DNA from: Granulicella sp.
GTDB lineage: Bacteria > Acidobacteriota > Terriglobia > Terriglobales > Acidobacteriaceae
Reading direction: 5' to 3'
DNA length: 64,000 nucleotides
Assembly (NCBI GenBank): GCA_027339965.1
Contig: DAHWNL010000009.1
Location: forward strand, 29,733-93,732
The position numbers and the translations under genes were made by a program. The notes below the pieces were generated by a model. The model did not search any database. It had not been told where the DNA came from and saw only the letters and a list, made by a program, of their open reading frames with translations. This document shows positions 1 through 64,000 of the stretch, piece after piece (positions within the stretch are counted from its first letter, which is position 1; every line of letters starts with the position of its first letter).

Positions 1-166
1 AGTGCCACCATACTCGCGGCTGCGCGCTCTGCGGTGGATGCTGGAAGCCAGCAGCAAGAGATGTATTGCCTGAAGCCGCGCTCGGAACTCCCTGTGACAA
101 TGCAACCTGGACCAAGGCCGGGGATACCGCCACCAATACCATCCATGACTTCCATCTAACGCCCAT
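1..166 (-). CDS. N-terminus of a secreted glycoside hydrolase, GH106 (alpha-L-rhamnosidase)-like; runs off the left edge
   Basis: Not in the ORF track. Manual translation from ATG at 166 (SD AGGAGG upstream): MGVRWKSWMVLVAVSPALVQVALSQGVPSAASGNTSLAAGFQHPPQSAQPRVWWH. This is a signal peptide followed by the F-x-x-P-P-x-x-A-x-P-R-V-W-W-H motif typical of GH106 N-termini. Confidence 0.75.
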   Translation of the reverse strand, partial: MGVRWKSWMVLVAVSPALVQVALSQGVPSAASGNTSLAAGFQHPPQSAQPRVWWH

Positions 167-755
167 CTCCGCTCCTCCTAGCATCAATTCGGGATGAAAC
201 CAGCGCACCTGCACGCCACAGCACACAACCCCACGAGATCCAGTGTCATCTATTGCCTGCCGATCTCGAGTGCGGATATCGCGTCTCTCGTCACTTCATC
301 CTACACCGGTGGAGAATGCGCGTCTTCCAAGATAAGGATGACCGAACTTTGGTTCCGTCGATTCTGATCATTTGTGGCCTTTATGGAACATTCTGGACGA
401 TGCATGGCAATGGCGGTGGAAATGCACTTCTCCCTCTCTCGCAATGAGTAAGGAAGGCGTCCTAGCCTCGCCTGGAACCGCATGGGTTGAACTCGATCCT
501 CCGGCCACTCTATCTTCTATCAGTTTCTATCCAACGCCACTCGCTTCACGCTGGGCCCTCCCTAAAGATTGCACGGCTGCAGATTCGTGTCTAAGACACT
601 GAGAATGCATGGAGTCGACAAGCTTCAGGGCAATAGCGCCTGTTGAACGCCACCTCTCCGCTGCCATCGCTGCAATTGCTTTTTGTTGGGGTTCGCTCCA
701 CCAGTGATTGCCAGCTTTGACATGAAGCCCTCGGAAAACCCGGCCCATATCCTTC

Positions 756-2330
756 TCATCCTTGCAGGATCGCATCTGGGGTGTGGTCCCCCGTCTCCCT
801 CCGAAGTTCCTCCAGGCGCGCAGCCAGTCTACGCTGCAGTTGGGAGTGGGCGGGACTCCCTGCAAGGTTGGTCAGCTCACCTGGATCTTCCTTGAGGTCA
901 TACAACTCATACTCTTGGGGGTCAAGGAAATAATGGATATACTTGTAGCGCTCCGTCCTGACTCCTCGATGAGGCCGGACTTGCTCGCCTCCTGGGTAAT
1001 CGTAGTATTCATACAACCAGTCCTTCCGCCACTCCGTCTGCTTCCCCTGTGCAAGATCGACCAGGCTCTTCCCCTGCATGGCCACCGGAACAGGAACTCC
1101 GGCTAATTCCAGCAGTGTTGGCGCAAAGTCCAGGTTGAGCACCATCTCGTCTATCCTCGTTCCGGCTTTAAACATCTTCGGGAAGCGTATCATGGCTGGC
1201 GTGCGTATCGATGGCTCATGCATAAAGCGCTTGTCAAAGCAGCGCCATTCGCCAAGGAAATATCCATGATCGGAGCTATGCAAAATCACAGTTTCATCGA
1301 TCTGGTTGGACGACTCGAGATAGCTTAGAATCTTTCCAATATTGTCATCGACCGCTCGAAACCCTGCGTAGTAGTCCTTGACAAGGCCTTCCAAATTCCG
1401 TGCGCGGTCCCATGTCTCGATTGTGCCGATTTTATTCTGAGCATCTATAAAAGCATGCGGTTTCCCTCCGGGCCAGCCTTGCAGGTCAGCGTCAAATGTG
1501 GAAGGAACTGGTATCGAATCACCGTTGTAGAGGTTTAGATACCGTCTTGGACGATAGTACGGCCCATGTGGGGCTTGATGACACAATAACAGACAGAATG
1601 GTTGCTCTCGCTCTTCCTTCAGCCATTCCAGGGCTTTGTCAGTAAACCAGTCGTCAGCATATTCTCCCGTCCAATCCAGCGCAGGGCTATTCGGGAAATC
1701 ATCATGAAAGCTGCCCCGATAGGTCCTCTCCCCACCCATCTTGCCCTTCCTGCCCTCAAAGTAGGAGGGCCGGAAGTAGTCTGTTACTGGCGCGTTAAAG
1801 GCGCAGTAGTAGTCCCAATAGCGTTCGCGCAGCCCGTTGGGCAGGTGCGCTTTATCTATGATCGCAACCTCGTATCCTGCTTGATGCAACAAGTCCGTAA
1901 AGACAGGGATATCGGCGGGGAGAGCCCGATTTGCATCATTCCCGTATGCTCCAGTTGTGTGCGAATAAAGGCCTGTCATGGTAGCCGTTCGCGCAGGCGC
2001 ACACAGCGCATTCATGCAGAACGAGTTGTTGAAATACACACCTTCTTGAGCAATCCGATCCATATTGGGAGTTTTGAGCAGCTGATTCCCATTGAAGCTG
2101 AGGGCATCCGGACGCTGGGCTTCCGTGTAGAAGAAGACGATATTGGGGCGCTTTCTATTCAAGGGATTTAAAGCCCTATCTCTCCTCGATGCGGGGCTAG
2201 CCTCCATCGTTGTCGGGCCATTGATCATGGCTCCGGCTACTGCTGCCCCAGCCACGGCCGCCCCGCTTTTCAGAAAGGTCCGTCTGGAAGAAGAACCAGC
2301 TCTGGAGCCTGCTTCAAATTCATCTGACAT
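756..2330 (-). CDS. Tat-exported Cys-type (formylglycine) sulfatase, S1 family
   Basis: Tat motif SRRTFLK; PNIVFF N-terminal strand; signature CAPARTATMTG (CxPxR); SSDHG metal motif; YELYDLKEDPGE C-terminal motif. Start is ATG 2330 or 2354. Confidence 0.92.
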   Translation of the reverse strand: MSDEFEAGSRAGSSSRRTFLKSGAAVAGAAVAGAMINGPTTMEASPASRRDRALNPLNRKRPNIVFFYTEAQRPDALSFNGNQLLKTPNMDRIAQEGVYFNNSFCMNALCAPARTATMTGLYSHTTGAYGNDANRALPADIPVFTDLLHQAGYEVAIIDKAHLPNGLRERYWDYYCAFNAPVTDYFRPSYFEGRKGKMGGERTYRGSFHDDFPNSPALDWTGEYADDWFTDKALEWLKEEREQPFCLLLCHQAPHGPYYRPRRYLNLYNGDSIPVPSTFDADLQGWPGGKPHAFIDAQNKIGTIETWDRARNLEGLVKDYYAGFRAVDDNIGKILSYLESSNQIDETVILHSSDHGYFLGEWRCFDKRFMHEPSIRTPAMIRFPKMFKAGTRIDEMVLNLDFAPTLLELAGVPVPVAMQGKSLVDLAQGKQTEWRKDWLYEYYDYPGGEQVRPHRGVRTERYKYIHYFLDPQEYELYDLKEDPGELTNLAGSPAHSQLQRRLAARLEELRRETGDHTPDAILQG

Positions 2331-3259
2331 CTTTATCTCATCCTCTCTCATCATCTGCTTGTGAGGCTAGATCAGCGACATCTTCGGTCTGGGCCTCTCC
2401 GTGGGCTTTCCAGGTTCAGGAGGCATTGCCTTCCAGCTTCGGGTTTAACTTTCCATTTTGATCGCGCACGGCCCCTGATAATGATAAGATCAGTGGTTAC
2501 GGGACTGCCACAATGGCTACGTTCGCCGCGCTCGACAGCGACTCTATTCGCGCAATCGGCCGTCTACCACGCTTTGATCACAAGCGAAGTGATGACTCCC
2601 TTCTCATCCGAGCAGGGGGAGACTTGCACAGCGCTCAATGGCAAAGGAATCAAGCCAGAACATTGCGGTCATGATTTGTCCGCCGGCCATGGCTTCAGGA
2701 CAGTAAGAACATTATTTAGAATACACCTTCGCAGGTTCGCTGCACATCGAGCGGAGCTGTGACAGGTCTTTGCGACATCGTCTGGCTCCACTCTACAACG
2801 AGCTGCTTTGTTGGGGTGAATGATGCGCATGATGTCACAGAGTTGACAGATTCATACACGGATGCTGAAGAGACTGACATCTTGGCTGCTATCTCCAGCC
2901 CAATGGCCCCGTCAGGAGCCGCTTCCACAGAGTCTCATTTCCTATGAATACATTCCTTACAGGATTTCGAGAGTACCGAGCGATCGACTCCGTCCCAGGC
3001 TGCTTGGGGAACGGTCCAGCCCGATTCATCTGAAATGATATGTTGATGAATTCCAAATTGGCTACACTGTCGTGTATTGACTCACGCAACGGCTATCGGG
3101 TTGAAGGTCGGCAGGTAGAGGATCGACTCAAAGTCCAAGGGTTTCGCTAAAGCCGCAAGAGAGGCTCCGCGTTGGGTAGAAATGCAGGCCACCCTCCCGG
3201 CCTTTGTTCAGGTCCTCCATGCGGCGTCGCCGCTACTGGAGGCACCTTTGAGACCAATG

Positions 3260-3296
3260 CTGAAGGCCGGCCGCCTGAAAGGCAGCCGGCCTTCAG
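3260..3296 (-). terminator. Strong hairpin just downstream of the TonB-dependent receptor (terminator or mRNA-stabilising stem)
   Basis: ctgaaggccggc(3260-3271)...gccggccttcag(3285-3296) is a perfect 12-bp inverted repeat. It extends on the minus strand through a U-G pair and gcct/aggc. There is no clear U-tract. Confidence 0.55.
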
Positions 3297-3311
3297 AGCA
3301 GGTTGTGGACG

Positions 3312-6300
3312 CTAGAAGTTGAACTGCAGGCCGATTTGCATGTTCCTGGGACCGTTCCCTTGATTCGTGATGTGGCCGAAGTCTGGCGAAGTAAAGTTCG
3401 TGTTTGGAAAGCCCCAGATCACCTGGTTGAGCACATTGTTAGCGGTGGCTCGGAACATGATGGAATCCTTGCTGGTGACATAGAAGTTCTTGTTGATGGC
3501 TGCATCGATGTTATAGTAGGCCGGGCCACGATAGTTCCCTAGAATTCGTGGTGCGTTGCCAAAGGTGAACGGAGCCGGCTGGCTAAATGCGGCTGGATTG
3601 AAATAGCCATTCAGCCTCGCAAAGACGGATCCAGGCATCTTGTATGAGGTTCCGGTCAAGTTTGGGCGCTCCTCGTTGTTTCCGGCATCCGCAGTGTTGT
3701 CCGTGTTGATGCCGATCTCGCCGCCACTTTGATCCGTGTCAATCACGTTCACCATCCAGCCACCCAGGAAGCCGTTGACCAGCCAGTTCCAGTTACCGCC
3801 CCAATGCTCACCGTGACCAAAGGGTAGCGTGTAATCCGCGGCTATGGTCAGATCCTGGGGTGTCAGGTTGGCTGAGATAGATCTTTCACCATTGTCGTTA
3901 TAAATGTTCTGAATGCCCGCCGAACCGCCATCATTGATGATGTTTGAGTAATCGTCAATTTGCTTCTGGTAGGTGTAAGCCAATGTCCCGGTGAGCCCGT
4001 GGGATAGCTGCTTCTCAATTTTCACCTGGATGGATTGGTAGTCTTCATAACCTCCTGTGGGGAACAGGTAGCCCACGGACGTGTATTGGGGGAATGGGGC
4101 CACCAGATACCTTTCCGCGATCGTCGGTAGCGATTCCGTCCCGTTCTGTATAACGCCATAGAACGGATTGGGCACTTCTTGCTGCAGTTTCGTGCCGAGC
4201 GCAAGATCCGCGGAAGTAAGCTGATCGGCGTTCCAATTCCCCGATCCGCCCTTGTTTAGATGGATTCCATGGCTGCCAACGTAGGCTACGCTAATTACGG
4301 AGTTCCAGGGTAGAACACGTTGGATATCCAGGTTCCAGTTTTCGTTGTATGGCACCTGATTATCCCCCATCTCCGACTCCACGAGACCTTGGCCGAGGGC
4401 CGTCAGCAGGCCGGCGGATGAACCAGTAACCTGATTCAGACCGGTCGGAAAAGGGTTATCTATGTACGTGGTCGGAGTGAGGTTATTTTGGCTTGCGACG
4501 TAGTTGGTTGTTGCGCTAAAGCCCTGCGAGCCCTCATTAGCATGAGCTGCGTGATAGGACGCACCGTAGAAGATGCCATATCCGCCACGTATAACGATCT
4601 TCTGTGTAAGCTGATAGGCGAATCCGAATCGGGGATCAAAGTTGAGGAACTGGGGCGAGTCAATACGGCGAGGCACTCCGTTCACGTTGGGATAAATCAG
4701 ACCACCCACCAGGTTGGGTAGACCAGTCTCCGAGCTCAGTTGATTCTGCAATGCATTTGGATCAAAGATCGTGAATGCGTTAAGCTTCTCCAACATCGGA
4801 AGATCCAGATCATAACGCAGACCCATATTGAGCGTCAGACGACGAGTTGGGTTCCAATCATCCTGGATGAAAAGTCCGATATATTGACTATCATCTGTAT
4901 TGCTCCCGAGAGGTGTGGTCTCTGTGCCGTTTGCTAAGCCCAAAAGAAATGTGGCAAACCCGTCACCGGCATTAATAGTCGCTACATCTGGATTTGGACC
5001 TTGGGTTAATTCTCTGGCGAAGTTAAAAACAAAGTTTGGCGCTGCCGAATTCGTTTGACCTGTTTGCAGATAACGGAACTCACCGCCGAACTTGAGAACG
5101 TTATTTCCCAGGGTCATGGTATTTGTCAGAGCGTAGATGCTTGTTTCATAAAAATCGACTCGAGTGACATTCGGCCCCGCATCGCCAAGGCCCACATAAC
5201 CGGCAATACTGAAGGTTGGGAAGACATTGGGTTGAGAAAATTCGCTGGCGGGCAGGCCAAGTCCCTGGGCGGCGTTATAAAACTGGTTGTTAGCGATAAA
5301 GCCGAGGCTGATTTTGGAAAATCCGTAGCGGCCCTCCAAGACGTCCTTTGGCGAGATCATGTAGGTATCATCCACCGATACGCTGTTGGATATTTGGTTG
5401 TGGGTCTGACCGCCTTCTCCGGGCTGATCGGCAACAGGGAACTGGTAGACTTCAGGGGCGACGTTGCTTTGATGGGAGTAGCGGACGAAGAAATGGTTCT
5501 TGACACCCAGGTTCTGATCAAACTTCATATCGAGAGTCTTGGTGGTGTTTTGGGTCGGTTCAGTATGGAAGTAGTTGTTGATGTTGGGAACACTGCCCGG
5601 TGTGGTTGTATTCGGCAGAGGCATGTACTGCATAGCCTTCAAGGCTATTGGATTTATGCGGGACTGTGGAATGATGTTTCCAGGAAATGCCTGGCGCGTA
5701 AACTGGCCTTGCGCGTTGGGAGTCGTTGTTGTGGTTGTCGGGTCGTAGATTGTGATCAAATTCCCCTGAGCATCCAGGTCGCTTGAAAAATCTCCACTCC
5801 GTTCCGCTACGGTTGGAACGGTTGTAAGGAAATTGGCTGACCCTGGGCTGAGATGCTCTTCGTAAGACACGAAGAAGAAGGTCTTGTTCCTGCCGTTATA
5901 GAGCTTTGGTATCCACACTGGCCCTCCCACGTCTCCACCGAACCAGTTTTGGTGAAACGGCGCCAGGGGCTGGTTGTGAAGATTGCCGAAGTATGTGTTG
6001 GCATCCATCGCTGAGTTCTGGTAATACTCGAACGCATTTCCGTGGTATTGGTTTGTACCCGACTTGTAAATCATGTTCACGATGCCGCCGCCGGAACGCC
6101 CGTAATCGGCATCATAGTTCGACGTCATCATCTGCACCTGGTCGATTCCAAGCAAGGTCGGAAACACTGCGAAGCCATTGATCGGGTTCGAAAGGGAGGG
6201 CGCAGACGGAATACCGTCAATCAAGATGTCGGCCGATGCCGGGCGGCCGCCATCCACCGACAGATCAAATGAGTTATAGCTGCCACCTGTCCCTCCGGTG

Positions 6301-6908
6301 GTCCCGGTGGCCAGGAACATGTTGCTGTAAACGTTCCGGCTGAGATTGGGAAGATTATCAATCTCCGTTCTGTCGATATTGGTCCCGAGGGTGTCGTTTG
6401 TGGTCTTGAGCAGGCTGACGTTGGCAACCACATTGGTGGTTTCGCTCTGCGCACCAACCTGCAGCGCGACATCCACCCGGCCGGTCTGATTCAAGACCAG
6501 CATGATGCCGGAGCGCACTTCGGTCTTGAAGCCGGCATGGCTGATAGTAACTGTGTATGGGCCACCCACTCTGATATCCGTGAAGTGAAAATGCCCGGCG
6601 TGATCGGTGAGCGTCGCGTATTTTCCACCTGTCTCCGTATCAAGGAGCTTGACGTTCGCTCCTTGCACCACGGCGCCGCTGCTGTCAGTCACTGTTCCGT
6701 CCAAACCCGAGCCGACAAGCTGCGCGTAGACGTGGGCTTGGAAGACAAGGACCAGACACAAGAGCGCCAGATACAGTCCAAGATGCCGAGGGTGGAAGCA
6801 AAGACGAGCGAAGCTTCGTCCTTCGTAATGAGATTGCGCCGGATTCGTGTTCACATTTTCAACAAGCATGTATTCCTGGGGGGATGTCAAGCATTCCGTG
6901 TGTTTCAT
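3312..6908 (-). CDS. TonB-dependent receptor with N-terminal carboxypeptidase-regulatory-like domain (acidobacterial Oar-like type)
   Basis: 1198 aa; GTVTDSSGAVVQGANV prealbumin-like domain; YGRSGGGIVN plug motif; FIQDDWNPTRRLTLNMGLRYD; FDPRFGFAY; C-terminal PRNMQIGLQFNF ending in Phe; SD AAGGAG. Confidence 0.95.
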   Translation of the reverse strand: MKHTECLTSPQEYMLVENVNTNPAQSHYEGRSFARLCFHPRHLGLYLALLCLVLVFQAHVYAQLVGSGLDGTVTDSSGAVVQGANVKLLDTETGGKYATLTDHAGHFHFTDIRVGGPYTVTISHAGFKTEVRSGIMLVLNQTGRVDVALQVGAQSETTNVVANVSLLKTTNDTLGTNIDRTEIDNLPNLSRNVYSNMFLATGTTGGTGGSYNSFDLSVDGGRPASADILIDGIPSAPSLSNPINGFAVFPTLLGIDQVQMMTSNYDADYGRSGGGIVNMIYKSGTNQYHGNAFEYYQNSAMDANTYFGNLHNQPLAPFHQNWFGGDVGGPVWIPKLYNGRNKTFFFVSYEEHLSPGSANFLTTVPTVAERSGDFSSDLDAQGNLITIYDPTTTTTTPNAQGQFTRQAFPGNIIPQSRINPIALKAMQYMPLPNTTTPGSVPNINNYFHTEPTQNTTKTLDMKFDQNLGVKNHFFVRYSHQSNVAPEVYQFPVADQPGEGGQTHNQISNSVSVDDTYMISPKDVLEGRYGFSKISLGFIANNQFYNAAQGLGLPASEFSQPNVFPTFSIAGYVGLGDAGPNVTRVDFYETSIYALTNTMTLGNNVLKFGGEFRYLQTGQTNSAAPNFVFNFARELTQGPNPDVATINAGDGFATFLLGLANGTETTPLGSNTDDSQYIGLFIQDDWNPTRRLTLNMGLRYDLDLPMLEKLNAFTIFDPNALQNQLSSETGLPNLVGGLIYPNVNGVPRRIDSPQFLNFDPRFGFAYQLTQKIVIRGGYGIFYGASYHAAHANEGSQGFSATTNYVASQNNLTPTTYIDNPFPTGLNQVTGSSAGLLTALGQGLVESEMGDNQVPYNENWNLDIQRVLPWNSVISVAYVGSHGIHLNKGGSGNWNADQLTSADLALGTKLQQEVPNPFYGVIQNGTESLPTIAERYLVAPFPQYTSVGYLFPTGGYEDYQSIQVKIEKQLSHGLTGTLAYTYQKQIDDYSNIINDGGSAGIQNIYNDNGERSISANLTPQDLTIAADYTLPFGHGEHWGGNWNWLVNGFLGGWMVNVIDTDQSGGEIGINTDNTADAGNNEERPNLTGTSYKMPGSVFARLNGYFNPAAFSQPAPFTFGNAPRILGNYRGPAYYNIDAAINKNFYVTSKDSIMFRATANNVLNQVIWGFPNTNFTSPDFGHITNQGNGPRNMQIGLQFNF

Positions 6909-6937
6909 GGGGACTGTCTCCTTATAGAAGCGCGGCC

Positions 6938-6967
6938 ATGATGCAAGCGATGATGCAAGCGATTGCT
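6938..6967. promoter_or_regulatory. Candidate LacI-family operator within a 12-bp tandem duplication
   Basis: atgatgcaagcg repeated at 6938-6949 and 6950-6961. The sequence tgcaagcgattgct (6954-6967) fits TGnAAnCGnTTnCA at all but the last position, about 45 bp upstream of the receptor start. Confidence 0.45.
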
Positions 6968-8039
6968 TCAGCGGCAGGCTAAGGCATGGCCGGCTTAAGA
7001 ATGGATTTCAAGTGCGTTACTGGCAAAAGACTCTGCTTCTTTGTGCTTTATCGCCTCAAGCTTTCTCTCTTTGAGGCGCTTCGGGTTTTAGTACGGGTTC
7101 TAGATTCGGGATGACGTTGCGTTCATACAGATCCTCCGCTGGAAAGTCTCAAGCTGCCCTCGGCTTTTCAGGGCGAAGCTGTTGAAATTTATGCCTTGAG
7201 ATTCGCGAGCCGGAAATAAGAGGATCTCTTTAAGTCGAGGATACCGGGCTGCAAGACGACGAACGTCAAACTTCAAAGGAGAACCAGTTTTGCGATAGGG
7301 TTTGCGGATGATCGTTGATTCCCGATCAAGAGCACTTGGAGGTTTTGCCTTCGAAGCAGGTTGGGCAGAGAAGGCCGCTATGGTTGGTCGTGGCGGGACA
7401 TAGAACGAATTTGGATTGAGGGACAAACCCGGGAGCAATTGAGAAGACGATCCGAGTCATGAATTGGGATGTTTTACGGAGTCCCCTGCTAAGCGTCTGG
7501 CTGAAGCAACGTTCGGTGGAAATCGAAGATCTGTGCCGCTCGGCACTCCACCCATGCCTGCGGCTCTTCCAGAGTGTAAAAGCTTACAGCCATTTACTAG
7601 GTTGAGCATACTCGCGGCTGGGTCGCACACCTCGCCGGGTGGAGACGCTTCGCCAAGATACTTTTGCCGGTAGACCATAGAATGGACGTTTCTTTCACTT
7701 CATGTTTGTTAATTCGATAAAATTGCTATCAAAGGGACGATACGACCCTCAATGTGCAGATGTCAATAGAAATTTTTTGTCAATTGAGGTCGGTTTGACG
7801 ATCCGGAAGGGCGGCTGCGGATCAAACCAATCAAACAGGATTGGGCTCTACCCCCGTATCCCCGGTGGCTCTGGGGAGCTAGCCAGACGAAGGTCCCACC
7901 ATCCATCGAGCCGCTTACAGAATTCCGCGTATCGCCGGAATTTGGAATTCACGAATAGGGGCGTGGGTTGGTGGCATTGGAGTCGGGTTGCAACGCTCAT
8001 CCCTTTGCGGAGCGATCCCGCCTGGCGCGGGAAAGCGTT

Positions 8040-8350
8040 TTTAGCCTGTTGCAGCCATTGCAGTGTATCCCTCCGAGCGTTCTGTTTCCCACGCTCGAAC
8101 GTGAATGGGGGCCTTTCTCCAACCAGCATCGCCAACGGGTGGAGGGCCTCGCCCGGCCAAGGTTGCGCCCCGGTGGCCCCGCGGATGGGCGGCGTGGGCC
8201 GTCCGGCGCGGCATCGGCGAGCCATCGCCCGGGCCTTCCTGGCCATATGGCGGCTCCGAACCTGAACTCCCCGCGGCAGTCGCTGGACCGTCTGGCGGGC
8301 GACGAAGCCTTACGGCGGCTGTGTGGCGGGAACAGCGTGCGCGAAGGGCC
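8040..8350 (+). pseudogene. Frameshifted remnant of a DDE transposase N-terminus (DUF772-like; family uncertain)
   Basis: Segments LFPTLEREWGPFSNQHRQRV, GRPARHRRAIARAFLA and NLNSPRQSLDRLAGDEALRRLCG are colinear but split over two frames. They resemble a recurrent transposase N-terminal pattern (GRP..RRAIARAF.A...L.DRL..D..LRRLCG). Confidence 0.6.
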
Positions 8351-8848
8351 GCGTCAGCGGTGGTCCAGGCCAAGCCCGCGCGGCCCCGGGACAAGCGAGG
8401 CCGTTCCGGGAAGGGCGAGGGTGGAGGATGCGTCCCTGCCCAGGACGGCGCGCCTTGAGCGACAGCGCGCGATGACTCTAACAAGGAGATGAAGGCCGTC
8501 TTCCTGAATCTGGAAGCGATGCCCCGGACGTCCACGAACTTTTATCCCGAGCTCCTGAACGGCTTGGCGATGTACGCACTTGATTCGCTCAGCAACGCGG
8601 AGATTGATGGCCCAATCAGGCTCTCCCGAGGAGCGGGTTTGTGAGTGCCTTGTCCTCAGCAGCATTCCGCGGTTGCGGCGTATCGCGGATGCTGCCGGGC
8701 GGCCATTGGCCAACAGATCGCCTCCCACAATCAAAGGCCGAAAGAGGAATCCCCGGCGAAGCAAAAGCGGGTCGAGATCGGGTCAGGGATGCGGAACCTT
8801 GACCCGTCGGCGACGCATGGGCGCTACCCTTTTTTGTTGTGGCCCCGG

Positions 8849-9619
8849 CTATCGGGAGATCCCTTCCAACGGCGAGCTGGCGGTTGCGTAGAGCTTCTTG
8901 CCCATTCTTCCGGCCAGAAACGCCTCGCGCCCGGCATCCACCGCCTTCTTCATGGCGCTGGCCATCAGCACCGGCAGTCTGGAGGCAGCCATCGCCGTAT
9001 TCAAGAGCACTCCGTCGAAGCCCATCTCCATGGCCAGCGCGGCATCGCTGGCCGTGCCCAGGCCCGCATCCACAATCAATGGAACCTCTTGAATGAGCTC
9101 GCGCATCATGCGCAGCGTATACGTGTTCGCGATCCCCAGCCCCGTGCCGATCGGCGCACCCAAGGGCATCACGGCGGAGGCCCCGGCATCGATCAGCCGC
9201 TTGGCAAACACAATGTCATCCGTGGTGTACGGCAGCACGGTAAAGCCTTCCTTCACCAGCACTTGGGTAGCTTCAACGGTCGCCTGAACATCCGGATAGA
9301 GCGTCGCCATATCACCGATCACTTCAATCTTCACCCAATCGGAGAGCCCCACCGCGCGTCCCAGACGGGCCGCGCGGATCGCCTCCTCGGCAGTGAAGCA
9401 GCCGGCGGTGTTGGGCAGCAGAAAATATCTCTTCGGATCGATAAAATCCAGCAGCGATTCTTTGCTACGATCCAGCTCGACACGCCGCACCGCTACCGTC
9501 ACCATCTCCGCTCCAGAGGCCTCAATGGCAGCCTTGGTCTCGGCCCCGTCCTTGTACTTCCCGGTTCCAACGATCAGCCTGGAGAGAAATGCTTTGCCTG
9601 CAATCTTCAATTCGTCCAT
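8849..9619 (-). CDS. thiG: Thiazole synthase
   Basis: [66 protein letters not shown]. Start at ATG 9619 gives 256 aa. Confidence 0.97.
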
Positions 9620-9837
9620 AACCCAGATTTTATTGCACCTGTCCCCGGCACCGAGCGAGGGGCGGATGGTAACCAAATCCGATGATCGGAGACTGAGCAC
9701 GGAGCCCGCTGCCTGTCTTGGGGTCCTCCGCCGGCTGTGCGGCCATCGCAGGCCCGCGGCATTGGAACCGTACCTCTTTTTCTTCTTTCCGCGCAGAAAC
9801 ACCCAGCCAACCGTGTACTCGGCGCTATAGTGTTGGC

Positions 9838-12126
9838 ATGCCGAATCTTCGCTCCCGCCGCAGCGCCGGCCTTCTGCTCACCCTGGCCTGCTTCGTCGCG
9901 GGCGCCCAGACGCCTGCCAAGCCGGCGTCGGCCTCCGTCGCCCCCGCCCAGGCCGTCCTGCGGCGCCTCATGCCCCACCTCGCGCCCCAGTTTCACCTCA
10001 CGCTCAAGCCGGGCCAGCCTGATGCCTTCCGGATCTTCGGCGCTCCTGGCTCCATCCACGTTGAGGCAGCTACCATCCCAACCCTTCTCTACGGCGTTAA
10101 CTGGTATCTGAAGTACGTCGCCCACCTTAATGTCTCCACCAACGGGCTGCGGCTCGGCTCGCCCAACCTGGTTCTGCCCGCGCCCTCCGCGCCCATTGAA
10201 AAACCTGCGCTGTACAAGATTCGCTATGCGCTCAATGAGAACGTGGACGGCTACGCCGGCCCATACTGGAGCGATGCCCGCTGGCAGCGTGAGATCGATA
10301 TCCTCGCTCTCTCCGGCGCCAACGCCATTTTGATCGAGCGCGGCACCGACCTGGTCCTCTACCAGACCTTCCGCGACGCCGGTTACTCCGACCTGGCCAT
10401 CCGCAAATGGATCACGCAGCCTGCTCACCAGAACTGGCAGCTCATGGGCAACATGTGCTGCTTCGACGAGCCCATCTCTCTGCAACTTTTGCGCAAGCGC
10501 GCCGCCTCCGCCCAGCGCCTCATCGCCAGCCTTCGCGCACTCGGCATCACCCCGGTCCTGCCCGGCTACTATGGCATGGTCCCTGGAGACTTCGCCAGGC
10601 TCCATCCCGGCGCCCACGTCAGCGCCCAGGGCGACTGGAACGGCTTTCCCCGTCCCGGTTGGATCGATCCCCGGGACCCCAGTTTCATCTCCCTGGCCGC
10701 CAGCTTCTATCGGCGCCAGCGCGATCTCTTTGGCGATACCTCCATCTATGACATGGAGATTCTTCAGGAGGGCGGATCCACCGGGGACGTCCCCCCCGGC
10801 GCCGCCGCCAAACGCATCCAGGCCGCGCTGGAAGCAGCCCATCCCGGCGCCCTCTGGTTCATGATGGCCTGGCAGAAAAATCCGCTCCCAGCCGTCATCT
10901 CCGCCCTGGACACCTCCCACGTCCTCATCGCCGACATCGAACAGGGCCGCATCGCGCGCAGCGACCGCGACCAGCAGTTCCACGGCGCCGACTGGCTCTT
11001 TGGTGGCCTATGGGAGTTCGGCGGCCGCACCACCCTCGGCGCACCCCTCTACGATTACGCTGTACGCTTCCCGAACATGGCTGCGAAGCCCGGCTCCCAC
11101 ATCGTCGGCACAGCTCTGTTCACAGAAGGCCTGGACACCAATCCCTTCGCCTTCGATCTCTATACCGAGATGGCCTGGCACAGGCATCCGGTTGACCTGA
11201 ACGCCTGGACCCAACAGTACGCCCTCCGCCGCTACGGCAGCCCTACGCGCAACGGCCAGCCGGATCCCCACGCCCTCCGCGCCTGGCAGATTCTGCTCCA
11301 CACCGCCTACGGCTACCATGCGGGTGACGGAACCGCCAAGGGCAGCAGCGAGGGCGACGCCGCGCAGGACTCCCTCTTCAACGCCCAGCCGGACCTCACC
11401 ACCACCCACGCCGGCGTCTGGGCCCCCCATGGCGCGCACTACTCGCTCGCTGACCTCCAGCCCGCCCTGACCGAACTCCTCCAGGTGGCACCCTCGCTCC
11501 GCCACACCGAGACCTACCAGTACGACCTGGTCGACATTGCCCGCCAGGTGATGGCCAATCAGGCCCGCGTCCTGCTGCCCGAGATCCACGCCGCCTACGT
11601 CTCCGGCGACCGCGAGGCCTACGTCGCCCTCACCCGCCACTGGATGCGTGACATGCGTCTCCAGGACAACCTGCTCGCCACGAATTCTTACTTCCTGCTT
11701 GGACGCTGGCTCGGCTACATTCCACCCTGGGCTTCATCCCCGGAGGAACTCCGCCGGCTCAACTACGACGACCGCTCGATCCTAACTACCTGGGGCGACA
11801 GCAAAGCCTCGGAGTCCAGCCTCCACGAGTACGCCAACCGCGACTACGCGGGCCTGACCTCAACCTACTACGCAGCGCGCTGGCAGCTTTACTTCCACTC
11901 CCTGCTGATCGCCATGGACGCCAACACCACCCCAAAACCAATCGACTGGTACGCCTTTGGAGATGCCTGGAACCATCGCATGACCAGCTTCCCCGCCAAC
12001 CCTGTCGGCAACCCCTACACCGCCGCTAGGGCTATTGCCAACGATCTCGAACTGATCCCCGAGCGACCCAAAGACCCGGAGAAGCCAAAGACTTCCCAGC
12101 GGAAGCTGCGTGCCGGTAACCCCTGA
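9838..12126 (+). CDS. Secreted alpha-N-acetylglucosaminidase, GH89
   Basis: Signal peptide; [21 protein letters not shown]...[47 protein letters not shown]....LHEYANR.YAGL...YY..RW. Confidence 0.93.
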
Positions 12127-12281
12127 GGGTTCTTCGCTTTTGCTTGCGCGCTTGCCTTTTGTGAGTCTTGTACTTCTCATCGGTTTCTGTTCGCTGTGAA
12201 CCCAGCCATCGAGCATTGTAGGATCCCGCAGCATTTGCTCTTGCCTTTGGTCTGGAACCAACCCCCGATCGAGGTGTCATC

Positions 12282-13478
12282 ATGACCGAATCCACCTTGC
12301 TACCGGCCACCGAACGCTCCGTCACCATCCCCGAGCAGCACCGCTGGCTATCGGTCGACGTCCTTCGTGGCCTCACCATTGGCTTCATGATCATGGTGAA
12401 CAACAACGGAGGCGGCTCCGCCGCCTACTGGGCCATGAAGCATGCCAACTGGAACGGCTTCACTCCCACAGACCTCGTCTTCCCCACCTTCCTCTTTCTC
12501 GTGGGCATCTCCACCGTCTTCTCCACTCAGGCGCGCCTGGCCAAGGGAGACTCGAGATCCTCGCTTCTCGGCCACGCCTTCCGCCGCGCAATCATCCTCT
12601 ATCTGCTCGGGCTGGTGGTCAACAGCTTCCCGTTCTTCCACCTCGCCACCATGCGCTTCTACGGCGTCCTGCCGCGCATCGCCATCTGCTACCTGATCGT
12701 CGCAGTCTTTTACCTCTACCGTCCCTCCTGGAAGGACAAGGCCGTCGTCGCCGGCGTCTGCCTGCTCGGCTATTGGATCCTGATGCGCTTCGTTCCCGTC
12801 CCCGGCTACGGCGTGCCCACCCATCAGATCTCTCTGCTGGACAAGAACGCCAACCTCGCCGCCTGGCTCGACCGCCAGATCTTCGCTCCCCACCATCTTT
12901 ACGAGGGCGTCCGCGATCCCGAGGGCCTGCTCAGCACCATCCCCGCCATTGCCACCACGCTTATCGGCTTGCTCACCGGCATCTGGCTGCGCTCCACCCG
13001 CCCCATCGCTCAGAAAGCTCGGGCCATCGCCTGGGCCGGCTGCGCCGGACTGCTGAGCGGCGGCCTCTGGAACTTCACCTTTCCCGTCAACAAGAAGCTG
13101 TGGACAAGTTCCTACGTCCTCTACGCCGCTGGTTGGAGCCTGTTGCTTCTGGCTCTCAGCATCTACCTTATCGACATTCTCTCCGCGCGCCGATCCCCAC
13201 CGGCGTCCGACGACCAGATTCGCAAGCGCTACACGATTCTGCTTGTCTTTGGCACCAACGCGATCGCGGCCTACGTTCTTTCCGAACTCCTGCCCGGGGC
13301 CCTCAACCTTTTCCATCCCCGGCCCGGTGTAGCCTTTCTGCGCTGGTTTTACCTCAGCATCCTGAGCAACCTTCCCTACGCGCCCATGGCCTCGATGGTC
13401 TACAGCATCCTCTTCGTCGCAGTCTGCTGGGTCCCCATCTACGTCATGTACCGCCGCCGCATCTTCCTAAAAATCTGA
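12282..13478 (+). CDS. HGSNAT/NagX-like polytopic membrane acetyltransferase (DUF1624/DUF5009 type)
   Basis: RWLSVDVLRGLTI.FMIMVN; KHANWNGFTPTDLVFPTFLF; GVLPRIA; DPEGLLSTIPA; PVNKKLWTSSYV; many hydrophobic helices. Confidence 0.9.
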   Translation: MTESTLLPATERSVTIPEQHRWLSVDVLRGLTIGFMIMVNNNGGGSAAYWAMKHANWNGFTPTDLVFPTFLFLVGISTVFSTQARLAKGDSRSSLLGHAFRRAIILYLLGLVVNSFPFFHLATMRFYGVLPRIAICYLIVAVFYLYRPSWKDKAVVAGVCLLGYWILMRFVPVPGYGVPTHQISLLDKNANLAAWLDRQIFAPHHLYEGVRDPEGLLSTIPAIATTLIGLLTGIWLRSTRPIAQKARAIAWAGCAGLLSGGLWNFTFPVNKKLWTSSYVLYAAGWSLLLLALSIYLIDILSARRSPPASDDQIRKRYTILLVFGTNAIAAYVLSELLPGALNLFHPRPGVAFLRWFYLSILSNLPYAPMASMVYSILFVAVCWVPIYVMYRRRIFLKI

Positions 13479-13636
13479 TCCACCAGCTCTCGGTGGCAAA
13501 ACTTGCCTGGCCGCAACTTCCTCGGAGTTCCACAGCAGGCTCCTGTTCCTTCAACTCCCATCCCTGCCCCGAACGCGACTCTTTCCGCCGAGCACGCACA
13601 GCGCGGCGGGCTAGCTTCAACAGGCATGCCGCCAGA

Positions 13637-13676
13637 CAGCAACGGCTCGCTCCACCCATGGAGCGAGCCGTTGCTG
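13637..13676. terminator. Perfect 18-bp hairpin, probable 3' end of the minus-strand small transcript or a bidirectional terminator
   Basis: cagcaacggctcgctcca-ccca-tggagcgagccgttgctg. Confidence 0.7.
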
Positions 13677-13685
13677 CAGTGATCT

Positions 13686-13900
13686 GTTGAGATTGACCTG
13701 AGGCATCCGTCCCATGCCGGGGAATGAACCCGGCGGGCTAAGCGCCTCGGAGTTTGCATCCAGACGGAGGGTATCTTCCTTTCCCTCCGCACTCCAGGTT
13801 GAAAGCACGAATGCCTTAAGCCTCAGTCACCTCACGTGTTTTTGTGCAACTGGAACTCTCAATTTTCATAGGCGTTGGATCACCCTCCTTTCCCGTGTTG
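13686..13900 (-). ncRNA. Candidate structured small RNA or small-ORF mRNA
   Basis: On the minus strand the stems aggcattcgt/acggatgcct, gcggaggg/ccctccgt, gccggg/cccggc and gaggtgactgaggc/gcctcaggtcaatctc can form. G-U pairs occur only in the minus orientation. The region is flanked by a promoter-like sequence and a terminal hairpin. Confidence 0.55.
13816..13869 (-). CDS. 17-aa small ORF MKIESSSCTKTREVTEA
   Basis: ATG at 13869, TAA at 13816-13818; preceded by AAAGGAGGGTGATCCAA, a near-exact extended complement of the 16S rRNA 3' tail. Confidence 0.5.
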   Translation of the reverse strand: MKIESSSCTKTREVTEA

Positions 13901-13906
13901 ATCCCC

Positions 13907-13936
13907 AAACTACGCCGCTCCGCGAGTCCACGTCAA
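13907..13936 (-). promoter_or_regulatory. sigma70-like promoter for the small-ORF/RNA unit
   Basis: Minus strand TTGACG (13931-13936) - 18 nt - TAGTTT (13907-13912). Confidence 0.5.
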
Positions 13937-13997
13937 CATCTCGGCTTGTCCCAAGAACCGACATCTGCAAGGCCCAGCAACCCTGAGAAGAATCCTC

Positions 13998-14492
13998 TCA
14001 CCTGTCGGAGCCCCACCTTGCGCCAGCGCGGGAGGCCTCCGCGCGGCGTAACCTCAGTCGCAGCACCCAGCCCAGATCGAAAAGCAACGTTCCGAGAACT
14101 GCGAAGACGATCGCCCCTTGATACGTCAACCAGACCGTAGCCAGGATGGCCCCTTCAGGATCTCCGGGAGGATACAGCACCGGGATACTCTCCCCAGCGG
14201 GAAACTCAATCTCCTGCGACCGATGGTTCACTGCATCCAGGGTCAGGAGATCTCCATCCGGCAGACGCAGGCGGAAGCGCGGCGTGTAAACCACCTCGCC
14301 CCGCTGGTTCAGCACCGCTACATTCTCGGTGATGGTCGCCGTCGCTCGCACTCTGGACCGGCTGAAGGCCCAGGAGCGCAGCCCAAATCCCGCAGAGACC
14401 ACAAGCAGGATCACCCCCGCCCAAGGCAGCTTCACAGCCAGCGGAGGAGTTGCCTGCCGCATGCTTCTGCGCAACCAGTTCAGAAACTCCAT
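13998..14492 (-). CDS. Membrane protein, DUF3592-like
   Basis: Two hydrophobic helices flank a beta-rich region with YTPRFRLRLPDG and F.AGESIPVLYPPGDP. Confidence 0.7.
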   Translation of the reverse strand: MEFLNWLRRSMRQATPPLAVKLPWAGVILLVVSAGFGLRSWAFSRSRVRATATITENVAVLNQRGEVVYTPRFRLRLPDGDLLTLDAVNHRSQEIEFPAGESIPVLYPPGDPEGAILATVWLTYQGAIVFAVLGTLLFDLGWVLRLRLRRAEASRAGARWGSDR

Positions 14493-14796
14493 CCACCCAC
14501 TCTAGCAACTGTAGCAACGGCCAGCCCGATCTGCACCAGACAGACGGAACTCTTGCAGAACTCTTGGCTTTCTCTTCGCAAGCGGAGAGAAAGCACAGAT
14601 TCCGGCGCTCGTTTTGCTCCGTCGTGGAAAGCGAACGCCGGGATGGAACGCTCGGAGGAGTGCAAGGAATCGATCTCGCGCATCCATCGCGTCTTTATAG
14701 ACAAGCCTGTACAGACAAGCCTGTGCGGCGGCATCCCATGGTCAGACCCGATGTTGGAAGCGGAACCAGCCTTCCATCCCTCTATACTGGACTCCC

Positions 14797-15720
14797 ATGT
14801 TGACTGGACCGCTTGCCTTCGAACTGCCAGCTTTCCTTATCGGCCTTTTGCTGGGCAGCTTTCTCAACGTCTGCATCTCCCGCCTGCCGAGGCACCAGAG
14901 CATTCTTAAGCCCCGATCCCACTGTCCTGACTGCCTGCAGACCATCGCCTGGCATGACAACATCCCAATCTTGAGCTGGATGCTTCTGCGTGGCCGCTGC
15001 CGGCAATGCGGGAAACCCATCGCCTGGCGCTATCCCCTGATGGAACTTGGCTGTGCCGCATGGCTCACCTTCGCCGCGCGCACAGCTTTTCCTTTGCTCA
15101 AGCCCGGGCTGCCCTTCAACACCGTGGTCCATGCCATGCTGGACGCAACCGGGCTGGCCGTGCTCGGTCTTCTGCTGCTGGGTCTACTGGTGATGGACTG
15201 GCAGACCCACACACTCCCCGACGCCTTCACCCTGAGTGGATCTCTGATTGGCCTGCTGCTGATCTGCGTCCGCGCCGCCTATCTGTTGCCGCATCAGTAC
15301 GACCTTTTGCTGAACGGCCCGGATCCTCTCACCAGCGTTGGAGGAGCGATGGATCAAGGCAACATCGTTCTGACCGGCCCGGAGCACCTGATTCTGGGCC
15401 GCCTCTTCGCAATGGTCCTTCTGGCTGGGGTCCTGCTCTTCATCCGGTTCGCTTATAAGATGTTGCGCGGCCGTGAGGGCCTGGGCATGGGAGACATCAA
15501 ACTGGCCGCCATGATGGCAGCTTTCCTCGGTTTCTGGCTGGGGGCCTTTGCGGTCTTCCTTGGAGTGATTCTCTGCGCCGGATATGCAGTTACGCTAATC
15601 GCCCGGCATCGCGCCAGCGCAACAACCCGTCTTCCGCTGGGTACATTTCTCTGCATCGGCGGGCTGGCCGCCGCGATTCTTGGGGCACCGATTATCGCCT
15701 GGTACGCTTCGCTGTTTTGA
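14797..15720 (+). CDS. pilD: Prepilin peptidase / N-methyltransferase (A24)
   Basis: GSFLNVCISRLP; RSHCPDC...IAWHDNIPILSW..LRGRCRQC (two CxxC); REGLGMGDIKL; LPLGTFL. Confidence 0.93.
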   Translation: MLTGPLAFELPAFLIGLLLGSFLNVCISRLPRHQSILKPRSHCPDCLQTIAWHDNIPILSWMLLRGRCRQCGKPIAWRYPLMELGCAAWLTFAARTAFPLLKPGLPFNTVVHAMLDATGLAVLGLLLLGLLVMDWQTHTLPDAFTLSGSLIGLLLICVRAAYLLPHQYDLLLNGPDPLTSVGGAMDQGNIVLTGPEHLILGRLFAMVLLAGVLLFIRFAYKMLRGREGLGMGDIKLAAMMAAFLGFWLGAFAVFLGVILCAGYAVTLIARHRASATTRLPLGTFLCIGGLAAAILGAPIIAWYASLF

Positions 15721-15788
15721 AGCATACATCTCTCGCCCGGGGCTCTCTTGACCCTTGGACCGCGCCACTCCTACACTTAAAGTCAGTC

Positions 15789-16199
15789 ATGAATTCGTCG
15801 AACCCGTACCTATGGCAGTACCTTCCGCTTGCCCTCCAACTCCTGGTAGCCCTGGGTATGGCTGCGGGCATGGTGACTGCGTCCTTTTTCCTGGGGACAC
15901 ACAAGCGCTCTCGCACCAAGCTGAGCGCCTATGAATGCGGCATGGATCCCGTCGGGGATGCGCGCGGGCGCTTCTCGGTGAAGTTCTACATGGTTGCCAT
16001 GCTGTTCATTCTCTTCGATGTGGAGGCGGTATTCGTTCTTCCCTGGGCGGTCATCTATCGCCAACTGCCGGCGACCACAGGATCACGTTTCTTCGGTTTC
16101 TGGGAGATGCTGGTCTACCTCAGCTTCGTGGCGGTGGGCCTCTTCTATGTCTGGAAGAAGGGCATCCTCAATTGGTCCAACGACAAAGCGGACCTTTAG
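15789..16199 (+). CDS. nuoA: NADH-quinone oxidoreductase subunit A
   Basis: YECGMDP, RFSVKFYMVAMLFILFDVEAVF, YVWKKGILNW. A TTGACC-N18-TACACT promoter lies just upstream. Confidence 0.96.
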   Translation: MNSSNPYLWQYLPLALQLLVALGMAAGMVTASFFLGTHKRSRTKLSAYECGMDPVGDARGRFSVKFYMVAMLFILFDVEAVFVLPWAVIYRQLPATTGSRFFGFWEMLVYLSFVAVGLFYVWKKGILNWSNDKADL

Positions 16200-16266
16200 G
16201 AGCGGACCTCAAACTGCATCTCAGGCGCTCTCGGTCAGCGCCTCCAAATCGATTCAGAAGGACTCT

Positions 16267-16815
16267 ATGGCTGATCATCCCTCCTCGTCCTCGACCTCTT
16301 CTTCGGCCAACCCAACTGCCGAGCCGTCAGCCATCTTCGGCAAGCAGGCCATTCTGGAAGCCTTTGCCGGCCATCCGGCCGTGCATACTCTGGAGCAGTT
16401 GTTGATAGACGCCAAGTGGGACCGTCAGGAGCTGACTCTGAGCGTCGCTCCTCAAACCATCCTGGATGCTGTCCGAGCGATCAAGGCGGCCGGATACAAC
16501 TTCCTGGAAGACGTGACCGCCGTCGATTGGTATCCCACCGACACTCCGTCGGCTCCCCGCTTTCAGATCAGTTACTCCATCCTCAGCCATAGCCGAAAGG
16601 AGCGCATTCGCATTGTGGCAAGGGTGATGGGCGACAACCCGCACATGGACTCGATCACGTCCGTGTGGCCCTCAGCCAACTTTTACGAACGGGAGGTCTT
16701 CGACCTGTTCGGCATCCACTTCGCCGGCCATCCCCACCTCACCCGCATCATGCTGCCTGACAACTGGAACGGCCATCCATTGCGCAAGGATTACCCCGTG
16801 GAGGGATATCGCTAA
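16267..16815 (+). CDS. nuoC: NADH-quinone oxidoreductase subunit C
   Basis: DVTAVDWYP; SITSVWPSANFYEREVFDLFGI.F.GHP.L.RIMLP..W.GHPLRKDYP. Confidence 0.95.
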   Translation: MADHPSSSSTSSSANPTAEPSAIFGKQAILEAFAGHPAVHTLEQLLIDAKWDRQELTLSVAPQTILDAVRAIKAAGYNFLEDVTAVDWYPTDTPSAPRFQISYSILSHSRKERIRIVARVMGDNPHMDSITSVWPSANFYEREVFDLFGIHFAGHPHLTRIMLPDNWNGHPLRKDYPVEGYR

Positions 16816-18200
16816 TGAGTTATAACCCCGTTCTCGATCGGGAGACGCAAGAGGACGACCGTCCCACCAGCTTTGTTCCGTCCGAAGTCGGCATGCAAGA
16901 CGCAACAGGAGACACAACAGGCGCGACCTTGGCCGGAATTCGCCCCGCCGAAGGGATCCTTGTCCCCGACGCCGAAGACATCGTCCAGGGCTCCGCCTCT
17001 CATCGGCATGGCTCTGACCCCGTGGTCTCCCAGACCATGGTGCTCAACATGGGCCCGCAGCATCCGTCCACCCACGGAGTCTTGCGGCTGGTGTTGGAGG
17101 TAGATGGCGAGACTGTGGTCTCTCTGGCTCCCGATATCGGCTATCTGCACACCGGCATTGAAAAGACCTGTGAAGCGAAGTTTTACAACCAGGTAACGCC
17201 GCTGACGGATCGAATCGACTATCTCTGCCCGATGACCAACAACACGGCGTACGCTTTGGCGGTGGAGAAGCTGCTGGGCCTGGAAGTTCCGGAACGGGCG
17301 CAGGTCCTGCGTGTTCTGCTCAATGAGCTCACTCGCATTCAATCTCACCTGGTTTGGCTCGGCACCCATGCCATGGACATTGGAGCGCTCACCGTCTTTC
17401 TTTACTGCTTCCGCGAACGCGAGGATCTGCTGCGGATCTTCGAGGCCATAAGCGGACAGCGGATGATGGGCAGCTATATCCGCATCGGAGGCGTGGCGCT
17501 GGAGCCTCCCGCCGGCATCTATGACCGGATTCGCTCTTTCCTCAACGACTTCCCGGAGCATATTTCCGAGTACGAGGGACTGCTCAACGCCAACCCCATC
17601 TGGATAGGCCGGCTCAAAGACGTCGGCCATCTTTCGGCCGAGGATGCGATCGCTCTGGGCGTGACCGGCCCCAGCCTGCGCGCCTCTGGCGTGGACTTTG
17701 ATCTGCGCCGCGATATGCCTTACTCCAGCTACGAAAGATTTAAGTTCAACATTCCCGTCTCGAACGGCTGCGACGTATGGGCTCGCTATCTGGTCCGGAT
17801 GCAGGAGATGCGTGAGTCCACTCTCATCTGCCACCAGGCTCTTGACCTTCTGGCCACGCTGCATCATCAGCCCCTCCACGCCGATGCGCCCAAGATCCTC
17901 CTCCCCGATCGGGAGAAGATGAAGACCCAGATGGAGTCTTTGATCCATCACTTCAAGATCGTCACGGAAGGCTTCCAGGTCCCGGCCGGCGAGGCGACCA
18001 GTTCGGTGGAGGCTCCGCACGGCATGATGAACTACTACGTCGTCTCCGATGGCACCTCCAAACCGTACCGGGTACACATGCGCAACGCCGACTTCGCCAA
18101 TCTGCAAGCTCTGGAGACCATGTGCAAAGGCCGTCTGATTGCAGACGTGGTCGCCGTAATTGGTTCGATCGACATCGTTCTGGGAGCCATTGACCGTTAG
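16815..18200 (+). CDS. nuoD: NADH-quinone oxidoreductase subunit D
   Basis: LNMGPQHPSTHGVLRL; IGYLHTGIEK; DRIDY; GSIDIVLGAIDR; about 70-aa N-terminal extension. Confidence 0.97.
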   Translation: MSYNPVLDRETQEDDRPTSFVPSEVGMQDATGDTTGATLAGIRPAEGILVPDAEDIVQGSASHRHGSDPVVSQTMVLNMGPQHPSTHGVLRLVLEVDGETVVSLAPDIGYLHTGIEKTCEAKFYNQVTPLTDRIDYLCPMTNNTAYALAVEKLLGLEVPERAQVLRVLLNELTRIQSHLVWLGTHAMDIGALTVFLYCFREREDLLRIFEAISGQRMMGSYIRIGGVALEPPAGIYDRIRSFLNDFPEHISEYEGLLNANPIWIGRLKDVGHLSAEDAIALGVTGPSLRASGVDFDLRRDMPYSSYERFKFNIPVSNGCDVWARYLVRMQEMRESTLICHQALDLLATLHHQPLHADAPKILLPDREKMKTQMESLIHHFKIVTEGFQVPAGEATSSVEAPHGMMNYYVVSDGTSKPYRVHMRNADFANLQALETMCKGRLIADVVAVIGSIDIVLGAIDR

Positions 18201-18373
18201 GAACTTCGATACAGCGGTCGCCGGAGACCACGCAGAGACGGCGACGAGGGTTCTCCTCAACGCCGGCCGCTCCGCTCCCTGAAGGACGAGAAAACCAACG
18301 CGGTTGGGCTGTTTCTGCCGCGACCGCTTTACGCAGCTCCAGCCCCTTCAACCGCACACGCACACGGACTCAC

Positions 18374-18691
18374 TTGAACCCTCGCCTCCAAGCCGAACTC
18401 TGGACGTCCTGGGCCTCTATGCTGCGCAGTTATGCCGCAGCCCACGGACTCAACAGCACCCATCATGCCATTGTCGAGGTCAGCGCAGACCAGATCACCC
18501 TGCGCGTCGACGACCGCTGGCTTCGATTTTCATTTCGTGATATGCAACACAGCGGAGAGCCTGCGGCGCCTTTTATGCTGAACGAGGACGGAACCGTCAC
18601 ATTGGGCAAGAACCATGAACCGGCAACTTCCATCGCCATGGACATGGCCGCGGAGCAGTTTGCTCGCCAGATGCTGGCCGAAGCGCGGTAA
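18374..18691 (+). CDS. Hypothetical protein inside the nuo operon
   Basis: 105-aa ORF (TTG start), co-oriented with the operon, protein-like composition (ELWTSWASMLRSYAAAHGLN...MDMAAEQFARQML); no recognised family. Confidence 0.65.
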   Translation: MNPRLQAELWTSWASMLRSYAAAHGLNSTHHAIVEVSADQITLRVDDRWLRFSFRDMQHSGEPAAPFMLNEDGTVTLGKNHEPATSIAMDMAAEQFARQMLAEAR

Positions 18692-18748
18692 TCTGGTAGT
18701 TGCGGTTGCAAGATTTGTCTCACTCCATCCCGCCGCAGGAAGATCCTT

Positions 18749-19249
18749 ATGGCCACCATCTCTCAGTCGATCTTTTCTCCCGCCACAGCCGCTCGCTTTG
18801 ACAAGCTCGCAACCATCTACCCGGTGAAGCGCTCCGCGCTGGTCCCCATGCTGCTTTACGCGCAGGATGAGGTGGGTTACGTCTCCGATGCCGTGGTCGG
18901 CGAGATCGCCGAACGGCTTGACTTGCTCGAACTCGACGTCCGCAATGTTCTCAGCTACTACTCCATGCTGCGCACCCAGCCGGCGGGGAAGTACAACGTG
19001 CAGGTATGCACCAACATCTCCTGCATGCTGCGCGGCGGCTTCGAATTGCTTGACCACTGCAAGTACAGACTCGGTATCAATCACAAGGAGACCACCCCGG
19101 ACGGTCTATTCTCTTTGGAGGAGGTGGAGTGCATCGGTGCCTGCTGCTGGGCCCCGGCAGTCCAGGTGAACTATGACTTCCATGACGACCTGACTCCGGC
19201 GAAGCTGGACGCCGTTCTGGACAGCTATCGCACCCGCGAGGCCAAATAG
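18749..19249 (+). CDS. nuoE: NADH-quinone oxidoreductase subunit E
   Basis: VCTNISC...ECIGAC [2Fe-2S] N1a ligands. Confidence 0.96.
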   Translation: MATISQSIFSPATAARFDKLATIYPVKRSALVPMLLYAQDEVGYVSDAVVGEIAERLDLLELDVRNVLSYYSMLRTQPAGKYNVQVCTNISCMLRGGFELLDHCKYRLGINHKETTPDGLFSLEEVECIGACCWAPAVQVNYDFHDDLTPAKLDAVLDSYRTREAK

Positions 19250-19630
19250 CCTTGCGTTTCGACGGTGGCAGCATCGATGCTACCTGGACCGCATCCAGCC
19301 AGTCTGTGCTCAACCTCGTCATGTTCTCGAGTCGAACTCATGGGCGACGTCTCCATGCTTTGTCGGCGGAGAGTCCTGCCATTCGCCATGCAGACTGCGG
19401 TTATGGTTTCCCTTCGAGCACTGGAACGATCCGACGCGCCCTTGCCGGGATGCGGAATGGACTCCAGCGAACGATTCTCGCACCCGGCGGCAGCCCTTGT
19501 TCTATGCGCCCGTTCCGCGTGCCTTTCGAAAGCACTCATTTTGACGTTGACCGCATTCTTGCAGAGCACAGCGCTAGCCCAGCGCTTCGCCAAAATCGCG
19601 TAAACTGGAATCTCACGGTAAGGAACCAGT

Positions 19631-20965
19631 ATGCCAACTCTTGCCTCACACCCCGATGAAGTAAAAGTTCTCTCCCGCCGATTTGGTCTGGGTGCAGCCA
19701 GCATCGACAAGTACCTTGAGCTGGATGGCTACAAAGCTGCGCAAAAGGCTATCGCGGAAGGCCCGGATTGGATTATCAACACCATGAAGGCCAGCGGTCT
19801 CCGGGGCCGCGGAGGCGCAGGGTTCCCCACCGGCATGAAGTGGTCCTTTGTCCCCAAGGTCTCGGAGAAGCCAAAGTACATTCTGGTCAATGGCGATGAG
19901 TCCGAGCCGGGCACCTGCAAGGATCACTTGATTTTTCGTGAAGATCCGCATTCGATCATCGAGGGCGCCATGATCGCCGGTCTCTCCGTGGGCGCGAAGA
20001 TGGGCTTTATCTATCTGCGCGGAGAGTACCGATACCTGCTCAACATCATGGAGAAGGCTGTCGCCGATGCCTACGCCCGGGGATTTCTGGGCAAAAACAT
20101 CTTCGGCAACCAGGGAGTGGACTTCGATGTGATCACCCAGACCGGCGCCGGGGCCTATGAGGTAGGCGAGGAGTCGGCTCTGATGGAATCGCTGGAGGGC
20201 AAACGCGGCGTTCCCCGCATCCGTCCTCCCTTCCCGGCTGTAGTGGGTCTCTACGGCGGGCCGACGATCATCAATAACGCAGAGACGATCGCCAACGCGC
20301 CCCACATCCTGCTGATGGGCGGCGAAGCGTACGCTAAGCTGGGCACAGAGCGCAACGGCGGCACGCGGCTGTTCGGCATCTCCGGCCATGTGGAGCGCCC
20401 AGGCGTCTACGAACTCCCCATGGGCTACTCGCTACGCAAGGCCATCTATGACGTGGCCGGCGGGATTCGCGGCGGCAAGCAACTGAAGGCCGTGGTGCCT
20501 GGCGGCGCATCCTGCCCTGTGCTGCGGGCCGATGAGATCGACGTTGGCCTGGACTTCGATCAAATGGCCAAGGCAGGCACCATGCTCGGCTCCGGGGGCA
20601 TCGTCGTTCTGGATGAGACGGTCTCCATGGTGGAGTTCGCCCTGCGCACCATACGCTTTTACCAGCACGAGTCCTGCGGATGGTGTATCCCGTGCCGCGA
20701 GGGTACCGACTGGATCAAGAAGACCCTGACGCGCTTCCATGCCGGCGGGGGTACGAAAAAGGATATCGATAACGTTCAGTACATCGCCGAAAACATGCTG
20801 GGCCGGACCTTCTGTCCGCTGGGCGATGCGGCCGCCATGCCCACCCTGGGCTTTGTCAAGAAGTTCCGCGGCGAATTCGAGGAGTATCTGAACGGTGTCC
20901 GCGTCGCCAGCCCCCTGATCAAGATCACCCCGATGGGTGCAAACGTACACGCAGGAGCCCATTGA
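19631..20965 (+). CDS. nuoF: NADH-quinone oxidoreductase subunit F
   Basis: SGLRGRGGAGFPTGMKW; NGDESEPGT; HESCGWCIPCREG; TFCPLGD. Confidence 0.98.
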   Translation: MPTLASHPDEVKVLSRRFGLGAASIDKYLELDGYKAAQKAIAEGPDWIINTMKASGLRGRGGAGFPTGMKWSFVPKVSEKPKYILVNGDESEPGTCKDHLIFREDPHSIIEGAMIAGLSVGAKMGFIYLRGEYRYLLNIMEKAVADAYARGFLGKNIFGNQGVDFDVITQTGAGAYEVGEESALMESLEGKRGVPRIRPPFPAVVGLYGGPTIINNAETIANAPHILLMGGEAYAKLGTERNGGTRLFGISGHVERPGVYELPMGYSLRKAIYDVAGGIRGGKQLKAVVPGGASCPVLRADEIDVGLDFDQMAKAGTMLGSGGIVVLDETVSMVEFALRTIRFYQHESCGWCIPCREGTDWIKKTLTRFHAGGGTKKDIDNVQYIAENMLGRTFCPLGDAAAMPTLGFVKKFRGEFEEYLNGVRVASPLIKITPMGANVHAGAH

Positions 20966-23337
20966 TGGCAGAGGTTACTTTTACCGTAGACGGCAAGAAG
21001 ATTACCGCTCCCGCTGGCACGCTGCTGCTGGAGGCTTGCAAGGCGCACGGGATCGAGATCCCCGCCTTCTGTTACTACCCCGGGCTCTCGCTCCAGGCCG
21101 CCTGCCGCATGTGCGTGGTGCGGATCGAGAAGGTGCCGAAGCTGCAGACGGCGTGTACGACTCCCGTGGCGGAGGGCATGGTGGTGATCACCGAAAGCCC
21201 GGAGATTGCCCAGGCCCGCAAGGCCACCCTGCAACTGCTGCTCGGCAACCACCCCCTGGACTGCCCGGTGTGCGACGCCGGTGGAGAGTGCGAACTGCAG
21301 GACATGACCTTCAAATATGGGGCGGCAGAGAGCTTCTATGCCGAGCCGAAGAACCATCGCGAGGAGCAAAAGTGGTCTCCAGTGGTTTACTTCGACCGCC
21401 CCCGCTGCATTCTCTGCTACCGCTGCGTACGCATGTGCGGCGAGGGGATGGACATCTTCGCTCTGGGCGTGCAGAATCGCGGCAGCTCGTCGGTCATCGC
21501 TCCCAACGTACCTCCGCAGCTCTCGGGAGTCTCCGCCCATGGGGAGGATCTGGCTCAGCTTGACTGCGAGCAGTGCGGCATGTGCATCGACGCCTGCCCG
21601 GTGGGAGCGCTGACCTCCGGCACCTATCGGTACAAGACTCGCCCCTGGGAGATGAACCACACCGCCACGGTGTGCACCCACTGTGGGGATGGATGCAAGA
21701 CGACCCTGGGCGTCCGCCCGGTTGCGGATGGGGCGGAGATTGTGCGCGGCGACAACCGGGACAAGTCCGGCATCAACGGCGACTTCCTGTGCAACAAAGG
21801 ACGTTACGCCTTCGACTTCGCCAACCATGTGGAGCGGCTGACCCAGCCGCTGGTAAGAAAGTCCGGGAAGCTGACCCCCGTCAGTTGGGAGGAGGCCCTG
21901 AGCTTCGCGGGAGCCCGGCTGCGCGACCTTCGCCAGGAACGCGGCCCTGATTCAATCGGTGTCATCGGCTCCAACCGCACCACGAACGAGGAAAATTACC
22001 TCCTGCAGAAGTTTGCCCGCACGGTCATTGGCACCAACAACATCGACCATCACCGCACTGCGGACTTCGTGACCTTGGCCAACGCCCTGGCAGGAACCGG
22101 CGCCATCGCCGGCAAGTCGCGTTTTGCCTCTCAGCGCTCGGTACAGACCGCACAAGCCATTTTGCTGGTAGGCAGCGACCCCACCCATCAGGCGCCGCTG
22201 ACGGCCTGGAACATTCGCACCAACGTCCGTCTCAACAAGGCTCGCCTGTACGTTGCCAACCATGAAGCAATCAAACTTCGTCGTCAGGCCAAGGCCTTCG
22301 CGCCCATAACGCCGTTTGGCTATGCAGCGTTCATCCAGAGCCTGGGCGAAGAGAACGACTTTGCCAAAGCCGTCCGCGCGGAAGACGATCTGGTCGTTCT
22401 GGTGGGTAATGAACTGCGCGGCGGCGAGCTGGCAAGCCTGATCGCCGCCCTGCCACAGGCCCGCTTCGCTCTGCTCTCGGACTACGTCAACTCTCGCGGC
22501 GCCGCCGATATGGGAGTGCTCCCCGATGTGCTCCCAGGCTATCAGCCACTTTCCGGCTCCGCCCTGGCTGCCGAGTATAAAGCCTCTGCTACTGCCGGTC
22601 TGGACCTGCTGGGCATGTTTGACGCCGCTTCCGCGGGCAAGCTCTCCGCGCTCTATGTGGTTGGCTCCAACCCCGTCCGGCGCTACGGGATCGATCCGGC
22701 CACGCTGGCCTCGACCTTTTTGATCGTGCAGGATCTCTTCCTCACAGAGACGGCCGCACTGGCCGACGTGGTCCTGCCGGCCGCCAACCTGTATGAGAAA
22801 GTCGGCACCGTGACCAATAGCTATGGGGATCTGCAACTGGTCTCCAAGGCTGCGGACAAGTCCGGCGTTCGCTCCGACTATGAGCTCATCGTGCGTCTGG
22901 CCGGCCACATGGGCCATGACCTTCACTCGCTGGTGCCCTTCGGCCACGGTTTGCGTGCCGATTTGGGTCAGACGCGCGGCGTCTTCTCCGGAGAAGCGGA
23001 CCGCCATGCAGTCTTCCTGACGGCCAACAAGCTCGAACCCAAGCTAAGCCCGTTCGATCCGTTCGCCATTCTGGACGAGATCCAGCGGCTGGTCCCAGGC
23101 TACGACAAACTGCTGCGCATGCAGTTGCTCAGCGGCAACGATCAACACATTCCGCCCGCTTCCTCCGGCCTGAAGCAGATTGCCATTACCCGCAAGGATC
23201 TGGTTCTGCCCAGTTCAGACACCCTTTTCACCTCCGGCTCCCTCACCCGCTATTCGCCGATGCTTGAAGACGTGCAACGCCATCAGGCAAACCGCAGTGC
23301 AGGCGCGAGCGCCGGCCAGATGACGTCTGCAGACTAA
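20965..23337 (+). CDS. nuoG: NADH-quinone oxidoreductase subunit G
   Basis: CYYP..S..AACRMC; NHPLDCPVCD.GGECELQD; RCILCYRCVR; CPVGAL; extra CTHCGDGC...LCNKG (N7-type) motif. ATG overlaps the nuoF stop. Confidence 0.97.
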   Translation: MAEVTFTVDGKKITAPAGTLLLEACKAHGIEIPAFCYYPGLSLQAACRMCVVRIEKVPKLQTACTTPVAEGMVVITESPEIAQARKATLQLLLGNHPLDCPVCDAGGECELQDMTFKYGAAESFYAEPKNHREEQKWSPVVYFDRPRCILCYRCVRMCGEGMDIFALGVQNRGSSSVIAPNVPPQLSGVSAHGEDLAQLDCEQCGMCIDACPVGALTSGTYRYKTRPWEMNHTATVCTHCGDGCKTTLGVRPVADGAEIVRGDNRDKSGINGDFLCNKGRYAFDFANHVERLTQPLVRKSGKLTPVSWEEALSFAGARLRDLRQERGPDSIGVIGSNRTTNEENYLLQKFARTVIGTNNIDHHRTADFVTLANALAGTGAIAGKSRFASQRSVQTAQAILLVGSDPTHQAPLTAWNIRTNVRLNKARLYVANHEAIKLRRQAKAFAPITPFGYAAFIQSLGEENDFAKAVRAEDDLVVLVGNELRGGELASLIAALPQARFALLSDYVNSRGAADMGVLPDVLPGYQPLSGSALAAEYKASATAGLDLLGMFDAASAGKLSALYVVGSNPVRRYGIDPATLASTFLIVQDLFLTETAALADVVLPAANLYEKVGTVTNSYGDLQLVSKAADKSGVRSDYELIVRLAGHMGHDLHSLVPFGHGLRADLGQTRGVFSGEADRHAVFLTANKLEPKLSPFDPFAILDEIQRLVPGYDKLLRMQLLSGNDQHIPPASSGLKQIAITRKDLVLPSSDTLFTSGSLTRYSPMLEDVQRHQANRSAGASAGQMTSAD

Positions 23338-23408
23338 CGCATCCGTCGTTGTTCACAAGAGCCTGCTCCCGGGATCTTGATCAAAGCCATCAGAGACCAC
23401 AGGACGTC

Positions 23409-24470
23409 ATGAGTCACCTCACGAACTTCGAAGTCTTTCTTCTCTTGAGCATCCTCAAGATCGCCGTGGTACTGGTGATCACGCTGATGGGAGTAGCCTA
23501 CACGGTGCTCCTGGAGCGCAAGTTCCTGGGTCACCTTCAGAACCGCTGGGGGCCCAGCCGCGTGGGCCCCTTCGGCCTTCTGCAGCCCCTGGTAGACGGT
23601 CTGAAGCTCTTTCTGAAGGAAGACATGATGCCGCTGGCGGTCGAGCGCCCACTCTTTATCCTGGCGCCCATCATCGCTCTGGGCTGCGCCCTGATCTCCA
23701 TCGCCGTGGTTCCCTTCGGCCGCGCCACCATGGTTCATGGGGTCGATCTGTTCCAGATTGCCAACGTCAACATAGGCCTCTTGGTGGTTCTTGGCGTCAC
23801 CAGCATCGGCGTGTACGGCATCACGCTTTCGGGATGGAGTTCCAACAACAAGTATTCGCTGTTTGGCTCGCTGCGTTCCACCGCGCAGGTGATCAGCTAT
23901 GAACTGGCCCTTGGACTCTCGCTGGTAGGCGTTGTCCTGCGGGCCGGCTCGCTGTCGCTGCGCGACATCGTCAACTCCCAGACTGCACACGGCGCTTTGT
24001 CCTGGAATATCTTTGGCGGCTTCCAGTTTGTTGCTTTCTTCATTTATCTCATGGCGGCCTACGCGGAGACCAACCGCTCTCCCTTTGACCTGCCGGAAGC
24101 GGAGAGTGAACTGGTGGCCGGCTATCACACGGAGTACTCTTCAATGAAGTTCGCCATGTTCTTCATGGCCGAGTACGCCAATATGATCACCGTCGCCTGT
24201 GTAGCCACGCTGTTGTTCTTCGGCGGCGCCTCCAGCCCTTTTGGCCATCTCTTTGACCATATCGCCTCAGGAGCCATCGTCTCCGGACTGATCTCCATCT
24301 TCTGGTTCGTGGCCAAGGTCTTTGCTTTTCTTCTGCTTTACATCTGGGTGCGCGGCACCCTTCCCCGCTTTCGTTATGACCAGCTAATGGCATTTGGCTG
24401 GAAGTTTCTTCTGCCCGTGGCCATGGTCAACATCCTGGCTACGGCGCTAGCCTTGGCGTACCACGGTTAA
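23409..24470 (+). CDS. nuoH: NADH-quinone oxidoreductase subunit H
   Basis: ERK...HLQNRWGPSRVGPFGLLQP..DGLKL; AETNRSPFDLPEAESELVAGYHTEYS; LPRFRYDQL. Confidence 0.97.
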   Translation: MSHLTNFEVFLLLSILKIAVVLVITLMGVAYTVLLERKFLGHLQNRWGPSRVGPFGLLQPLVDGLKLFLKEDMMPLAVERPLFILAPIIALGCALISIAVVPFGRATMVHGVDLFQIANVNIGLLVVLGVTSIGVYGITLSGWSSNNKYSLFGSLRSTAQVISYELALGLSLVGVVLRAGSLSLRDIVNSQTAHGALSWNIFGGFQFVAFFIYLMAAYAETNRSPFDLPEAESELVAGYHTEYSSMKFAMFFMAEYANMITVACVATLLFFGGASSPFGHLFDHIASGAIVSGLISIFWFVAKVFAFLLLYIWVRGTLPRFRYDQLMAFGWKFLLPVAMVNILATALALAYHG

Positions 24471-24566
24471 TCGGTTATGGAGATCACGGATTCCTCCTTG
24501 CGCTCCATGTGACAATCACGATACAGCAACCCGCGGCACACGAACTCTCTGGAATCGATAGCCCCG

Positions 24567-25073
24567 ATGGAACTCGTACTCTTCATCCTCTTCGGTCTAT
24601 TGGCGGTAGCAGGAGCCCTGAATCTGCTCTTCCAGCGCCATCCCATCTACTCCGCGCTCTCCCTGGTAGTCGTCATGATGTCGCTGGCGGTCCTCTACTG
24701 GTCTCTGGGTGCGGAGTTTCTTGCCGCAGCCCAGGTGATCGTCTACGCGGGCGCCATCATGGTTCTCTTCATCTTCGTCGTCATGCTGCTGAACGCAGGT
24801 GAGGAAGAGGAGACGCATGGCTCGAAGATCGCATACATCGCGGGCATCCCCGGCGCAGCCGCCATCTTCTGCCTGCTCAGCTTCGTCTTCCTCTCGGAGC
24901 GCAGTCGGCTTGGCTCAACAGGGCTGGGAGGATATCTCTCCGGCGCTGTCTCCAATATCGCCGAGCTATCCCACACTCTGTTCACCACGCTGCTGCTTCC
25001 CTTTGAAGTCACCTCCATTCTCATCCTCATCGCCATTCTGGGAGCGGTGGTGCTGGCGCGAAAGGAGCTCTAG
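24567..25073 (+). CDS. nuoJ: NADH-quinone oxidoreductase subunit J
   Basis: AEFLAAAQVIVYAGAIMVLFIFVVMLLN; LLPFEVTS. Confidence 0.96.
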   Translation: MELVLFILFGLLAVAGALNLLFQRHPIYSALSLVVVMMSLAVLYWSLGAEFLAAAQVIVYAGAIMVLFIFVVMLLNAGEEEETHGSKIAYIAGIPGAAAIFCLLSFVFLSERSRLGSTGLGGYLSGAVSNIAELSHTLFTTLLLPFEVTSILILIAILGAVVLARKEL

Positions 25074-25185
25074 GCATGACCATTCCTTGTGGCGGCTTTG
25101 CGGTGCTCACCACGGCCTGGATGCTTTTGCTCGGCTGCAGTGCGGCCAGCGTGCTGATTGTCAAAAGCTGGGGAGAAATTGAGTC

Positions 25186-25494
25186 ATGATCACCGTACCC
25201 ATCGCCTATTACCTTATCCTGGCGGCTCTTCTCTTCTGCATCGGCATCGCCGCCTTTCTCATCAAGCGCAACGTGATCACCATCTTCATGTCCATTGAGC
25301 TGATGCTCAACGCGGTGAATCTCACCTTTGTTGCCTTTGCCCACGTTTGGCGCCAGATCTCAGGCCAGATCTTCGTCTTCTTCGTGATGGTCGTGGCCGC
25401 TGCGGAAGCCGCAGTCGGACTGGCCATCATCATCGCGCTTTTCCGGGCGCGTCGCACCCTCAACGTCGACGAGGTGGACATGCTTAAGAACTGA
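25186..25494 (+). CDS. nuoK: NADH-quinone oxidoreductase subunit K
   Basis: [25 protein letters not shown]. Confidence 0.97.
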
Positions 25495-25562
25495 AGCCCT
25501 TCCTTCTCCCATAGCCGCATCGGTCCCAAGTTTTACGCAGCAGAAGAACATCGAATGGAACA

Positions 25563-27539
25563 ATGAATCCTCAACTGCTCTGGCTCATTCCGATCCTTCC
25601 CTTCTCCGGCTTTCTGATCAACGGACTGGCTGGCCGCAATTTTCCACGCGCCGTGGTCTCCGCCATTGCGCTCACGGCCACGCTGCTGCCCGCACTGCTG
25701 GTTTCCAAGCTCTGGATGGTGATGACCGCCGCAGGCGGTCCTCCCGAGATCTTCCTTTCCAGCGTGCCCTGGATCGCCGTCTCCGGCTTCCATGTGAACT
25801 TTGCCTTCACGGTGGACCACCTTACCCTGGTGATGCTTGGCGTGGTCACCGGAGTCGGCTTCCTGATTCACGTTTATTCGGTCGGTTATATGGCGCACGA
25901 AGAGGGATACTGGCGCTTCTTCGCCTATCTCAACCTATTCATGTTCTTCATGCTGGTTCTGGTGCTGGCCTCCAGCTTCCTTCTGCTGTTTGTCGGCTGG
26001 GAGGGAGTTGGCCTGGCGAGCTACCTGCTCATCGGCTTTTACTTCAACAAGAACTCAGCCGCCAACGCCGGCAAGAAGGCCTTCATCGTCAACCGCATCG
26101 GCGACTTCGGCTTTCTGCTGGCCATGTTTCTTCTGGTGGCTCACTACGGAACGTTGAACTTCAGCGCCATCTTCGCCGCGATCGCAGCTTCACCGCTGAG
26201 CGGCGGCTTTCTCACCGCCGTTGCCCTGCTGCTGGTGCTGGGAGCCGCCGGCAAGTCCGCGCAGATTCCTCTCTACGTCTGGCTGCCGGACGCCATGGAA
26301 GGTCCCACCCCGGTCTCTGCCCTGATTCACGCGGCGACCATGGTGACCGCCGGCGTCTACATGATCGCCCGCTGCCATGTGCTGTTTGACCACTCGCCTC
26401 TCGCGCTGACGGTGGTCGCCCTGATTGGAGCGCTCACGGCCCTGTTTGCGGCCACCATGGGCATGGTGCAGCATGACATCAAGCGCGTGCTGGCCTATTC
26501 CACCGTCTCGCAGCTCGGCTACATGTTTCTGGCCTGCGGCGTCGGAGCCTATTCTGCAGGCATCTTCCATCTCATGACTCACGCCTTCTTCAAGGGCCTG
26601 CTGTTTCTCTCCGCCGGTTCAGTGATTCATGCGCTCTCCGGCGAACAGGATATGCGCTTCATGGGCGGCTTATGGAAAAAGATCCCCATCACGTTCTGGA
26701 CCATGACAGCGGCCACCTTCGCTATCTCCGGCGTGTGGCCTTTCTCGGGATTCTTCTCCAAGGACGAGATTCTCTTCCAGACCTTTCAGTCCACCAACCC
26801 GCTGGCCAAGCTGCTGTGGCTGGTGGGCCTGGTGACCGCTGGAATGACCTCCTTCTATATGTTCCGGCTCTGGTTCAAGACGTTCTTCGGCGAGTCCCGC
26901 TTCGAGCATTCCAGCTTTGCGCAAGCCGCGCACGGCGACAGCCATGCATCAGCCCATGGCAACGGCATTCACGAGTCTCCTCTGGTGATGACTCTGCCGC
27001 TGATGGTGCTGGGAGTGCTTTCGCTCGTCGGAGGCTGGGTGGGGATTCCAGCCGCTCTGGGCGGCAACGATGTGATCGGCCACTTCCTTGACCCGGTCTT
27101 CCGCAGTGCCGCGCCGGCGGCCGCGCAGGCTGTGACGGCTGCCTCGCACGGCCTGGAGCTCTCTCTGGCTGCCATCTCGCTGGCTACGGCCGCGCTGGGC
27201 ATCTTCGTGGCATGGCTGTTCTACCACCGCAAGCCCGGAACAGGAGCCGAGCTGGCCCGCAGGTTCCAGTCCATCTACTCGCTGGTCTACCACAAGTACT
27301 GGATCGACGAGATTTATGGGAGCTTGCTGGTCGCGCCGCTGCTAGCCTTTTCCCGGCTCATCCTTGCCGGTCTGGTGGACGGAGGCGTGATTCAGGGAAC
27401 GGGCGCCGGTCTGGCCGCTTCGGCACGAGGCAGCAGTTGGCTGGTTCGGCAGATGCAATCTGGAAAGATTCGTTCTTACGCCGGCTGGCTCGCCGCCGGA
27501 GCCGCCGCCGTCATCATCCTTGCGCTGTTTCTCCGGTAA
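25563..27539 (+). CDS. nuoL: NADH-quinone oxidoreductase subunit L
   Basis: GWEGVGLASYLLIGF; AFIVNRIGD; GKSAQIPLYVWLPDAMEGPTPVSALIHAATMV. Confidence 0.97.
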   Translation: MNPQLLWLIPILPFSGFLINGLAGRNFPRAVVSAIALTATLLPALLVSKLWMVMTAAGGPPEIFLSSVPWIAVSGFHVNFAFTVDHLTLVMLGVVTGVGFLIHVYSVGYMAHEEGYWRFFAYLNLFMFFMLVLVLASSFLLLFVGWEGVGLASYLLIGFYFNKNSAANAGKKAFIVNRIGDFGFLLAMFLLVAHYGTLNFSAIFAAIAASPLSGGFLTAVALLLVLGAAGKSAQIPLYVWLPDAMEGPTPVSALIHAATMVTAGVYMIARCHVLFDHSPLALTVVALIGALTALFAATMGMVQHDIKRVLAYSTVSQLGYMFLACGVGAYSAGIFHLMTHAFFKGLLFLSAGSVIHALSGEQDMRFMGGLWKKIPITFWTMTAATFAISGVWPFSGFFSKDEILFQTFQSTNPLAKLLWLVGLVTAGMTSFYMFRLWFKTFFGESRFEHSSFAQAAHGDSHASAHGNGIHESPLVMTLPLMVLGVLSLVGGWVGIPAALGGNDVIGHFLDPVFRSAAPAAAQAVTAASHGLELSLAAISLATAALGIFVAWLFYHRKPGTGAELARRFQSIYSLVYHKYWIDEIYGSLLVAPLLAFSRLILAGLVDGGVIQGTGAGLAASARGSSWLVRQMQSGKIRSYAGWLAAGAAAVIILALFLR

Positions 27540-27596
27540 CGCTCCTTCTCCTGCGGCCCGGCGCAGGCGATACATCACGAAACTCCACAGGATCCA

Positions 27597-29252
27597 ATGA
27601 ACTTCGACCCGATCATCCTGACACTCATCCTTGCCACTCCGCTGGCCGGAGCCATTCTGCTCGCCCTGATCCCTGAGCAGGAGCGCTCCGGCAAGGGCGG
27701 GGAGTCTATCGACAGCAAACGCCATGCCGCCGGAGCGCTGGTGGTTACCCTGCTCACGCTGCTGCTCACGCTGCATCTGCCAGCTCACTTCAACTACCAC
27801 GCCACTCCACACACCTACCAGTTCGAGCAGAACCTGCCCTGGATCAGCAACCCGGCCATTCGCTACCACCTGGGCGTGGACGGCCTGAGCATGTGGCTGA
27901 TCGTGCTGGCCGGCTTCCTTGCACCCATTGGCGCGCTCGCCTCCTGGAACGCGGTCCAAAGACGAACCCGGCTCTTCTATTCCCTCTTCCTGCTGCAGCA
28001 GGTGGCCATGCTGGGCATCTTCATGGCCCTCGACCTGTTCCTTTACTACGGCTTTTGGGAGCTGTCGCTGGTTCCAATGGCGCTGCTCATCGCCACATTC
28101 GGCCGTACCGAAAACCGTCGCCGGGCTGCCATCAAGTTCTTTCTCTATGCCTTCATCCCTTCGGCCATTCTTCTGGTGGCCATCCTGTGGCTCTACAACC
28201 TGACCGGAACCTTTGACCTGCCTGCACTGCAGACTCTGGCCAGCGCGCACCATATTGCCGCCTCACCCACGGCCCTCCTGCTCTGCTCCAGCGCCTTTCT
28301 GGTCGCCTTTGCGGTTAAGGTTCCCGTCTTCCCTCTGCATGGCTGGCTGCAAGACGCTGTCACGGAGGCTCCTACTGCCGCAGTCATGGTGCTGGCGGGT
28401 AAACTCGGCCTCTACTCCATCCTGCGCTTCAGCTTCGGCATCTTCGCTGATCAATCCCGCCATATGGCGCCGCTGCTGATCGCGCTGGGCGCAGCCGGCA
28501 TTGTCTACGGGTCGCTGATCGCCCTGATCCGAACTGACCTGAAGAAGCTGGCAGCCTTCTCCACGCTGGCGCACGTCTCCTTTGTGATTCTGGGCATCTT
28601 CACCTTCACCGTGCTGGGCATGGACGGGGGCATCTTCCAGATCCTCAACGAGAGCCTGATTGGAGCGGCCTTCTTTCTGCTTCTGGGGCTGCTCTACGAG
28701 CGTTACGGAACCTACGAGATGCGAGATTACGGCGGATTGGCGAGCCGCCATCCCTGGATGGCGACGATGTTCGTCATCACTTCCCTGGCCGCCGTGGGAC
28801 TGCCGATGCTCAATGGATTCGTGGGCGAGTTCCTCATCCTCTCTGGCACGATGCAATCGATCGTGGTCCACCACGTACTCTGGACCACCCTTGGCGCCAC
28901 CGGCGTCATCTTCGGCGCGGGGTACATGCTATGGATGATTCAACGCGTCTTCTATGGATCGCCCGGGGTTCGGACGCAAGAGGTTCAAGGTTGGGATCTG
29001 TGCGGCCGCGAGCATCTTGAGCTCTGGCCTTTCGCCGCTCTCTTCCTCATCATGGGCATCGCCTCTCCGCTGTGGATGCGGGCGATTGACACCTACGGTG
29101 CCCCCACCGCTATCGAAATTGCGCCATCCGGCGCTCCACCGAGCGCCTGGATCACCGAGCAGGTTCACTCCACACCAGCCGTGGCGGATAGCGCCCTGGC
29201 CGGGAACAGCCACATCCCTCATCTGACCGACGCCCGCCCGGAGGTCCGCTAA
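27597..29252 (+). CDS. nuoM: NADH-quinone oxidoreductase subunit M
   Basis: YHLGVDGLS; FWELSLVPM; VKVPVFPLHGWL; GLPMLNGFVGEFLIL. Confidence 0.96.
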   Translation: MNFDPIILTLILATPLAGAILLALIPEQERSGKGGESIDSKRHAAGALVVTLLTLLLTLHLPAHFNYHATPHTYQFEQNLPWISNPAIRYHLGVDGLSMWLIVLAGFLAPIGALASWNAVQRRTRLFYSLFLLQQVAMLGIFMALDLFLYYGFWELSLVPMALLIATFGRTENRRRAAIKFFLYAFIPSAILLVAILWLYNLTGTFDLPALQTLASAHHIAASPTALLLCSSAFLVAFAVKVPVFPLHGWLQDAVTEAPTAAVMVLAGKLGLYSILRFSFGIFADQSRHMAPLLIALGAAGIVYGSLIALIRTDLKKLAAFSTLAHVSFVILGIFTFTVLGMDGGIFQILNESLIGAAFFLLLGLLYERYGTYEMRDYGGLASRHPWMATMFVITSLAAVGLPMLNGFVGEFLILSGTMQSIVVHHVLWTTLGATGVIFGAGYMLWMIQRVFYGSPGVRTQEVQGWDLCGREHLELWPFAALFLIMGIASPLWMRAIDTYGAPTAIEIAPSGAPPSAWITEQVHSTPAVADSALAGNSHIPHLTDARPEVR

Positions 29253-30739
29253 TGTCCACCAACCTCCTCGCCCTTCTGCCTGAGCTGATCCTTACCCTCA
29301 CGGCCATCCTGGTGATGCTGCTGGAGCCCTTGCTGGCTGCGGGTGCCTCGCGCAAGCATCTAGGCTGGCTCGCCATACTGGCGTCGCTTGGCTCTGGAGT
29401 TGCCGCACTTTACCAACTTCGCGTCGTCCATGCCCTGGGAACCCTTACCGGCTTCTATGGAACCATTCAGGTGGATGCATTCTCCATCTTCTTCCACCTG
29501 CTCATCGCATGCATCGTTGTCACCACGCTGCTGGCCTCGCTGGATTACTTCCCGCCAGATCAGATCAGTCATGCAGGCGAGTATTTTGCCCTGGTTCTGT
29601 TCGGAGCCACGGGCATGATGTTCATGACCAGTTCCGTGGAACTGCTCATGGTCTTCATCGGGCTGGAGATCTCCTCGATCTCCACCTACATCTTGGCGGG
29701 CTTCCGCAAGGGCCGCGCCACAGCCTCCGAGTCGGCCATCAAGTACTTCCTCCTGGGCAGCTTTGCGACAGCTTTCTTCCTGTACGGCATCGCTCTCTGC
29801 TTCGGCGCTACCGGATCGACGACGATCGCCGGGATTGGCGCGGGCCTGGCCGCCACCAAGACGCCGCTCTTCGGCTGGCTTGCGGTCGGCATGGTGCTGA
29901 TCGGCCTGGGCTTCAAAGTGTCCGCAGCGCCCTTTCACGTCTGGACACCGGACGTCTACCAGGGAGCACCAGCTCCGGTAGTTGGTCTGATGTCCACAGC
30001 GCCCAAAGCTGCGGCCTTTGCCGTACTTCTGCGTTTTCTGTTTGAGGCCGCGCCAACAGATCGGCATCACTGGGCGCCTCTGATCGCCATCATGGCCGTC
30101 GCGTCGATGACCATCGGGAACCTGGGCGCTCTGTTGCAATCCGACGCCAAGCGCCTGCTGGCCTACTCTTCGATCGCCCACGCCGGCTATCTGCTGGTGG
30201 CTTTCACGGCTCCGGAGCCTCTGGCAGTCTCCACAGCCTGCTTCTACACCGCTGCCTATGCGGCCATGAACGTCGGGGCCTTCGTGGTGCTGACCCAACT
30301 CTCTGGATTCAGCGAGCGGCTGCGCACCGTCGACGACCTTACCGGCCTGGCTCTGCGCCGGCCGGCGCTTGCGGCGTTCCTGGCCTTTTTCCTGCTTTCC
30401 CTGATTGGAATTCCCTTCACCGGCGGTTTCTTCGGCAAGTTTTACGTCTTCTCCGCCGCCGTACACAGCGGATACACTTGGCTGGCCATGGTCGGTCTAG
30501 CCAACTCCGGGCTGGCCTGCTTCTACTACCTGCGTCTGCTGACCGCTCTATATGCCAGACCCACCACGGACACCATCGGCGATGCTCCTACACCGCATTG
30601 CCTCTCCATCCCGGCGGGCCTGGCCTTGATCGCCACAGCCGCAGCCACACTCTTGCTGGGCATCCTGCCCAATCGCATCTTAAGCCTGACGCAACGAGCT
30701 GCTCCATCAACTGTGGCCAAATGCATCATGCAAAAATAG
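29252..30739 (+). CDS. nuoN: NADH-quinone oxidoreductase subunit N
   Basis: ESAIKYFLLGS; FKVSAAPFHVWTPDVYQGAP; KRLLAYSSIAHAGY; SLIGIPFTGGFFGK. Confidence 0.96.
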   Translation: MSTNLLALLPELILTLTAILVMLLEPLLAAGASRKHLGWLAILASLGSGVAALYQLRVVHALGTLTGFYGTIQVDAFSIFFHLLIACIVVTTLLASLDYFPPDQISHAGEYFALVLFGATGMMFMTSSVELLMVFIGLEISSISTYILAGFRKGRATASESAIKYFLLGSFATAFFLYGIALCFGATGSTTIAGIGAGLAATKTPLFGWLAVGMVLIGLGFKVSAAPFHVWTPDVYQGAPAPVVGLMSTAPKAAAFAVLLRFLFEAAPTDRHHWAPLIAIMAVASMTIGNLGALLQSDAKRLLAYSSIAHAGYLLVAFTAPEPLAVSTACFYTAAYAAMNVGAFVVLTQLSGFSERLRTVDDLTGLALRRPALAAFLAFFLLSLIGIPFTGGFFGKFYVFSAAVHSGYTWLAMVGLANSGLACFYYLRLLTALYARPTTDTIGDAPTPHCLSIPAGLALIATAAATLLLGILPNRILSLTQRAAPSTVAKCIMQK

Positions 30740-31482
30740 AATTTTCCAGTTCAGGCAGAGCGGGACACCTCAACTTTGATGGGCGTCTTCTCCCATCAAG
30801 ACGTCTCAGCCGGCTCGCTTGAGGGGATCGATCCAAACAAGGCGATTTCTAACAGCCGTGCGGGAGTCTTACAGGTCCCGGCTGGCATCATGGCCTTCCC
30901 ATCATGTTCCTGGCAGGAGATTCATCGTGCCGCAACCCGGTCAAGCAGATAACGTACGATAGTTTTCGCACATTTGATTTCGGTTGCGGCTACGGAGGTT
31001 GGGACAAGCAAGAGGAGCGGGACCTCTGAGGGGAGAACGATGCAGCCAACCATGGAAGCGGGAGCGAGACCGGACGGAGAGGCCAGCGCAACCCTTGCTC
31101 CGCAGCCCGCCGCCGAAACGTTCTAGATGCGGAGCAGCAACAACCCGACGTTCACAAGCGAATAAGACTGCGGCATTGGAACCGAAGCTGGTCTTGGCCG
31201 CTTTCGATAGCCAAGACGCTGTCTGAACTCGATGATCCGCTGGATCGTTCACCGCAACCGGATCGCGAACGGTAAGAATCGGCCGCAGGAAGGTACGATA
31301 AAAGTTTGCGGCGAATACAAGACCAAAGGGCAGGCGAAGGCGGACGTAGTCCGAATGCCTGCCGAGATTAGCGAATTGGCTCTGAAGAATCCCTTCTTAA
31401 AGACAGCTCTCAGCGTGGCCGGCCGGCTGAGCGCGCGCGCTTCGTTTGCCCATGACGAGGCGTCTGTGTTGGAATAACCCTG

Positions 31483-32937
31483 ATGCGAAGACGTATATTC
31501 TTGCAGTCATCGTTGTTGACCTCCGCTTCCATGCTGCTCTGCCGCAGCGGCTGGACAGAGACGGTATCCCCTTCTCCGGTCGTCGTAGATCTGACTATGG
31601 ACCTCTCTGTTCAAGGACATGTCATCCCGCCAGATTTCACGGGTTTGAGCTACGAGCAAACCCAGCTTTCGAATCCAGAGTTCTTCTCAGCTTCTAATTC
31701 CCAGCTGGTAGGGATGATCTCCAGGCTGGGAAGACATGGCGTGCTTCGCCTCGGTGGAGATACCAGCGAGTATACGTTCTGGGACCGAAGCGCCAAGCCT
31801 TCAGGAATTTCCTTGAAGACCACTGCGGGTCCAGACACGGGCCAACATCCCATTCGGCCCGCAACGATCACACCCGATGCGATCCGGCAGCTCAAGACCT
31901 TTCTCGATCAGACAGGTTGGAGCGTGATCTATGGTCTCAACCTCGGGCAAGGCACTCCGGAAAGGGCAGCCGACGAAGCCGCATTTGTCATGCAGACCCT
32001 GGGGCGAGAGAAGATTTTGGCATTCCAGATAGGCAACGAGCCTGACGCCTTTACACTCAATCGCCTACGGCCCAACACCTGGGGCTTGGACGACTATCTG
32101 CTGGAATGGGACCGCTTCTTTCAGGCAGTGCGGGCGCGCGTGCCGGGTGCGCCTTTTGCTGGTCCGGATACTGCCACCCATCTGAACTGGCTTCTGCCTT
32201 TTGCCAGGAAGTTTCAGCATGAAATCAAGTTTCTTTCATCTCACTACTATGCCGTCCACAGGCCAACCGGAACAATTGATCGCCTCCTAACTCCGAACGA
32301 ACGTCTGCAGTTGGAGATCGCTGCCTTTCAGCAAGCGGAGCAGGAGACAGGCTTGAAGTTCCGAATGACGGAAACAAACTCCTGCCCAAGCGGGAAAGAG
32401 GGCGTGAGCGATACATTCGGAGCGGCGATTTGGGCTGCAGACTATATGTATCAACTTGCCGAAGCCGGCTGCATCGGCATCAACTTTCACGGCGGCGGTT
32501 ATGGCTGGTATACACCGATTGCAGGCAACCCGGAAAACGGCTTCTTAGCCAGGCCGGAGTACTACGGTTTGCTGCTGTTCGCCAAAGCTGGTCCAGGGAG
32601 GCTGGTAAGCACCAAGCTCAGCGGAACCGAGGCTTCTCCTCACCTGACCGCCTACGCGCTCCGCGGCCTGGATGGCCGTTTGCGGCTGGCATTATTCAAC
32701 AAGAACGTAGACCGCAACGCAGTCGTCAGGATCCATGGCGCCAACGCCCGCAGTGCAACGGTGACGCGCCTGACAGCTCCACGGCTCAGTGATACGACAG
32801 ACGTCACCTTGGCCGGGAGTGTCGTGGGCGCAGACGGCAACTGGACCGTTTTAGTGGAAGAGCGCTTGTCGAGCCATGAGGGGGTTTACTCGGTCTCTGC
32901 GAAGCGCGGATCGGGTGTCTTGATCGTTTTTGGCTAA
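31483..32937 (+). CDS. Tat-exported GH79-like glycoside hydrolase (beta-glucuronidase/heparanase family)
   Basis: MRRRIFL Tat-like signal; FTGLSYE; LRLGGD; acid/base IGNEPD; nucleophile RMTETNS; GVSDTFGAAIW..DY; INFHGG. Confidence 0.85.
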   Translation: MRRRIFLQSSLLTSASMLLCRSGWTETVSPSPVVVDLTMDLSVQGHVIPPDFTGLSYEQTQLSNPEFFSASNSQLVGMISRLGRHGVLRLGGDTSEYTFWDRSAKPSGISLKTTAGPDTGQHPIRPATITPDAIRQLKTFLDQTGWSVIYGLNLGQGTPERAADEAAFVMQTLGREKILAFQIGNEPDAFTLNRLRPNTWGLDDYLLEWDRFFQAVRARVPGAPFAGPDTATHLNWLLPFARKFQHEIKFLSSHYYAVHRPTGTIDRLLTPNERLQLEIAAFQQAEQETGLKFRMTETNSCPSGKEGVSDTFGAAIWAADYMYQLAEAGCIGINFHGGGYGWYTPIAGNPENGFLARPEYYGLLLFAKAGPGRLVSTKLSGTEASPHLTAYALRGLDGRLRLALFNKNVDRNAVVRIHGANARSATVTRLTAPRLSDTTDVTLAGSVVGADGNWTVLVEERLSSHEGVYSVSAKRGSGVLIVFG

Positions 32938-33138
32938 AGCTAGTTTCATAAACATCTCCGCCGTGTGATCCGCAGGCAGGCAAGGTCGCAGAAGGCTCTG
33001 CACGTGAGCAGGACCTGCCCGTGGCGAACAGGCAGCCTACGGAACTGTCCGAACCATGCGTTGGCGCGGTCGCTCCGTTTGTTCGGAAAGTTTTGGGGTT
33101 TTCTAAGTGGAAGAGCCGTTCGCGATCGTCGAGGCCGT

Positions 33139-33177
33139 GGAAAGGTGAAGATCGGTTTCATCGATCTTCACCTTTCC
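33139..33177. terminator. Perfect 16-bp hairpin between the convergent GH79 and GH43 genes
   Basis: ggaaaggtgaagatcg-gtttcat-cgatcttcacctttcc. Confidence 0.65.
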
Positions 33178-33487
33178 GCCGCCGGCCAGGTGCGTGTCAA
33201 GCTGAAGTCTCTATATCGAAGTGCAAGAATCTGGTGGCAGCTCAGCGAGTTAGCTCATTTTGGCCAGTTGAGTGAGTGGCCACATTCGGCTTTCGATTGG
33301 CGATCAGCAGGGGGTCAGCGATAGCTCCCGCGAAAGTCTGAGCAGGTCTGCTCCGGCATCTTCCCTTGGCGACTGTATGACAACGGGACTGGTTCGCAGC
33401 CCTCAACCCGCCCTTAGGTAGCCCGGTACCCCAGTTCATCCAAAGCCGCCTTGGCTCTGATTAGCCCTTCTGCGGGAAACCGTAGGC

Positions 33488-34906
33488 TCAAACGATCTCC
33501 CAAGACTGCAACCTGGCAATCTCTGCTCCGCTCCCACGCGCCACCAACACCAGGTTTACGCTCCCATCGGCCGAATCAATAGGAATCATAAAATCGCCAT
33601 ACTTTTCCCATCCGCCCGTATTGTGAATCATGGCATGTCCCAGAAGCTCACCCTCTGGATGATCTCGCCGAACCTCGATACTAGCCATTTCGTCTGCCTG
33701 GCTCGAACAATGGAGAATCAGTTTCGCATTCGTGGGAACATTCAGCACATTGGGATAAACGAGAAAACTACCATCCGCAAGCCCTCTCACCTCAAAGCCA
33801 CCTTCCGGGGCCTCCCGGATATACCCGCCCTGGATCTTAAAGTAATCCGCTGCCCCAACCTTGCCTCGCGCAGCATCATATCTGCCGACACCCACACTTC
33901 CAATGTGAATAGGAGCTATCTCTCCATTATCTCGATAATGAATGTAAGAGAGAATCGAGTTTCTGAAAAACTTCTGACTCCCTTTCTGACTCGCATCGTT
34001 GCAGGCAAAGTACCACTGACCGTTGAACTCAAAGAATGACCCATGACGGTCATGTACGATATTGTCCGTTCGGAAATCTGGTTCAGTATCTTCGAGATTT
34101 ACAATGGAACCCTTGCATACGAAGGGTCCATACGGACTCTTGCCCATCGCATAGAAGCATCCCCATGAAAGATAGTAAACTCCATTCCGTTTGTGCAGAA
34201 ATGGCTTATCGTCTGTCTTGCCGACTCCATATGGTCCGACCTTTTTTTCGATCTCAATGAGACGAGGCGCTTCGGCCAGCGAGATCATATCTTCATTCAG
34301 CTTTGCGATGTAATAGTTCCAGGTACCAAAGACGATGTAATTGGAGCCATCGTCATCCATCAAAATGCCGGGGTCACGCTCCTGCGTCGGCGTCAGACCT
34401 TTGGGTATGAGTGGTTTACCGAACGGACTTTGCCATGGACCGGACGGTGTGTCTCCCACGACGACCCCAATCTGATAAGGGCTAGCCGAGAAGTAAAAAT
34501 AGAATTTTCCGTTGCGTGTTCCAGCGTCAGTCGCCCAGCACTCGGTAAATGGTTTACGTAAGAAGGTCTCCTGTGGCTCGAGAAAACTCACAAGCTGCCA
34601 ATGAACCAGGTCGTCGCTGTGCCATACCCACCAATTATCCATACGGAAAAACTTATTTTCCGGTGAATAATCATGCGTCGCATACAAATATACGGATCCA
34701 TTAAACACTCTGACCTGTGGATCACAGAGACCAACGCCCGGAACGATAGGATTTCCGTGGACCGTCAAGCTGTTCTGCTTGGAATTCTTCGTCAACTCTC
34801 CTTTCACGTCCATCCAAAACTCGGATGCCCGCTGCACATTCATGCCAACGCCAAGGCTAGCTAAAGCACCACCTCTTACAAACTCCCTTCGAGTCTGATT
34901 CTTCAT
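33488..34906 (-). CDS. Tat-exported GH43 glycoside hydrolase with C-terminal CBM6-like module
   Basis: TRREFVR signal; NPIVPGVGLCDP; WHSDDLVHW; RDPGILMDDDG; SPYGPF; C-terminal NTGGWEKY motif. Confidence 0.85.
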   Translation of the reverse strand: MKNQTRREFVRGGALASLGVGMNVQRASEFWMDVKGELTKNSKQNSLTVHGNPIVPGVGLCDPQVRVFNGSVYLYATHDYSPENKFFRMDNWWVWHSDDLVHWQLVSFLEPQETFLRKPFTECWATDAGTRNGKFYFYFSASPYQIGVVVGDTPSGPWQSPFGKPLIPKGLTPTQERDPGILMDDDGSNYIVFGTWNYYIAKLNEDMISLAEAPRLIEIEKKVGPYGVGKTDDKPFLHKRNGVYYLSWGCFYAMGKSPYGPFVCKGSIVNLEDTEPDFRTDNIVHDRHGSFFEFNGQWYFACNDASQKGSQKFFRNSILSYIHYRDNGEIAPIHIGSVGVGRYDAARGKVGAADYFKIQGGYIREAPEGGFEVRGLADGSFLVYPNVLNVPTNAKLILHCSSQADEMASIEVRRDHPEGELLGHAMIHNTGGWEKYGDFMIPIDSADGSVNLVLVARGSGAEIARLQSWEIV

Positions 34907-35834
34907 GAAATGCCAACCTTCCCCGGATAGAGTTAGAGAACCTAGAATGTTTTCCTCTGATTAGATCGCTCTCCACCAGGCTTTGGCAAAGAGTTACCGG
35001 TTCTTGACGAGAAACTCTCAGAGATGCTGTTTTAAGTAGCTTTCTGAAAGACGACGAGCTGGGCCTTTGCCTGCTCATTTCTTTTGGGCCTTGGGCGTTA
35101 ACCACCTAGGGTATTATAAACTCGATCTCGTCCAGGAGATCTTGGCGGCTGCGTCGGTTGCGAATGAATCCTGCCGAGATGGACTCGAATGCAAGCTGCG
35201 AGTAGGTTCCGTTCCAGGCAGTCCGCCCTGCGATAAAGGCCTCGTCCGGATACGCCTCTGCAACCGATGGACACAAATGAGAGAACAATCGTGCTCGACA
35301 CCCCTCGCGCCGGCACGGGGAGCCACCTTGCCGGGCCGAAGCATCGCCGGGGCGTCCACCCCCCGTTCCCTTGGCCAACTGATTCCTCGGCACCAAGGCC
35401 GCCCTCCCAAAGCTTCTTGCTGCTCTTCCCCCTGCGCGACGAGTTTCCGAACAACATCTCCTGCCGGAATGCCGGCAGTCAATCATGCGGCGCAGGATCG
35501 TCCTTGATCGTGGCGCGTGCTGGGCAGCGTCGCCAAAAGAATCGCTCTGTACTTTGTCAAGCTGGGGTGAAGTGAAGATACATCACGTTCTGATCGGCAG
35601 CGTCATCCACTGGGAACCTCAAACCTGGCCGCGTTTGAATGCTGTCCTTGGACTTGCCCTCTTTCCGCTCCCGTTCCCCATCGGCCGTCAGATCGGGAGT
35701 CAGGCTGAACTTCGATGGATTTTCCCGTGTGGAGGGGTCTTTCCGCGCCGGGCTGCCGTGGCGCTTTCATTTCACCGCAACTGTTTCCAGCGGGAGGTCT
35801 GTGCACCTATCGCCGATGGCAAAGCTGCCAACTC

Positions 35835-38800
35835 CTACTTGATGTCTCTCCAGTTCCTCCCCAACCCCACCTCCGCCACCAGCGGCACGGAGAACGCCGC
35901 CGCACCCTCCATCTCCCGCTTCACCAGTTCCTGCATCTCCTCAGCCTCCCCCGGAGCCACATCGAAGAGCAGTTCATCATGTACCTGCAGGATCATTGCG
36001 GATTTCATCCCGCGCTCCCGCATCGCCGCATCGATCCGCAGCATCGCCATCTTGATCAGGTCTGCGGAGGTTCCCTGCAACGGAGTATTGATCGCCGTCC
36101 GTTCGGCAAAGCCGCGTTGATTGGGGTTCCGCGATTGAATATCCGGAATCGGGCGCACCCGGCCAAACGCGGTCTTCACAAACTGATCGCGCCGTACCCG
36201 CTCCAGCGTCTCTTCGATAAAGGACGCCACTCCCTTGTATCGCTCAAAGTACCGCTCAATGTACTCTTTGGCAACGCGCTGCTCGATCCCCAACTGCGCG
36301 GCCAGGCCAAAGGGGCTGATCCCATACACGATCCCGAAGTTCACCGCCTTGGCCCGCGAGCGTGTCTCCTTATCCATACCCTCCGCATCCACGCCAAAGA
36401 CCTCCGCGGCGGTCAGCGTATGTATATCCTTGCCTGTGCGATAGGCATCCAGCAGCAGCGGATCCTGGGAGAAGTGAGCCAGCAGCCGTAACTCAATCTG
36501 CGAGTAATCGGCTGACATCAGCAGGTTTCCTGGCGCGGGCACAAACGCCGCGCGAATCTCGCGCCCCAGCACCGTTCGCACCGGAATGTTCTGCAGGTTC
36601 GGATTCGTCGAGCTCAGCCTTCCTGTCGCCGTCCCCACCTGGTTGAATGTGGTGTGGATGCGGCCCTCCGCGTCCACCAGCCCCGGCAGAGCATCCAGAT
36701 AAGTTCCCTTCAGCTTCTGTAGCTGGCGATACTCCAGCACCAACGCCGGCATCTCATGCCCGGCAAGGTCCGTCCGTTGCGCCAGTTCCTCCAGCACATC
36801 CTGCGCCGTGGAGATCACCTTGCCTTTGCCCTGCCGAGAAGGCTTTGGAAGTCCCATCCGGTTGAACAGCACATCTCCGAGTTGCTTGGGAGAGTTGATA
36901 TTGAATCGCAGCGGCACGTCTCCCTCTGCCGCAGCCTGCGCATAGATCTTCTCGGCCAGATCGTCGATGGCGACTGCCAGCCGCGAACTCATCCGCCGCA
37001 GAAGGTCCACATCCACGCGCACGCCCACCTGCTCCATACGCAGCAACACCGGGACCAGCGGCAGGTCCAACTTCCAGTAGAGATCCTCCAGAGTCGAGCG
37101 CTCGTCCAGTCCTGCGCTGGAGATCAGCCCGGGTGCCGGCTTCGTCGTCACTGGCTGCCACAAGCTCAGTTCGGCAGACTCCCCCTTCCCGGCTCCAGCC
37201 TCTTCCTGGTCCGCGTACAACATCCGCGTCGTAATCGCTCCACCCAGGCCCGGCTCATCGCGCAGCCGCTCTCGCTGCGGCGCATCCGCCTGGATCGCTG
37301 CCGACCCCCGCAGGTGCTCGCCCAGCACCTCAGCCAACCGCGCCACCGCCCCGGCAGCCTCGGCCAGCCGACGGGGATCATTCAAATTCGCTTTGGCCGG
37401 CTGATGTTTCAGCACCATGCTGGCCGTCCTTGCAGCGATATCCACCAACGTATGCGAGCTGTGCGCAGGATTCAGCAGATAACTCTCCAGCATCACATCG
37501 GTAATCGCTCCCGCAAGCCTCACGCCGTGCGGCTGCAGCGCCCGAAACACCGCCTTCAGATCGTGTACCTCCTTGGGCAGCGCGACGTCTTCCAACGCCG
37601 CCCGCAGCCCAGCCGCATCTGCCGACGCATCCAGTGTCGTCTCCAACCCCAACCCAGGACTCACCGCCAGACCCACTCGAACCTGCGTCTTCGCCTCCGA
37701 TGGATTCGGGCTCTCCTCCGCTGCTTTGATACCAGCGCCAGGCCCCGGCGCGCTGCCGGCCTCTCCGAACAAGGACATCGTCTGGGCAGGCTCAGGCTCC
37801 CTGTCCGTCTCCTTCTCCTCCTCCGAACGCTCCACCATCTCCTCGGCCGTCGCCGGAGCATCGCTGTCCAAGGCCAACGCCAGGTGACCCTCCTCACGCG
37901 CCCGGGCCAGCAGCCGCGCCAAATCCTCCACACTGGGATGCAGGTAGTAGCTGGTCTGCGACGCTTCCTCATCCGGCGCCAGATCCTTCAGCAGCGTCGA
38001 GAACTCCAGCTCGGTAAACAGCGCCCGGCAGGCCGCGCTGTCCGCAGAGCGCGTCCGCATCGCATCCAGAGAAGGCTCGACCGGCACCGCAGTATGGATC
38101 GTCACCAGCTCCTTGGAGAGCAGAATATTCTCGCGATTCTGCTGTAGCGACTCGCGATACGTCTTCCGTTTCACGTCTGCGGCGCGGTCCAGCGCCGCCT
38201 CCACCGTGCCGAACTCCCGAATCAGATCCACCGATCCCTTGTCGCCGATCCCGGGAGCTCCCGGGACGTTGTCGATCGCATCTCCCCGCAGCGCCATCAC
38301 GTCCACCACCCGCTCTGGAGGAACGCCCAGCACAGCCTCCACTCCGGCCGGATCCAGCACCAGATTGTCCTTGGCCGGATTCAGGATCGAAACCCTCTCA
38401 TTCACCAACTGCATCATGTCCTTGTCCGGCGACACGATGAACACGCGATGTCCCTGCTCAGCGAGCTTGCGGCTCAGCGTGCCGATCACGTCATCGGCCT
38501 CAAAACCCTCGTAATACAGAATGGGGATACGAAACGCTTCCAGCGCCCTCCGGATATACGGCTGCTGCTGAATCAGGTCTGGCGGCGTCTCCGCGCGGTT
38601 GGCCTTGTAGCCCGCATACTCCACCGTCTCAAACTGCTGGGTCTTCGCATTGAACCTGCGCACGCCCTTCATCTGCATGGCTAGCTCATCGCGCAGCAGC
38701 GGAGCTCCCACGTCGTACACCGCCGCCAGATACTCCGGCTTGAAGTCCGCGCGCAGCTTGTTGATCATGTTCACAAATACATACGTCGCTGCGGTTGGAA

Positions 38801-38942
38801 CCCCGGTGCGCGTCGTCATCGGCCTTGACCGCTGCATCGCGTGGTAGGCCCTGAAGATAAACGCCATCGTGTCCAGCAGGTAGACTGGCGGCCTTTCGGC
38901 AGAATCGTTCTGCCGCCGGGCCTGTTCGCCGTTTGTAGTCAT
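35835..38942 (-). CDS. polA: DNA polymerase I
   Basis: 5'-nuclease motifs LLD...IFRAYHA, YKANR, FEADDVIGT, GD.IDNVPG.PGIG.K; polymerase motifs TGRLSS.NPNLQNIP, ADYSQIELR, AKAVNFGIVYG, LQVHDEL. Confidence 0.98.
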   Translation of the reverse strand: MTTNGEQARRQNDSAERPPVYLLDTMAFIFRAYHAMQRSRPMTTRTGVPTAATYVFVNMINKLRADFKPEYLAAVYDVGAPLLRDELAMQMKGVRRFNAKTQQFETVEYAGYKANRAETPPDLIQQQPYIRRALEAFRIPILYYEGFEADDVIGTLSRKLAEQGHRVFIVSPDKDMMQLVNERVSILNPAKDNLVLDPAGVEAVLGVPPERVVDVMALRGDAIDNVPGAPGIGDKGSVDLIREFGTVEAALDRAADVKRKTYRESLQQNRENILLSKELVTIHTAVPVEPSLDAMRTRSADSAACRALFTELEFSTLLKDLAPDEEASQTSYYLHPSVEDLARLLARAREEGHLALALDSDAPATAEEMVERSEEEKETDREPEPAQTMSLFGEAGSAPGPGAGIKAAEESPNPSEAKTQVRVGLAVSPGLGLETTLDASADAAGLRAALEDVALPKEVHDLKAVFRALQPHGVRLAGAITDVMLESYLLNPAHSSHTLVDIAARTASMVLKHQPAKANLNDPRRLAEAAGAVARLAEVLGEHLRGSAAIQADAPQRERLRDEPGLGGAITTRMLYADQEEAGAGKGESAELSLWQPVTTKPAPGLISSAGLDERSTLEDLYWKLDLPLVPVLLRMEQVGVRVDVDLLRRMSSRLAVAIDDLAEKIYAQAAAEGDVPLRFNINSPKQLGDVLFNRMGLPKPSRQGKGKVISTAQDVLEELAQRTDLAGHEMPALVLEYRQLQKLKGTYLDALPGLVDAEGRIHTTFNQVGTATGRLSSTNPNLQNIPVRTVLGREIRAAFVPAPGNLLMSADYSQIELRLLAHFSQDPLLLDAYRTGKDIHTLTAAEVFGVDAEGMDKETRSRAKAVNFGIVYGISPFGLAAQLGIEQRVAKEYIERYFERYKGVASFIEETLERVRRDQFVKTAFGRVRPIPDIQSRNPNQRGFAERTAINTPLQGTSADLIKMAMLRIDAAMRERGMKSAMILQVHDELLFDVAPGEAEEMQELVKREMEGAAAFSVPLVAEVGLGRNWRDIK

Positions 38943-39076
38943 CGCACCCTTCCTGACAACTCCGATGGTAGAGCAATTGCCCTGGCGGCGCAGTCGATCT
39001 CCACGGACGAAGCGGACGTCTCCCCTTCAGAAAAGTTGCCGTACAATGGGCGAACCTTGGAAACAGAGGAAAGCCC

Positions 39077-39577
39077 ATGGCAAAATCCGCAATGAACTGG
39101 ATAGCCCCTTGCATCCTCATCATCACCCTCAGCGCGCTGCTCCTGCCCGGCCAAGCTCGCGCTCTGTCCTGCCCGGCGACCAACGCCGACAAGATGGCTG
39201 CCATTGACACCCTGCGCACCTTCTACGCCCTCGCCAGCGAGGACAATATCCCCGGAATGCACGCCTTGACCTCTCCGAACTTCTATGCCTTCGACGGCGG
39301 CCAGAGCTTCGCCAGCCCCGATAGTCTGATGAAGAACATCCAAAGCTATCGCGACAAAGGCTTCAAGTTCGTTGGGAGCGTCACCGATCCGCACGTCACC
39401 GTTCACTGCGGCGACGCTTGGATACGCTACGTCAATCGAGGGTCTGTGCAGGCGCCAAACCAAGCGCCCGAACCCTACAAATGGCTGGAATCCGCTGTTC
39501 TGGAAAAGCAATCCGGCAGATGAAAGATCGTCTTCTTCCAAAGCACGCCCGTCCCGCCGTTCGCTTCGGCTAAGTAA
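39077..39577 (+). pseudogene. Secreted NTF2/SnoaL-like (DUF4440-type) protein interrupted by an in-frame TGA at 39521-39523
   Basis: The ORF reads ...[30 protein letters not shown]. The family's terminal strand is G-x-W-K-I-x-x-x-x-S, so the TGA sits at the conserved Trp position. Confidence 0.65.
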
Positions 39578-40793
39578 TCAACATACAGTCCCCATAGCTG
39601 AAGAACCGGTACCGTCGCTCCACCGCGTATGCGTAAGCAGCCAGCACGCGCTCCCGCCCCGCAAAGGCTGACACCAGCATCAGCAGCGTCGACTCGGGAA
39701 GATGAAAGTTCGTAATGATCCCGCTCACCACCTTGAACTCCGCGCCCGGTGAAAGAAACAAGCTCGTACTTCCTGAGTGCGGCCAGAACGCCGACCCAAT
39801 CTCCGCGCCTCGCACCTCCGCCTCGCGAGCCACATGCTCCAGCGTCCGCGTGCTCGTGGTCCCGACGGCGATAATTCTCCGCCCCTCCGCCCGCGCCCGA
39901 TTGACCGCCTCGGCCGTCTCCGCGGAGATCGTATAACACTCCGCATGGAGACGAATCTCCTCAGTCCGGCTCACCCGCACCGGCTGAAAGGTTCCCAGCC
40001 CGACGTGCAGCGACAGCGTTGCAATCTCGACGCCACGCTGACACAGATCGGCAAGAATCTCCGGCGTAAAGTGCAGCCCCGCCGTGGGAGCAGCGGCTGA
40101 TCCTGTCACATCCTCACGGCCCAGTGGATGAGAGTAGACCGTCTGGTAACGCTCGCGATCCTCCTCCAGGTCCGGTACATCCTTCTCCCGATGAATGTAG
40201 GGGGGCAACGGCAGGTGCCCGATCCGCTCCAGCACAGCGTAGAAATCCTGCACCGGATCAAACCGCAGCCTCCGCTCGCCAAACTCTCCGGCTCCGGTCA
40301 CCGTCGCCCGCAGCAGCACCTCCTCAGAGCCCAGCGCAAAGAACAGCAGCCTCTGCCCCACGGGAGCCTTCCTGGCCGGTTTCACCAGAGCGCTCCACAC
40401 CTGTCCTTCTGCGGGTCCTTCTGCTCCGGCTCTGTCAGCTCCTATCTCTGGCCGCGCGGCGGCAGCTCCGCCAAGCCGCTCGGTCAAAAGCACCTCCAGC
40501 AATCCTTGCGGCATCTGTCCTCTTAGAGCCGCATCTCCCGCCTGCTCCGCCGCGCTCGTCTGCGCCATGCGCCCCGAGCGGCGGGCATAGAGCCGCGCCG
40601 GGATGACGCGCGAGTCATTCAGCACCAGCAGATCCCCGGCCCGCAGCAACTCCGGCAGATCCCGGAAGCTGCGGTCCGCAAACCGTCCGGTCCTCCGGTC
40701 CAGCGCCAGCATCCGGCTCATCCCGCGCACCTCTACTGGCCGCTGCGCAATCAACTCCTCAGGAAGATCGTAGTGAAACTCTGAAACCAGCAT
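39570..40793 (-). CDS. queA: S-adenosylmethionine:tRNA ribosyltransferase-isomerase
   Basis: [70 protein letters not shown]. Confidence 0.98.
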
Positions 40794-40894
40794 CCGCCCT
40801 CAATATCCTCCATCACGGCTCCCGCACACCGGCTCCAGTCGCCCGAGTCTGCAATCGCCGTCCACCCACCAGCGCCGCCCTATCCTGACGATCC

Positions 40895-41548
40895 TCAACC
40901 ACGGCCATCGGCAGGCGCGGCTTCACCCGCCACTGCCAGCCCCACCGCCTCTTCCATAGCCTTCTGCAGCCGCTCCAGATCCGCGCCGACGTGCGCCGCC
41001 CACCCCACCGTCACCGTCGCAAACGGTTTGGGAATCGCGAAACAATCCCAGCTCTTCAGATACCACGCTCGCGACGGCTCTGCGTGGTACGCTCCAATCC
41101 ACGTAGCGCTCGTCAGCTCTGCCAAATGCACCGGCCCGGGCTTGGCCACGCGCGCCGGTCCCCTCGGCCCATCGGCTGTAAATGCGCACTTGTGTCCATC
41201 CGCGTAGGCCTGCTGCAGGATGCGCAGCGCCGTGGCCCCACCCCTTGAACTCGATCCCCGCACCGCCACAAAGCCCAGCCGCTCCACCGTCCGGGCAATC
41301 AGCTCCCCATCGAACGATCTCGAGATCAGAATCGCCACGCCCATGTCCCGAAAACGATGTGCGCAGATCAAGGTGCTGCAGTGCCAGAAGCAGAAGATTC
41401 CTCGCCCGGGAATCAACTGTCCCGCGACCGTTCCCGAAGCGCACACATCGCGATAGCGCAGCGTCGCCCCCAGCGCCCGCACCATCCAGGCCACCAGCGG
41501 GGGCACAATCGCCAGCACCAGCCTCTGCTTCCACGTGAAAACCTGCAC
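40895..41548 (-). CDS. DUF374 / lysophospholipid acyltransferase family protein
   Basis: IFCFWH; LISRSFDGELIA; VRGSSSRGG; FTADGPRGP; SWD.F.IPKPF. Start is GTG 41548 or 41554. Confidence 0.85.
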   Translation of the reverse strand: MQVFTWKQRLVLAIVPPLVAWMVRALGATLRYRDVCASGTVAGQLIPGRGIFCFWHCSTLICAHRFRDMGVAILISRSFDGELIARTVERLGFVAVRGSSSRGGATALRILQQAYADGHKCAFTADGPRGPARVAKPGPVHLAELTSATWIGAYHAEPSRAWYLKSWDCFAIPKPFATVTVGWAAHVGADLERLQKAMEEAVGLAVAGEAAPADGRG

Positions 41549-41578
41549 GCTCACGAGTCTACCGCCTGCAAAGCCGCC

Positions 41579-42946
41579 CTACGCCCCAAGCTCGGCGCGG
41601 ATCGCGTCGGCGATCGCGTTCGCGTGGCGATGCATCGCCTCTTCACTTGCCGCCTCAATCATCACTCGGGCCAGCGCCTCCGTTCCGGAGTAGCGGATCA
41701 CAATGCGGCCCGTATCCTTCAGGTCCTGCTCTGCCGCCTTGATCGTGGCCACCACGGCTGGAATCGTGTCCAGCGGCCGCTTCTCCCGCACCTTCACATT
41801 CAGGATGATCTGCGGGTAGTTGGTCAGGTCCGCGATCAGCCGGCCGAGCGCCAGCCCACTGCGGTGAATCAGATCCAGCACCAACAGCGCTGTGAGCAGA
41901 CCATCGCCGGTGGTGGCGCGGGCGGGGAACAAAATGTGGCCGGACTGCTCTCCTCCCAGCGCTGCCCCTGAGTTGCGCATCTCTTCCAGAACATACTTGT
42001 CGCCCACCGGAGCGCGCAGCATACGAATCCCCGTACGGGCAAAGGCGGCCGCCAGACCCATGTTGGACATGGTCGTAGCCACCACAATGTTGTTCGCCAA
42101 CTCGCCACGCGCCTGCAGATCGCGCGCGCAGGCCAGCATCACCGCATCGCCGTTCACCACCTTGCCGTTCTCGTCGGCAAACAGCGCGCGGTCCGCATCG
42201 CCGTCAAAGGTGATCCCCAGCGTCGCGCCAGAGACCTTCACCTGGGCGGCGACAATCTCTGGATGCAGCGCGCCGCACTGTTCGTTGATGTTCCGTCCGT
42301 CCGGGGAAGCGTGAGTGATCTCCACCGTGCCGTGCAAAGACTGAAAAAGCTGAGGCGCGACCATGCCGGCAGCTCCGTTGGCGCAATCCAATACGATGTG
42401 CCGGTTATCCAGAGAGAGGCCGGGAACCGCATCCAGCAGGAAGCGAATGTAATCCGCGCGATACCTCTCGTTCGCTTCGGGAGATTCCGGCGCCTCCGGC
42501 ATCTCCGGGTCTGCGGCCAGCACTCGGTCGATCTCCTCTTCGATGCCGATCTCCACCTCGTCCGGGAGCTTGTAACCATCGCCGCCGAAGACCTTGATGC
42601 CGTTGTCTCTCCACGGATTGTGGCTGGCCGAGATGACCACCCCGGCTTGAAAACCGTGCCGGCGCGCCAGGAAGGCGATCGCCGGGGTGGTGATGATTCC
42701 AGCCGACTCGACTCTGGCCCCCGCGTCGCGGAGCCCGGCAGCCAGCATGGCGCTGATCCACGGCCCGCTCTCGCGCGTGTCCATGCCCATCAGAACCCTC
42801 ACCTGCCCCTCGGAGGGCGCGCCAAAGTGGGCCTCCGTGGCCAACCGGGTGGCAAGAGCAACGCCAACTGCATAGATGGTGCGCCTGTCCAGCGGCGCTT
42901 CGCCGGCCACCGCTCGAATTCCGTCTGTTCCGAATAACTTGCGCAT
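41579..42946 (-). CDS. glmM: Phosphoglucosamine mutase
   Basis: RKLFGTDGIR; GVVISASHNP..DNGIK; FDGDADR; GGEQSGH; RYSGTE. Confidence 0.96.
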   Translation of the reverse strand: MRKLFGTDGIRAVAGEAPLDRRTIYAVGVALATRLATEAHFGAPSEGQVRVLMGMDTRESGPWISAMLAAGLRDAGARVESAGIITTPAIAFLARRHGFQAGVVISASHNPWRDNGIKVFGGDGYKLPDEVEIGIEEEIDRVLAADPEMPEAPESPEANERYRADYIRFLLDAVPGLSLDNRHIVLDCANGAAGMVAPQLFQSLHGTVEITHASPDGRNINEQCGALHPEIVAAQVKVSGATLGITFDGDADRALFADENGKVVNGDAVMLACARDLQARGELANNIVVATTMSNMGLAAAFARTGIRMLRAPVGDKYVLEEMRNSGAALGGEQSGHILFPARATTGDGLLTALLVLDLIHRSGLALGRLIADLTNYPQIILNVKVREKRPLDTIPAVVATIKAAEQDLKDTGRIVIRYSGTEALARVMIEAASEEAMHRHANAIADAIRAELGA

Positions 42947-43184
42947 GCTCGTCCTTCAAACTTGATTTGCACCCTTGATGTTAGAGCAATCTCGCTGTGG
43001 ATGGATCCCCAGGATCAGGCGTGAAACTCTGAATCTGTTGAAGGAGCGATCTCTCGCAGCGTGGACCCCACGCGAACCATCCGGCAGACGACGCTCTCTG
43101 CCGACCCCGTCTTCCGCAGGGCGCGAGATTTCAGCAAGCCGGAGGCCTTGTTCGCCCAGCCCGGCCTGGCTGCCCTGCAGGTTT

Positions 43185-44918
43185 CTACTCGCTCGTGTCC
43201 ACCGTGGCGCGCAGGCGGCCTTGGGCGAGTTGGGCCGTAATCGCAGCTCCAGCGCCGACCTGGCTGGAGCTGCGCAGCAGACCGCCGTCGGAGCCATAGA
43301 CCAGCGCATAGCCTCGTTCCAGAACACGGTAGGGGCTCAGCGCCTCCAGCCGTGTGGCAGCGCGATCCAAGCGGCTGGCCGCAGTCTGCAAAAGGCTGGC
43401 GTGAGCCACACGGAGGCGCTGCTCCTGGGATTGCACGCTATGGCGATTCCTTGCCAGACGGAGCGAAACGTGCTGCCGGTTTATTCTGCTCTCCAGTTGC
43501 GTCAGGAGCGCCAGATGGCGGCGAAGGGTCCTCTCCACAGAGACTTGGCTGCGACCGGTAAGATCGTCCAGACGCTGCGCACGCCTCTCCAATCCGGTTC
43601 GGGCCTTGCGCAGAATCGCGTCGGCGTTCAGCGCGGAGACGCTCTGCCGCAGGCGCAAAACGTTGTAGTTGCAGGCGCGCATCAGCCGCGTTCTCAAAGG
43701 GGCGAGCCGATCGGCCAGCCCATAGTAACCGGCGGTAAGAATCTCCGCAGCGGCGGAAGGCGTTGGAGCGTGATGGTCCGCAGCCGCATCGGCAATGGTG
43801 GTGTCTGTGGCATGGCCGATGCCGGTAATCACCGGAAGATACGAACTGGCAATCGCCCGCGCGACGTCCTCGGAGTCGAAACCATGGAGATCCTCCCAGG
43901 AGCCTCCACCACGCGCCACCAGAATGATGTCCGCGACACCCGCGGCCGGATGGCCTTCCCGGCCTCTTGGAGAGCTGTTTGCAGCGGGAAGATCCGACGC
44001 TTGCATCTCCTTTGAGGCGGAAAGATCGCCGTCCGCCTGGGCTGCCTTCTGCGCGCGCAGGCTGAACCATCGGACGCCCGCTGCCACCTCGGCCGCGCAG
44101 TTCGGGCCCTGCACGGAGGCTGGATAGATCAGCAAACGGACCCCGGCATGGCGACGGCGGCAGACCTTGATGATGTCGCGCAGCGCAGCGCCTTGCAGGC
44201 TGGTCACCACGCCGATGCAACGCGGAAACGGAGGCAACGGCCGGGCGTTGACGAACAGACCCTCCTTCCGTAAGCGTTCCTTCAAGGCCTGGGTGGCAGC
44301 TAGAGCAGCGCCCAACCCGGTCTGCTGCATCGTCTCTGCCACAAGCTGAAGCTGACCGCGCTGCTCGTACACGGACATCGAACCGGAGACGCGCATGGAA
44401 TCTCCATCCTTGGGGCGGAAGCGCAACAGAGATGCCTGGCGGCGAAAGAGAACGATCGAGAGCTGGGCCTCGGCGTCCTTCAAAGTGAAGTAGCAGTGGC
44501 CGCTCGAAGCCGGGCGCCAGTTGGAGATTTCGCCCTCCACCGTGACGCGGTTGTGGGTGCGTTCCACCAGGTTCCGGACATGGCGGACAAGTTCTCCTAC
44601 GCTGAAGACCTCGGGCGGTACGGCCGTTGGAAACCCATCCTTCTTCTCCGCTTCTGCGGGAGGCCGACCCGGCACATCCGCCTGGATTCGATCGGCGTGG
44701 GTTGGATTCTGCGGCGCCGGAAGCGGCTCTGCTGGAAGCATTCCGGCGTGGGCGCTCAATGCCCGCGAACGGGCCGGCTTGGGGGCAACATCATCTTCTC
44801 TCGGACTGTCATCTGGATCCACGGATTCAAACAACGAAGGCGGAACACACTTCACAGGTGCCGGCGTGCGCATGCGGGAGCGGCGAAGATCGGCGAAACT
44901 GGGGATTTCGTCAGGCAT
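43185..44918 (-). CDS. xseA: Exodeoxyribonuclease VII large subunit
   Basis: VEGEISN...SSGHCYFTLKD; IGVVTS..GAALRD; VQG; VARGGGS.EDL; TGIGHATD; APTPSAAAE; LSP..VLERGYA. Confidence 0.95.
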   Translation of the reverse strand: MPDEIPSFADLRRSRMRTPAPVKCVPPSLFESVDPDDSPREDDVAPKPARSRALSAHAGMLPAEPLPAPQNPTHADRIQADVPGRPPAEAEKKDGFPTAVPPEVFSVGELVRHVRNLVERTHNRVTVEGEISNWRPASSGHCYFTLKDAEAQLSIVLFRRQASLLRFRPKDGDSMRVSGSMSVYEQRGQLQLVAETMQQTGLGAALAATQALKERLRKEGLFVNARPLPPFPRCIGVVTSLQGAALRDIIKVCRRRHAGVRLLIYPASVQGPNCAAEVAAGVRWFSLRAQKAAQADGDLSASKEMQASDLPAANSSPRGREGHPAAGVADIILVARGGGSWEDLHGFDSEDVARAIASSYLPVITGIGHATDTTIADAAADHHAPTPSAAAEILTAGYYGLADRLAPLRTRLMRACNYNVLRLRQSVSALNADAILRKARTGLERRAQRLDDLTGRSQVSVERTLRRHLALLTQLESRINRQHVSLRLARNRHSVQSQEQRLRVAHASLLQTAASRLDRAATRLEALSPYRVLERGYALVYGSDGGLLRSSSQVGAGAAITAQLAQGRLRATVDTSE

Positions 44919-45325
44919 CTACACAAGAGTCTAGCCCGCAGACGGAAGGTGCGAAAGGAGCCCCCGGTTGCTTCCCCTTTGGGAGCCATGGCTCCATGCT
45001 TTCCAGGCTCGGCATCATAGCGTCGCTAAAGCAGTTTCAGTGTAGATGTACCCAATGCCTCGATTTCTATGGGCGTTTTCCCCAATGAAAACGCCACTGG
45101 AAGCCCTCTTTGGGACACCCATCAACACTGAAAATGCTATCAACTCTTTCGAGGATTCCACCTGCCTCCGGCAGCTCCGCAACATGACAGCCCCTCCATA
45201 GCGCAGCTACATGGACGACGAGGCTATTGCGGACGCCTGGCGCCAGGCATCCCGGCGTCTCCATACACTCCACCCGGCTCATTGGTCTCGGCAAGGGAGG
45301 GTGCCAGAGGGCTGAGCACGGACCT

Positions 45326-45700
45326 TCACGCGGTTCGTAGCAGGGACTCGGCCTCACGCAGAAGGATCTCGGGACGACAAGGTTTATTGAGGAGTTTTAG
45401 CGGACGGCGGGTTCGGGTCACATGCTGCTCCACTTTGGCGACGTTCCCTGAGTAGGCAGTCAGCATCAGCAGCTTGCACTCCGGCATCTCCTGCTGCACC
45501 GTATCAGCCAGTTGCAGACCGCTCGAATCAGGCATGGACACGTCACAGAGCAGAAGCCCTGGATTGAAGCTGCGCGCACGATCCAAGCCCTCAGCAGCCG
45601 AGTAAGCCGCTTCGGACTCATACCCGTTAGCCTGAAAGACCAGATTGAGAGTGTCTGCCACCAGGTGGTCATCGTCTACAACCAAAACTCGCTGTTTCAT
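45326..45700 (-). CDS. Stand-alone response regulator receiver domain
   Basis: RVLVVDDD; LLLCDVSMP (phospho-Asp); MLTA; NKP. Confidence 0.9.
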   Translation of the reverse strand: MKQRVLVVDDDHLVADTLNLVFQANGYESEAAYSAAEGLDRARSFNPGLLLCDVSMPDSSGLQLADTVQQEMPECKLLMLTAYSGNVAKVEQHVTRTRRPLKLLNKPCRPEILLREAESLLRTA

Positions 45701-46049
45701 GAGACACCTCGGGCCCAAAATCCGTGACGAATATTCTTTGGCGAAACCATGCGGCAGATACAATCAGAGAAGACCAAACCCCTCAGAGTGAACAGCCGCC
45801 TCTGAATGCCATCGCCGATCCACAACTCAAAGATGAAAGCTACCTAGATGCTAGACTCCTCCGCGGCAAAAAAGCTAGGCCAAATCCTGAAATTTCATTG
45901 AATTCTCCTTAAATCGCTCTCGGCGGTTTCCGCGGTTCTGCTCCTTGGGAGCGAGCCTCTGCGGGCAATCTCCACAGGCAATCTCTCTTGCGCGACAAGC
46001 CGGGGTGGCCAGCCGGGCCCACCGGCTGAAGATGCAACATCAAAAACCG

Positions 46050-47681
46050 TCAGCTTTGGTCAGCCAGCCGTGCCTGGACTCTGTCCGCGAGCCGCAAGGC
46101 CAGCGCCAGCATCATCAACGAGGGCAGTTGCGGACTTCCATCGGGGAACGTCGCTGCGCCGGCAATGGAGAGATTCTCCACCCCATGCACCCGCATCTGC
46201 GCATCCACCACGCTGCTGCGGGGATCCTCTCCCATGCAGGCGCCGCCCATGGCGTGGCAGGCATCCTCAAGACCCTCCATCGGCTTATCGTCGGCGAGAA
46301 CCTCTCTGGCCCACTGCACCCCCTTGAGCCCCATCGCCTGAAACTCCTCCCGAAGATGCGTCGCATAGCGCCGAATCGACCCCAGCTCGTGGCTGGTCAC
46401 GCGCCAATCCACCACCGCCTGCGGTACTCCAAACGGATCGATCCGGTCTCCGAGCGTGATACGAGAGCGGGATGGCGCATCCTGAGCTACATTGAATTGC
46501 AGCGACAAGACTGCTTTGCTGGACAGAAACCGCCGGTTTTGCAGCTTGGCTCCCAGCACCAGCCGGGCCCCGTCCAGCATCGCTTCCGGAATCTTCAGCG
46601 CATGCGCCGCAAGCGCCCGGCTGATCTCACCCTGCTGCCACGCGGTCAGGATCTCACGCACCACCCCAACGCCCCTCCCCGGGGGCTCTTCAATCGCAAT
46701 ATGAGCCAGAATCGGGTTCAGATCCAACCTCTTGCGCAACTCCATCGAAGCTTCCAGCTTCACGCTGTGCAGCGTTCCGCCACGCATGTCGCTCCAACCG
46801 GCAAAGAAGACCCACGGTCGCAACTCGCCAGCGACCCGCTTCCGCGCCTCTCCGGCCAGCGTGGCTGCCGGCAAGGTCAGATGATCGTGAAAGTTTCGCC
46901 CTACCTGATCCTGCGCATTGCCGACACCCGCCTCCGCCACCGAGCGTGAGGCCAGCAAAAGCCGTACCGTCTCGACGGTTCCCGCCGCCAGAACCACCTC
47001 CTGAGCCTGAAAGCGAACCAGCGCTCCAGCCGGAGTCTTCACCACCACGGATGCGACTCGGCCCGGGTGATATGCCGGGCTGCTTGCCCCTTCAGCGCGG
47101 CGACTCTCCGAACCCAACTGCAACTCCACCACCTGGGCGTGCAGATACACCCGGGCGCGGCTAAGCAACTCCCTTCCCAGCGAGGCCGCCAGGTTTCTGC
47201 GCGGATACGCCATCCACTTGGAGACTCTTGCATCCACCCCGCGCAGCTCTGGCAGCATTGACGGCATGGGAGCCCCGATGGTCGCAAAGAAGCCGGCCGC
47301 GTCAAACGGAAGCCTTCCCACCTCAAGAAGCCTCTCCGCCTCCTCAACAAAGGGAGCCATCTCTTCAGGCCGCACCGGCCAGGCCGCTCCACCCCCCGTC
47401 GCGAGCACCTGGCCTCCCCAGCGCAGGGACGAGCCTCCAAAGACCCGAAACCGCCCCTCGGTCGTGCCCAGATTAGCCTGCCCTCTCAGCTCCGCCGAGG
47501 CAAAGATCTCCTGCCCATCCGCCTCCAGACAGCGCCCGCCAGCCTCCAGCACGACGACATCCGCTCCGCCCAGGGCCAGCCTTCGCGCCAGGGCCAGACC
47601 AGCGATCCCAGCTCCGATCACGCACACCTGCGCTCGGACAGCCTCTCCGGGAGCCTCCACGGTCGCAAGATCGATCTCCAT
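46050..47681 (-). CDS. GMC-family FAD oxidoreductase
   Basis: VCVIGAGIAG; FGGSS.RWGG; VVLAAGTVETVRLLL; VGRNFHDH; H.MGGACMG...SVVD...VHGVENL.IAG. Confidence 0.9.
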   Translation of the reverse strand: MEIDLATVEAPGEAVRAQVCVIGAGIAGLALARRLALGGADVVVLEAGGRCLEADGQEIFASAELRGQANLGTTEGRFRVFGGSSLRWGGQVLATGGGAAWPVRPEEMAPFVEEAERLLEVGRLPFDAAGFFATIGAPMPSMLPELRGVDARVSKWMAYPRRNLAASLGRELLSRARVYLHAQVVELQLGSESRRAEGASSPAYHPGRVASVVVKTPAGALVRFQAQEVVLAAGTVETVRLLLASRSVAEAGVGNAQDQVGRNFHDHLTLPAATLAGEARKRVAGELRPWVFFAGWSDMRGGTLHSVKLEASMELRKRLDLNPILAHIAIEEPPGRGVGVVREILTAWQQGEISRALAAHALKIPEAMLDGARLVLGAKLQNRRFLSSKAVLSLQFNVAQDAPSRSRITLGDRIDPFGVPQAVVDWRVTSHELGSIRRYATHLREEFQAMGLKGVQWAREVLADDKPMEGLEDACHAMGGACMGEDPRSSVVDAQMRVHGVENLSIAGAATFPDGSPQLPSLMMLALALRLADRVQARLADQS

Positions 47682-47796
47682 CCACCCTCTTCCGTGCAGC
47701 GGACATGAATCTCTTCTCGAATTGCTCCCGGGTCCGGCTTGGAGGAAGAGTCACCCTTCGAACATGGAGGCGACCCCTCTACCACCGCCTCCGCTC

Positions 47797-50232
47797 TTAC
47801 CGCTCCGGCGAGATCCGAATAGGGGTGCCCGGACCGGGAGGTCCATCATCACCCGGCAGGCTCTTCTTGCGCCGCTTCACTGGCGGCGCCGAACTCGGCC
47901 CCTTCTGCTTGCGGCCGTTCTTCCGCACGGCTCCGGTCTCGATGACGGCACGCATCCAGTAATCTCCGTTCTCATCCACCTCAACGCCGTGCGTCTCGCG
48001 CTCAAAGCCCGGGAAGCGCTTGCCGAACTCCTCCATGGCCAGGATCAGCTTGATCACCGGACTCTCGGCGTTTCCCAGCCGCTCCCCCGGCATCGACATG
48101 GGGATTCCCGGTGGGTACGGGACCAGCATCACGGCGGCAATCCGCCCGGCCATCTCGCTAAAACGCACCTTCTCGGTCTCTCCACGCAAGAGCTTTTGAT
48201 AGGTCTGTGCCGGCGTCAGCACCGGATCAAAGTCCTCGTCGGCGGCCGCATTCACCAGCGCCGGAAGCCTCAGCTGCTTCATCACGGAGTGCATCTCGTC
48301 GCTCAGCTCTTTCAGCGTCACATTGCGGTAGCGAGCCGGATATTTCATCACCAACTCCGGCAGCGCCTCTTCCAGCGGCGCCTCGCTGTCGTAAAGCCGT
48401 TTGAACTCGAAGAGATTTTCCAGCAGCGCTCCCCACTTGCCTTTGCTGGTGCCCACGGAGAACAGAACCAGGACGGTGTAATCCCCCGTCCGCGCAATCT
48501 CCACCCGGCGGCCATCCAGAAACTCGGTGAGAATGGCGGCGGGAATTCCCCAGTCGGCAAAGACGCCCTGGGCGTTCACGCCCGGGGAAAGAATCGTCAC
48601 CTTGGTGGGGTCCAGCATGCAGTAGTCGTCAGCGATATCCTCATCCTGGTAACCATGCCACTCTTCACCCGGCTTCAGCGTCCAGGCGCTGGAGCGGTTG
48701 GTCAGCAGACCATCAGCCGCCTCCTCCAACAGATACGTCTTGCCGTCCAGCGGATCAAAGACGTACTCCGGTTGGTAGAGACGGAAGAACCATCCCTGCT
48801 CGGCCTTGCGCAGCCGGTGCGCAATCGACGACATCGCCTTGCGAAAGCTGATGGCGTCCTGCAGCGTCTCGCTCATCAACGTTGGGCCGGCAGGATCATC
48901 CATCATCGCCGCAGCCACATCGATGGACGCAATCAAAGGATAGAAGGGCGAGGTGCTGCCGTGCATCATGAACGCTTCATTGAACTGGTCGTAGTCCAGC
49001 GGCGCCCGCGGGCTCAGCTTGACATGCACCATGGATGCCATGGAGAAGGCGGCCAGCATCTTGTGCGTGGACTGGGTGGAGAAGATCACCGGACGGTCCG
49101 GCATCTCGTCCCGCACGCCCATGGCATAACGTCCTCGATAGATCTCGTGAAACTTCGCATAGGCGTACCACGCCTCATCGAAGTGTATCCGTGGAACGCT
49201 CTTGGAGAGCTCCTCTACCACCCGGTCAACGTTGTAGCAGAGCCCATCGTAGGTAGAGTTGGTCACTACGGCGTAGGTCGGCGTCCTGGAGCGCGCCCCG
49301 GTGGTGAAGGGGCTGCGGTCGATCAGCGCCTGCACGTTCTCCGGGCTGAAGCGCTTGATGGGTACCAGCCCAATCATCCCGTAGCCATTGCGCGTCGGTT
49401 TGAAGTACACCGGCCGGGCCCCGGTAACCGTCAGCGAGTGAGAGATCGACTTGTGACAGTTGGCATCGGCCAGCACCATGTCATCCTGCGCAATCACGCC
49501 GTGACCGACAATCTGGTTGGAAGCGGAAGATCCCCCGAGCACATAAAAGGTCCAGTCGGCACCGAAGATGCGCGCCGCGTTGCGTTCACTCTCACCCGGA
49601 GGGCCAAGGTGGTCCAGCCACGACCCAAGCGGCGAGGTGGAGATTCCAAGGTCCGAGCGCATGATGTTTTCGCCAAAGAACTTGTGAAACTCCATTCCCA
49701 CCGGATGCTTGAGATAGGCCACTCCACCCATGTGTCCGGGAGCGTCCCAGGAGTAGGCTCCCTGGTCGGTGTACTTCTTCAGTTCTCGGAAATAGGGCGG
49801 CAACAGTTGCTCGTGATAACGCTCCACGGCAAAGTCCACACGGTTGGCGATGAACGCCGGCGTGTCCCCGAAGAGATGAATGTACTCATGGACCTGCTTG
49901 ACCACCTCCAGAGGCAGCTCGCTCACCAAGGTGCGGTCCGCGATCAGAAAGATTGGGATCTTCTTGTTCCGGCGGCGAACCGCGCGCAGGATCTTCAACG
50001 CGGCACGCTCATCGAACTGGTTCTCCCCCTCTAAATCCCAGTCCAGCAGGATCGCGCTGTGCGATGGATCTGAAGTGACCAACGACAAGCCGTCCTCCGG
50101 CGTCGAAGTCCTCACCACCTCATAGCCCTCTGCGGCTATGGCCTCCACCAGACGTTCCATCGCCCGGTCCGAGACGGAGTCGGTCCCGCCCACCTCACTC
50201 GCAATCAGGAGAACCCAACGACCCTCGTTCAT
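47797..50232 (-). CDS. PLP-dependent Orn/Lys/Arg decarboxylase (AdiA/CadA/SpeF-type, with wing domain)
   Basis: Receiver-like wing domain; W.APGH.GG; NCHKS; TNSTYDG; HFDEAW; STQSTHK (PLP Lys); STSPFYP; LDP.KVT; VPYPPGIP. Start ATG 50232 with SD GAGGTG. Confidence 0.93.
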   Translation of the reverse strand: MNEGRWVLLIASEVGGTDSVSDRAMERLVEAIAAEGYEVVRTSTPEDGLSLVTSDPSHSAILLDWDLEGENQFDERAALKILRAVRRRNKKIPIFLIADRTLVSELPLEVVKQVHEYIHLFGDTPAFIANRVDFAVERYHEQLLPPYFRELKKYTDQGAYSWDAPGHMGGVAYLKHPVGMEFHKFFGENIMRSDLGISTSPLGSWLDHLGPPGESERNAARIFGADWTFYVLGGSSASNQIVGHGVIAQDDMVLADANCHKSISHSLTVTGARPVYFKPTRNGYGMIGLVPIKRFSPENVQALIDRSPFTTGARSRTPTYAVVTNSTYDGLCYNVDRVVEELSKSVPRIHFDEAWYAYAKFHEIYRGRYAMGVRDEMPDRPVIFSTQSTHKMLAAFSMASMVHVKLSPRAPLDYDQFNEAFMMHGSTSPFYPLIASIDVAAAMMDDPAGPTLMSETLQDAISFRKAMSSIAHRLRKAEQGWFFRLYQPEYVFDPLDGKTYLLEEAADGLLTNRSSAWTLKPGEEWHGYQDEDIADDYCMLDPTKVTILSPGVNAQGVFADWGIPAAILTEFLDGRRVEIARTGDYTVLVLFSVGTSKGKWGALLENLFEFKRLYDSEAPLEEALPELVMKYPARYRNVTLKELSDEMHSVMKQLRLPALVNAAADEDFDPVLTPAQTYQKLLRGETEKVRFSEMAGRIAAVMLVPYPPGIPMSMPGERLGNAESPVIKLILAMEEFGKRFPGFERETHGVEVDENGDYWMRAVIETGAVRKNGRKQKGPSSAPPVKRRKKSLPGDDGPPGPGTPIRISPER

Positions 50233-50480
50233 ACACCTCGTTCCTGCTCCATGGTACAGGCTCCGGACCGAGGAATCACCCGCTTCCCAGATCACCTTGC
50301 AAAATTACAGACAAAAAATGAAGTCTGGCTCGATCAGCCTTTTCATGTGCGCCGGCCGAAACGCCACGGCGCCGTTTCTCTGCAGAAAACGGCGCCGGAG
50401 TTGGGTTCAAGATAAAACACCCGCAACTTATCCGCGAACGAGAGTTCGGAGCGGCAAACCAGCCCCACCGAGGCATCCGC

Positions 50481-51425
50481 CTAGTCTAAATTCACGCCGG
50501 GATGCACATTTTGCGGTACGTGAAGCTTGATGCCCTTTTGACTGGTCGTCAGCTTGATGTGAACCAGCGTGTCTGCCTTGAGTTTGGTCGCCGGCAAATC
50601 GAACCGCACCAGATAACTGTTCCCCACCGCCTGCTTGAAGTCCTTCAGGTAAGGAGTCAGATCGGGCGGGGTAATGGTTCCGATGTTGTACGATTCGGCT
50701 CCCGTGGCCTCGCCAACCTGGGCCAGATAGCTCTGACCGCTCAAACTCCCCCGAGCCCGGTGCGGCCAGTCCTGTCCCCAGTAGATCGAGTACACGGCCA
50801 CCCCGGCCCGCTCGGCGTCTTCCTGCGCCGTCTGTACATAGGGGCTATCCTGATTCATGATCGAGTAGGAGCCGTTGTACGGGTCAATGCCGTTGGTGAT
50901 CATCAAGACGAACCTCGGACCCGGCAAATTCGATGGCCATTGCTTCACAAACTGCGACAGAGTGAAGTACGGACTTGCATCCACACCCGCAATCTGGATC
51001 GGAATCCGTATCTGCTTCACCACGGCCCGGTGATCCGCGCTGAAGGAATGCATGCCTAGCACAATGCCGTTGCGCATGTACCCCAGCAACACCTGGACGC
51101 CCGGCGGTAGGTCCATGATGAACTGCGCCAGGTCGTTGAGTTGATTGTCGAATGAACCCCGCAGCCCGTCATCGATCAGAATGGCCAGTTGCGTGGTCGG
51201 CGGGGGAATCGGCGTGACAGAGCGGATGGGGATGACATCGCGCCCCACTTGGAGCTTCAGCTTGCTTGGATCCAACGGCCTCAGAGTCTTGGTTTCCACC
51301 GTGATGGTGGCCGTGGTGGGGAGCAGGGCTTCGTTGGGAATCCCCTGGGCGAACACAGACGGAGCCACAGCCGCAACCCCGGCCAGCAGAACGGGTAATA
51401 CTCTCCTAAAGCGATTCCTGGACAT
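50481..51425 (-). CDS. Secreted hypothetical protein with degenerate VWA-like fold
   Basis: Signal peptide (..VAPSVFAQ); LAILIDDG, VLMITNG, GVAVYSIY and L...ATG pattern reminiscent of VWA domains. Confidence 0.7.
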   Translation of the reverse strand: MSRNRFRRVLPVLLAGVAAVAPSVFAQGIPNEALLPTTATITVETKTLRPLDPSKLKLQVGRDVIPIRSVTPIPPPTTQLAILIDDGLRGSFDNQLNDLAQFIMDLPPGVQVLLGYMRNGIVLGMHSFSADHRAVVKQIRIPIQIAGVDASPYFTLSQFVKQWPSNLPGPRFVLMITNGIDPYNGSYSIMNQDSPYVQTAQEDAERAGVAVYSIYWGQDWPHRARGSLSGQSYLAQVGEATGAESYNIGTITPPDLTPYLKDFKQAVGNSYLVRFDLPATKLKADTLVHIKLTTSQKGIKLHVPQNVHPGVNLD

Positions 51426-51777
51426 TTCCTCTTCCTCCATACAGTTAGACGGTCTTCTCCGACTCAGGATGGCACCCAGGTCTCCGAGGAGATCGTACGC
51501 CATCCTGACCGGATCCAAACATCGGATCCAAGCCGCGCTTCCGGCAAGGAATCTTCCGAGGCGGCGTACCCGGAAGCCTCCCGGCAGGGACCGCACCTCG
51601 CCGCCGAGCCTGCGCCCTCCAAGCTCAGTAATGTGGCATTAACCCACATCCAGACAGTGAGATGCAGAAAGATGCTTTGAGGTGAGCATGCTCTGAACTC
51701 TCCGGTTTTGCAGGCAGCCTGGGCAGCGGCTCCCGGCAAAACCGGATCCTCCCCTCGAAGACCCCTTCCCTCGGGGC

Positions 51778-54297
51778 CTACCGTTTCCCGCCGAGCCGAA
51801 GCTCCAGTCCGCTACGGAAGGTGAGCGGCAAGGCCGGGTAACCGATCGGACCGATATGCTGGTCGTTTAGCAGATTGTCGAACTGAACGAAGTAATAGAA
51901 CCCATGCTTCAGCGCGAAGTTCACATTCATATCCAGCTTGGTGTACCCAAAGTCCAGATTTCGGTTTGGCAACAGCAGCGTGTTTCCTCCATTTAGATCT
52001 TCATTCTCTAGAAACGTGGAGTCGTCACTGCGGCTGGCCACAGCTCCATCCATGGAAGCCGTCAGGGAGCGGCGTGTGTACTCCGCGTTGAAGTAGCCGA
52101 AGTTGGGGGCTCGGCGGAAGGGCCGCGCTCCTACCAGAGGGCTCAAAGCGCCGATCGCGATTCCCGGGATGTTCGGATTCTCCGTGGGCGTTCCCTGCAG
52201 GGCCGCTACGGCATCAGAGGAGAACGACTGTAGAACGCGCGCGTCCAGATAGGTATAACCCGCTCGGAAGAGGAAGTGAGGCTGCGGCTGCCAGACCAAC
52301 GCCGCCTCTAATCCCTGGGCACTGTAAGCCAGGGAGTTCACATAGGCTTCATAGATCCCGATGTTCGGATTGAGATTCAGGCCAAAGTACTGGTCCAGAG
52401 CCTGCGCATCCACCCCCTCCAACTGATTGTTGAACATGTTGTGGTAATAGCCGACTTTCAGAACCAGCTTTTCGCCAAAGATATTCTGGTCCACGCCTAC
52501 ATCGTACGTACGGGAGTCCTCGGCCCCCTGCGGCCCGACGTGGTAGAGCGCAATATCGGTCGTGTCGCCCGCCTCCAGCAGTTGCGTGTACAGACTCTCG
52601 AACTGAACCGCCAGGGTTGGCTCCTGCACCCCGGTCGCCACGTTGGCCCGCAGCCGCGTTCCACGAAACAAGCTCTGCGCGGGCCGCACCGGCACATAGG
52701 TCAGGCCGATCCGAGGCGTGCCGGCGATGCCAAACAGGTGGTTCTTCTCCACCGCTCCGCCTGCGGAGTAAAACAGGCGATGCCAGAACTCTCCCTGAAA
52801 CTGCAGGTTGTACTCGTAGTTTGGCCGCTGGAGAGACTCGTGTTCCGTGTAGTCAAAGCTGGGATCGTAGTCGTTGAAGGAACCTCGCTCATTGTCGTAG
52901 CGAAAGCCGAAGAGCCAGATCAGATGCGGTGAAACGCTATAGTCCGTCTGGTAGTACAGCTCATCGAGATTGCTATCCTGGTCGTAGTTATTGCCGGTAT
53001 AGAGCTGCACCTGACCGGTCGCCGTATATCCGTTTGCTCCTCGAATGGTGACCACCTTGCCCACGTTCCCGGGCCCGGCGATGCCTGGACCGTAAGCGCC
53101 CGGATCGTTCGCCAGGAATGTCCCACCGGCAGCGAACTCTTTTTCCTGTTCCCGCTTGCGGGCGATGTCATAGCGCACCAAGTTGTGCCACTTGCCCTTG
53201 TACCAGTTCTCCACCGTCATGTTGGCGAACAGATCCTGGTCGGCCTGCCGGTTGCTTTGCGCAACCCCCTGAAAATCCCAGGCCCCGGGCACTCCCTGCA
53301 CCGCATCGGTATTGTGCAGGGTGAAACGGAGCTGGGTGTTGCCCTTGAAGTTGTAACCAATGTTGGCTGCGTCCGTCTCGTTGTGGTACTCATCCTGGGG
53401 CAGCGCGTTCGAGGTATCCAGCCGTGAGAATGCCGTGTAATAATCCAGTCCCTGAATCGTCCCGCCCAGTGAAACCTGATTGCGGTAGGTCCACAGATTG
53501 CCCGCGTCGCCCTCATAGTCCAGAAGCGGTTCGGCCGTCGTCCCCTTGGGCGTGTTGATGGTGACCACTCCGGCTCCCGCATCCGTTCCGTACATCGCCG
53601 AATCCGGCCCGCGCACCACCGTCACGCTGTTTACCGACGCTGAACTCACCGTTCCAAAGTCAAACGTTCCACCGATGTCATCGGCCGGCGATCCATCCAT
53701 CATCACCAGGTTTGCCGTTGAGCTGCCACCCCGCAGAAACAGACTCGTCACGCCACCCATCTGTCCGGTCTGCACCATAAACACGCCCGGCTCCTGCCTC
53801 ATCGCGTCGATCAGGTCGGGTTGCATGGAAAAGGCATCCGGCGGAATGACGGTCACCGGAGAGGTGAGTTGGGGCAGCGGTGTCGGAATCCCGGTGGCGC
53901 TCACCGTCACATCCTGCTTCACAGTGGTTGCCGATAACACCACATCCCGCTTCACCACGTCGGTACTGCCGCCGTATATCTGGATACCAACTGAGGGGAG
54001 AAATCCAGCGGCGGAACTGACCAGCTCAAACCTGCCGGCCTCCGCATAGCGAATCTCGAAGGCCCCCTGCGAGTCGGCATAATCCATGGCGACCACCTTG
54101 CTGCCCTGTACCAGCCGCACCAGAGTTCCCGGGACCGGCTTGCCCAGCGCATCGGTCACATGTCCGCGCACCACCACGGCCTTTGCGCCCGTGGAAAAAA
54201 GAACAACGATCAAGAGTGTCAAGGCGGCACGGCAAGCCATGTTGACGCGCCGATTGGACCCCATACCAAACAAAGTACGGCCCACGCGAAAATGCAT
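51778..54297 (-). CDS. TonB-dependent receptor, probable cobalamin transporter (BtuB-like)
   Basis: Plug motifs SLFLRGG and VVRGPDSAMYGTDA.AGVV.I; beta-barrel C-terminus; directly downstream of a cobalamin riboswitch. Start ATG 54297 with SD GGAGGAG. Confidence 0.88.
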   Translation of the reverse strand: MHFRVGRTLFGMGSNRRVNMACRAALTLLIVVLFSTGAKAVVVRGHVTDALGKPVPGTLVRLVQGSKVVAMDYADSQGAFEIRYAEAGRFELVSSAAGFLPSVGIQIYGGSTDVVKRDVVLSATTVKQDVTVSATGIPTPLPQLTSPVTVIPPDAFSMQPDLIDAMRQEPGVFMVQTGQMGGVTSLFLRGGSSTANLVMMDGSPADDIGGTFDFGTVSSASVNSVTVVRGPDSAMYGTDAGAGVVTINTPKGTTAEPLLDYEGDAGNLWTYRNQVSLGGTIQGLDYYTAFSRLDTSNALPQDEYHNETDAANIGYNFKGNTQLRFTLHNTDAVQGVPGAWDFQGVAQSNRQADQDLFANMTVENWYKGKWHNLVRYDIARKREQEKEFAAGGTFLANDPGAYGPGIAGPGNVGKVVTIRGANGYTATGQVQLYTGNNYDQDSNLDELYYQTDYSVSPHLIWLFGFRYDNERGSFNDYDPSFDYTEHESLQRPNYEYNLQFQGEFWHRLFYSAGGAVEKNHLFGIAGTPRIGLTYVPVRPAQSLFRGTRLRANVATGVQEPTLAVQFESLYTQLLEAGDTTDIALYHVGPQGAEDSRTYDVGVDQNIFGEKLVLKVGYYHNMFNNQLEGVDAQALDQYFGLNLNPNIGIYEAYVNSLAYSAQGLEAALVWQPQPHFLFRAGYTYLDARVLQSFSSDAVAALQGTPTENPNIPGIAIGALSPLVGARPFRRAPNFGYFNAEYTRRSLTASMDGAVASRSDDSTFLENEDLNGGNTLLLPNRNLDFGYTKLDMNVNFALKHGFYYFVQFDNLLNDQHIGPIGYPALPLTFRSGLELRLGGKR

Positions 54298-54341
54298 ACT
54301 GATCTCCTCCGCCCCCCCTTCGGGAGCGTGGTAGGCAAACG

Positions 54342-54562
54342 GCAGAGGAACCGGTCTCCTGACTGGCGCGATTTCAAGGTCAGCCCGTGACTTCACGAGA
54401 TCCACCCTTCCCAATGTCCGTTGGACGATCAGTGGGGGTCTCTGGGCCGGCCTCACCTTGCCCACTATGCCGCCTAACAAGCGTGCGGAAGGGTCAAGGT
54501 GCGCGCATCACAGTTGCGGGGCAGTGGCGGAGTCTCACCGCGCTTCCCGAACATTCCTTTGC
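54342..54562 (-). ncRNA. Cobalamin riboswitch
   Basis: Minus strand contains GGGAAgcgcGGTGagacTCCgccACTGCCCCGCAACTGT, CCACTG...GGGAAG and the B12 box AGTCAGGAGACC. P1 is gcaaaggaa/ttcctctgc. The TTCCTCTGCC segment can alternatively pair with the SD region GGCGGAGGAG. Confidence 0.93.
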
Positions 54563-54846
54563 GCTAGCGGAATAAAATCAACGCATTGCTCAGGTTGCCG
54601 GCAATGCAGAAACATCAAGCAAGCTGCTTCAACAGCAAAACCAGGGCCGCTCTCTCTCGATCGCAACCTCTTGCTCGGCGCCACCCAAAAGATGCGGCAA
54701 CCCAGGCGGAGGTCGAGAGAGGTTTCAGATGGCCTAGCTTTGCCTTTAGTCTACGGCATGGCATGAGGAAATCTCCAACCCAGCCGACCTTCGGCCGCCG
54801 CAGATCTCTATCTTCGCCGGCGCCTTACGGGATCATCGCCAGCACC

Positions 54847-55815
54847 TTACGGAATCATCAGCAATACCTTGCCCGAGGTCTTCCTTCCGGTGAGATCGAT
54901 ATGCGCCTGGCGGGCCTCCGCAAGCCGATAGGTCGCCCCCACCCGCACGTTCAGCGCACCGCTGGCCATCCATCCAAAGACATCCGCGGCTCGCCGCTCC
55001 AACTCACCCCGGGTGCGAACATAGTCCTTTAGCGTCGGACGGGTCAAATAGAGCGAGCCCGCCATCAGCCGGATCGGATCCAGCGCCGGGACAGCTCCGC
55101 TGGAGGCTCCAAAGAGCACCAGCAGGCCGCGCGGCCGAAGGCACTTCAACGAATCCTCAAAGGTTGTCCTTCCCACCGAGTCATACACCACCGGCAGGCC
55201 ATCGCCATCCGTCTGCCGCTTGACCACCTCAGCAAAGCTCTCCACGGTGTAAAGGATGACCTTGTCTGCGCCGGCCGCCAGCGACAGCTCCGCCTTTTGC
55301 TGCGAGGAGACCGTGGTCAGCACCCGCGCTCCCAGCCGCTTGGCCATCTGGGTCAGGAGTAACCCCACGCCGCCGGCTCCGGCATGGATCAGCACCGTCT
55401 CTCCCGCCTGGATGGCATGGGTATCGTGAGCCAGATAGTGCGCCGTCAGCCCCTGCAACAGGCAGGCAGCCGCCTGAACGCTGCTCATGCCTGTGGGCAC
55501 CTTCAGAAGCTGCTCGGTCGGCGCGCAGGCAAACTCTGCATACGTCCCCCGATTCCCATTCCAGGCCACTCGGTCGCCCACAGCAAAACCGCTCACCCCA
55601 GGACCCAACTCGGCCACGGTGCCGGCCGCCTCCTGCCCGGGGACGAAGGGCAGCTCCGCCGGATATCGCCCCTCCCGTAGATAGACGTCGATAAAGTTCA
55701 CACCCGAGACTTCGATCTTGACCAGAACCTGCCCCGCTGCCGGGCTGGGCACAGGAAGCTCCACCAGTTGCATCGCCTCGGGGCCGCCGGTCTTCCGTAT
55801 TTGTATGGCTTTCAT
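54847..55815 (-). CDS. qor: NADPH:quinone oxidoreductase (zeta-crystallin/MDR family)
   Basis: GVNFIDVY.R.G.Y; PGQEAAG; LIHAGAGGVG; VYDSVG; LYLTRPTL; GKVLL. Confidence 0.92.
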   Translation of the reverse strand: MKAIQIRKTGGPEAMQLVELPVPSPAAGQVLVKIEVSGVNFIDVYLREGRYPAELPFVPGQEAAGTVAELGPGVSGFAVGDRVAWNGNRGTYAEFACAPTEQLLKVPTGMSSVQAAACLLQGLTAHYLAHDTHAIQAGETVLIHAGAGGVGLLLTQMAKRLGARVLTTVSSQQKAELSLAAGADKVILYTVESFAEVVKRQTDGDGLPVVYDSVGRTTFEDSLKCLRPRGLLVLFGASSGAVPALDPIRLMAGSLYLTRPTLKDYVRTRGELERRAADVFGWMASGALNVRVGATYRLAEARQAHIDLTGRKTSGKVLLMIP

Positions 55816-56268
55816 CGTCTCCACCCTGCTCGATCGCCCGATAGCGAACTCAGGGCAACCGGATGCCTCAAACTATCTCCCGAAGAACAATAGCGCACGA
55901 CGCGGTCCATCGACTAGGGGATATCGGCAGCAGGGACATGCCAGAATGGGGCGATCCAAGTCGCGCGGTCAAGTTCCGGTGCTGAGATCAGCGGCATGGT
56001 CCAGAACCAGGCCGGCAGCGAGGCCGGGATGGCAGCAAGCCGGGATGGCAGCAAGCCGGCGGTAGCCCTCCTGAACCGCAGAGTCGGATCCTCCGCGATC
56101 CGGCAGCTCTTGTCGCCCTGCGATTGAAACACAGTCCTGCACAATCGAAGACACTTGCCCATGCGCCGCGCAGCAGCTTCGCGCTCGTCTTTACTGTCCC
56201 AAGCCGGCCACGGTAGACTACAAGAAAATTTCCTCCGAAAGTGGCCGTGTTTCTTAGAGGTAAAGCCT

Positions 56269-58182
56269 TTGTGTGGGATAGTCGGATTTACCGCGAAAAA
56301 CTGGCGCCCTGACCCGGAACTCATCCATAGGGCTACCGCGACATTGCTGCATCGCGGGCCCGATCAGCAAGGTGTCTTCCAGTCGACCAACTGCTTCCTC
56401 GGAGCGGCCCGTCTCAAGATCCTGGATCTCGCCACAGGCGATCAACCCATCTTTTCTGAAGACCGCGATACTGTCATTGTCTTCAACGGCGAAATCTATA
56501 ACCATAGCGAGCTGCGTAAGACCCTGGAAGCGTGCGGACACAGCTTCCAAACCCATTGCGACACCGAAACCGTACTCCATGCCTTCCTCGAATGGGGTAC
56601 CGGCTGCTTTGAGAAGCTGCGCGGAATGTTCGCTGTCGCCCTCTGGTCCAACTCGCGGCAAACCCTGACTCTGGCTCGCGATCGCATTGGCATCAAACCG
56701 CTGTATATCGCGCAGCGCGGCGAGGATCTCTACTTTGCCTCTGAACTGAAGGGTATCCTGGCGCATCCCGAGATCGAACGGTGCCTGAGCCTGGAAGCCC
56801 TCGACGCCTACCTCTCGGTCAACTACATTCCATCTCCATGGACCATGGTGGATGGTATCGAGAAGCTGCCCCCGGGCCATTGGCTCGAGTGGCGCGATGG
56901 CCGTGCCAGTCAACACTGCTACTGGCGGATACCCCCCGCCACGCCCGCGCCACTCTCATTTGAAGATGCGCAAGCCCAGCTCGACCTTCTTCTCCGCCAG
57001 TCCATCCAGGAGCACATGATGGCCGACGTGCCGCTGGGAATCTGGGTGAGCGGCGGCATTGACTCCAGCACCATCCTGCACTACGCCGCACAGGCTTCCA
57101 GCTCCCGGCTACCCACCTTTTCCATCTCCTTCCTGGGCCAAAGTTTTGATGAATCCCCCTACATCGCGCAGATCGTTCGACAATATGGAACGGAACATCA
57201 GCAATTTGACCTCAATCCCCGGCAGGATCTCGAGGGCGCGATCCGCGAGCTGGCTTACTACTCCGACGAGCCCAGCGCGGACTCTGGAGCCTTGCCCGTC
57301 TGGTTTCTCTCCAAACTCTGCCGCACCCGCTGCACCGTGGCCTTCAGCGGTGAAGGCGCCGACGAAATCTTCGGAGGCTATCTCACCTACCGAGCGAACC
57401 GCATCGCCGAAGGTTTGCGCAAGCTCCCCCAAGGCCTGCTGCGACTGGCGCTGCACTCTCTCGCAGCATGGCCGGCCTCCAACCAGAAGATTAGTCTCGA
57501 ATACAAGATCAGGCGGCTGCTGGCCGGCAGCCTGCTCCCTCCCGAGCGGGCACACGTATACTGGAATGGAAGTTTTTCAGAGCAGGAAAAGGCGCAGTTC
57601 GTCAAAGTTCCGCTGCCCGGCGCTCTCCACCAAGTTCTGGCTCAACTGCGCTCTGCAGCTCCCGGCGACGGTCTGGCCCCCTTCATGGAATTCGATCAGC
57701 AGTACTACCTGCCGGACGACATCCTCGTGAAGTCCGATCGCATGAGCATGGCGCACTCGATTGAAGTCCGCCCTCCGTTCCTTGACCATCGCATTCTGGA
57801 GTTTGCCGCTTGCCTGCCTGCCGATTTCAAAATAAAGGGAAGCAAGCAGAAGCTCCTTCTCAAAGCGTTGATGAAGCCCCATCTTCCGCCTTCTATCATG
57901 CAACGTCCGAAGACCGGCTTCGACATTCCCTCCCACGAGTGGTTCCGCGGTGTTCTCCGTGATCTGTGGATGGAAACCCTCGATCAGGCCGAGGCAGAGT
58001 ATGCGGACCTGTTCGCCTTTGCCAGAATCCGTCAGCTCAGCCGGATGCACATGAGCCGGCGCATCAACATTGGCTACCATCTCTGGGGCCTCATGACGCT
58101 CTTCCTGTGGATGAAACAATGGAAACTAAGCTCTGCAACAACCCGTCAGACTTCCCGACTGATGTCGGCGATGGGTGGTTGA
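56269..58182 (+). CDS. asnB: Asparagine synthase (glutamine-hydrolysing)-family amidotransferase
   Basis: TTG start then CGIVG (Ntn Cys1); HRGPD; FNGEIYN; ARDRIGIKPLY; SGGIDSS; SGEGADE.FGGY; K.DRMSMAHS.E.R.PFLD. Confidence 0.93.
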   Translation: MCGIVGFTAKNWRPDPELIHRATATLLHRGPDQQGVFQSTNCFLGAARLKILDLATGDQPIFSEDRDTVIVFNGEIYNHSELRKTLEACGHSFQTHCDTETVLHAFLEWGTGCFEKLRGMFAVALWSNSRQTLTLARDRIGIKPLYIAQRGEDLYFASELKGILAHPEIERCLSLEALDAYLSVNYIPSPWTMVDGIEKLPPGHWLEWRDGRASQHCYWRIPPATPAPLSFEDAQAQLDLLLRQSIQEHMMADVPLGIWVSGGIDSSTILHYAAQASSSRLPTFSISFLGQSFDESPYIAQIVRQYGTEHQQFDLNPRQDLEGAIRELAYYSDEPSADSGALPVWFLSKLCRTRCTVAFSGEGADEIFGGYLTYRANRIAEGLRKLPQGLLRLALHSLAAWPASNQKISLEYKIRRLLAGSLLPPERAHVYWNGSFSEQEKAQFVKVPLPGALHQVLAQLRSAAPGDGLAPFMEFDQQYYLPDDILVKSDRMSMAHSIEVRPPFLDHRILEFAACLPADFKIKGSKQKLLLKALMKPHLPPSIMQRPKTGFDIPSHEWFRGVLRDLWMETLDQAEAEYADLFAFARIRQLSRMHMSRRINIGYHLWGLMTLFLWMKQWKLSSATTRQTSRLMSAMGG

Positions 58183-60158
58183 CCCGCCGCCGCATCCTCC
58201 TGCTGATTGCACTTTGCTCCGCGGTCATCTATCTCGGCTGCATCCTCTCTCCGCCGTCACTGATGGATGACGTTGACGCCGTGCAGGCCCAGATTGCGCG
58301 CAACATGGTCACCTCCGGAGACTGGGTGACCGCCCATCTGGATGGCATAAAGTTTCTTGAAAAAGCTCCGCTCGTCTACTGGATGATCGCCGTCTCTTAC
58401 AAAATCTTCGGAGCCCACGACTGGGCTGCGCGCATCCCGATCGCCCTTTCCGTGATCGGATTGTGCCTGATCACGGGCGCATTTGGCCTCTGGGCATTCG
58501 GAAGACGCGCCGGCCTCTATGCCGGGCTCTGCATCTCCACTTGCATCGGTCTCTTTCTCTTCACCCGCATCCTTCTACCCGATGCGCTGCTCACCCTTTG
58601 CATCATCCTCTCCCTTTGGGCCATGCTACGAGTGCTGGAAGAGGATGAGCCAAGGCCGGGAATCTGGACAGCCGTGATCGCCGTCTGCATGGCTTGCGGA
58701 CTGCTGCTCAAGAGCCTCATTGGCGTCGTCTTTCCCATCGGCTCCGCAATCCTCTACCTGGCCCTCACCCGCCAGCTCTTCCTCGCGCGGACCTGGAAGC
58801 GCCTTCATCCTTTTCGCACCCTGCTGCTGGTGCTGCTCATCGCAGCGCCCTGGCATATTCTGGCCACCCTGCGCAATCCTCCTTATTTCAGCTTCACGCT
58901 AAAGAGCATCCCCGGCCAGTACCACGGCTTCCTTTGGTTTTTCTTTATCAACGAGCAGTTGCTGCGCTTTCTGAATCTGCGCTATCCCCGCGACTACGAC
59001 ACCGTCCCGCGACTGTATTTCTGGCTGTTCAATCTCATCTGGCTCTTTCCCTGGACGGTCTATCTCCCGGCCACATTCAAACTCTCCTACCGTCCGGTCA
59101 ACCGTGCGGGAAAGACCTGCTTGCTGGCGCTCTGTCTCATTGGTTTTGTGATGGTATTCTTCACGTTTTCAACAACGCAGGAATACTACTCCATGCCTAT
59201 CTACCCAGCCGCCGCGCTCCTGCTCGGCGCAGCCGTCGCTGCGGACGGCAAGATCATTCAGGGAGGCACGAGGGTTCTCACCGTCATCTGCGCCATGGCC
59301 GCAGCCGCCGCCATCTTCATCCTGGTGGCCGTCCGCCACGTTCCCACGCCCGGCGACATCTCCAACGCTCTTACCTACAACCCCGGCGTCTACAAGCTCT
59401 CCCTGGGGCATATGGAGGACCTCACCCTCAATTCCTTCGCTTACCTGCGCTTCCCACTCGCCCTGGCCGCCATGGCCTCTCTGATTGGCGTGTTCACCAC
59501 CTTGCGTCCGGCGCGCAGAGTCACCTATTTGGGCATCACACTGATGATGGTGGTCTTCTTCCACGCTGCCCGCCTGGCCATGGTCACGTTCGATCCATAC
59601 CTCTCTTCCCGCCCTTTGGTGTATGCCCTGGAGCGCTCTCCGCAGGGTGAGCTCATCATCGATCACCACTATTTCTGGTACTCCTCGGTGTTCTTCTACA
59701 CCAATCGAACCGGACTTCTGCTCAATGGCCGCAGATTCGGCATGGTCTACGGCTCCTATGCCCCAGGCGCTCCCGACCCCTTCATTGACGACGCCCGGAT
59801 GCAGGCGCTCTGGAAGACTCCGGCCCGCTATTACCTCTTTGCTAAACTTTCGCAACTCGGCCACCTGGATGCCCTCCTCGGGGCCCGTCAGATCACCGCC
59901 GTGAGCAGCAGCGGAGGCAAAATCTTACTCACCAACCACCCAATCCAATCTCCTCCCGCCCGTAAACCCGCAGAGATTTCCCAATCGATTGCCACGCCCA
60001 TCGCTCCACCGGGGCCGGACGCCGGGCCGGCTCGCCGACCTGAAGTTACCTCCGGGCAACTCTCTCCGCAGATCCGGGTTAGTGAAGGAAGTACAACCCG
60101 GCCAGAAAGTCGAACTCGTCTGGAAGCCGCGGAACAGGCGGCCAGCCAGCTTTTGTGA
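58179..60158 (+). CDS. ArnT/PMT-like GT-C membrane glycosyltransferase
   Basis: IARNMVTSGDWVT.HLDG..FLEKAPL.YW; RIP; LLKSLIG; PW motifs; many TM helices. The TTG start overlaps the asnB stop (TTGA). Confidence 0.88.
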   Translation: MTRRRILLLIALCSAVIYLGCILSPPSLMDDVDAVQAQIARNMVTSGDWVTAHLDGIKFLEKAPLVYWMIAVSYKIFGAHDWAARIPIALSVIGLCLITGAFGLWAFGRRAGLYAGLCISTCIGLFLFTRILLPDALLTLCIILSLWAMLRVLEEDEPRPGIWTAVIAVCMACGLLLKSLIGVVFPIGSAILYLALTRQLFLARTWKRLHPFRTLLLVLLIAAPWHILATLRNPPYFSFTLKSIPGQYHGFLWFFFINEQLLRFLNLRYPRDYDTVPRLYFWLFNLIWLFPWTVYLPATFKLSYRPVNRAGKTCLLALCLIGFVMVFFTFSTTQEYYSMPIYPAAALLLGAAVAADGKIIQGGTRVLTVICAMAAAAAIFILVAVRHVPTPGDISNALTYNPGVYKLSLGHMEDLTLNSFAYLRFPLALAAMASLIGVFTTLRPARRVTYLGITLMMVVFFHAARLAMVTFDPYLSSRPLVYALERSPQGELIIDHHYFWYSSVFFYTNRTGLLLNGRRFGMVYGSYAPGAPDPFIDDARMQALWKTPARYYLFAKLSQLGHLDALLGARQITAVSSSGGKILLTNHPIQSPPARKPAEISQSIATPIAPPGPDAGPARRPEVTSGQLSPQIRVSEGSTTRPESRTRLEAAEQAASQLL

Positions 60159-61463
<1,305 letters not shown>

Positions 61464-61540
61464 GATTCTGGAAAGCAACTGGTTCGCGGACCGCCGGCTG
61501 AATGGATTCCAGGCTGCGAAGAAGGCTGTAAGACAGGTTA

Positions 61541-61576
61541 CGGAAGGAGCGGAAAGCGCCAAAACCGCTCCTTCCG
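61541..61576. terminator. 12-bp inverted repeat between convergent sqdB and hpnI-like genes
   Basis: cggaaggagcgg(61541-61552)...ccgctccttccg(61565-61576). Confidence 0.55.
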
Positions 61577-61606
61577 GCCTATCCAACCGAACTGGAGAAA
61601 CTTCGC

Positions 61607-62743
61607 TCAAGCCGGCTTCACCGGCACAAGATTCCCGTCCACGATGTTGTACTTTTGTCCTCGCCAGGCAATCGATTTGCGGGTAAAGCTCATCAGCCAG
61701 ATGACCGTTGCCAGTGCGTCCCATGCTGGAATCAGAGGCAACTTTGCCCAGACGCCACGCTGTCGCAGGCCCAGCGAACCCACCAGCCATGTCAGCAGAC
61801 AGCGCACCACAAAATACCCGCCCAGGAACACCGCTGCCACTTCGGCTCTTGGATCCAAGGCGACCGCCGCCAGTGCCCAGGGTAAGCCGAGCGTAAACAC
61901 CAAGCCCGCATGGCCCCATGGCCTCATGTGCCGCATCACCGTCATCCAGCGCAGCCGCTTGAAGAACAATTCTCGAAACGAACTGTAATCGGGAACCGTC
62001 GAAATTGCGTAAGACAGCAGCACCACCTCGTAACCGCGCTCAGCGATCAACCTCCCCACCCAGAGGTCGTCCGCAGGCTTATTCTCGATGGACGAGTAAC
62101 TTGAAAACTCCTCCAGCCGGCTTCGCTTTGTGCAGATCGTTGGCCCCAACGCGAACTTCACCCCTTCCAACTGCCACGCAACCAGAATCCCGGGATAGAA
62201 ATCTGACAGCATTCCGACGTCTTGCAGCCGCTGCACTATCGTCACATCCTTCGTGGGCACGTAGAAGCACGTCACCGCGCCCACCTTCGCATCGGCCATG
62301 GGCGCAATCAGCCGCCGCAAGTACTCCGGCTCAACCCGCACATCACTGTCACTGATCACCAGATGTTCATGCGCCGCCTCTTCCACCAGCCGCGCCAGCT
62401 TGGCTACCTTGTCGTTGGTGGCAACCCGCCCGCTTCCCACCAGTATGCGGATCCGCGAGTCGGGAAAGTCCGTTTGTAATTGTTGGAGAACCGGATACGC
62501 CGAATCGTTCGTATCGCCCACGCAGAATACAATCTCATACTCCGGATAATCCTGCCGGCAAAAACTGGCAAAGTTCTCGTAGGCCTCAGGATCGAGCCCG
62601 CGCACCGGTTTTAGAACGCTGAGCGGGGGCAGAAACTCCGTCTCGAGCGGTTTTGCTTTCAGAAAGAACCGCAAACTGCTGAAGATTGCGATCCCGTAAT
62701 AGACAAACGGTATCGCGGCAATCAGGAGAAACACGAGTCGCAT
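61607..62743 (-). CDS. HpnI-like / ceramide glucosyltransferase-like GT2 (GT21) glycosyltransferase
   Basis: PPLSVLKPVRG; FCRQDYPEYE; N.KV..L; ISDSDVRV; FALGPT; ADD; RW...R motif; WRG at the C-terminus. Confidence 0.88.
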   Translation of the reverse strand: MRLVFLLIAAIPFVYYGIAIFSSLRFFLKAKPLETEFLPPLSVLKPVRGLDPEAYENFASFCRQDYPEYEIVFCVGDTNDSAYPVLQQLQTDFPDSRIRILVGSGRVATNDKVAKLARLVEEAAHEHLVISDSDVRVEPEYLRRLIAPMADAKVGAVTCFYVPTKDVTIVQRLQDVGMLSDFYPGILVAWQLEGVKFALGPTICTKRSRLEEFSSYSSIENKPADDLWVGRLIAERGYEVVLLSYAISTVPDYSSFRELFFKRLRWMTVMRHMRPWGHAGLVFTLGLPWALAAVALDPRAEVAAVFLGGYFVVRCLLTWLVGSLGLRQRGVWAKLPLIPAWDALATVIWLMSFTRKSIAWRGQKYNIVDGNLVPVKPA

Positions 62744-62837
62744 GGTGGAAATGGCTGGCAGAGCCGCTCTGTGGGTTTGAGAACTCCTCCACTGTACCAT
62801 ACCCGGCAAGCACCCCCGGCCGGAGTCATGCCCAAGC

Positions 62838-63270
62838 CAGGGCAATCGCACTTCGAATCGGGCGGAACCACCTTTGCCACGGCCCATGTTAGCTGCTGAC
62901 GTAAGGGGTTGTGAGGCATGAAGTTCCTTTCAGGGGGGATTTCACGTCGAGGCAAGAGACGCTGGATCAGCTGGGTGCCTGCTGGGAGGGTCTGGACGAT
63001 CCGCGACGGCGCGGCCATGCCACGCTGCACGAGCTTCATGAACTGCTGATGATGGCGCTGTGCGCGGTGCTGTGCGGCGGCCAGGGCGCGGTCGACATGA
63101 CGGAATTCGCCGAGGCCAAGGAGCCTTTCTTGCGCAGCTTTCTCACGCTGACCAACGGCTTGCCCAGCCATGACACCTTCAGCCGTCTGTTCCGCAATCT
63201 CGATCCGGATCAGTTTCGCGATGCGTTTCAGCGGTTTATGGCCCAGTTTTCTGAGCAGTTGCGGGGTGAA
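62838..63270 (+). mobile_element. Truncated ISAs1-family insertion sequence (left end plus 5' part of transposase)
   Basis: LDDPR...H..HELL.MALCAVLCGGQG..DM..FA..KE.FLR.FL.L.NGLPSHDTFSRLF..LDP is the H-repeat transposase N-terminus. Similarity stops after FSEQLRG. Candidate terminal repeat cagggcaatcgca at 62838. Confidence 0.85.
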
Positions 63271-63427
63271 GCCAATCCTCAATCCCACTGCGGGTGCCAG
63301 CAAGAAGGTAGCGTAGTAACATCAGCCTAACCGTCGCTCAGAGACTTGCAACTGACAGTGGGACGTGCTTCCCATTTCGTTCGGTGTTGATAGAAAACGA
63401 AAAGAGACCTCTGCATGTGTTGCAACC

Positions 63428-63450
63428 AACAGCCACCAGAACAGCCACCA
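63428..63450. repeat. 11-bp direct repeat pair, integrase arm-type site candidate
   Basis: aacagccacca-g-aacagccacca. Confidence 0.65.
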
Positions 63451-63507
63451 AACAATTGTTGCCTCTCGCTTTCAAGTGGCAAAAGTCGCATAAGTCTTGT
63501 ACTGTTA

Positions 63508-63568
63508 TGGTGCCCGGAGGGGGACTTGAACTCCCACGGAGGGTAAGCTCCTGCGGATTTTAAGTCCG
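63508..63568 (-). mobile_element. att-site core: 3' 61 nt of tRNA-Leu(TAA), not a complete tRNA
   Basis: Minus strand cggacttaaaatccgcaggagcttaccctccgtgggagttcaagtccccctccgggcacca contains the anticodon arm (TAA), long variable arm, T arm and CCA. No D arm or 5' acceptor strand is present upstream, and there is one T-stem mismatch. Confidence 0.85.
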
Positions 63569-63580
63569 ATTTTTAGCTGC

Positions 63581-63715
63581 TGCACCGAACTGCACGATTC
63601 TGCACTGTGATGCATAAGTAGCTTTTGATCATATACATATAAACTTCCTCTCCTGCAGCGCGCTGCACGAGCCCGCACGGAACTCCAAAACAAAGTATCA
63701 CCAGAAGTATCACCA
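63581..63715. repeat. 10-bp-phased TGCAC repeats plus an 11-bp direct repeat pair (RDF/Xis- and integrase arm-type site candidates)
   Basis: tgcac/tgcat at 63581, 63591, 63601, 63611; tgcag/tgcac/cgcac at 63654, 63664, 63674; aagtatcacca-g-aagtatcacca at 63693-63715. Confidence 0.65.
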
Positions 63716-64000
63716 ACTTCAAGTTGAAATCTTCGATGACACCCGTTGCCGATGATGACCAGGATGGCATGGAAGTGGTCGCCGGTGGGAGATGGACACA
63801 TGCGCTTTTCCAAGCTCGGTCAAGCAAATAAATGGGGCACAAGACCGTTCTTAAATATCCACCTTGCCGGCTAAACGATAACGGTCTACCCTTTCGTTAT
63901 CGAAAATTCAACGAAAGGACTTCGTGCCAGACACCGACAACACCGCCCGGCAAGGGCGATACGTTGCCAAGCAGCTCCAGGGCGAGACGGTGCGAGCCTT

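What the first reader, a model, noticed from the sequence alone, without database searches (positions are those of the whole stretch)
13637..13936. Unannotated ~265-nt transcription unit: extended anti-16S SD, 17-codon ORF, switchable structured 3' region
Seen in sequence (minus strand, in a gap between convergent genes): a promoter TTGACG-N18-TAGTTT; then GGGAAAGGAGGGTGATCCAACGCCT-ATG; the ORF MKIESSSCTKTREVTEA* (13869-13816); a second SD-like GAGGTGA near the ORF end; about 130 nt of nested stems whose G-U pairs work only on this strand; and a perfect 18-bp hairpin. Established: the bacterial 16S rRNA ends ...UGGAUCACCUCCUUU/A, so AAAGGAGG(G)TGATCCA can pair with about 15 nt of it with one bulge, much more than a normal SD. 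Also seen: downstream GATACCCTCC (13775-13766) can pair either locally with GGAGGG (13788-13783) or with the SD GGAGGGTGATC, and the 3' end GCCTCAGGTCAATCTC can cover the second SD-like site. Inference: a dedicated small RNA/sORF element that either binds and holds 30S subunits (ribosome sponge or hibernation-like RNA) or is a fold-back-controlled peptide mRNA. The peptide is not hydrophobic, so it is unlike classical type I toxins. I do not recognise it as a named family.
Basis: partly seen in the sequence, partly recalled or inferred. Interest (0 to 1): 0.8.

Follow-up and report, generated by a model that had tools for sequence, protein, structure and literature searches.

The report
Two-Shine-Dalgarno mini-ORF RNA, Ms_IGR-5 relative
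This is a real, conserved gene for a small folded RNA that carries a very long ribosome-binding site, a 17-codon reading frame and a second ribosome-binding site hidden just before the stop codon; it is a distant relative of a catalogued but unexplained bacterial small RNA, and it looks built to be opened and held by the ribosome.

Summary
Observation confirmed. The minus-strand unit (about 13898-13637) is found once per genome in 94 of 101 genomes of the host's family, drawn one per genus. Its promoter is kept in 59 of 65 homologues, and all 65 keep an open 14-20-codon frame. It is not a new kind. A pattern from it finds the same anatomy in Actinomycetota and three other groups. Nine of 20 such loci pass the cut-off of Rfam Ms_IGR-5, though that model misses the window copy. 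The shared core is: an extended SD; a short ORF; an invariant GAGGUG 9 nt before the stop codon; and two helices that bury it around an AAUC loop. This lineage lacks the actinobacterial pseudoknot and has two near-equal alternative folds. The proposed fold-back of 13775-13766 onto the SD is not conserved (3 of 55). Best guess (0.4): a ribosome-gated RNA. Translation opens the core, the second SD holds the terminating ribosome, and the RNA's fold or stability then tracks translation. rreB/rreR are the experimental analogues. The scan reported this family before, in nine notes on other genomes. No expression data exist for this genome.

The parts
13931..13936 (-). -35 box (TTGACG) of a sigma70-type promoter
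   Evidence: both boxes at the same distance in 59 of 65 family homologues vs 0.5% of shifted controls
13907..13912 (-). -10 box (TAGTTT)
13637..13898 (-). predicted transcript of about 262 nt; 5' end at or 1-2 nt upstream of the conserved ACAC leader
   Evidence: inferred from the promoter, the conserved ACAC start (the Rfam Ms_IGR-5 consensus also starts ACAC) and the terminal hairpin; ends not measured
13876..13893 (-). SD1: extended Shine-Dalgarno, 17 bp to the 16S tail with one bulged base (any of A, T, G in relatives; absent in distant members)
13816..13869 (-). 17-codon ORF MKIESSSCTKTREVTEA*
   Evidence: open frame of 14-20 codons in 65 of 65 family homologues, 64 starting with ATG
13828..13833 (-). 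SD2: GAGGTG (Glu-Val codons), exactly 9 nt before the stop codon
   Evidence: GAG GTG with no synonymous change in 43 of 44 and 28 of 30 homologues parsed by script; the three misses carry it too
13678..13831 (-). core helix A: 13831-13824 paired with 13686-13678, burying SD2
   Evidence: cognate partner pairs better than non-cognate in 74 of 77 non-redundant homologues across phyla; 98.3% of cells paired but no two-sided change within the genus
13687..13694 (-). conserved asymmetric loop AATCTCAA (AAUCC-type in other phyla) between helices A and B
13695..13822 (-). core helix B: 13822-13818 (last codon and first base of the stop) paired with 13699-13695
   Evidence: cognate better in 60 of 77; 4 of 4 pairs possible in 54 of 55 family members
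13702..13815 (-). helix C of fold I: 13815-13807 with 13710-13702
   Evidence: cognate better in 48 of 55; 2 pairs with two-sided change
13801..13818 (-). hairpin H1 over the stop codon (fold II; excludes helix C)
   Evidence: 2 pairs, 6 cells with two-sided change
   Evidence: length and sequence differ among relatives; SD cover not conserved
13637..13676 (-). terminal 18-bp hairpin, terminator-like; no U-run in this copy
   Evidence: strong hairpin in 62 of 65 homologues where the motif could be located, mean -29.5 kcal/mol; covarying pairs
12282..13478 (+). convergent neighbour: HGSNAT/NagX-like acetyltransferase gene (context, not part of the element)
8849..9802 (-). thiG, the usual downstream neighbour in the genus; here about 4 kb away behind two inserted genes (context)

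Best explanation
A stand-alone, translated structured RNA of the Ms_IGR-5 / rre kind that the ribosome opens and is then held by. (1, inferred) A 30S subunit docks on SD1 through about 15 bp with the whole free 16S tail, and initiates slowly because the duplex is long and the start lies 12-14 nt from GGAGG. (2, inferred) A ribosome that does elongate melts helices A and B. (3, geometry shown, effect inferred) With the stop codon in the A site, the freed GAGGUG sits 8 nt from the P-site codon counted from GAGG, the spacing of a normal SD. It can re-pair with the 16S tail and keep the post-termination ribosome on the RNA until it is split. (4, inferred) In this lineage the released RNA can refold into either of two near-equal folds, and fold or turnover then depends on whether it was translated. 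The RNA thus couples its own state and abundance to ribosome availability and recycling. The act and position of translation matter more than the peptide.
For: The frame, start, stop and stop position are kept in 65 of 65 family homologues, while lengths vary by whole codons and the N-terminal residues drift. GAG GTG shows no synonymous change in 43 of 44 and 28 of 30 homologues found without the pattern (the three script misses carry it too); GAG is 68% of Glu codons and GTG 39% of Val codons in this genome. Helices A and B follow their partners across phyla (74 of 77, 60 of 77). Two exclusive folds are both kept (98.8% and 96.4% of cells paired, each with two-sided changes) and lie within 3 kcal/mol in 34 of 55 members. 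An SD just upstream of the stop slows mRNA release from post-termination complexes 50-fold in vitro (PMC5737721, passages). The analogue rreB co-sediments with 30S, is weakly translated, and is stabilised from 10 to 37 min when its start codon is removed (PMC5711450). The homologue IGR-5 is transcribed in M. smegmatis from an A start (bioRxiv 2021.12.14.472595, passages).
Against: There is no transcript, ribosome-profiling or binding data for this organism. Invariance of GAGGTG could also reflect an EV peptide motif or a protein-binding site; the sequences are related and were found by similarity, so the counts overstate independence. In single-sequence ensembles helix A has a mean probability of only 0.08 in 33 family members, and within the genus it shows no two-sided change. 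The SD in the cited recycling study lies one codon closer to the stop than SD2. rreB, the only member of this kind with biochemistry, lacks GAGGTG at that position (33 rreB-type loci among 80). What reads the RNA's state is unidentified.
Confidence: 0.4

Rival explanations
1. 30S storage or protection RNA: the abundant RNA caps the 16S tail of idle 30S subunits, and the ORF only clears it once translation resumes.
For: SD1 pairs to the last inferred base of the 16S tail. The gene is single-copy and near-universal in the family. rreB stays on 30S and is more stable when it cannot be translated.
Against: 20-fold overexpression of rreB had no growth effect, and its authors judged ribosomes to far outnumber it. 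This family keeps ATG in 64 of 65 members and has a bulge that weakens SD1. Abundance was not measured here. Only 53 of 301 genomes of the phylum match the strict pattern.
Confidence: 0.2
2. The peptide is the product: a small Ser/Cys-rich peptide ending (R)EVxxx, made at a low, fold-controlled rate, or acting as a nascent arrest peptide at termination.
For: The ORF is always open, indels are whole codons, and Lys2 and Asp4 show synonymous variation in the genus. R/S-E-V recurs at a fixed distance from the C-terminus across phyla.
Against: The conserved C-terminal codons show no synonymous change, and the last three residues change together with their pairing partners. Length runs from 11 to about 21 codons across phyla. 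Actinobacterial members use TTG, CTG or GTG starts and some have no standard start. Synthetic RreB and RreR were unstructured, and overproduction of RreB had no effect.
Confidence: 0.15
3. A non-coding RNA whose job lies in the 3' domain (binding a protein); SD1 and the ORF only shield it from decay by parking ribosomes at its 5' end (STAB-SD-like; recalled, not from a call).
For: SD1 starts about 5 nt from the predicted 5' end. The AAUC loop is conserved in sequence though unpaired. The family has an elaborate conserved 3' domain.
Against: Across phyla the only shared structure is the part that includes the ORF end; the interior varies from about 25 to 225 nt. In rreB, translation shortens the half-life.
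Confidence: 0.15
4. Leader-peptide attenuator or riboswitch for thiG or another downstream gene.
For: thiG lies within 900 nt downstream in 23 of 30 same-genus loci and 11 of 35 other family loci. The peptide is often Cys-rich and the terminator follows helix A directly.
Against: In this genome the next gene is convergent and thiG is about 4 kb away. Downstream genes vary (an nrdR-like gene and many others), and Cys content varies from 0 to 3 or more. No conserved antiterminator was seen in either fold. Rfam finds no riboswitch here.
Confidence: 0.06
5. Type I toxin mRNA with fold-back inhibition and an antisense antitoxin.
For: Strong SD, short ORF and long-range pairing to the 3' end are features of type I toxin mRNAs (recalled).
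Against: The peptide is hydrophilic. The gene is single-copy and vertically kept. It is nearly absent from viral contigs (1 locus) and not found in plasmids. No antisense promoter was called.
Confidence: 0.03

Closest known systems
Rfam RF02471 Ms_IGR-5 ('Actinobacteria sRNA'; IGR-5 of Mycobacterium smegmatis, between MSMEG_5794 and MSMEG_5795)
   Same: ACAC 5' end, extended SD, short open frame ending x-E-V-x-x-x-stop, AAUCC-type loop followed by the CACC strand that buries GAGGUG, a terminal hairpin, its own promoter, one copy per genome.
   Different: The Rfam model does not detect the window copy. SD1 has a 1-nt bulge, the start is ATG and the ORF is longer (17 vs about 12 codons). The pseudoknot between the GGAC-type ORF segment and a 3' hairpin loop, seen in 49 of 68 distant members, gives no signal in this family (15 of 33). 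Instead there is a larger interior with two alternative folds. Rfam lists the family as an actinobacterial sRNA; its consensus structure as shown does not include helix A.
rreB / rreR small mRNAs of Alphaproteobacteria (Hahn et al. 2016, PMC5711450)
   Same: Stand-alone small transcript, 16-17 nt complement of the 16S tail, 14-18-codon ORF, structured 3' part and terminator. In rreB-type and 18-codon loci the ORF's 3' part also appears to pair with the segment just before the terminator (read by eye).
   Different: There the complementarity is perfect and runs into a GTG start; here it is bulged and ends 6 nt before an ATG. The rreB ORF has no GAG GTG before the stop and no AAUC loop, and the peptides are unrelated. 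Of 80 metagenome loci with the rre-type start, 22 have GAGGTG at this position, 33 are rreB-type without it, and 14 are 18-codon (rreR-like by length).
prfB-type internal SD and leader-peptide attenuators with an SD before the stop (recalled; the attenuator case is mentioned in PMC5737721)
   Same: An internal SD-like sequence placed to pair with 16S rRNA while a stop codon is in the A site.
   Different: There is no downstream frame or regulated gene. The spacing matches initiation rather than the short spacing that drives +1 frameshifting (recalled), and the SD is buried in a conserved long-range helix.

Membership tests
Rfam RF02471 Ms_IGR-5 | score at or above the gathering cut-off (45 bits) | tested here: not met
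   no match at E <= 1 in the window's genome; none in the window scans
Rfam RF02471 Ms_IGR-5 | sequence homology through intermediate members | tested here: met
   A profile of 20 distant, non-actinobacterial members finds the element as top hit in the genome at E 5.9e-11 over 13898-13668. One of the 20, L119, scores 51.6 bits with RF02471 (genome flagged unpublished). A profile of 53 actinobacterial members alone ranks it first but only at E 0.093. Most inputs were gathered with a pattern taken from this family, so the 5' part is partly circular.
Rfam RF02471 Ms_IGR-5 | 5' ACAC leader, extended SD and GAGGUG block 9 nt before an in-frame stop | tested here: met
Rfam RF02471 Ms_IGR-5 | AAUCC loop with the CACC strand directly before the terminal hairpin | tested here: met
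   not part of the search pattern, yet located in 101 of 124 parsed homologues and in the window
Rfam RF02471 Ms_IGR-5 | 3' hairpin with GUCC-type loop complementary to the ORF (pseudoknot) | tested here: not met
   absent in the window; no cognate signal in the family, 15 of 33
rreB/rreR | at least 16 nt of perfect complementarity to the 16S 3' end, running into a GTG start | tested here: not met
   17 bp with a bulge, ATG start 6 nt further on
rreB/rreR | short conserved ORF in a stand-alone transcript | tested here: met
rreB/rreR | co-sedimentation with 30S, weak translation, start-codon-dependent decay | not testable with these tools
   needs gradients, reporter fusions and rifampicin decay
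tmRNA / 6S RNA / RNase P RNA | match to the family; the genome's copy not found elsewhere | tested here: not met
   each is found over the cut-off on another contig
type I toxin-antitoxin | hydrophobic toxin peptide | tested here: not met
   the peptide is polar in all homologues
type I toxin-antitoxin | antisense antitoxin RNA | tested here: inconclusive
   no promoter called on either strand by the consensus scan; no stranded RNA data

The most novel reading that the evidence does not exclude
Ms_IGR-5, rreB/rreR and this acidobacterial RNA are one old, multi-phylum class of ribosome-directed RNA. Its second, hidden SD captures the ribosome at the stop codon, so the RNA acts as a dedicated sensor or buffer of termination and recycling, or as a carrier that guards the 16S tail of idle subunits: a general translation-control RNA alongside tmRNA and 6S that has been filed as unrelated 'sRNAs of unknown function'.
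Probability: 0.2. Interest if true: 0.88.

Novelty: new variant of a known kind. Interest (0 to 1): 0.6.

Why it matters
An RNA gene kept in 94 of 101 genomes of a large soil and acid-habitat family, and recognisable in at least a third of sampled Actinomycetota (50 of 151), has no assigned function. The comparison gives it a specific, testable design: two SDs bracketing a mini-ORF, the second locked in a helix that only a translating ribosome would open. That turns 'uncharacterised sRNA' into a handful of point-mutant experiments in M. smegmatis or Streptomyces. It also offers a natural case for the open question of what an SD upstream of a stop codon does to ribosome recycling in vivo.

Tried and rejected
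Rfam on the window at gathering and at E <= 10: only weak hairpin matches. tmRNA, 6S RNA and RNase P RNA are elsewhere in the genome. A second copy in this genome: none. Mobile-element reading: 1 viral locus, with the element at the contig end, and no plasmid match. Expression: no RNA holder listed. Laying three same-study metatranscriptome contig sets at 80% likeness gave nothing in X1 and X3; X2 gave two contigs (187 and 186 nt) of relatives on the unit. Contigs show no strand, ends or level, so this is a weak hint only. The first comparison of the two folds used constraints that can hold at once and was discarded; it was redone. Fold-back of the interior onto SD1: 3 of 55. Pairing of the 3' CACC strand with SD1 rather than SD2, and of the CCATCC segment with SD1: rejected by eye, since they follow SD2 or do not covary. 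A tRNA-like 3' end was considered and dropped because no T-stem forms. Literature: five searches found no paper on this RNA in Acidobacteria and none giving IGR-5 an ORF or a function; only two held papers name IGR-5. Two further searches were for a recalled motif name, which no listed paper held, and for the flanking gene names. The original IGR-5 paper (Li et al. 2013) is not held, and the cold-stress paper's supplementary table could not be read; either may bear on what is already known.

Full report
Observation. On the minus strand these are a -35/-10 pair at 13936-13907, an extended SD at 13893-13876, the 17-codon ORF at 13869-13816, GAGGTG at 13833-13828 and an 18-bp hairpin at 13676-13637. 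The unit sits between two convergent genes, so it is nobody's 5' leader here. The genome's 16S gene lacks its 3' end. Five of five complete same-genus genomes give the tail, and the SD region pairs with it over 17 bp with one bulge. That strength alone is not unique: at least 26 of 31,236 seeded sites score as well. Folding is better than shuffles on both strands alike (z about -4.9).

Conservation in kin. BLAST finds the element in 35 of 36 same-genus genomes; the miss is 61% complete. In the neighbouring family only 1 of 24 has a match, a weak 28-nt one. A sequence-only model from 29 genus copies finds one copy in each of 94 of 101 family genomes drawn one per genus. The host is inferred to be in Acidobacteriaceae, from titled records carrying the same element type. 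Of 65 family homologues examined (30, 8, 26 and one viral contig), 59 have both promoter boxes at the right distance, against 0.5% of shifted controls. All 65 have an open frame of 14-20 codons, 64 with ATG, and 61 place it 12-14 nt after GGAGG. thiG follows within 900 nt in 23 of 30 genus loci but only 11 of 35 others. In this genome two sugar-metabolism genes on the other strand lie between the RNA and thiG. It is a stand-alone gene with conserved neighbourhood, not a thiG leader.

Reach. Distant hits (5 of 141 genomes outside the family) shared one rule: extended SD, short frame, and GAGGTG exactly 9 nt before the stop. That rule as a pattern matched 53 of 301 genomes of the phylum, with no match for the reversed control. 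Of the 80 loci listed, 53 are titled Actinomycetota and 23 Acidobacteriota; one each is Ignavibacteria, Heliobacteriaceae, Syntrophobacter and unnamed. Features not in the pattern came along. Both promoter boxes are present in 57 of 85 distant loci. An AAUCC-type loop followed by a CACC strand and a terminal hairpin was located in 101 of 124 parsed loci (14 had no motif located, 9 were dropped as mislocated).

Identity. I gave 20 of the 80 loci to Rfam. Nine passed the cut-off of RF02471 Ms_IGR-5: eight actinobacterial and one acidobacterial, L119 (its genome is flagged unpublished, and the bridge rests partly on it). RF02471 matches 50 of 151 sampled Actinomycetota genomes, 23 over the cut-off, but not this genome. 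A profile of 20 distant non-actinobacterial members finds the window copy at E 5.9e-11 from the 5' end to the 3' motif; a profile of 53 actinobacterial members ranks it first at only E 0.093. So it is a distant relative that fails the formal membership score. IGR-5 of M. smegmatis is described as validated but uncharacterised, starts at an A and is NAD-capped (bioRxiv 2021.12.14.472595, passages). It is also seen in PMC10454040 (one passage).

Structure. Across 77 non-redundant homologues, the ORF end pairs better with its own 3' strand than with those of others in 74 (helix A, which buries GAGGUG) and 60 (helix B, over the last codon and stop); kinship inflates these counts. Distant members also show a complement between the codons before GAG and a loop in the 3' hairpin (49 of 68). 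This family does not (15 of 33), and the window copy lacks it. Instead the family has two exclusive folds. Fold I is the rod of helices A, B and C. Fold II pairs the ORF end with the strand before the loop and forms a hairpin over the stop codon. On the 29-sequence genus alignment fold I has 98.8% of cells paired and fold II 96.4%; each has two pairs with two-sided changes, and most pairs never vary and so say nothing. Helix C pairs better with its own partner in 48 of 55. The folds lie within 3 kcal/mol in 34 of 55 and within 5 in 45 of 55; in the window fold I is favoured by 4.3. Against this, helix A has a mean ensemble probability of only 0.08 in 33 members.

RNA or peptide. In sets found without the pattern, the two codons are GAG GTG in 43 of 44 and 28 of 30 parsed loci, though the script allowed synonymous codons. 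The three misses carry them too. Genome usage is 68% GAG and 39% GTG. The last three codons change with their pairing partners, the N-terminus drifts, and actinobacterial starts are often TTG or CTG. Selection therefore looks to be on the nucleotides and on the position of the stop. An EV peptide motif is not excluded.

Mechanism. With the stop in the A site, GAGG ends 8 nt before the P-site codon, inside the 5-9 nt range of a normal SD (range from PMC5711450). In vitro an SD just upstream of the stop slows mRNA release 50-fold, until subunit splitting; that construct had it one codon closer (PMC5737721, passages). The analogue rreB binds 30S, is weakly translated and decays faster when translatable, and overexpression had no growth effect (PMC5711450, parts 1-4 of 6 of the main text and part 2 of the supplement read). 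I therefore favour a ribosome-gated RNA: tight docking, occasional translation that opens the core, retention at the stop through the second SD, then refolding or decay (0.4). All functional steps are inferred. Rivals are 30S storage (0.2), a functional peptide (0.15), a 3'-domain RNA merely shielded by ribosomes (0.15), an attenuator (0.06) and a type I toxin (0.03). rreB itself lacks the second SD: among 80 metagenome loci with the rre-type start, 22 have it, 33 are rreB-type without it and 14 are 18-codon. Extended SDs as such are known, for example in S. aureus (PMC13009471, abstract only).

Novelty. The scan noted this family before: one note on a close relative and eight on other genomes, so the link to Ms_IGR-5 and rreB is not first made here. 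In the papers searched I found no description in Acidobacteria and no ORF or function for IGR-5; the founding paper was not available. Verdict: real, a new variant of a known but unexplained kind, interest 0.6. Counts include a few genomes flagged unpublished (G206, G215, G216, G233, G263, G335, G518, G534); only the L119 bridge depends on one of them.

Noticed in passing
L051 (G167:C16) and L058 (G167:C44): In this genome the RNA gene is split at the stop codon by a DDE_3/HTH_33 transposase gene (IS630-type by recall); the 3' half lies at the start of another contig. The gene can apparently be lost.
   Followed up: partly
L210 (G018:C1:4176024-4176070): A second, 3'-half-only copy with its terminator, about 877 kb from the intact gene, between two small exported-protein genes; no integrase within the 1.6 kb read. 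Possibly a remnant of an integration or rearrangement in the RNA gene.
   Followed up: partly
L042 (viral contig end, 1-180): The only viral hit: an intact promoter and RNA at the very end of a 42-kb viral contig. More likely host flank of a prophage integrated next to the gene than a phage-borne copy.
   Followed up: partly
window 9718-13478 (+): NAGLU alpha-N-acetylglucosaminidase and HGSNAT/NagX-like genes lie between the RNA and thiG, which are adjacent in most of the genus; a heparan-type sugar-degradation pair inserted at this spot.
   Followed up: partly
window 13998-14492 (-): 164-codon membrane-type ORF with no Pfam or NCBIfam family, ending 60 nt upstream of the RNA's promoter.
   Followed up: no
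window 54332-54592 (-): Cobalamin riboswitch over the Rfam cut-off.
   Followed up: no
L065, L074, L086, L089, L099, L055-L057 and others: The pseudoknot of distant members shows clear two-sided changes (GGAC/GUCC, GGAU/AUCC, UGAC/GUCA) between the ORF and the 3' hairpin loop; the Rfam consensus shown has no such pairing.
   Followed up: partly
control genomes: RF02471 gives a sub-threshold match in Caulobacter vibrioides, where rre-type genes were reported for the order; a hint that rre and Ms_IGR-5 are related.
   Followed up: no
L240-L319: Further extended-SD mini-ORF families with 22-26 codons and no GAGGTG block occur among the rre-type metagenome loci.
   Followed up: no
L193, L207: Actinobacterial members with an intact frame and stop but no standard start codon (ACG or ATA at the expected place).
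   Followed up: no
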